In this document: one piece after another, positions 1-28,023 of the stretch
How the letters are laid out: each line of letters starts with the position of its first letter
Position numbering within the stretch: position 1 is the first letter of the stretch
The notes under the pieces: generated by a model
Database searches by the model: none
What the model saw: the letters and a program-made list of their open reading frames with translations, nothing else
Told to the model about the DNA's origin: nothing
DNA from: Candidatus Nanopusillus sp.
Lineage (GTDB): Archaea; Nanobdellota; Nanobdellia; Nanobdellales; Nanobdellaceae
NCBI GenBank assembly: GCA_028275775.1
Contig: JAPWTZ010000006.1
Location: 1-28,023, forward strand
Direction of reading: 5' to 3'
DNA: 28,023 nucleotides
Made by a program: the position numbers and the translations under genes

Positions 1-1345
1 CAACTAAAAAAGATAATAAACCTGCAGCCTGATAATTTAACATTTTATTATCTATAAATAAAGGTAAAGTCCATGGTTTGCTTCTATGTCTTCTAATTAT
101 ATATGATAATCCAAAAGGAGATAATGGTGGAGATAATGCAGCAACTCTTAATAATATATTATTTCCAATTACTAAATCTGTATCCAAAACTGGATTTGCT
201 TCATCAAAAGGTCTTCCAGATATTAACCTTAATTTTGTAGCCCAAGATTCTACTTCTCTTCTAGTTGGAGTTACATTCGTAACACACATTTCATATTTAG
301 AATGCTGTAAATATATTGGAGTTATACCTGCTGGTGGATTTACAAATAGATCTTCCAAATTTTCATCTAATACTATCTTTTCTATTATTCCAAAACCAAT
401 TGTATATCTAATAATTATACTCTTAATTAATTCTAACCTACTTTTATCTATATTTATATTATATATAGACATTAATTTTGTTATTATATTATTTAATATA
501 TTGTTGTATATTTCTCTTAATCTTTCTACATCTAGATAATCTTCTTTTCTAGGTTCATATTCTTGTAAAATTTCTATTGCTTTATGTGATAAAAATGTTT
601 CTTCAGAAAATATTTTATATTCTTCCGGAAATATATAATATCTAAAAACAGTTTCTTCAGGATTTTTTAATATAAAGACTTCTGTATTTTTATCCAATCT
701 ATAAGAATCTACTATATTATAACTTTCAGAAATTTTATTTATATATTTTGTATCTATAAATTTTGGTTTTATATCTCCCAATAATAATCTTCTGTATATT
801 TCTCTATTTCCAATTTGATATCCAATCAGAAATGGTTTAATATACTTATATATAGGCAATGATTCAAATTTTATTAGAAAATTATCAATTAATGATATTA
901 AATTTGATATTTGGTTTTCCAAATCTTTATTATTTTTTAATATTGACATTAATTTTCTTTTCATTCTTCTTATAAATACATATGTACCAATTGGGTCTTT
1001 CAAATATCTTTTATCCAAATAATCTATTATAGTTTTTATTTCTGAATATAGAGGATTTCCAGTTAATAAATATCTATAATATTCTGATATATTACTTTTA
1101 ATGGAAAAATATACATCAAGAAAACTCCTCAATATTTTTATACTATCTTCATAATATTCTATATTTTCATCTTGTTCAATTATTATTGTATTTACAAATG
1201 GATCCATAGACAATATATTTAATATATATTCCATTATATTTGGATCATCTTCAATTGTAGCAATATTGCTATAATTTTTAGCATTTACATATAATACTCT
1301 TTCTTTTCCATTCATTTTAATTTCATATTGTAAATTATTTAGCAT
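1..1345 (-). CDS. Archaeal type IV pilus/archaellum assembly ATPase (FlaI/ArlI-like, GspE-VirB11 superfamily). N-terminal ~448 codons only; the 3' end runs off the window.
   Basis: Absent from the ORF track because there is no stop inside the window. My reverse-strand translation from the ATG at 1345..1343 stays open to position 2. It reads ...IRYTIGFGIIEKIVLDENLEDLFVNPPAGITPIYLQHSKYEMCVTNVTPTRREVESWATKLRLISGRPFDEANPVLDTDLVIGNNILLRVAALSPPLSPFGLSYIIRRHRSKPWTLPLFIDNKMLNYQAAGLLSFLV. This is the conserved block that precedes Walker A in FlaI/archaeal GspE-type ATPases. Confidence 0.8.
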   Translation of the reverse strand, partial: MLNNLQYEIKMNGKERVLYVNAKNYSNIATIEDDPNIMEYILNILSMDPFVNTIIIEQDENIEYYEDSIKILRSFLDVYFSIKSNISEYYRYLLTGNPLYSEIKTIIDYLDKRYLKDPIGTYVFIRRMKRKLMSILKNNKDLENQISNLISLIDNFLIKFESLPIYKYIKPFLIGYQIGNREIYRRLLLGDIKPKFIDTKYINKISESYNIVDSYRLDKNTEVFILKNPEETVFRYYIFPEEYKIFSEETFLSHKAIEILQEYEPRKEDYLDVERLREIYNNILNNIITKLMSIYNINIDKSRLELIKSIIIRYTIGFGIIEKIVLDENLEDLFVNPPAGITPIYLQHSKYEMCVTNVTPTRREVESWATKLRLISGRPFDEANPVLDTDLVIGNNILLRVAALSPPLSPFGLSYIIRRHRSKPWTLPLFIDNKMLNYQAAGLLSFLV

Positions 1346-1383
1346 ATAAAAATTAATATATATTAAAATATAATAGTTTTACT

Positions 1384-1746
1384 ATGAATGATCCAGAGAT
1401 ACTTAGAAGATTAAAATATTTAGAAGAAAAAATTTCAATGTTCAATAATATATTGCAAACTATGGATGTAACTACTAGAAGTTCTTTAGATGATTTTAGA
1501 TTAGAAATGGAAAATATTAAAAAGGAAATAAATGATATAAAACAAGAAATAAATGATATAGAGATAAAAATTAAAGCAATAACTGATGAATTATCAAATT
1601 TTGCTACTGTAGATCAATTAAAAATTATAAATTCTATTTTAGATTACATAAATCCATTTGATTTTGTTACTAAGAAAGAATTGGATAAATTAGTAAAAGA
1701 AAAGATTATGGAATATCTTGATAACTTATACAATCAAAAGAGTTAA
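1384..1746 (+). CDS. Hypothetical coiled-coil protein (120 aa)
   Basis: ATG ORF divergent from the FlaI-like gene. It has heptad-like K/E/I-rich sequence (EINDIKQEINDIEIKIKAI). No family recognised, and it lacks the prefoldin beta-hairpin block. Confidence 0.55.
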   Translation: MNDPEILRRLKYLEEKISMFNNILQTMDVTTRSSLDDFRLEMENIKKEINDIKQEINDIEIKIKAITDELSNFATVDQLKIINSILDYINPFDFVTKKELDKLVKEKIMEYLDNLYNQKS

Positions 1747-1778
1747 ATTTATAATATTCAATATTTTTATTAAGAATT

Positions 1779-2474
1779 ATGAGAAGCTTACTTGGGTTAT
1801 TTAGTAAGAAAGGTAATAAGGATCAGAACAACCAACAGGATTTAGACAATCTATTTCAGGATCTTAATAATCCAATACCACAAAATAATGGGCCATTTAA
1901 TCAATTCCAGCAAAGCAGTAATATTAATCCTCTATCAAATAATTATCAGAATCTTTCTTTTAATCAAATGAATCAACAGATACCATTACAGCAAAATCTT
2001 ACGAATCAATTTAATCAATCATGGAACTTATCCCCACAACCAAATCAACCCCAAAATCAATTTCCACCACAACAAATTCAAAGTCAACCAGAAGTTGGAC
2101 AAGGAAGTTTTGTTATAGATGAAAAAATTGAACAATATATAAATAATACGGTAAATGAAATATTAAAAGATAAATTAGGTGAAGTAAATGATGAATTATC
2201 ACAAATAAAAATATGGAAAGAGAAAGTAGAATATCTTATTAATAAAATGCAAGAACAAATTGATAAATTAGATAATAAAATAACTGAAATAAATAATTTA
2301 GCAACTAAGAAACTAGAAGAATATGATAAAGGAATGCAAGAAGCAACAACAGAAATACAAGCATTACATAGATTAATAAGAACGATGATACCTGCTATAT
2401 CTGAATCTACAAAAGAATTGAGAGAAACAGTAGAGGAATTAAAATCTTTAAGGGATTCTATTAGAAAACCATAA
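1779..2474 (+). CDS. Hypothetical protein with a Q/N-rich low-complexity N-terminal half and a C-terminal coiled coil (231 aa)
   Basis: ATG ORF. Residues ~15-105 are dominated by Q, N and P (NQFQQSSNINPLSNNYQNLSFNQMNQQIPLQQNL...). The C-terminal half is heptad-like. The N-terminus is MRSLLGLFSKKG. Confidence 0.6.
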   Translation: MRSLLGLFSKKGNKDQNNQQDLDNLFQDLNNPIPQNNGPFNQFQQSSNINPLSNNYQNLSFNQMNQQIPLQQNLTNQFNQSWNLSPQPNQPQNQFPPQQIQSQPEVGQGSFVIDEKIEQYINNTVNEILKDKLGEVNDELSQIKIWKEKVEYLINKMQEQIDKLDNKITEINNLATKKLEEYDKGMQEATTEIQALHRLIRTMIPAISESTKELRETVEELKSLRDSIRKP

Positions 2475-2504
2475 TTTTTTAATCTTTTTTAATAAATTTT
2501 ATTG

Positions 2505-2900
2505 ATGGATAAAAAAGAAACAATAATAGTAGGATTTATATTATTAATATTATTAGCAGTTGGGTTTATAGTTGCCCCTTTATTATATCCAATAAATAAT
2601 AACCAAAATTTAAATCAGAATGAATTATATCAAATATCTCAAATTGCCCAATATTGCCAAGCTCTATGTATATATGCAAAGTACAATTTATCTATAACTA
2701 ATTTAAGCAATACATGTTTAGTATCTAAAAATTCTATATTATATCAATCATGGATTTCTTATCCAAATGCATATAATTGGGGATGCGAAGTATCAAATAG
2801 CAATTTGAATTTATGCAACAATAGTAATTATATAGTATTAGATGAAAATTGTTCAATAATTAATATATATTACCAAAATAAGCAATTAAATATAGCATGA
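2505..2900 (+). CDS. Small N-terminally membrane-anchored, Cys/Asn-rich, probably extracellular protein
   Basis: One hydrophobic helix after MDKKE (TIIVGFILLILLAVGFIVAPLL), 6 Cys, and several N-x-S/T sequons (NLS, NLSNT, NNS, NCS). The track starts at TTG 2502; ATG 2505 is more likely. The stop overlaps the next gene (ATGA). Confidence 0.55.
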   Translation: MDKKETIIVGFILLILLAVGFIVAPLLYPINNNQNLNQNELYQISQIAQYCQALCIYAKYNLSITNLSNTCLVSKNSILYQSWISYPNAYNWGCEVSNSNLNLCNNSNYIVLDENCSIINIYYQNKQLNIA

Positions 2901-3622
2901 AATATATAGATTCTCATTGCCATCTATATAAATTCAATGAAATAGAAATTAAAAGAATAATAAGAAATAAAGATATAATAATATTGTCTGTTTCTGAGGA
3001 TTTAGAATCATCATTAAAAAATTTAATTTTATCTCAATTAAATGAAAATGTAATACCAGCTATAGGAATTCATCCATGGAATATAGAAAAAGTAAATGAA
3101 AATGCATTTAAAATAATAGAAGATATAATAAAAGATAATAAAATAAAAATACTTGGAGAAATTGGATTAGATAAAAAATTTAAACCAGAAACATTTGAAA
3201 AACAGAAGGAAATTTTTGAGAAATTCTTAAATTTGGCAAAAGAATACGACTTAAACCTAAATCTTCACACTCCAAATGCTTCAAATGAAGTATTTGATCT
3301 TTTAATAAAGTATGATATTAAAAAGGCATATTTTCATTGGTATAGTGGAGATGAAAAATTACTAGAAGAGATAATTAATAAAGGATATTTCATAGGAATA
3401 AATGTTGCAACAATAATAAATGAAAAATATAAAAAATATATAGAAATTGCAAATATAAAAAATATAATAACTGAGTCTGACGGACCATATAATTATAAAG
3501 GTATTATACTTCATCCAGACATGCTAAAAGATCTTTATAAACTAATTTCAGATATAAGAAAAATAAATCTAGAAGAACTATCAAATATTATACAAAACAA
3601 TTTTGCCAGGTTTATATATTAA
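2897..3622 (+). CDS. TatD-family metal-dependent hydrolase/DNase
   Basis: TatD motifs appear in order: IDSHCHL, GEIGLD, NLHTP, HWYSG, ESDGPY. Confidence 0.85.
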   Translation: MKYIDSHCHLYKFNEIEIKRIIRNKDIIILSVSEDLESSLKNLILSQLNENVIPAIGIHPWNIEKVNENAFKIIEDIIKDNKIKILGEIGLDKKFKPETFEKQKEIFEKFLNLAKEYDLNLNLHTPNASNEVFDLLIKYDIKKAYFHWYSGDEKLLEEIINKGYFIGINVATIINEKYKKYIEIANIKNIITESDGPYNYKGIILHPDMLKDLYKLISDIRKINLEELSNIIQNNFARFIY

Positions 3623-3720
3623 CATATTGTTAAAGTTACTTAACGTTAAGTTAATATTTATAAATTTTAAGATAGATATTCATTAACGTTATATTAAATA
3701 TGATTAACATGATGTTAATC
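3619..3720. promoter_or_regulatory. Cluster of four TTAAC/GTTAA inverted repeats in the tatD-tfe intergenic region (candidate operator sites)
   Basis: ttaacatattgttaa (3619-3633), the perfect 14-bp palindrome acttaacgttaagt (3638-3651), ttaacgtta (3683-3691), and the perfect 9+1+9 palindrome gattaacatgatgttaatc (3702-3720). Confidence 0.35.
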
Positions 3721-3734
3721 AATAATGTTTATAA

Positions 3735-4274
3735 ATGTCAAAAAACTTTATAGGTATTATGAGCTACTTGCTAAACGAAAACTATTTAAAAATATTAGAA
3801 TATATAGCAGATAAAAAAGAATTTACAGAAAGAGAAATAAAAAGACAATTAAAGATAAAAGAAGAAGAAATTAGGAAACTATTATATATATTAGAAGAAA
3901 ATAACATAGTATACCCAATAAGCATAATAAATAATAATGGAAAATTTGATTTCAGATGGGGGAATAAAATACCAGATAGAGAAAAATTATTTAGCTTATT
4001 GATTAATAAAGAAATTGATAGAATTAATGAAGAAATTAAAAATACTCCAAAGACATTGTACTATTGTAATGAATGTGGAAGTGCATATACCTTTGATGAG
4101 GCATATGAAAATGATTTTATATGCAAAGAATGTGGATCATTATTAACAGAAAAGGAAAATTTCAGGATAATTGAATTAGAAAATATTGTACATAACTTAC
4201 AAATGTTATTAGATAAATATACTTCAAAAGTTACAAAGAAAGAAAAGGCATCAAAAGCAAGAGGTAAAAAATAA
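3735..4274 (+). CDS. tfe: Transcription factor E alpha subunit (TFE/TFIIE-alpha homolog)
   Basis: N-terminal winged-helix-like region (LKILEYIADKKEFTEREIKRQLKIKEEEIRKLLYILEENNIV) followed by a 4-Cys zinc ribbon (CNECGS...x17...CKECGS). Size is typical for archaeal TFE. Confidence 0.7.
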   Translation: MSKNFIGIMSYLLNENYLKILEYIADKKEFTEREIKRQLKIKEEEIRKLLYILEENNIVYPISIINNNGKFDFRWGNKIPDREKLFSLLINKEIDRINEEIKNTPKTLYYCNECGSAYTFDEAYENDFICKECGSLLTEKENFRIIELENIVHNLQMLLDKYTSKVTKKEKASKARGKK

Positions 4275-4304
4275 TTTTTTATTCTTTATTTAAATCTATA
4301 TTTA

Positions 4305-5456
4305 ATGATATTTAAAGTTAAAATATATGATTTAACTGATATATTTAAAGAAACAAAATCAAAGTTGGTTAAATCAAATATAGAAAATGGAGCTAGAGTA
4401 TATGGAATAAAACTTGATAAAATGAAAGGAATGATTGGATTTGAAATACTACCAAATAGAAGAATAGGAACTGAATTTGCTGATATTGCAAAAAAATTTG
4501 GATTAAAGGGAATATTACATTCAGATGAATTACCAAACTATGGGATATCTGAAGAAGAAGTAAATAATGTTAAAAAAATGTTAAATTGTTCAGATGAAGA
4601 TGCATTTATATTATTAATATCAAAAGATTATGAAGTAGCTAAGAAAGTTTTTAACTTAATAATAAATAGAATAAATGAATCAATTAAAAAAATACCAAAA
4701 GATACTAGACAAGCAAATGATGATGGAACTACATCTTTTTTAAGACCACAACCTGGTTCTGAAAGAATGTATCCAGAAACTGATCATCCTTATATATATA
4801 TTAATAAAGATATTATTGAAAATAATGAATACAATATAATAAGGTATAATATAAGTTATGGGGATATTAAAGAGACATTTGATATATATTATTTAAAGAA
4901 ATTTGATAAAAATCTATATATTAAATTGTTAAATGAAGGTAAAACAATATTAAATTCTATTGATCCAGAATTTGTTAAACAAATATTAAAATCTTTTGGA
5001 TATAATGATAAACAAATTGAAAATATAATATGGAGTGAATATATAAATGATATAATAAAAATATCATTTGATATAGATCCAAATACTGTATATTATTTAT
5101 TCTTTCAAATGATTGGAGATACTGAAAATTTATTTAAAGAAAAAATAGAAAAATTTGATTTAGATTTTATATATAAAATAAAAGATTACTTAAAAGATAA
5201 GAAGATTGTAAAAAATGCAATTCCAATAATATATTATCATTATATTAAATATAATAAAAATATTGAAGATATAATAAAAGAGAATAATTTATATAAAAGG
5301 AATAAGGAGGAATTAAAGAAAGAAATTGAAGAATATATAAAATCTTTAAATACTAATGATAAAAAAGTTATCTTTTCAAATGTATTTAGTAAGTTTAAAT
5401 ATGTAGCAGATAGTGAGGACATAAAAAAAGTATTGGAAGAAATATTAAATATATAA
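4305..5456 (+). CDS. gatE: Glu-tRNA(Gln) amidotransferase subunit E (GatE), C-terminal ~60% only; the N-terminal cradle part is missing
   Basis: Residues 70-90 carry the GatE-specific insertion-domain block (GILHSDELPNYGISEEEV). Residues 146-162 carry the GatB/E signature (LRPQPGSERMYPETDHP). The ORF is 383 aa, against roughly 600-630 aa for characterised GatE. Only 10 sense codons separate its ATG from the in-frame tfe stop. Confidence 0.7.
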   Translation: MIFKVKIYDLTDIFKETKSKLVKSNIENGARVYGIKLDKMKGMIGFEILPNRRIGTEFADIAKKFGLKGILHSDELPNYGISEEEVNNVKKMLNCSDEDAFILLISKDYEVAKKVFNLIINRINESIKKIPKDTRQANDDGTTSFLRPQPGSERMYPETDHPYIYINKDIIENNEYNIIRYNISYGDIKETFDIYYLKKFDKNLYIKLLNEGKTILNSIDPEFVKQILKSFGYNDKQIENIIWSEYINDIIKISFDIDPNTVYYLFFQMIGDTENLFKEKIEKFDLDFIYKIKDYLKDKKIVKNAIPIIYYHYIKYNKNIEDIIKENNLYKRNKEELKKEIEEYIKSLNTNDKKVIFSNVFSKFKYVADSEDIKKVLEEILNI

Positions 5457-5478
5457 AATTTTTATATATTAAATTTTT

Positions 5479-5886
5479 ATGGAAGAATGCATATTTTGTA
5501 AAATAATAAATAAAGAAATTCCTTCATATATATTGTATGAAGATGAATATTCTATAGCATTTTTAGATATAAATCCAGTTAATAAAGGGCATACATTATT
5601 TGTACCAAAAAAGCATTTTGATAGAATATCAAATATTGATGATGAATATATAAAGAACTTTTATAGAAGTTTTACAAAGTTCTTAAAATTATTTGAGGAA
5701 AAAATATCAAAAGATTATAATATAATAGTAAATAATGGAAAAAATGCTGGACAAGCTGTATTTCATGCACATATACATATAATACCTCAATATAATGAAA
5801 ATGGATATAAAAATATATTTAATTGGAATACACACAAATTATCAAAAGAAGAAGCTGAAGAAATAATAAAAAAATTTAATTCTTAG
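5479..5886 (+). CDS. HIT-family (histidine triad) nucleotide hydrolase/transferase
   Basis: Histidine triad HAHIHIIP plus the N-terminal CIFCKI motif. 135 aa. Confidence 0.9.
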   Translation: MEECIFCKIINKEIPSYILYEDEYSIAFLDINPVNKGHTLFVPKKHFDRISNIDDEYIKNFYRSFTKFLKLFEEKISKDYNIIVNNGKNAGQAVFHAHIHIIPQYNENGYKNIFNWNTHKLSKEEAEEIIKKFNS

Positions 5887-6575
5887 ACTTCTTTATATTC
5901 AATAATTCCATCATTTACTATTTTAAATTTTATAGATATTCCTTCTGGTAAATATCTATGCTTTCTTAATATTGCTTCTCTAATACCATTATCTAAAATT
6001 CTTAATTCAATCAAACATTTTGACCAATATTTTATTAAATCTCCTCCAACAATTCCAATTGTATCTTTGTTATCAAATAAAGAATATACTTGATTTATAA
6101 CTAGAACTGGTATATTATATTTTCTAGAAATTTCTGAAAATATTTGTAATTGTTTTGCAAGTTCTATATTTACTTCATTTACATTACTATCTCCTCTTTC
6201 TAATCTATATAACATTGATATTGAATCTACAACAATTAATCCTACATCATTAAAATTCTTTTTTACATAATCATATGTTAAATATATTGCCTTTTTTTGT
6301 TCAGAAAAATTTACAGGTTTATATAATAATATATTTTTCATTACATTCTCAAAATCTTCTTTTGCAATTTGTTTTAATCTTTCAAAAGAAAAACCACCTT
6401 CAGTATCGATATATATTACTTTTTTTCCTAATCTAGATATATTATAAGAACTTATTATTGCAATATTTGTTTTTCCAGATGCAGAAGGACCATAAAATGA
6501 TGTAATAATATCTGTTTCAATACCCCCATCTAATAATTTATCTATTGGATATATTCCAGTAGAAATTTTACTCAT
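5883..6575 (-). CDS. radB: RadB, a RecA/RadA-paralog recombination protein
   Basis: 230 aa. Contains LDGGIETDIITSFYGPSASGKTN (Walker A), VIYIDTEGGFSFERL, and Walker B LIVVDS. It lacks the N-terminal HhH domain of RadA. Confidence 0.8.
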   Translation of the reverse strand: MSKISTGIYPIDKLLDGGIETDIITSFYGPSASGKTNIAIISSYNISRLGKKVIYIDTEGGFSFERLKQIAKEDFENVMKNILLYKPVNFSEQKKAIYLTYDYVKKNFNDVGLIVVDSISMLYRLERGDSNVNEVNIELAKQLQIFSEISRKYNIPVLVINQVYSLFDNKDTIGIVGGDLIKYWSKCLIELRILDNGIREAILRKHRYLPEGISIKFKIVNDGIIEYKEV

Positions 6576-6609
6576 ATAAAATTTTTTCTATTATTTTTTA
6601 AAAGTATAA

Positions 6610-7890
6610 CTAATATTTAATTTCAATTTCCTTTTCCCCTATTTTAATATATAAATACTTTGCTTTCTTTCTAATACTATTTTTATAATTATTTATTATA
6701 AATTCTAATGCTTTATATATATCATTTATTTTTCTTTTTGTAACTGCATATATTTTTCCATTTCTAATTATTAATTCTTCATTCTTATGCTTCTCATAAA
6801 ATTTATTATAATTTTTTTCTTCCCATAACAATGGACCTTCTCTTATTTCATATTCTGGTAATTTATCTGGATAATATAATATATAACCATATAAATAATT
6901 TTCATCAAAAAAGTAATAATAATTGAAGATTTTGAATCCAATATTATTTATCCACTTTTTAATATTATTAAATAATGATAAAGCTTTACTATTTTTTATA
7001 TCTTTATTATTTGAATCTCCTTCAATTTTTAAATATATCATATTTACATTATATTTTTCAGCCAATTTTTTTATTTCATCATAATTCATATATATTTTAT
7101 TAAAAAAGAATTTTTCTTTATCTTCAGATAATAAAAATAATCTAGAATAATATATAAATTCTGAAAATTTTTGTAAAGAAACTGAAGCTGCAACATTTCT
7201 ATATTTATCAGTTGGATCAATTATTATTATTGGGGATTTTATTTTATCCTTTGATAGATTTTTCTTTATTTCATCATAATCTTTATAATATTTTTCCAAA
7301 TCTATTATTACTTTTGGTTTCCATTTTGATACATTTTTTATTGTATTTTCAAAAGATCCATAATTTATTAATATTAATTCTATTGCATATCCAGAAAATC
7401 CTCTAACATAAGATTCTGCCCCATAAACATTTATATTCTTTGTAAATAATTTTAGTAATCTAACTTCATCTTTCATCTTTTCATTTAATTTACTTATTAC
7501 ATATTTAACATGAAATGGAGAAAGATCTGTAGTATTTTTTGCTTCTTTTACATCATTTATTTTTAATATTGGAACTAATTCAAATATTAAACCTTTATAA
7601 CTTACTTTAAAATAATCTCTAGAACCTTTTATCCTTATATAATCTAAATTTTCTTTCTTTAATACATTTTCAACAATATTAGATATATTTTTATCATCTT
7701 TAAATAATAGAAAAGTATCTACATCAAAATCATTTTTTATCCATGTATCCTTTGCAAAAGATCCTCCTAAAAATGGTTCTAAATTATTTGATCTTAATAT
7801 ATCGAAAAATTCATTTATTATATTATATACTTTTCTTTTTTCTTCCTCAGATGGTTTTATTTTAGATAATATTTTATTATAATCTATCAT
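6610..7890 (-). CDS. cca: CCA-adding enzyme (archaeal class I tRNA nucleotidyltransferase)
   Basis: GGSFAKDTWIKNDFDVDTFLLF matches the class I nucleotidyltransferase G-S...D-x-D core. At 426 aa, length and layout are typical of archaeal Cca. Confidence 0.85.
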   Translation of the reverse strand: MIDYNKILSKIKPSEEEKRKVYNIINEFFDILRSNNLEPFLGGSFAKDTWIKNDFDVDTFLLFKDDKNISNIVENVLKKENLDYIRIKGSRDYFKVSYKGLIFELVPILKINDVKEAKNTTDLSPFHVKYVISKLNEKMKDEVRLLKLFTKNINVYGAESYVRGFSGYAIELILINYGSFENTIKNVSKWKPKVIIDLEKYYKDYDEIKKNLSKDKIKSPIIIIDPTDKYRNVAASVSLQKFSEFIYYSRLFLLSEDKEKFFFNKIYMNYDEIKKLAEKYNVNMIYLKIEGDSNNKDIKNSKALSLFNNIKKWINNIGFKIFNYYYFFDENYLYGYILYYPDKLPEYEIREGPLLWEEKNYNKFYEKHKNEELIIRNGKIYAVTKRKINDIYKALEFIINNYKNSIRKKAKYLYIKIGEKEIEIKY

Positions 7891-8969
7891 ATTTTAAATC
7901 TTAATATTGCACCTATTTTAAAGTTTGAAAATTGTTCCCCTTCAGGATGATTTTTTGATATTATTTCAACTTTCGCATTTGTTTGTTCAATTAATTCAAT
8001 TAATTCCTTAATCTTATCCTTATAATCTTCAGATATTAATATTGTATCTACTGCACCAATTTCTAATGCTTTTTTTACATCATCAAATCCATAAACTACT
8101 AAACCAGTTCCTTTTCCAAGATGCTCAAAAAATAATTTTGTTAATTCTATTTCTCTTACATATTCTGTTTTTTCTAATACATCCTTTGCCCTTTCTAATA
8201 ATTCTTTTAATCCATATTCATTTGAATATGCTGTATCATATACACCTAAAATCTTTTGTTTAATATGATATGGTAAATAATCTCCATTAACAAATTGCTC
8301 TTTAAGTAAACCAGGTCCTCCAACTAATATACCAACCAATTTATCCAAATCTTTTTCAAAATAATTTCTAACTTCATCTGCTAAATATTTTAACCATAAA
8401 TGAACATCCTGTTCTATTAATCTTTGAAATCTTACAGAAGATTGTCCTCCAGCCCTCATTTTACCGGGAACCCATGATTGTTTATTTTCTAATATTATTA
8501 GTTGATTACCCTTTAATACCCCTATAGAAGCTTCTCCCCTATCTAAAACAATTAATCCATATATTTGTTTTGGTGATATTAGTTCTTTTAAAGGATCTAA
8601 TACAAATCTTGAATCACATCTATATAATCTAATATTTAATTTATCTGGAGGCTCTATTGCCCATAACCTTATATCAACATCCCCAGGTCTATTTGAAATA
8701 TTTCCACAAAATACTACTAAACCATTATCAGGAAGTTTTTTCAATCCTTTTAAATAATTTATAATTTTTGCCAATGCATCCATTACATGTTGTCTAGTAT
8801 TTTTATCCTTAATATTTTGTGCAGTTGAATATTCATAACTTAGATGATCTAAAACTTTTGTTAAATCATATCCTGATGGTATATAATATGAAATTAGTTC
8901 TGTAGCTCTACCATTATACTTACTTAATTCTTCTATTAACATTTGTAATTCAAGTTCTTTAACATCCAT
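7887..8969 (-). CDS. prf1: Peptide chain release factor aRF1
   Basis: GGQ motif (KMRAGGQSSVRFQRL), a NIKS-type motif present as NIKD (TAQNIKDKNTR), YxCxxxF (YRCDSRF), and a C-terminus of GAILRFKI. Confidence 0.9.
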   Translation of the reverse strand: MDVKELELQMLIEELSKYNGRATELISYYIPSGYDLTKVLDHLSYEYSTAQNIKDKNTRQHVMDALAKIINYLKGLKKLPDNGLVVFCGNISNRPGDVDIRLWAIEPPDKLNIRLYRCDSRFVLDPLKELISPKQIYGLIVLDRGEASIGVLKGNQLIILENKQSWVPGKMRAGGQSSVRFQRLIEQDVHLWLKYLADEVRNYFEKDLDKLVGILVGGPGLLKEQFVNGDYLPYHIKQKILGVYDTAYSNEYGLKELLERAKDVLEKTEYVREIELTKLFFEHLGKGTGLVVYGFDDVKKALEIGAVDTILISEDYKDKIKELIELIEQTNAKVEIISKNHPEGEQFSNFKIGAILRFKI

Positions 8970-8993
8970 TATATAGAAAATTAAGAATAATTT

Positions 8994-9686
8994 TTAAATA
9001 CCAATGTACTCTCTTATATATTTTATATCATAATTTAAATTCAATTTTTTAGATATATTTAATATATTATTTAAATCTCTATTAAGAAATTCTTCAGAAT
9101 ATGGAGAATCAATTGGTATTGATTGAGATACATCTATTATATATGGAACATTATTAAATATAATTATATTATATTCTGAAAAATCTCCATGAATTAATTT
9201 AGCCTTATTATATATTTTTTTATATTGATCTAATATATCAAAAAATAATTCTTCCTTATTTTCAATTGAATCATAACAATCATGTAATAATAATGGACCT
9301 TTTTCATAACCTATATATTCCATTACCAATATATTTCCTTTATATAAATATGGAATTGGAACTCTTACTAAATTTTTATACATTTTTCTTAAGTTCATAT
9401 ATTCTTTCTTTACCCATGTATATATTATCCCAATCTTTGTTCTTGGAAATTTATATATTCTAGGATCAGCTTTTAAATAATTTACCTGTTCTTTATAACT
9501 TATTGACATTATTTTATATATTTTTATTGCAAATTTCCCAGATCTTACAACAATTGCTTCCTTTCCTTCAGATATTAATGTTAAATCATCTTCTATATAA
9601 TGATCTTTATACAATTTATCTAAATAGTATAATGTATTTTTATCAAATACTTTTCCATATACTTTCCATATTTCTCTATATTTCAT
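8994..9686 (-). CDS. rio1: RIO-type serine kinase (Rio1-like; no N-terminal wHTH)
   Basis: Contains EGKEAIVV, FAIKIYK, LVMEYIG, the catalytic LIHGDFSEYNIII, and IIDVSQS. Confidence 0.8.
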   Translation of the reverse strand: MKYREIWKVYGKVFDKNTLYYLDKLYKDHYIEDDLTLISEGKEAIVVRSGKFAIKIYKIMSISYKEQVNYLKADPRIYKFPRTKIGIIYTWVKKEYMNLRKMYKNLVRVPIPYLYKGNILVMEYIGYEKGPLLLHDCYDSIENKEELFFDILDQYKKIYNKAKLIHGDFSEYNIIIFNNVPYIIDVSQSIPIDSPYSEEFLNRDLNNILNISKKLNLNYDIKYIREYIGI

Positions 9687-10435
9687 ACTAATATATCTAT
9701 AAGACTAGCTCTTAAGCCTGGTAAGAATCCTAAATAAAATAACATTATATATATTACATTTGCTAGATCTTCATTTAAATAATATTTTGCATAAAGTGCA
9801 ATAAATAATGTTAAAGATAATTTTAATCCATAAAATAATAAAGGATTACCATATTGAAAAATAAGGATATTTAATAACTGATGTTCTGATTGTAAATTAA
9901 AATAATATATTGAAATAATTGAAAAAATTGTTTCATATATTTCTCCAAATATTGATAAATAAAATAATTTTTCTTTATATGATAAATAAATTAAAAGAGA
10001 AAATAATAAAATAAATATTAAAAATGGTAATAGATTTATTGGTCTTCCAAAAATAAAAAATGGAATTTCCAATATTAAAATTGCCAATAATATATATAGA
10101 TAGTATTTCCTATATTTATATAAAAATAAAATTGGTAAAAAAGATATTAAGATCCATAATTCTAATAAAGGAGTAAATAATAAATATGTTTTTATTGTAT
10201 AGCCAAGATCTATATTTACCCTAGGAATAATAAATATTAAAGTTAAAATAATTAGATCTAATAAAAAATATTTATCAATAATTACTTTTTTATTTTTTAC
10301 AAAAAGATAATAAAAAAGAATAAAACCAATAACAAATAATAATCCATATAAAAATGTATTATATATATTATATTGATATTGATATCCTATTACTGGATAT
10401 ATAAAATATTGATAAAAAAATTGATATAGATTCAT
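9683..10435 (-). CDS. Polytopic membrane protein, tentatively DUF63-like
   Basis: About 7 hydrophobic segments. The N-terminal pattern YFIYPV...YNIYNTFLYGLLFVIGF...IIDKYFLL...PRVNIDLG resembles my memory of the archaeal DUF63 family. No GxGD motif, so it is not a prepilin peptidase. Confidence 0.5.
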   Translation of the reverse strand: MNLYQFFYQYFIYPVIGYQYQYNIYNTFLYGLLFVIGFILFYYLFVKNKKVIIDKYFLLDLIILTLIFIIPRVNIDLGYTIKTYLLFTPLLELWILISFLPILFLYKYRKYYLYILLAILILEIPFFIFGRPINLLPFLIFILLFSLLIYLSYKEKLFYLSIFGEIYETIFSIISIYYFNLQSEHQLLNILIFQYGNPLLFYGLKLSLTLFIALYAKYYLNEDLANVIYIMLFYLGFLPGLRASLIDILV

Positions 10436-10827
10436 TAACGCCTATAATATTGAAAATATTGGAGTAAATTATTTAATAGAGCAATTATATTATCTAATTT
10501 TGTTGCAATTGTATCCAATTTTGTATTTAATATTTGAATTATATTATAATCAACTTGACTTGTATATTGATTATTATATCCATAATTTTGTGGAAAATTT
10601 GGTAAATATGCTTGAGGACTTAATTGTCCTGGAAATTGATTTTGTTGAAATGGATTTTGATTTTGAACTGGTGGTGGTAATGGAGGTGGTAATGGTTCAT
10701 TTGGAAATGGACCTGGAGGAAAATTTCCTGGTCCTCCTGGTGGATAATTCATAAAATTTCCTTGCTGATCTATATCATAATCTTCATCCTTTCTTCCAAA
10801 AAGATTCTTTATAAAATCAAATGCCAT
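10435..10827 (-). CDS. Hypothetical P/Q/N-rich protein with a C-terminal coiled coil (130 aa)
   Basis: N-terminus MAFDFIKNLFGRKDED, then YPPGGPGNFPPGPFPNEPLPPPLPPPVQNQNPFQQNQFPGQ, then LNTKLDTIATKLDNIIALLNNLLQY. Its stop shares one nucleotide with the downstream start. Confidence 0.6.
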   Translation of the reverse strand: MAFDFIKNLFGRKDEDYDIDQQGNFMNYPPGGPGNFPPGPFPNEPLPPPLPPPVQNQNPFQQNQFPGQLSPQAYLPNFPQNYGYNNQYTSQVDYNIIQILNTKLDTIATKLDNIIALLNNLLQYFQYYRR

Positions 10828-10858
10828 ATAATATTATAAAATTCCTTAATATATAAAA

Positions 10859-11482
10859 TTATTCTTCTTCCTCTTCCAAACCTTTTTCCATAAATTCTTC
10901 ATAAGAAATAGGTAATTCTCCTTTTTTAGATAATAATCCTCTATTTCTTAAATATTCTCTAGCAATAATATAATATAATAAAGCTAAAGATTTTGCCCCC
11001 CTATTATTTGCCGGTATAGCAATATCAATATAACTTAAAGAATTGTTTGTATCAACAAAAGCAATTGTTATTTTTCCAGTTCTATATGCATCTAATAATG
11101 CATTTCTATCAAGTATTGGATCTGTTATTATAACAACATCAACATCTTTAAATATATCTAAAGCTGGATTTGTTAATAATCCTGGAGGATATCTCTTTGG
11201 ATAAACATTTATTCCTGTATATTTATTTAGCATTTGTAATGGTTTTCTTGCAGTTTCTCTTCTTCCAACTGCTAATATTTGATATGGTTCATATCTTGAT
11301 AATAATTTTGTTGATAATCTTAATCTTTCATCTAATTTCATTACATCTATAATTGCCAATCCATCAGATCTTACTCTTGCAATAAACTTTTTTGTCTGTT
11401 TATTTTTTATTTTTGTACCTATATGAACACCTGCCTTTATATATTCTTCTAAACTAACCAACCAAATATTTTCTTGCGCCAT
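10859..11482 (-). CDS. rps2: 30S ribosomal protein S2 (uS2)
   Basis: KAGVHIGTKIKNKQTKKFIARVRSDGLAIIDVMKLDERL plus the ITDPILDRNALLDA block. The track start at 11530 overlaps rpl2 by 47 nt. The internal ATG at 11482 (MAQENIW) sits directly next to the rpl2 stop and is the likelier start. Confidence 0.9.
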   Translation of the reverse strand: MAQENIWLVSLEEYIKAGVHIGTKIKNKQTKKFIARVRSDGLAIIDVMKLDERLRLSTKLLSRYEPYQILAVGRRETARKPLQMLNKYTGINVYPKRYPPGLLTNPALDIFKDVDVVIITDPILDRNALLDAYRTGKITIAFVDTNNSLSYIDIAIPANNRGAKSLALLYYIIAREYLRNRGLLSKKGELPISYEEFMEKGLEEEEE

Positions 11483-11483
11483 T

Positions 11484-12215
11484 TTATATTGCCTTCTTCC
11501 TTCCAGTTCTTCTTGAGCCATATTTACCATATTTTATTGGATATCCATGTTTGGGTAATGGAGTCATTCCACCTTTATTTCTCTTATGTTTACCTCCCAA
11601 TGGATGGTCTGAAGCATTTCTTGCAGTTGGTTTACTAATTGGCCATTTTCTATGATGAGATTTTTTAAAATAATATTTATTTCCAGCTTTAACAAATGGT
11701 TTATCTGTTCTTCCACCCCCAGCAATCGTTCCCAATATTGCTCTAGAATATAAATTAACCATTTTTGTTTTTCCAGATGGTAATTTTAATATTGCATATT
11801 TATCTGTCTTTTGAACTAATATACATGATGTACCAGATGTTCTTGCAATTTTTCCCCCATCACCTGGAGAAATTTCTACCATACAAACACTTGAACCATC
11901 CGGAATAACCTTTAATGGTAAAATATTTCCATTCTCTACTGGAGCATTTACACCTGCATAAATTTCTTTCCCAACATATAAACCTTCAACAGCAGGAACT
12001 AAAATTTCTTCTCCAGTTTCAAATTTTATTTTAGCAATTGGAGCATAATGAACCCTATCCTTTATTATATCTACAACAACACCTTTTACCTTATCCTTCA
12101 TTTCTTTTTCATCTAAAGGTCTAAAAGAAAATTTTCCTATTGAATAAAAATCTGGGACTTTATATATATTCTTTCCCTTACCTAATCTTTGTTGTAATAA
12201 TGTATTTCCACCCAT
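11484..12215 (-). CDS. rpl2: 50S ribosomal protein L2 (uL2)
   Basis: Contains GRTDKPFVKAGNKYY, SDHPLGGKHKRNKGG, and a GYPIKYG...SRRTGRKK tail. Confidence 0.95.
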   Translation of the reverse strand: MGGNTLLQQRLGKGKNIYKVPDFYSIGKFSFRPLDEKEMKDKVKGVVVDIIKDRVHYAPIAKIKFETGEEILVPAVEGLYVGKEIYAGVNAPVENGNILPLKVIPDGSSVCMVEISPGDGGKIARTSGTSCILVQKTDKYAILKLPSGKTKMVNLYSRAILGTIAGGGRTDKPFVKAGNKYYFKKSHHRKWPISKPTARNASDHPLGGKHKRNKGGMTPLPKHGYPIKYGKYGSRRTGRKKAI

Positions 12216-12216
12216 T

Positions 12217-12477
12217 TTATATTAATCCTAATTTAGATAATATATCTTGGGCCTTATATTCTTTTTCTAATGTAACATATGCCTTTTTTCTTCCTTTATA
12301 ATCTATTAATGTATTTACTTTCTTTACTTTAACATTAAATAATTTTTCAACAGCTTCTTTTATATCTCTCTTTGTAGCAGATCTATTTACAATAAAAATA
12401 ACTTTATTATATTTATCAAGCAAATACATATCTTTTTCTGTTAATTCAGCATAAAGTATAACATCTTTTATATCCAT
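12217..12477 (-). CDS. rpl23: 50S ribosomal protein L23 (uL23)
   Basis: 86 aa. Contains TEKDMYLLDKYNKVIFIVNRSATKRDIKEAVEKLFNVKVKKVNTL...KKAYVTL. Positioned between L4 and L2. Confidence 0.9.
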   Translation of the reverse strand: MDIKDVILYAELTEKDMYLLDKYNKVIFIVNRSATKRDIKEAVEKLFNVKVKKVNTLIDYKGRKKAYVTLEKEYKAQDILSKLGLI

Positions 12478-12487
12478 TTTATATTCT

Positions 12488-13315
12488 TCATATATATAAG
12501 TTTCTTAAATCTTCTATTGCCTTTTCACTCCATATAATAAATCTACCAACTTTACCACCAGGAGCCAATTTTTCTATATTTAATTGATTTACTTTTGAAA
12601 ATTCTACACCCTCAATAGAAACCTTTGGTAATTCAGAATCTGAAGATAATACAAATAAAATTCCTCTATATTTTTTTATCCTTCTATTTCTCATTTTTCC
12701 TTTTCCAGCTCTTTGCTTTTTATTTTCTTTTACATATTCAATAAATTTTGCTATTTTTAATTTATCAAATAAATTTCTGTATTCTTTTGCTTTCTTTAAT
12801 TCTTCTAGATTTGATACAACAATTGGTAGACCAAAAGTAGTGATTGCTTCATTTAAATAAATAAAAGATTTTGTATATCTATTTTTTATATAATCTACAT
12901 TTGAAGATGCAGAAATTGCAGATAATATTGCTAATCTCTTTTCTTTCTTATTTATTTTTCTATACCAATTTTTTTCAGGTTTTGGTGGATGTGCTCTTCT
13001 TCCTTTTACAGAACCTGGTATTACTCTAGTTATCCATACAAAATTGCCAGCAAATTTTGCAAATATTGATCTAGGAACTCTTGATATACCTCTTTTATAT
13101 GATGATCTATATGTATATCTTCTCTTTGATGTCCATGCAGAAGCCTCCATACCTGCATATTTATATGGACCATATGGTACTCTATGACTTAACATATATG
13201 CCCTAAATACTTTATATACTATATCCTCCCTTATTTCAAATTTAAAATGTTCAGGTAACTCTATTTCTTTTATTTTATTACCTTCCTTATCATAAACAGA
13301 TATCATATTTTCCAT
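12488..13315 (-). CDS. rpl4: 50S ribosomal protein L4 (uL4, L1e type)
   Basis: Contains ISRVPR, GRRAHPPKPEKNWYRKINKKEKRLAILSAISA, and a KLAPGGKVGRFIIWSE tail. Confidence 0.9.
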   Translation of the reverse strand: MENMISVYDKEGNKIKEIELPEHFKFEIREDIVYKVFRAYMLSHRVPYGPYKYAGMEASAWTSKRRYTYRSSYKRGISRVPRSIFAKFAGNFVWITRVIPGSVKGRRAHPPKPEKNWYRKINKKEKRLAILSAISASSNVDYIKNRYTKSFIYLNEAITTFGLPIVVSNLEELKKAKEYRNLFDKLKIAKFIEYVKENKKQRAGKGKMRNRRIKKYRGILFVLSSDSELPKVSIEGVEFSKVNQLNIEKLAPGGKVGRFIIWSEKAIEDLRNLYI

Positions 13316-13378
13316 GGCTATATTTTATATATAAAACATATTTAAATCTTTATAATAACTCACATTAACTATTAAGAT

Positions 13379-15028
13379 ATGTATGAATTTATTAGTGATA
13401 TTATAAAAAAAAGCCTTAGAAAGATTACTATAATATTTAGCACAATAATTTTATTAATAATTATAATAGGAAAATATTTACCAGTATTAAAAATATATTA
13501 TCCTGTTTTATATTTATCTGCTGTTGTTTTTTCATTAGAAGTTATATTTCTAGAATATTATAAAACAAAAAAATCATTAGATAAATCTTTATTATATTAT
13601 ATAGCATATTTATATTCTCTTTCATTTTCTACAAGTAATATTAAAAGATTATTAGAAATTGCAATTGAAGAAAAAGCAGAATTTAAGGATATAAATTATT
13701 ATATGTCAAAGATTCTTTTTTTAACAAATAAATATAATTATACAATCCCAGAGGCTATAAGATATGTTTTACCATATATTCCAAATAGTAATTTTAAAAG
13801 TTTTCTAGAAAGATTTGCAACATCAATTGATATTGGAGAAGAAGTTCCAGAATTTTTATATAAGGAATATGAAACACAATTGGCAATATATGAAGCAAAT
13901 TATGAAAAGGGTTTAGAAAATATAAGATTATTGGATGAATTTGTAATATCATTATTATCTTCTTTAGGATTTGCATTTTCTTTAATATTATTTATACCTT
14001 TCTTAGTAAGTACAAATATTGTATTTTTGTTAGCAGATTTCTTTATAATATTTATTGTAGTTAATTTACTTATATATTATGTATCAAAATATTACATTCC
14101 AGATGATGGATTATGGTCAAATTCAAAAGAAAAGCCAAAAGAATATGTAACAATAAGATATTTATTTTATCTTTTATCATTTTTATCTTATATATTATTT
14201 TTAGCACTATTTTTAGTATTAAAGTTACAATTATTGGAAGCATTTGCAATAGCAGCAACACCTTTGGCATATGTAAGTTATAGGATGATATTATTAGAAA
14301 GAGCATTAAAAATAAAAGAAAATCATTTTCCAGCATTTTTTAGTAGTATAATAGAATATTCAGAAATATTTGGAAGTAATCAAACAAAAATATTGGATAA
14401 TGTTGTTATACATGATTTTGGTTTATTAAATGAAGATATTAATAGATTGAGAAAAAGAGCAAATATAACAAAAAATTATTCAGAATCTTGGAGATATTTT
14501 ATAGTTGAACTAGGTAGTTCAATTGCAGAAAAAATAATAAAAGTATTTGAAAAAGTTTTATCATATAATGGAGATACAAAGAAAGCAGGAGATATGTTAT
14601 ATAATATATTAATAAAGATAATTGAACTTAGATCTAGGAAATCTCAATTTATATCTAATTTAAGAGGTATTATATATGGAACATATATAGCATTTATAGC
14701 AATTTTATTTATAGTTGCTCAAATATTATATTTGTTAAATCAAATGTTTCAAGGTGTATCTACAGCACTTGGTACTGCAGTAGCTCAAGTAGGTATAAAT
14801 ATATATACACTTTCAATTCCTCTATATATATTGCAAGATTATATATTTGTAATATCTATTATTGAAGCTTTTATATTAGCTGGAGCATTAAAAAATATAG
14901 ATGGAGGATCTAAACTTGGAATGTTTTTAGATGCAACAGTTATGATATGGTTAAGTGCATTATTAAATATTGGAGTATATTATTTATTTACTCATGTATT
15001 TTCTGGTCTATCTTTAGTAAAAATATAA
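13379..15028 (+). CDS. FlaJ/ArlJ/TadC-like polytopic platform protein of a type IV pilus/archaellum assembly system
   Basis: 549 aa. Two soluble T2SS-F-like modules, each followed by TM helices. Module 1 is ~65-185, with IPEAIRYVLPYIPNSNFKSFLERFATSIDIGEEVPEFL. Module 2 is ~300-440, with FPAFFSSIIEYSEIFGSNQTKIL...SESWRYFIVELGSSIAEKIIKVFEKVLSYNGDTKKAGDML. Confidence 0.6.
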   Translation: MYEFISDIIKKSLRKITIIFSTIILLIIIIGKYLPVLKIYYPVLYLSAVVFSLEVIFLEYYKTKKSLDKSLLYYIAYLYSLSFSTSNIKRLLEIAIEEKAEFKDINYYMSKILFLTNKYNYTIPEAIRYVLPYIPNSNFKSFLERFATSIDIGEEVPEFLYKEYETQLAIYEANYEKGLENIRLLDEFVISLLSSLGFAFSLILFIPFLVSTNIVFLLADFFIIFIVVNLLIYYVSKYYIPDDGLWSNSKEKPKEYVTIRYLFYLLSFLSYILFLALFLVLKLQLLEAFAIAATPLAYVSYRMILLERALKIKENHFPAFFSSIIEYSEIFGSNQTKILDNVVIHDFGLLNEDINRLRKRANITKNYSESWRYFIVELGSSIAEKIIKVFEKVLSYNGDTKKAGDMLYNILIKIIELRSRKSQFISNLRGIIYGTYIAFIAILFIVAQILYLLNQMFQGVSTALGTAVAQVGINIYTLSIPLYILQDYIFVISIIEAFILAGALKNIDGGSKLGMFLDATVMIWLSALLNIGVYYLFTHVFSGLSLVKI

Positions 15029-15468
15029 CTTATTTTTCTTTCTTTTGGTATAAAATCTTTTAATATATTATTTTTAATATAAACACTACATAAAATATCA
15101 TTATTATCTTTTGCGATATAAAAACCATTTTCATAATTTTTATCTAACTTTATATTTTCATTATATTTATAAAAAAGACTTTCCTTTTTTATTTCAATAA
15201 TTTTATTAGAATTTATCCCAAAGATCTGCGCACCTTCTATACTAAATCTATATCTATTATTTTTTTCTATTTTAATTACATATAGACCATATTTCTTTAT
15301 ATATTTTTCATCTAAAAAATCTGGAAAATTTTTATTAAACATATATATTTTATCTTTATTAATGAAAAATCTGTATTTTTTTATTATTGACCTATCTATA
15401 TTTATATTATAGTATTCTTCTATTTTCTTAAATATTTCTTCTATATTCTTTTTATTTAATTCTTTCAT
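14992..15468 (-). CDS. Hypothetical protein, possibly a PUA/Nip7-like RNA-binding protein
   Basis: 158-aa ATG ORF whose start overlaps the rfcL stop by 4 nt. The tail ...ILCSVYIKNNILKDFIPKERK resembles the C-terminal ends of PUA/Nip7-type domains. The functional call is weak. Confidence 0.45.
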   Translation of the reverse strand: MKELNKKNIEEIFKKIEEYYNINIDRSIIKKYRFFINKDKIYMFNKNFPDFLDEKYIKKYGLYVIKIEKNNRYRFSIEGAQIFGINSNKIIEIKKESLFYKYNENIKLDKNYENGFYIAKDNNDILCSVYIKNNILKDFIPKERKISYIFTKDRPENT

Positions 15469-16691
15469 AATTTTTCTACAGCCTCTTTTATATATGATAT
15501 TTCATTTTCATCAAATCCCAATATTTTTGCATATTCTTTTCCTATTTTTTCATTTTCTTTCATTAAAACAATCAATGTATTTATATATACTTCCCTAACT
15601 CTATGTTTTGATGTATGAACCTTCTTTTGTAAATTTTTTGATAATTCTTCAATTTTTTCTCTTATCTCTTTATTTTGCGATAATCTTCTTACATATTGTG
15701 GCATCCTATATTTTGTAAATTTATTATATCTTTTTTCTTTTGCTAATGCAACACCAGCATACATTAATGTTGTAAAATATTTTAATAGATCCCAATATTG
15801 TCTTCTATAAATTCTTCCATAAAATACAATTGCCAATGATAACCAATTATAAGCTTCATATATTTCTTTTATATCTTCATATTCATTTGATATATTTTCT
15901 TCAACCCATGCTTTAATTTCCTCAGGATCCATATCTACATCTGCAAAAGGTAATGTAGCACCAGCTATTGTATTTGCTTTAAACATTTGACCTAGTGCTT
16001 TAAATATTGTAATTTCTCTTTCTCTATAACCTAAGACTTCCAAATCTTTTAATGTAATATGATTACTCATCATTGCTAATGCTTGTAAATCATTTATTGC
16101 ACTTCTTAAATCACCAGAAGATCTTTCTGCAAGTGCAGATAATGCATTTTCATCAATTGTTATTTTTTCATTTGTACAAATTCTCTTTAATTGTCTTATT
16201 ATATCATAATTTGATAATTTTTTGAATTCAACCATATCACATAAATCTCTTAATTTCTTAAATTTTGGATCCCATGGATCATTTGCAGTTAATATTATTG
16301 GCCACTTCGATTCTTCTATTATTTTTGCTAATGCTCCAACTCCACCTCTATCTTGAAATCCAGCTAATCCATCGACTTCATCAACTAAAATTATCCTTCC
16401 TTTTTTAAAAAATGGTTTTCCCTTTATTGCTTCTCCCAATTTTTCATGTATAACTCTTGCATTTCTATTATCTGAAGCATTTAATTCTACAACTTCATAA
16501 TTTAAATCATTTGCAATTGCATATATTGATGACGTTTTTCCAACACCTGGAGGACCATATATTAATAATGCTTTTTTATCTACATTTGGATATTTTTCAA
16601 TAAAGGATTTTATTTTCCCAATAGCTTCTGACTGATTAATTATTTCATTAATATGTTTAGGTGCATATTTTTTTATCCATGGCTCAACCAT
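15465..16691 (-). CDS. rfcL: Replication factor C large subunit
   Basis: Contains WIKKYAPKHINEI, Walker A GPPGVGKTS, LNASDNR, DEVDG, and the SGDLRSAINDLQ sensor region. Confidence 0.85.
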   Translation of the reverse strand: MVEPWIKKYAPKHINEIINQSEAIGKIKSFIEKYPNVDKKALLIYGPPGVGKTSSIYAIANDLNYEVVELNASDNRNARVIHEKLGEAIKGKPFFKKGRIILVDEVDGLAGFQDRGGVGALAKIIEESKWPIILTANDPWDPKFKKLRDLCDMVEFKKLSNYDIIRQLKRICTNEKITIDENALSALAERSSGDLRSAINDLQALAMMSNHITLKDLEVLGYREREITIFKALGQMFKANTIAGATLPFADVDMDPEEIKAWVEENISNEYEDIKEIYEAYNWLSLAIVFYGRIYRRQYWDLLKYFTTLMYAGVALAKEKRYNKFTKYRMPQYVRRLSQNKEIREKIEELSKNLQKKVHTSKHRVREVYINTLIVLMKENEKIGKEYAKILGFDENEISYIKEAVEKL

Positions 16692-16740
16692 TATAATATA
16701 TTTTAAATGCTAGATATTAAAATATGCGAAGTGTATTTAC

Positions 16741-16810
16741 TATAGTTACTATTTGATTATAGATAACAACGATAGATTTAAAAACTTTTTTATTAGTAAT
16801 TTTAGTTATG
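16741..16810 (+). promoter_or_regulatory. Conserved promoter-to-ATG element, copy A, with the TATA-like tttaaaaa at 16777-16784
   Basis: 54/70 ungapped identity with 17642-17711, with the ATG in register. The TATA centre lies ~27 nt upstream of ATG 16808, which implies a leaderless mRNA. Confidence 0.55.
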
Positions 16811-17562
16811 GAAGAGCCTATGTCTGATGATTTAAAGACAGAATTTTTTTCTTGATATTAAAATTAGGGAATGCATTGAGGAATAAGGCATATGAAGAAG
16901 AGTTAGGAAGAGAGTTTGTAAAAGAATTTGGAGAAAAATTAGTAGAATATGGAAAAAAATCATATAAAGATTATCAAAAAGAATTACAAAAGATACACAA
17001 AAAACTGCCCAAAGCACATAGAGTGGCACTAGATGTATTACTAGAAAAGATAGATATTTATAATCCATGTAAAAGAGAACCAACATGTTTAGATCCATAT
17101 GAATGGCTACTTATTTCTCACTATATATCTATAAATAACTTAAAAACCACTATAATAAGAAGTATTAACAAGCATCTTGAAAGATTAGATCCTACACAAC
17201 CAAATTATGATAAAGAAATTAAAAATATACGAGATGTTTTAATATATCTATCAGGGGTATATAAAACATTATTATTAGCTTATACGTTAGTGGTAGACAA
17301 CGCATTAAGCACCCATAAAAACCCATTGCATGATAAAATGGTTGAGCAGATAGAACGTTTAAAAGCATCTGATGACATTCAGAATTATATTCATGCAATT
17401 CAGGACTATATTCAGAAAGAGATGGAAAGGATCGACTTAGCATATCAAACGGCATCTAGCTATATTGAAGATACTATAGAAGAACTTTTCTATAAGAATG
17501 AAGAGGGATTTATTGAAAAGCTAACAAATGCATTACTTAAATATAGTAGGAATAGTTCATAA
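16808..17562 (+). CDS. Orphan alpha-helical protein, cassette A, interrupted by a frameshift at a T7 run
   Basis: ATG 16808 sits in the conserved promoter register and opens a 15-codon frame that stops at 16853-16855. The long ORF (track 16852..17562, TTG start) is in the -1 frame and has no in-frame ATG for ~160 codons. The two frames overlap only across 16831-16852, which contains the T7 run at 16844-16850. Confidence 0.55.
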
Positions 17563-17579
17563 GATAAATTAATATAATT

Positions 17580-17610
17580 CTTTTTTATTTATTTTTTATT
17601 TAATAACTAA
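17580..17610 (+). terminator. Conserved oligo-T 3' flank of cassette A (cttttttatttattttttatttaataactaa)
   Basis: T6 and T6 runs typical of archaeal termination. 29/31 identical to 18986-19016. Confidence 0.4.
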
Positions 17611-17641
17611 TTTACAACTATATTTTTATATAAGATATTGA

Positions 17642-17711
17642 TATAACTACTATCTGATCATAGATAGTAACAATAGATTTAAAAATCTTTTCAATAATAT
17701 ACTTACTTATG
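17642..17711 (+). promoter_or_regulatory. Conserved promoter-to-ATG element, copy B, with TATA-like tttaaaaa at 17678-17685 and an 8-6-8 inverted repeat at 17648-17669
   Basis: See copy A. The repeat tactatct-gatcat-agatagta has perfect 8-bp arms immediately upstream of the TATA box. Confidence 0.55.
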
Positions 17712-18905
17712 AAAAAGATATATCCATCTCCAAATCAAAACCAATCTAAAACATTAGATGAATTAGTAGGAAGAAAAGAATTAGAGGAAGCCATAGCAGC
17801 ATATACATATTATCTATCTACAAAGGGTCATGTGCTCAAAGCAGTATCAGAAGATATACCACAAGCGTTACCACCATTAAAAGAAATAATAAAAAACCTG
17901 GATGAATTTGGCGAATGTAAAAGTTTTTTAACTAATGATCAAGAAGCTCTCCAAAAGTGTACAGATGAATATAACTTTAAGGATGGCTTACTTGGAGGTA
18001 TTTGGGAATATACTATATGGAAGCATACACCAGAACAAATTAAAGAATTTACAAAAGGTTTAGAAACTCTAGCAAAAGGAGGCAAACAAGTAATAAAGGA
18101 TTTATATAAGCGATACCAGCAATATAAAACTACTCCAATACCTGAAGAAGATATAGATCCTAGGGTACTTGAAATAATACCTGAGGTTAGGGCTATTGAA
18201 TCTCTTGTACTTCGATATTTAGAGAATCCCGAAGATTATAAAAAACGAGTTAGTAAATATTTGGGAAAAAGACAATATCTATCTATAATAAAACAAGCAT
18301 TCTCAACGTTACCAAAATTTATCAAATATTTAGGAAAAAAATCGGAAGTGGAGGCAAAAGAAGAAGTAAAAGCATATGAAGAATTAAAAGAAGCAGCAGA
18401 AAACTATACTCTTTACGCAGATTATATGAGAGATGCACTCGATATAGTATCAGAACATATACCAAAAGCTTTACCATCATTAGTAACATTAATAGAAAAC
18501 TTAAGAGAATGGGACAAAAGTAATCTTTTAACTAATGATCAAGAAGCTCTCAAAGAATATGCAGATAAATATTACTTTATGGCTTACTTCATGGGAAGTA
18601 TTCTAGAATGGTGGGTATCAAAATGGAATATTCCACCAGAAGAAATTGAGGGATTCACAAAAGGTTTAGAAACTCTAGCAAAAGGAGGCAAAGAAATAAT
18701 AGATGACCTATATAGACATTATAAAGAAGTAAATAAATTGGCATTAGAAGAGATATCAAAAATTTATCAAACTATAAATATATATAGACTAAGAGAAGCA
18801 CGTGCAAGTGCGGCTGGAACTATTGAATATCTTCTAGTAAATTATTTTAGGAATCCTAAAGAGCATGAAGATCAACTTATGAAATACGCGGGAATGAAGC
18901 ATTAA
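17709..18905 (+). CDS. Orphan alpha-helical protein, cassette B, built from two tandem ~175-aa repeats
   Basis: 398-aa ATG ORF. Residues ~23-189 align with ~224-398. Shared blocks include IPQALPPL/IPKALPSL, LTNDQEAL in both, FTKGLETLAKGGK in both, and NPEDYKKRVSKYLGKR/NPKEHEDQLMKYAGMK. No family recognised. Confidence 0.75.
   Translation: MKKIYPSPNQNQSKTLDELVGRKELEEAIAAYTYYLSTKGHVLKAVSEDIPQALPPLKEIIKNLDEFGECKSFLTNDQEALQKCTDEYNFKDGLLGGIWEYTIWKHTPEQIKEFTKGLETLAKGGKQVIKDLYKRYQQYKTTPIPEEDIDPRVLEIIPEVRAIESLVLRYLENPEDYKKRVSKYLGKRQYLSIIKQAFSTLPKFIKYLGKKSEVEAKEEVKAYEELKEAAENYTLYADYMRDALDIVSEHIPKALPSLVTLIENLREWDKSNLLTNDQEALKEYADKYYFMAYFMGSILEWWVSKWNIPPEEIEGFTKGLETLAKGGKEIIDDLYRHYKEVNKLALEEISKIYQTINIYRLREARASAAGTIEYLLVNYFRNPKEHEDQLMKYAGMKH
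17775..18902 (+). repeat. Intragenic tandem duplication, with units at ~17775-18275 and ~18378-18902 and a period of 600-606 nt
   Basis: The units are generally diverged at the DNA level. Two patches are perfectly identical: 17926-17951 = 18526-18551 (26 nt) and 18051-18086 = 18657-18692 (36 nt). Confidence 0.85.
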
Positions 18906-18985
18906 GATAGACTGACATAGCAGCATGTAGATTATATTGTGACTGTAAAACAGAAAAGCAAAGTACATAAGACTTCTTGTAAAAT

Positions 18986-19016
18986 CTTTTTTATTTAATT
19001 TTTATTTAATGACTAA
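18986..19016 (+). terminator. Conserved oligo-T 3' flank of cassette B (cttttttatttaatttttatttaatgactaa)
   Basis: 29/31 identical to 17580-17610. It overlaps the 3' end of the convergent gene 19006..19422. Confidence 0.4.
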
Positions 19017-19422
19017 ATAAAGAGAAAAGTCCACTTAATATACCACCACTTTCAACTATTTTGCATGGTAAAACTGCTTCATATTGATTACCATTTACAA
19101 TATAATATACCCTTACATATGCATTTCCTATAATAATATTGTTATTTATATTACATGCATTCATAGATCCATAATTTATATTTCCTAAATTACATGATGA
19201 ATTTTCATAGAAATTATATACCGTTACATTTTCCAGATTTTGTTTTGCAGTAATTATAATAAGAGATGTTCCATTTGCATATTGACAACTATATGTAAAA
19301 TATTCTAAATATGGAGGTAAATATGATGTTACATAATATGTATATATTGCATATAGTACAACCAATATAAAAGCTGCGATACCAACCCAGATTACAAATT
19401 TTGGTATCTTTGATATATCCAT
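19006..19422 (-). CDS. Small N-terminally membrane-anchored, Cys/Asn-rich, probably extracellular protein
   Basis: MDISKIPKF followed by one TM helix (VIWVGIAAFILVVLYAIYTYYV), 4 Cys, and sequons NGT, NVT and NSS. No family recognised. Confidence 0.6.
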   Translation of the reverse strand: MDISKIPKFVIWVGIAAFILVVLYAIYTYYVTSYLPPYLEYFTYSCQYANGTSLIIITAKQNLENVTVYNFYENSSCNLGNINYGSMNACNINNNIIIGNAYVRVYYIVNGNQYEAVLPCKIVESGGILSGLFSLFSH

Positions 19423-19432
19423 AAAATTATTT

Positions 19433-19684
19433 TTAATCTACATATATATAAACATAGATATATTTATTCCCTCTATCCTCAATCTTCATATTTTTTATAA
19501 TCTCTTCATATTTTTTATCATCTACATCAAATAGATCTGGATATTTATTCAATATATAATCCAACAATAATCTTTTTATCATAATATCACCATTCTTATT
19601 CAAATTTTCAGAATTATATTCATCTAAAATACCTTCTATTATATATTTTGGAATCTTAAATTCATACTCAATATTATATGGCAT
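19433..19684 (-). CDS. Hypothetical small protein (83 aa from the ATG)
   Basis: The track ORF runs to 19741 but begins at TTG. The first ATG is at 19684 (MPYNIEYEF...). No family recognised. Confidence 0.5.
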   Translation of the reverse strand: MPYNIEYEFKIPKYIIEGILDEYNSENLNKNGDIMIKRLLLDYILNKYPDLFDVDDKKYEEIIKNMKIEDRGNKYIYVYIYVD

Positions 19685-19757
19685 GTAAAATCTTACTATT
19701 TTCCAAAATATAAATGATTGCTTTATATTTTTGAATTTCAAAAATGATTATCGAAAA

Positions 19758-20726
19758 TTATTTTCTATTTTGTAAACCTCTAAGCCCTATATATGCAAGC
19801 AAAGCACCTAATTGTATTATTGGATCTGAACCTTCTAATAATCTATATTCTATTTCTCCAGCATAATATATTATATCTAATTTTTCTTTTTCAGGTATAC
19901 TCATTGAATAAACTTCCTTCGATAGATATTTAATTATATCTTCTCCTGCAAGACCATATTTTAACATTAAATCAATTAATTTTTCCCTAGCTTCAGCAAA
20001 TTTTCCTTCATATGCTAATTTTAGTACTTCCTGCAATTCTTGTGGTTTTGCTACAGAAGCAACTTCATATATTAATTCTGGAGTTATATCTTTAGAATAT
20101 AAAGCTGCAGCCTGTAATATATTTATTGATTTTCTCATATCTCCTTCTGAAATATAATATATTGCTTCTAATGCATCATCAGTTATATTTAAACTTTCTT
20201 TTTCAGCTATTGATCTTAATAAATCAAATACATCTTTTTTATCTAATTGTTTAAATCTAAATACAACAGTCCTAGATTGAATTGGTTCTATAATCTTTGA
20301 TGAATAATTACATGCTAATATGAATCTCGTTACTGAAGAATATTCTTCCATTATTCTTCTTAAAGCTTGTTGTGCATCTCTTGTCATTGCATCTGCTTCA
20401 TCCAAAAATACAATTTTAAATGGAACATTTCCAATTGGTTTTGTTCTAGCAAATTCTTTTACCTTTTCCCTTATTACATCAATTCCCCTATCATCTGAAG
20501 CATTTAATTGTAATACATTTTGTTCCCATTTATCACCATATAATTCTCTAGCGAGTGCCAACGCAGCAGTTGTTTTTCCAACACCAGCAGGTCCTGCAAA
20601 TAATAAATGAGGCATATTTTTATTTTCTACAAATGCCTTTAATCTTTTTACTATCTCATCCTGTCCTTTTATATCATCTAATCTTTTTGGTCTATATTTT
20701 TCAGTCCATATTTCATTATCTGACAT
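19758..20726 (-). CDS. rfcS: Replication factor C small subunit
   Basis: Contains [13 protein letters not shown], Walker [35 protein letters not shown], and [11 protein letters not shown]. Confidence 0.95.
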
Positions 20727-20765
20727 AAATTAATAATTTAAATTAAAACTTAAATAAATATTATT

Positions 20766-21425
20766 ATGGACTTTGAATATATAAAACATAATGATTTAAT
20801 AATATATTATAAGGTTTATGATCTTGAATGTTATCCTCCAAAGGAGGATTCTTTTTTATTAAATGATCATATAAAAGAATTTGCTAGAGGTAAAAAAGTA
20901 TTAGATATTGGGTGCGGATCTGGAATTCAAGGTTTGGAAGCATATAAATATACAAAAGATGTTTCTTTTTCAGATATATCTGAAGAATGTTTAAAATTAT
21001 CTAAAATAAACTTTTATATAAATTATATAGATAAAAATTCTGATCTAGATTATTTATATAAAAATATAGATAAAATAAATTTACCGGTAAAATTTTATCT
21101 ATCAGATTTATTTAATAATATAAATGAAAAGTTCGATCTGATATTATTTAATCCACCATATTTACCAGAAGTAAGTTATGAAGGAATAAAAGTAAGAAGA
21201 TGGGTTTCTGGAGGAAAATTTGGATATGAGACAATTGATAAATTTTTATATCAAAGTATAACTAAATTAAATAATTTTGGAGAAATATTAATAATAATGT
21301 CTTCAATAACAAATCCTCAATATATATTAAATAAATATTCAAAATTTTATGATTATAAGATAATAGATAGTATACATATTTTCTTTGAAGATATATTTTT
21401 AATATATTTAAAGAAAAAGTTCTAA
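20766..21425 (+). CDS. HemK/PrmC/Mtq2-like N5-glutamine (release factor) methyltransferase
   Basis: Contains YPPKEDSFLL, the SAM motif LDIGCGSGIQG, and the catalytic LILFNPPYLP (NPPY). Confidence 0.7.
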   Translation: MDFEYIKHNDLIIYYKVYDLECYPPKEDSFLLNDHIKEFARGKKVLDIGCGSGIQGLEAYKYTKDVSFSDISEECLKLSKINFYINYIDKNSDLDYLYKNIDKINLPVKFYLSDLFNNINEKFDLILFNPPYLPEVSYEGIKVRRWVSGGKFGYETIDKFLYQSITKLNNFGEILIIMSSITNPQYILNKYSKFYDYKIIDSIHIFFEDIFLIYLKKKF

Positions 21426-21427
21426 TT

Positions 21428-22189
21428 ATGATAGTTGATGATCATGCCCATTTATTTTTATATAATAATGCAGATGAAAAAATAAAGGAAAATATTGAAA
21501 GAAATGTAAAATATATAATTGAAAATTCTATAGATGTTGAAAGTATAAATAAAGTAATTGAAGAATCAAAAAAATATGATATAATATATTATGCTTTAGG
21601 ACTATATCCTGAAGAAATTGAAAAAATGAATGATAATGATATAGAAAAAATATTTGAATTTATTGAAGAAAATAAAGATAAAAAATTTTTAGCAATTGGA
21701 GAAGTTGGATTGGATTTTTCTAATGTAGATGAAGATAAAATTAGAAAACAAAAAATATATTTTGAAAAATTTTTGGAATTGGCTGATAGATTAAAGAAAC
21801 CTGTAATAATTCATAGTAGAAAAGCTGAAAAAGAAGTATTAGATATATTAACAAGTTATAATAATAAAAAAGTATTGCATACATTTTGGAAACCTTCTTT
21901 AGTAGATAAAGCAATTGAAATAAATTGTTATTTATCAATACCAGCAATTGTTTATAGAGATCCTGGATTTCAAAAAATTGTAAAAGATATACCATTAGAA
22001 TTTATTTTAACTGAAACAGATTCTCCATATTTAGATCCAATAGAAAAAGGTAAAGCAGTAAATAATTCATGGAAGATAATATATTCTTTGGAAAAGATAT
22101 CCGAAATAAAAGATATAGATATGGAAGAATTGGAAGAAATAATATTTAATAACTTTGTTAAGGTATATAATATAAATAATGATGAATAA
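21428..22189 (+). CDS. TatD-family metal-dependent hydrolase/DNase (second paralog)
   Basis: Contains VDDHAHL, GEVGLD, IIHSRKA, LHTF, and TETDSPY. Confidence 0.85.
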   Translation: MIVDDHAHLFLYNNADEKIKENIERNVKYIIENSIDVESINKVIEESKKYDIIYYALGLYPEEIEKMNDNDIEKIFEFIEENKDKKFLAIGEVGLDFSNVDEDKIRKQKIYFEKFLELADRLKKPVIIHSRKAEKEVLDILTSYNNKKVLHTFWKPSLVDKAIEINCYLSIPAIVYRDPGFQKIVKDIPLEFILTETDSPYLDPIEKGKAVNNSWKIIYSLEKISEIKDIDMEELEEIIFNNFVKVYNINNDE

Positions 22190-22226
22190 ATATAGGCTGA
22201 AAAATGATGTAGAACCCGGAAACTGA
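22179..22226 (+). ncRNA. Candidate C/D box sRNA (2'-O-methylation guide)
   Basis: C box AUGAUGA (22179-22185), 11-nt spacer, D' CUGA (22197-22200), 3-nt loop, C' AUGAUGU (22204-22210), 12-nt GC-rich spacer agaacccggaaa (22211-22222), D CUGA (22223-22226). The C box overlaps the last tatD codons and the element ends 4 nt before the xth ATG. Confidence 0.5.
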
Positions 22227-22230
22227 TAAA

Positions 22231-22980
22231 ATGAAAATAATATCATGGAATGTTAATGGATTAAAATCTATAATTCAAAAAGGTTTGATTGATTTTATTA
22301 AAAAATATAATGCAGATTTTTATCTATTTCAAGAAATAAAAACAAAAGAAATACCATTAACTTTCCAATTTCTTGGATATAATGTATATTCATTCCCTGC
22401 AGAGAGAAAAGGATATAGTGGAGTACTAACATTAGCAAAAATAAAACCAAATAATGCAAAATATGGAATTGGAATTGAGAAATTTGATATTGAAGGAAGG
22501 GTTATAACAATGGAATATGATAAATTTTATTTGATAAATGTATATTTTCCAAATGCTGGAGTTGGAACATTAAAAAGATTGGATTTTAAATTAGAATTTG
22601 ATAAAGAATTTGAAAAATATGTACTTTCTTTAAATAAACCATGTATAATTTGTGGAGATTTTAATGTAGCACATAAAGATATTGATATATATGATCCAAT
22701 AAATTTGAGAGGCTATGCAGGATTTACGGATGAGGAAAGACAATGGTTTGATCATTTTTTATCTTTAGGATTTATTGATACATTTAGATATATAAAAGGA
22801 AATATAAGAAAATATAGCTGGTTTTCATATTCAATTATTGCAAGAAAGAAAAATGAAGGATGGAGACTTGACTATTGTGTAGTAAGTAAAGAATTAAAAG
22901 ATAAAATAGTTAATGCAGATATATTAGATAATATATATGGATCTGATCATGTTCCAATATTATTAGAAATAAATATATAA
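22231..22980 (+). CDS. xth: Exodeoxyribonuclease III / AP endonuclease
   Basis: Contains ISWNVNGL, LFQEIK, the GYSGV block, CGDFNVAH, WRLDY, and GSDHVP. Confidence 0.9.
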   Translation: MKIISWNVNGLKSIIQKGLIDFIKKYNADFYLFQEIKTKEIPLTFQFLGYNVYSFPAERKGYSGVLTLAKIKPNNAKYGIGIEKFDIEGRVITMEYDKFYLINVYFPNAGVGTLKRLDFKLEFDKEFEKYVLSLNKPCIICGDFNVAHKDIDIYDPINLRGYAGFTDEERQWFDHFLSLGFIDTFRYIKGNIRKYSWFSYSIIARKKNEGWRLDYCVVSKELKDKIVNADILDNIYGSDHVPILLEINI

Positions 22981-22985
22981 AAAAT

Positions 22986-23000
22986 CATTTAATGAATTTA
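22986..23000 (+). repeat. Left copy of the direct repeat catttaatgaattta flanking the methyltransferase gene
   Basis: 14/15 identical to 23606-23620. Confidence 0.35.
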
Positions 23001-23052
23001 GACAATTTGTATATTTTAAAAGATTTATACATATTATTAATAACACCTTATA

Positions 23053-23586
23053 ATGCCAGGTTTTCGTCACCATCGCTTTGGTCCAAGCTACGTACGTAGT
23101 GATATAGACGAACTAATATTAAGTTACCTACCACAAGGTGGAGTAGCTGCTGATCTTGGATGTGGATCAGGTAGGTTTTGCCAGGTGCTATTAAATAAAG
23201 CTAGCAAGGTTTACTGCGTAGATATAGACGAATATGCCATCAATATGGCAAAAGAAAATACTAAGGATAATAGAGCAGTATTTCTCAATGAAGATGCGTC
23301 ATCAACATCAATACCTGCTAGCTCTGTAGATTTAGTAATAATGGTTAACGCATTCCATGATATGGAAAATAAGGATAAAGTAGTTCTAGAGGTGGGTAGG
23401 ATCCTTAAGCAAGGTGGTCTGGCTTTAATTATAGAGTCTAAACCGGGTTTAGCATCATATGGGCCACCACCATGGTTAAGAATGAGCCCCAATGATATAA
23501 TTAAGTACTTCAATAATCCTCAATTTAAAGTAGAAGGTATAAAGGATTTAGGAGATTTTAACGCTATAGTAATTAAAAAGCTTTGA
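23053..23586 (+). CDS. Class I SAM-dependent methyltransferase (Methyltransf_11/25-like), compositionally foreign
   Basis: Motif I is VAADLGCGSGRF, with an acidic residue at the end of beta-2 (VYCVDID) and a post-I/II pattern (DLVIMVNAFHDM, LKQGGLALI). Hand counts give ~38-45% GC, against ~20% in the flanking genes. It uses TAC, AAG and CGT/CGC codons that are rare elsewhere in the window. Confidence 0.8.
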   Translation: MPGFRHHRFGPSYVRSDIDELILSYLPQGGVAADLGCGSGRFCQVLLNKASKVYCVDIDEYAINMAKENTKDNRAVFLNEDASSTSIPASSVDLVIMVNAFHDMENKDKVVLEVGRILKQGGLALIIESKPGLASYGPPPWLRMSPNDIIKYFNNPQFKVEGIKDLGDFNAIVIKKL

Positions 23587-23605
23587 TTTTTTAGCTATAA
23601 GAATA

Positions 23606-23620
23606 CATTTAATCAATTTA
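23606..23620 (+). repeat. Right copy of the direct repeat catttaatcaattta
   Basis: 14/15 identical to 22986-23000. Confidence 0.35.
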
Positions 23621-23712
23621 TGAGATATTAATAAATCGTCTATATCTATCCATATAAAGAATTAAAAGAATAAAAAATAATTTTTAAGTACAATTTACAT
23701 AAATAATCTATA

Positions 23713-24804
23713 ATGAAAAAAGTAGGTGATGTAGAATTAAGATTAGCAAAAGGACCTGTTCCACATTATAGAGAATTAAAAGAATTAGAAAGAAGTATAG
23801 TAAAAGTAATTATTGAAGAATTTGGAACAGAAGAATTAATAAAAAGATATTCAAATCCATTATGGTTTAATTCTTTAGCATGTTTACTTGGATTTGAATG
23901 GAATTATTCTGGAATGACTACTGTAACACTAAAAGCATTAAAGGAAATATCTATAGAAGATAATTTACCAATAATTGTTTTGGGAGGAAAAGGAAAAAAT
24001 TCAAAAATAACTGAAGAAGTAGAAAATAGAGATATAAAGGATAAATTAAAAGACAAGATAAAGGATATATCAATAACTTCTGCAAAAGTTGATAATTATT
24101 TAATTCAAGATGGATATAATTTATATTTTCATTTTTTAATTTCTGATGAAAAAGGCAATATGACAATTATAAATCAAAAAATGTCAATAAAAGAACAAAA
24201 AGTTAGAAGATTTCATTGGATAAATATAAATTATTTTGATGATTCCCAAATTGGTTTTGGATCAAATACAAAAACATTAAATTTGGCATCAAAAGAATCT
24301 GAAGAATTAAGAAAAAATATTTTAGAAATAATTAATAATGAAAGAATAGAAAAAATAAAAGAATATATAATAAGATTAAAATCGTATCAAAATAAAAATA
24401 ATACTATATTAAAGTATATTAATAAAGAAAACAATGATTATATATTCTATCAAGAATTACCTTACTATTTAAGGATACCTAATAAAATATATTGGAAAGC
24501 ATTGGAAATTAATAGAACTATAGAAAATTTCAAGGATTTATTATTTATAAAAGGTCTTGGACCTGGATTGTTAAGAGCGCTAGCATATACTGCAAAAATA
24601 ATATACGGAAGTGAATTATCATGGAAAGATCCAATAATATATACATTTGCACATGGAACAAAAGCTGGAAAGCCATATTATGTTAAAAGAGCATTAATGT
24701 TAGAAGAAGCAGAATTATTAAAAAATGCAATTGAAGAAGCAAAAGTCAATAATAATTTTAAGTTAAGATCTTTAAGAAAATTAAATGAATTAATAAATAT
24801 ATGA
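23713..24804 (+). CDS. Conserved archaeal protein of unknown function, DUF763-like
   Basis: The N-terminal block (LAKGPVPHYRELKELERSIVKVIIEEFGTEELIKRYSNPLWFNSLACLLGFEWNYSGMTTVTLKALKE) and the C-terminal block (GLGPGLLRALAYTAKIIYGSELSWKDPIIYTFAHGTKAGKPYYV) match my recollection of DUF763/COG1415. The middle is a K/N-rich insert. Confidence 0.65.
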   Translation: MKKVGDVELRLAKGPVPHYRELKELERSIVKVIIEEFGTEELIKRYSNPLWFNSLACLLGFEWNYSGMTTVTLKALKEISIEDNLPIIVLGGKGKNSKITEEVENRDIKDKLKDKIKDISITSAKVDNYLIQDGYNLYFHFLISDEKGNMTIINQKMSIKEQKVRRFHWININYFDDSQIGFGSNTKTLNLASKESEELRKNILEIINNERIEKIKEYIIRLKSYQNKNNTILKYINKENNDYIFYQELPYYLRIPNKIYWKALEINRTIENFKDLLFIKGLGPGLLRALAYTAKIIYGSELSWKDPIIYTFAHGTKAGKPYYVKRALMLEEAELLKNAIEEAKVNNNFKLRSLRKLNELINI

Positions 24805-24839
24805 TAAATTTATAAAATAATGGTGTTATATATTACTAC

Positions 24840-25544
24840 ATGGCTGAAGAAATTTTAAGTGAAGAAGATAAACAAACATTAAAAGAAATGTTTGATAAAG
24901 GTTTGAAGAACCCGGTAGAAATAACTGTATACTTAGATGAAAAAAATAATAAGGAAACTAGTGATTTTGCAAAGAAAATTGGAGAACTATTAATGCAAAT
25001 AAATAATAAGATAAAGTTTGAATTCCTAGATGCATATGATCCAAAAGTAGAGGAAGAAATGAAGAGTAAAAATTTGTTAATAGATAAATATGGAAATAGA
25101 AGAGGACCAATATTTGTATTCAAAAAATATCCAGGAATTATATATTATGGATTGCCATCGGGAGAAGAATTTCCAATATTCTTAGAAGATATAATACATG
25201 TATCAAATGATCATTTTGACATAGATGGAGCTACAGCAAAAAAATTAGCATCAATAAATGAACCAATAGATATATATGTATTTGTAACTCCAACATGTCC
25301 ATATTGTCCATATATGACACATCATTCCCATCAATTTGCAATGGTAAAAAATAATATTAGAGGAATAATGATTGAATCATACGAATTTCCAGAATTTGCT
25401 GAAAAGTTTAAAGTATATGGTGTACCACATATTGCAATAATAGATAAAGATGGAAATGTTTTAACAGAATGGGAGGGGGCTATCGGAGAAATGGAAATAT
25501 TTGCTAATAAAATAAAAGAAAGTTTAGAAAAGGTTTCTAAATAA
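24840..25544 (+). CDS. Protein disulfide oxidoreductase (archaeal PDO, glutaredoxin-like, two thioredoxin-fold units)
   Basis: 234 aa. The C-terminal unit has the CPYC active site (VTPTCPYCPY) and a cis-Pro block (YGVPHIAI). The N-terminal unit has no CxxC. Confidence 0.75.
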   Translation: MAEEILSEEDKQTLKEMFDKGLKNPVEITVYLDEKNNKETSDFAKKIGELLMQINNKIKFEFLDAYDPKVEEEMKSKNLLIDKYGNRRGPIFVFKKYPGIIYYGLPSGEEFPIFLEDIIHVSNDHFDIDGATAKKLASINEPIDIYVFVTPTCPYCPYMTHHSHQFAMVKNNIRGIMIESYEFPEFAEKFKVYGVPHIAIIDKDGNVLTEWEGAIGEMEIFANKIKESLEKVSK

Positions 25545-25584
25545 GTATATTTTTTATAAATTTTAACATATATATTGGATTTTT

Positions 25585-25800
25585 ATGTATAGATTATTTG
25601 ATACAAAAGATGAGCTAATAACAACAATAAGTACTGGAATATATATTTTCCATATATCCGAAGCTTCATATTTTAATATTAAAAACCCAGAAAACTCGAT
25701 TAAAGTAATTGCAAGTATATATGTACCACAAAATCACTATGAAAAAATTATTGAAGATTTAGCAAAATATAACAAAAAATATCAGATTCATATAAATTAG
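25585..25800 (+). CDS. Hypothetical small protein, probably the 5' part of a gene broken at an A6 run
   Basis: 71-aa ATG ORF ending at TAG. The -1 frame is open from 25773 to a TAA at 26022-26024 and has no start codon of its own. Confidence 0.45.
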   Translation: MYRLFDTKDELITTISTGIYIFHISEASYFNIKNPENSIKVIASIYVPQNHYEKIIEDLAKYNKKYQIHIN

Positions 25801-26047
25801 ATGGAATTATTATTGGCATTTCTAATAGAGGATCCCAATACAATCAACTAGAAAGGAAAATAAATAGAAAACCAGTAGAAATTTTATCAGATGACAGTTT
25901 AATAAGTAAAGTAGAAATGATAACAAATAATAAGGCTTTATATCAATTAATAAATAATAAAGGAGACATTGAAATAGCCGTTAAAATAAATATTTTCCAA
26001 AACTATCAAAGCTTTGGTTTATAAAATTTTTTGAATATCTTTTTTCT

Positions 26048-27019
26048 ATGCCAATAAGTTTATCACTAGGTAATATATCTACTACAGAAAATCTAGATAA
26101 AGAATGGGATGTAATCATTGTAGGAGGAGGTCCTGCAGGTTATACTGCTGCATTATATTGCGGAAGATATAGATTAAAAACATTGGTAATAACAAAAGAT
26201 ATTGGGGGAACATTAAATGATGCAAACATTATTGATGATTATCCTGGATTGGAAAATATTAAAGGATCTGAAATGGGAAAGTTATTTAAAAAACATGCAG
26301 AAAAATATGGAGCAAAAACATTATTAGAAAGTGTTGTTAGAATTGAAAAATTACCTGATGGAAACTTTAAAGTTCTTACAAATTTAGGTAAAGAATTTAT
26401 TGCAAAAGTTATTATAATTGCAACTGGTTCCCAAAGAAAAAGATTGGATGTTCCTGGAGAGAATTTAAAGGGTGTATCATATTGTGCAGAGTGCGATGCT
26501 CCACTTTTTAAGGATAAAATAGTTGGAGTGGTTGGAGGGGGAAATAGTGCATTCCATGATGCGCAAGTACTTGCTCAACATGCAAGAGAAGTATATATAA
26601 TCCATAGAAGAGATGAATTTAGAGCAGATCCTGTAGAAGTTGAAGAAGCAAAAAAGAATACAAAAATTAAATTCTTATTAAATAAAGTTGTAAAAGAAAT
26701 AAAAGGAACTGAAAAGGTTGAGGAAGTAATTTTACAGGATACAAAAACAGGAGAAATTAGCTCAATGAAATTGGATGGATTATTTGTAGCAATAGGATTA
26801 GCACCATTATCTGAAATAGTTAAAGGTTTAAATGTAAATATGGATGAAAGTGGACATATAATTGTAGATCAATGTGGAAAAACAAATATAGTAGGATTAC
26901 TTGCTGCAGGAGATGTAACAACTCAGATATGCAATTTAAGACAGGTTGTTACTGCAGCAGCTCAAGGTGCTGTAGCTGCATATAGTGCTTTTATGTACAT
27001 TAAAACAAAGAAATGGTAA
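26048..27019 (+). CDS. trxB: Thioredoxin reductase (low-Mr, NADPH-dependent type)
   Basis: FAD motif GGGPAGYTAA, redox-active CAECDA, NADPH motif GGGNSA...HRRDEFRA, and C-terminal FAD motif AAGDV. Confidence 0.9.
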   Translation: MPISLSLGNISTTENLDKEWDVIIVGGGPAGYTAALYCGRYRLKTLVITKDIGGTLNDANIIDDYPGLENIKGSEMGKLFKKHAEKYGAKTLLESVVRIEKLPDGNFKVLTNLGKEFIAKVIIIATGSQRKRLDVPGENLKGVSYCAECDAPLFKDKIVGVVGGGNSAFHDAQVLAQHAREVYIIHRRDEFRADPVEVEEAKKNTKIKFLLNKVVKEIKGTEKVEEVILQDTKTGEISSMKLDGLFVAIGLAPLSEIVKGLNVNMDESGHIIVDQCGKTNIVGLLAAGDVTTQICNLRQVVTAAAQGAVAAYSAFMYIKTKKW

Positions 27020-27309
27020 AAATTGAAGATATATTAAACAAATTAAGAGAAGTAACAGATCCAGAACTTGGATATGATATTGTATCTTTAGGAGAAATAG
27101 AAGATGTTAGAGAAGAAAATGGAATGTATATTATAAAATTTTTGCCTACATCTCCTCTTTGCCCATTTATATCAGCAATTTTAGAACAAATAGATGAAAA
27201 ATTAAAAGAATTAAATATATATGAAAATTCAAAAATAGAAATAGATTTTGAAAATAAATGGAGTTTAGATAGAATAAGCCCAGAAGTAAGAAAACAATTA
27301 GGAATATAA
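27013..27309 (+). CDS. DUF59/MIP18-family Fe-S cluster assembly protein (SufT/PaaD-like)
   Basis: 98 aa. Contains VTDPELGYDIVSLGEI and a conserved Cys in TSPLCPF. It overlaps the trxB stop by 7 nt. Confidence 0.8.
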   Translation: MVKIEDILNKLREVTDPELGYDIVSLGEIEDVREENGMYIIKFLPTSPLCPFISAILEQIDEKLKELNIYENSKIEIDFENKWSLDRISPEVRKQLGI

Positions 27310-27677
27310 TGGACAATAAAATTAAAAAAGAATTTGAAATGTTTTGTAAAATAAGTGGGGGAGAATATAGAGAAGGAACATATATAGAATGCGTAAGAGA
27401 TAAATATTATATTAGATTATCTGAGGAAAATGGATTAACATTTATGGCAGGTTCAAATATAACTTCCGATTTCGAAATATTGAATATAAAAGATTGTAAA
27501 ATAGTTGATTGCGAAAGGTTAACAAAAAGTAATGAAATGAATGAACTGGAATATTATATATTTAATATTTATTTAGATAAAGGTTTATTATCAATAAGAA
27601 GAAAAATAAAAGAGGATAAAATTATTATATATTTAAAGACTCCGGAAATTGAATATGAATCTTCAATAGTATTTTAA
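27309..27677 (+). CDS. Hypothetical protein (122 aa)
   Basis: ATG ORF sharing 1 nt with the upstream stop (TAATG). No family recognised. Confidence 0.5.
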   Translation: MDNKIKKEFEMFCKISGGEYREGTYIECVRDKYYIRLSEENGLTFMAGSNITSDFEILNIKDCKIVDCERLTKSNEMNELEYYIFNIYLDKGLLSIRRKIKEDKIIIYLKTPEIEYESSIVF

Positions 27678-27679
27678 AA
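27672..27679 (+). promoter_or_regulatory. TATA-like box (ttttaaaa) for the tRNA gene
   Basis: Centred ~28 nt upstream of the mature tRNA 5' end at 27704. Confidence 0.4.
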
Positions 27680-27703
27680 TTTTTACAAAAATATTAAATG
27701 AAA

Positions 27704-27776
27704 GGGACCGTGGTCTAGTGGCTATGACGCCACCCTTACAAGGTGGAGGTCCGGGGTTCGAATCCCCGCGGTCCCA
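27704..27776 (+). tRNA. tRNA-Val (anticodon UAC), no intron, CCA not encoded
   Basis: Acceptor stem gggaccg/cggtccc. Anticodon arm ccacc-cuUACaa-ggugg. T arm cgggg-uucgaau-ccccg. Discriminator A, followed by tca rather than cca. The 73-nt gene is highly GC-rich in a ~25% GC context. Confidence 0.9.
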
Positions 27777-27866
27777 TCAGGTTTTTATATATTATAGATC
27801 ATGATCCGTTCTTAATCTTCACTTGCCCATAAGATATTTATTACTTAAGATATAAATAATATTTAT

Positions 27867-28023
27867 ATGAAATCTATTTCTCCAATAATAGCATCAATAT
27901 TAATTATTGTTATGACTGTTGCAATTGCTGGATTATTTTATGCATTTACTTCTGGTATGTTTAATTCAATTACATCTTCATCAAATAATTTAGTTAATCA
28001 ACAATCTAAAGTAATATCTTTTA
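27867..28023 (+). CDS. Archaeal type IV pilin-like protein (class III signal peptide, Pilin_N/PF07790-like), 5' part only; runs off the window
   Basis: My translation is MKSISPIIASILIIVMTVAIAGLFYAFTSGMFNSITSSSNNLVNQQSKVISF. The (K/R)x-ISP(I/V)IA + hydrophobic helix is the hallmark N-terminus of archaeal pilins. Confidence 0.7.
   Translation, partial: MKSISPIIASILIIVMTVAIAGLFYAFTSGMFNSITSSSNNLVNQQSKVISF

Follow-up and report, generated by a model that had tools for sequence, protein, structure and literature searches.

A strain-variable tandem array of rapidly diverging cassette genes at one chromosomal site in Nanopusillus-like archaea

Two adjacent genes, here called A and B, in a 28,023-nt stretch of a Nanopusillus-like (Nanoarchaeota) chromosome (the window) are preceded by similar sequences, followed by nearly identical ones, and differ throughout their coding regions. 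What kind of locus keeps its flanks alike around such different bodies, and how it came about, is the question raised by this arrangement. The two genes occupy a variable island between the replication factor C (RFC) large-subunit gene on the left (15465-16691, − strand; Pfam AAA, RFC lid and RFC1 C-terminal domains), the product of which is 90-96% identical among related contigs, and a small membrane-protein gene, orf138, on the right (19006-19422, − strand), which is convergent to gene B. The translation of orf138 contains an N-terminal transmembrane helix and then a Cys/Asn-rich domain, and the gene is kept at the same position in all complete islands. Synteny around the island is conserved and its chromosomal position is fixed; as searches of IMG/VR viral contigs also found no relatives, a viral or mobile element was rejected as an explanation. 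Rfam and tRNA scans of the A/B region gave no match.

In ungapped alignment the 5′ flanks (16741-16810 and 17642-17711) are identical at 54/70 positions and the 3′ flanks (17580-17610 and 18986-19016) at 29/31, exactly the values reported in an earlier note on this DNA. When some 200,000 pairs of segments were drawn at random, the best scores were 46/70 and 22/31 for the respective lengths, and a repeat search and pattern shuffles concurred. The similarity reaches weakly upstream of the 5′ coordinates, to about 16700, and on the 3′ side it extends back to the last codons and stop of the gene.

The 5′ element has a well-defined anatomy. The TATA box TTTAAAAA lies at −31 to −24 relative to the A of both ATGs, with its centre at −27.5, so that the earlier description of a shared register, with the TATA box about 27 nt from the ATG, was accurate. 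In cassette A the box (16777-16784) follows a BRE-like AACGATAGA (16768-16776), the two together spanning 16768-16784 (+); in cassette B the BRE-like AACAATAGA and the box (17678-17685) span 17669-17685 (+). Upstream of these lies an operator-like palindrome, imperfect in cassette A (CTATTT, the 6-nt spacer GATTAT, AGATAA; 16749-16766, +; positions 19-36 of the 5′ profile) and perfect in cassette B (CTATCT, spacer GATCAT, AGATAG; 17650-17667, +), where profile conservation marks the site as well. A profile of the element gave 177 matches in 1.26 Mb of related contigs, with ATG or GTG exactly at the predicted base in 170 of them. It gave none in 116 control loci, which are among the matches listed for a 24-nt degenerate promoter pattern and represent chance matches in AT-rich bacteria. 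Across 145 unique copies C19, G32 and the flanking A/T positions of the profile are conserved in 79-99%, positions 38-54 (BRE/TATA) are nearly invariant, and, as in both window cassettes, the purine-rich BRE AACGATARA directly precedes TTTAAAAA. Both flank elements recur many times in related genomes and metagenomes. This bears out the cassette-type multigene family proposed in the earlier note, which had named the lack of copies anywhere else, together with A and B being ordinary paralogues of a known family, as the outcome that would speak against it.

A purine-rich BRE directly followed by a TATA box that lies some 26-27 nt ahead of the start is the arrangement of a leaderless unit, and other genes in the window have the same TATA-to-start geometry. 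Mapped transcription starts in Nanoarchaeum equitans lie 26-27 nt downstream of box A, TTTAAA, and its terminators are T-stretches (PMC3491384); the cassettes share both this spacing and such terminators. The leaderless reading of the earlier note thus fits archaeal promoter geometry, and we infer from the sequence that transcription of the cassettes probably begins at or within a few nucleotides of the ATG. Unlike the N. equitans promoters, that of the cassettes is common to more than 100 diverged protein genes and carries the extra upstream palindrome. Co-regulation, which had also been suggested, is the best reading of a conserved palindrome beside BRE/TATA, with a putative common regulator. 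A bacterial promoter and terminator scanner returned nothing useful, its bacterial model not being applicable to an archaeon.

The 3′ element, TCTTTTTTATTTATTTTTTATTTAATAACTAA in cassette A (17579-17610, +) and TCTTTTTTATTTAATTTTTATTTAATGACTAA in cassette B (18985-19016, +), gave 70 matches in related contigs and none in the control loci, and lies 7-156 nt (mostly <45 nt) past the stop codon in 61/142 cassettes. In cassette A it combines an oligo-T terminator with a relic of the orf138 3′ end: the final 11 nt of the element, TTAATAACTAA, match TTAATGACTAA, the stop and last codons of orf138 at 19006-19016. In cassette B the element runs across the stop codon of orf138 itself, the convergent neighbour.

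Neither coding region is as simple as the codon counts previously given (about 251 and 398) imply, and both the frameshift in gene A and the two-domain nature of gene B had been overlooked. Translation of gene A (16808-17562, +) from the ATG at 16808 stops after 15 codons, at an in-frame TGA at 16853, and it is the −1 frame that carries the long ORF, 16852-17562; to arrive at about 251 codons, one base has to be put back into the T7 run at 16844-16850. Intact orthologues have 251-255 aa and start MEEP or MDEP. At the frameshift site the window reads TTTTTTTC, where relatives have an in-frame T7 or TTTCTTTTC, so that the change looks like a single deletion (loss of C); a second assembly carries the identical gene A sequence. 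Neither programmed −1 frameshifting nor slippage during transcription of the T7 run was accepted as the default explanation, because comparison with relatives points to a 1-nt deletion as the origin of the run and truncations of unrelated kinds occur in other cassettes.

The 398 codons of gene B (17709-18905, +) were counted correctly, but the gene is not a single coding body. It is an in-frame fusion of two B-subfamily domains of about 200 aa each (approximately 17709-18350 and 18351-18905) that are 40% identical (E 5e-38), and the fusion is visible in the DNA as internal repeats at 17830-18108 and 18433-18714. In one related contig (L004) the halves are separate adjacent genes of 245 and 221 aa; orthologues of about 400 aa form 34 clusters. 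Behind gene B the C-terminal tail typical of the family survives as a decayed remnant that is out of frame (18899-18970, +), the translation of which ends in TDIAACRLYCDCKTEKQST and a stop, compared with the intact tails ending in ADIAACRLYGGCKTEKQNT of single-domain members.

The bodies of A and B had been described as different, with at most faint similarity. As DNA they are indeed not alignable (62-66% gapped identity against 59% in a shuffled control) and direct BLASTP is not significant (E 0.77), while the pairwise HMM comparison that had been proposed proved borderline (probability 50%, E 1.7e-4). Homology is established through intermediates: a bridging homologue, P0100, matches family A (E 2.2e-16) and family B (E 7.5e-14) in hhalign, and all 132 of the unique ORFs behind the 5′ element fall into one BLASTP component (E<=1e-5). 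A and B are thus diverged paralogues of one superfamily and not genes of different kinds. The bodies group into about 15 subfamilies common to different genomes, with motifs and Cys positions kept across subfamilies, and AlphaFold2 models of A and B, built from shallow alignments, show the same helix order with pLDDT of 89.5 and 86.3. Family proteins lack a signal peptide or transmembrane segment.

This superfamily, of all-alpha proteins of about 200-250 aa, is specific to the Nanopusillus/Nanobsidianus lineage. Pfam, NCBIfam, PHROGs, PADLOC and PDB sequences yielded only sub-threshold chance matches, and comparison of the confident models with known folds yielded no significant structural match. 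An exhaustive HMM search through 1.84 billion proteins recovered no more than 20 representative clusters, and those that were traced (P0039, P0053, P0026, P0091 and P0100) are Nanopusillus-type. Two weak matches of 900-1,100 aa from the same search look unrelated to the family. In the literature no description of the RFC-orf138 array locus was found. The gene family is undescribed and fast-evolving, new in itself though of a known kind, the birth-and-death tandem multigene family.

Comparison among genomes reveals how variable the island is. In 27 complete islands there are one to five cassettes, all in one orientation and each with its own TATA promoter, and their order and composition are nearly all different. 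At least one further locus, single-copy, carries a cassette outside the main island. Truncation affects 20/162 cassettes (12%), and pseudogenes include, besides gene A of the window, a split gene in L129 and a frameshifted A-type copy in L155. One chimeric cassette joins the first-position flank and MVD codons to a C-type body. Tandem duplication of the segment between the anchors should leave scraps of both anchor genes at internal junctions, and such scars are present: 13 internal matches of 21-36 nt to the 5′ end of the RFC large-subunit gene occur without an intact gene, 12 of them being 21-24-nt copies inside arrays of other genomes, and orf138 3′ ends, the second class of scar, are in excess. 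Genes A and B have dN/dS of 0.38-1.05, against 0.06-0.18 in eight neighbouring genes with similar dS, a gene-wide value near 1 being expected equally from decaying genes in a family with 12% of its cassettes truncated; protein identity is 59-90% for A and B and 86-98% for the neighbours. Despite this fast divergence, the ORF is still intact in most array copies and the promoter module is strictly conserved.

Why, then, have the flanks stayed alike? One answer is concerted evolution, in which gene conversion or unequal crossing-over continually homogenizes the flanks while the bodies escape. The conserved flanks would supply the homology for such exchange, and the varying order and copy number and the chimeric cassette are in its favour. 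In profile-aligned comparison, however (ungapped comparison is misleading because of 1-nt spacer indels), 5′ flank identity is 0.72 between paralogues on the same contig and 0.74 between cassettes on different contigs, and at 0.74 across families and 0.77 within a subfamily it hardly depends on the relatedness of the bodies. Moreover, flank subtypes such as the D-type variant are kept between orthologous cassettes of different genomes. There is no homogenization within genomes, so flank conservation is not evidence of ongoing gene conversion, and we regard concerted evolution as unlikely; the pattern is consistent with a leaderless promoter and a T-rich terminator that the copies share and that purifying selection maintains. 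The shuffled order, the chimera and the fused gene B suggest indirectly that recombination through the flanks, the other possibility raised in the earlier note, may take place. Another reading, a simple and recent local duplication of one gene with flanks yet to diverge, draws on the tandem, adjacent position of the units and the 94% identity of the 3′ flank, and duplicated N. equitans loci with identical promoters (two CRISPR leaders) have been read in that way (PMC3491384). For A and B it is scarcely credible, since both subfamilies, with the same flanks, occur as orthologues in many related genomes, which refutes it; in addition the bodies are saturated, with DNA identity at the shuffled level, and the flank identity is the family-wide plateau.

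A different mechanism is suggested by the inverted 6-7-nt arms and 6-nt spacer at every cassette boundary, which could be the core site of a recombinase in an integron- or shufflon-like system; differing cassette order among genomes and the cassette at a second locus would also be explained. Against this, no recombinase is present in the window or beside any island, all cassettes point the same way, each has its own promoter, the junctions hold the anchor-gene fragments expected of segmental duplication, and the palindrome lies directly against the BRE, a position expected for the binding of an archaeal regulator; site-specific recombination is therefore very unlikely. It is also improbable, if slightly less so, that the ORFs are non-functional arrays drifting neutrally, with only the intergenic signals of importance, or nothing at all. 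The upper dN/dS of 1.05, the truncated cassettes, gene A among them, and the lack of a match to any known family or fold are compatible with decay, but at 24% GC about 9% of random codons would be stops (calculated from composition), so that ORFs of 200-400 codons would not stay open by chance. The persistence of motifs and Cys positions, the confident and concordant folds and the maintenance of a promoter before every copy likewise argue against neutral drift.

We consider it likely that the locus is a birth-and-death tandem family at the RFC-orf138 site, in which each cassette would be its own transcription unit, with the operator-like CTATCT-N6-AGATAG, BRE, TATA, a leaderless ORF and an oligo-T terminator. 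The array would have grown as the entire segment between the anchors was duplicated in tandem time and again, and it would turn over by birth and death, the bodies diverging very fast as protein. Copies may fuse, as in gene B, become frameshifted, as in gene A, or be lost or reordered, probably via unequal recombination between the conserved flanks. Dependence of every copy on the same promoter and terminator, with most likely a single regulator in common, would keep the flanks alike.

Birth-and-death evolution of tandem multigene families is a concept of Nei and colleagues. The present array shares its hallmarks: tandem duplication, rapid divergence of copies, pseudogenes, differences in copy number and order among close genomes, and no concerted evolution. 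It differs in belonging to an archaeal symbiont of the 0.6-Mb class, in the nearly fixed leaderless promoter and terminator of each copy, and in its single fixed site bounded by housekeeping genes. Variable gene families of host-dependent bacteria with reduced genomes, such as the Mycoplasma vlp/vsp-type loci, likewise combine clustered paralogues, a highly conserved promoter and 5′ region, divergent bodies and a strain-variable repertoire. Those loci encode lipoproteins of the cell surface, and homopolymer tracts or inversions switch them, whereas the A/B family has neither signal peptide nor transmembrane segment, shows no inversion and has no demonstrated switch by repeat length. The polyimmunity tandem arrays of polymorphic toxin systems also consist of small, diverse, strain-variable paralogues without enzymatic motifs, an analogy only, since the A/B array has no adjacent toxin gene and matched no defence or immunity model. 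Integron arrays share modular units, a boundary element with an imperfect palindrome and variable order, but an integron-like array was rejected: in place of an adjacent integrase and promoterless cassettes ending in attC, there is no integrase, the cassettes carry their own promoters and the boundaries hold flanking-gene scraps.

The RFC-orf138 locus is the fastest-evolving and most strain-variable segment of a neighbourhood that is otherwise 90-98% conserved, and its variability accounts for the tendency of assemblies to break there. It offers a marker for tracking Nanopusillus strains in hot-spring metagenomes, and the defined cis-element with its palindrome is a handle for seeking the regulator. 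The proteins are probably intracellular; selection on them may be diversifying or else strongly relaxed, in connection with strain-specific interactions that involve the host or viruses. It is tempting to go further and to speculate on a dedicated diversity locus of an obligate ectosymbiont, in which one regulator acting at CTATCT-N6-AGATAG would jointly switch on a flank-recombined repertoire of rapidly diversifying, effector-like intracellular or delivered proteins for strain-specific host compatibility or virus resistance. We regard this extension as doubtful; if true, no contingency-type multigene system would have been described in DPANN archaea before it. In the tiny genomes of the Nanoarchaeota, an array whose copy number and order differ from strain to strain provides a candidate set of genes for strain-specific interactions.

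Genes A and B lie side by side on the + strand of a Nanopusillus-like nanoarchaeal chromosome, assembled from hot-spring metagenomic DNA. Over 15 kb the window is matched by a second assembly, JGI 3300036346, with 2 mismatches; homologues carry the names Candidatus Nanopusillus or Nanobsidianus. The neighbourhood has an ordinary core gene content (ribosomal proteins, eRF1, RIO kinase, CCA-adding enzyme, RadA-like, an ArlJ/FlaJ homologue, TatD and methyltransferases), with the large-subunit gene of replication factor C (RFC; 15465–16691, − strand) on one side of A and B and a block made up of orf138, orf85 and the gene for the RFC small subunit (19006–20726, − strand) on the other. Both orf138 and orf85 (19006–19741) sit between the two RFC subunit genes, and neither was assigned to any known family. 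In the orf138 product an N-terminal transmembrane helix precedes a Cys-/Asn-rich region with N-glycosylation-type sequons, so that a surface protein is likely. The ArlJ/FlaJ homologue (13379–15028) shows ordinary pairwise dN/dS (0.07–0.12); a high non-synonymous SNP density has been reported for a FlaJ/TadC homologue in a single-cell study (PMC6142677). Two TatD-family paralogues (2897–3622 and 21428–22189) occur within the same 28 kb. A 516-aa aldehyde dehydrogenase gene, found between the Exo_endo_phos and methyltransferase genes in four related loci (L004, L005, L007 and L008), is absent at 22980–23053 of the window and in L128, and is therefore a presence/absence polymorphism.

The figures in the earlier note for the flank matches between A and B were exact, with 54/70 ungapped identities between 16741–16810 and 17642–17711 and 29/31 between 17580–17610 and 18986–19016, against chance maxima of 46/70 and 22/31 in ~200,000 random window pairs from the same 24% GC sequence; a repeat search and pattern shuffles agreed. 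Likewise, the TATA/ATG register is the same in both genes, TTTAAAAA occupying −31 to −24 from the A of each ATG. Alignment of the 145 unique upstream copies gave the consensus GATATATTTATATAATTACTATCTGATAATAGATAGTAACGATAAATTTAAAAATTTTTCTAATAATAATTTTATTATG for this 5' element, which comprises an imperfect palindrome, CTATCT-N6-AGATAG (perfect in cassette B, 17650–17667), a purine-rich BRE-like AACGATARA, the near-invariant TTTAAAAA and a spacer of ~23 nt before the ATG. In Nanoarchaeum equitans, transcription starts mapped by RNA-seq lie 26–27 nt downstream of box A (TTTAAA), and T-stretches serve as terminators (PMC3491384). By this geometry the cassette mRNAs would be leaderless, with a predicted start at or within ~4 nt of the ATG; because the TATA-to-ATG distance is the same in other genes of the window that head a transcription unit, leaderless starts would be the norm here and no special feature of the cassettes. 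The 3' element, TCTTTTTTATTTAATTTTTATTTAATGACTAA, is a predicted oligo-T terminator whose last bases coincide, at the true edge of the array (19006–19016), with the stop and last codons of orf138, which is convergent; the internal A/B junction keeps this orf138 end as a vestige.

Further copies of both elements occur many times in related contigs. The site between the RFC large-subunit gene and orf138, hereafter the island, was occupied in all related contigs examined, by 1–5 or more cassettes on the same strand. An 80-nt nhmmer profile of the 5' element found 22 matches (E<=4e-8) in ~100 kb of related DNA, with 0 outside islands. From metagenomes, a 35-nt pattern scan retrieved 59 contigs, and the fetched DNA (1.26 Mb) yielded 177 matches, 170 of them followed by ATG or GTG at exactly the predicted base; there were 0 in 116 non-nanoarchaeal control loci, themselves chance matches to a 24-nt core. 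The 3' profile gave 70 matches, again with 0 in controls, and lay 7–156 nt (mostly <45 nt) past the stop in 61/142 cassettes. A second conserved locus (L064, L134, L144 and L155) carries a single cassette of a seventh subfamily (G-type, 224–231 aa; L064 5780–6544) behind the same promoter, with a HEPN/nucleotidyltransferase pair on one side and triosephosphate isomerase on the other. Beyond these loci the family is lineage-restricted and extremely limited in range: just 20 clusters came out of an exhaustive HMM search across 1.84 billion representatives, and the viral contigs searched held no relatives. Island GC (17001–19000) is 0.28–0.31 versus a window average of 0.24, and exceeds the locus average in 6/7 related loci too (in L003 only marginally).

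The earlier note saw different coding bodies between the shared flanks. Compared directly, A and B align as DNA no better than shuffle level, BLASTP gives E 0.77 and profile–profile comparison is borderline (probability 50%, E 1.7e-4), yet they are diverged paralogues. A bridging homologue (P0100), itself a first-position island cassette in a related contig, matches both profiles (A at E 2.2e-16, B at E 7.5e-14); BLASTP links six subfamilies among 23 island proteins, and all 132 unique ORFs behind the promoter element form one component at E<=1e-5 and ~15 subfamilies at E<=1e-40. Confident AlphaFold2 models of the B- and A-types (pLDDT 86.3 and 89.5) are all-alpha and share both their helix order and a Cys-bearing loop that follows helix 3.

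Like flanks around unlike bodies could reflect older bodies, or flanks kept alike by concerted evolution through gene conversion. Against four related genomes, dN/dS was 0.38–1.05 for A and B (dS 0.10–0.52, protein identity 59–90%) and 0.06–0.18 for neighbouring genes (dS 0.10–0.35, 86–98%; rates from eight genes, identity from the same eight plus orf85). With dS comparable, body divergence reflects a raised non-synonymous rate and not greater age. Profile-aligned identity of the 5' elements is 0.74 when the cassettes come from different families, 0.77 inside a subfamily and 0.72 where a different-family pair shares a contig, so that there is no within-genome homogenization; the A/B value (76–77%) sits on this family-wide plateau, and flank subtypes (the D-type variant, for example) travel with their own bodies across genomes. 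The pattern speaks against concerted evolution, with no support for gene conversion, and is consistent with purifying selection acting over the long term on a shared cis-module.

Internal junctions of arrays contain 21–24-nt copies of the RFC large-subunit gene's first codons, along with extra orf138 3' ends, so that the duplication unit was the whole island with the edges of both anchor genes; the A/B junction is of a short type with the orf138 vestige only. Composition and order differ in almost every one of 27 complete islands (1–5 cassettes each), and 20/162 cassettes are truncated. The first cassette of L007 joins the position-specific first flank and B-type MVD codons to a C-type body, whereas its L003 orthologue has an internal-type flank upstream, indicating a crossover at the flank/5' end. 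The array of L155 (9250–10400) has another upstream neighbour, a 323-aa ORF, yet retains a scrap of the RFC large-subunit 5' end. New cassettes would thus arise by tandem duplication of the whole island, later to be reordered or lost by unequal recombination through the flanks, a process that array shuffling and the L007 chimera support, without proving it. The MAG GCA_046533775.1 breaks inside the array, contig 6 (L002) ending just past a B-type gene and contig 12 (L003) beginning in the tail of a gene of that type; the repeated flank elements are the probable cause.

Individual cassettes also bear marks of turnover. From its ATG (16808), A reaches a TGA after 15 codons, the long ORF lying in the −1 frame; intact orthologues are 251–255 aa and start MEEP... 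or MDEP.... A 1-nt deletion at 16844–16855 (TTTCTTTTC to TTTTTTTC) made a T7 run, GAATTTTTTTCTTG in the window where close relatives have GAATTTCTTTTCTTG. Because the second assembly carries the identical deletion, A has probably become a pseudogene only recently, barring rescue by slippage at the T7 run. The A-type copy in L155 is also frameshifted near its 5' end, and an E-type cassette intact in L128 (266 aa, 3829–4629) is split into 105-aa and 166-aa ORFs in L129 (2768–3566), a near-identical contig from a different sample. Gene B (17709–18905) consists of two family domains fused in frame, its halves 40% identical (E 5e-38) with DNA repeats in agreement; the two domain types are encoded in L004 by separate genes next to each other (245 and 221 aa). 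The Cys-containing C-terminal tail of the family, …TDIAACRLYCDCKTEKQST before the stop, lies decayed and out of frame 3' of the B stop (18899–18970), and B has lost a tail that many relatives retain.

Cassette proteins had no family match in Pfam, NCBIfam, PADLOC or PHROG, no match among PDB sequences and no structural match among PDB and BFVD folds, and no signal peptide or transmembrane segment was evident in their sequences. That ORFs of 200–400 codons stay open in DNA where ~9% of random codons are stops argues for their maintenance, and we infer that the products are intracellular and under diversifying or strongly relaxed selection. The cassette-type multigene family proposed in the earlier note is real and larger than reported. 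Its evolutionary kind is already known and it represents no new kind of system; the family itself is new: previously undescribed and restricted to one lineage, it is a tandem multigene family under birth-and-death evolution, in which every member appears to keep the shared predicted leaderless promoter, operator-like palindrome and terminator. Co-regulation, to which the shared promoter with its palindrome points, and flank-mediated rearrangement are the best-supported inferences.
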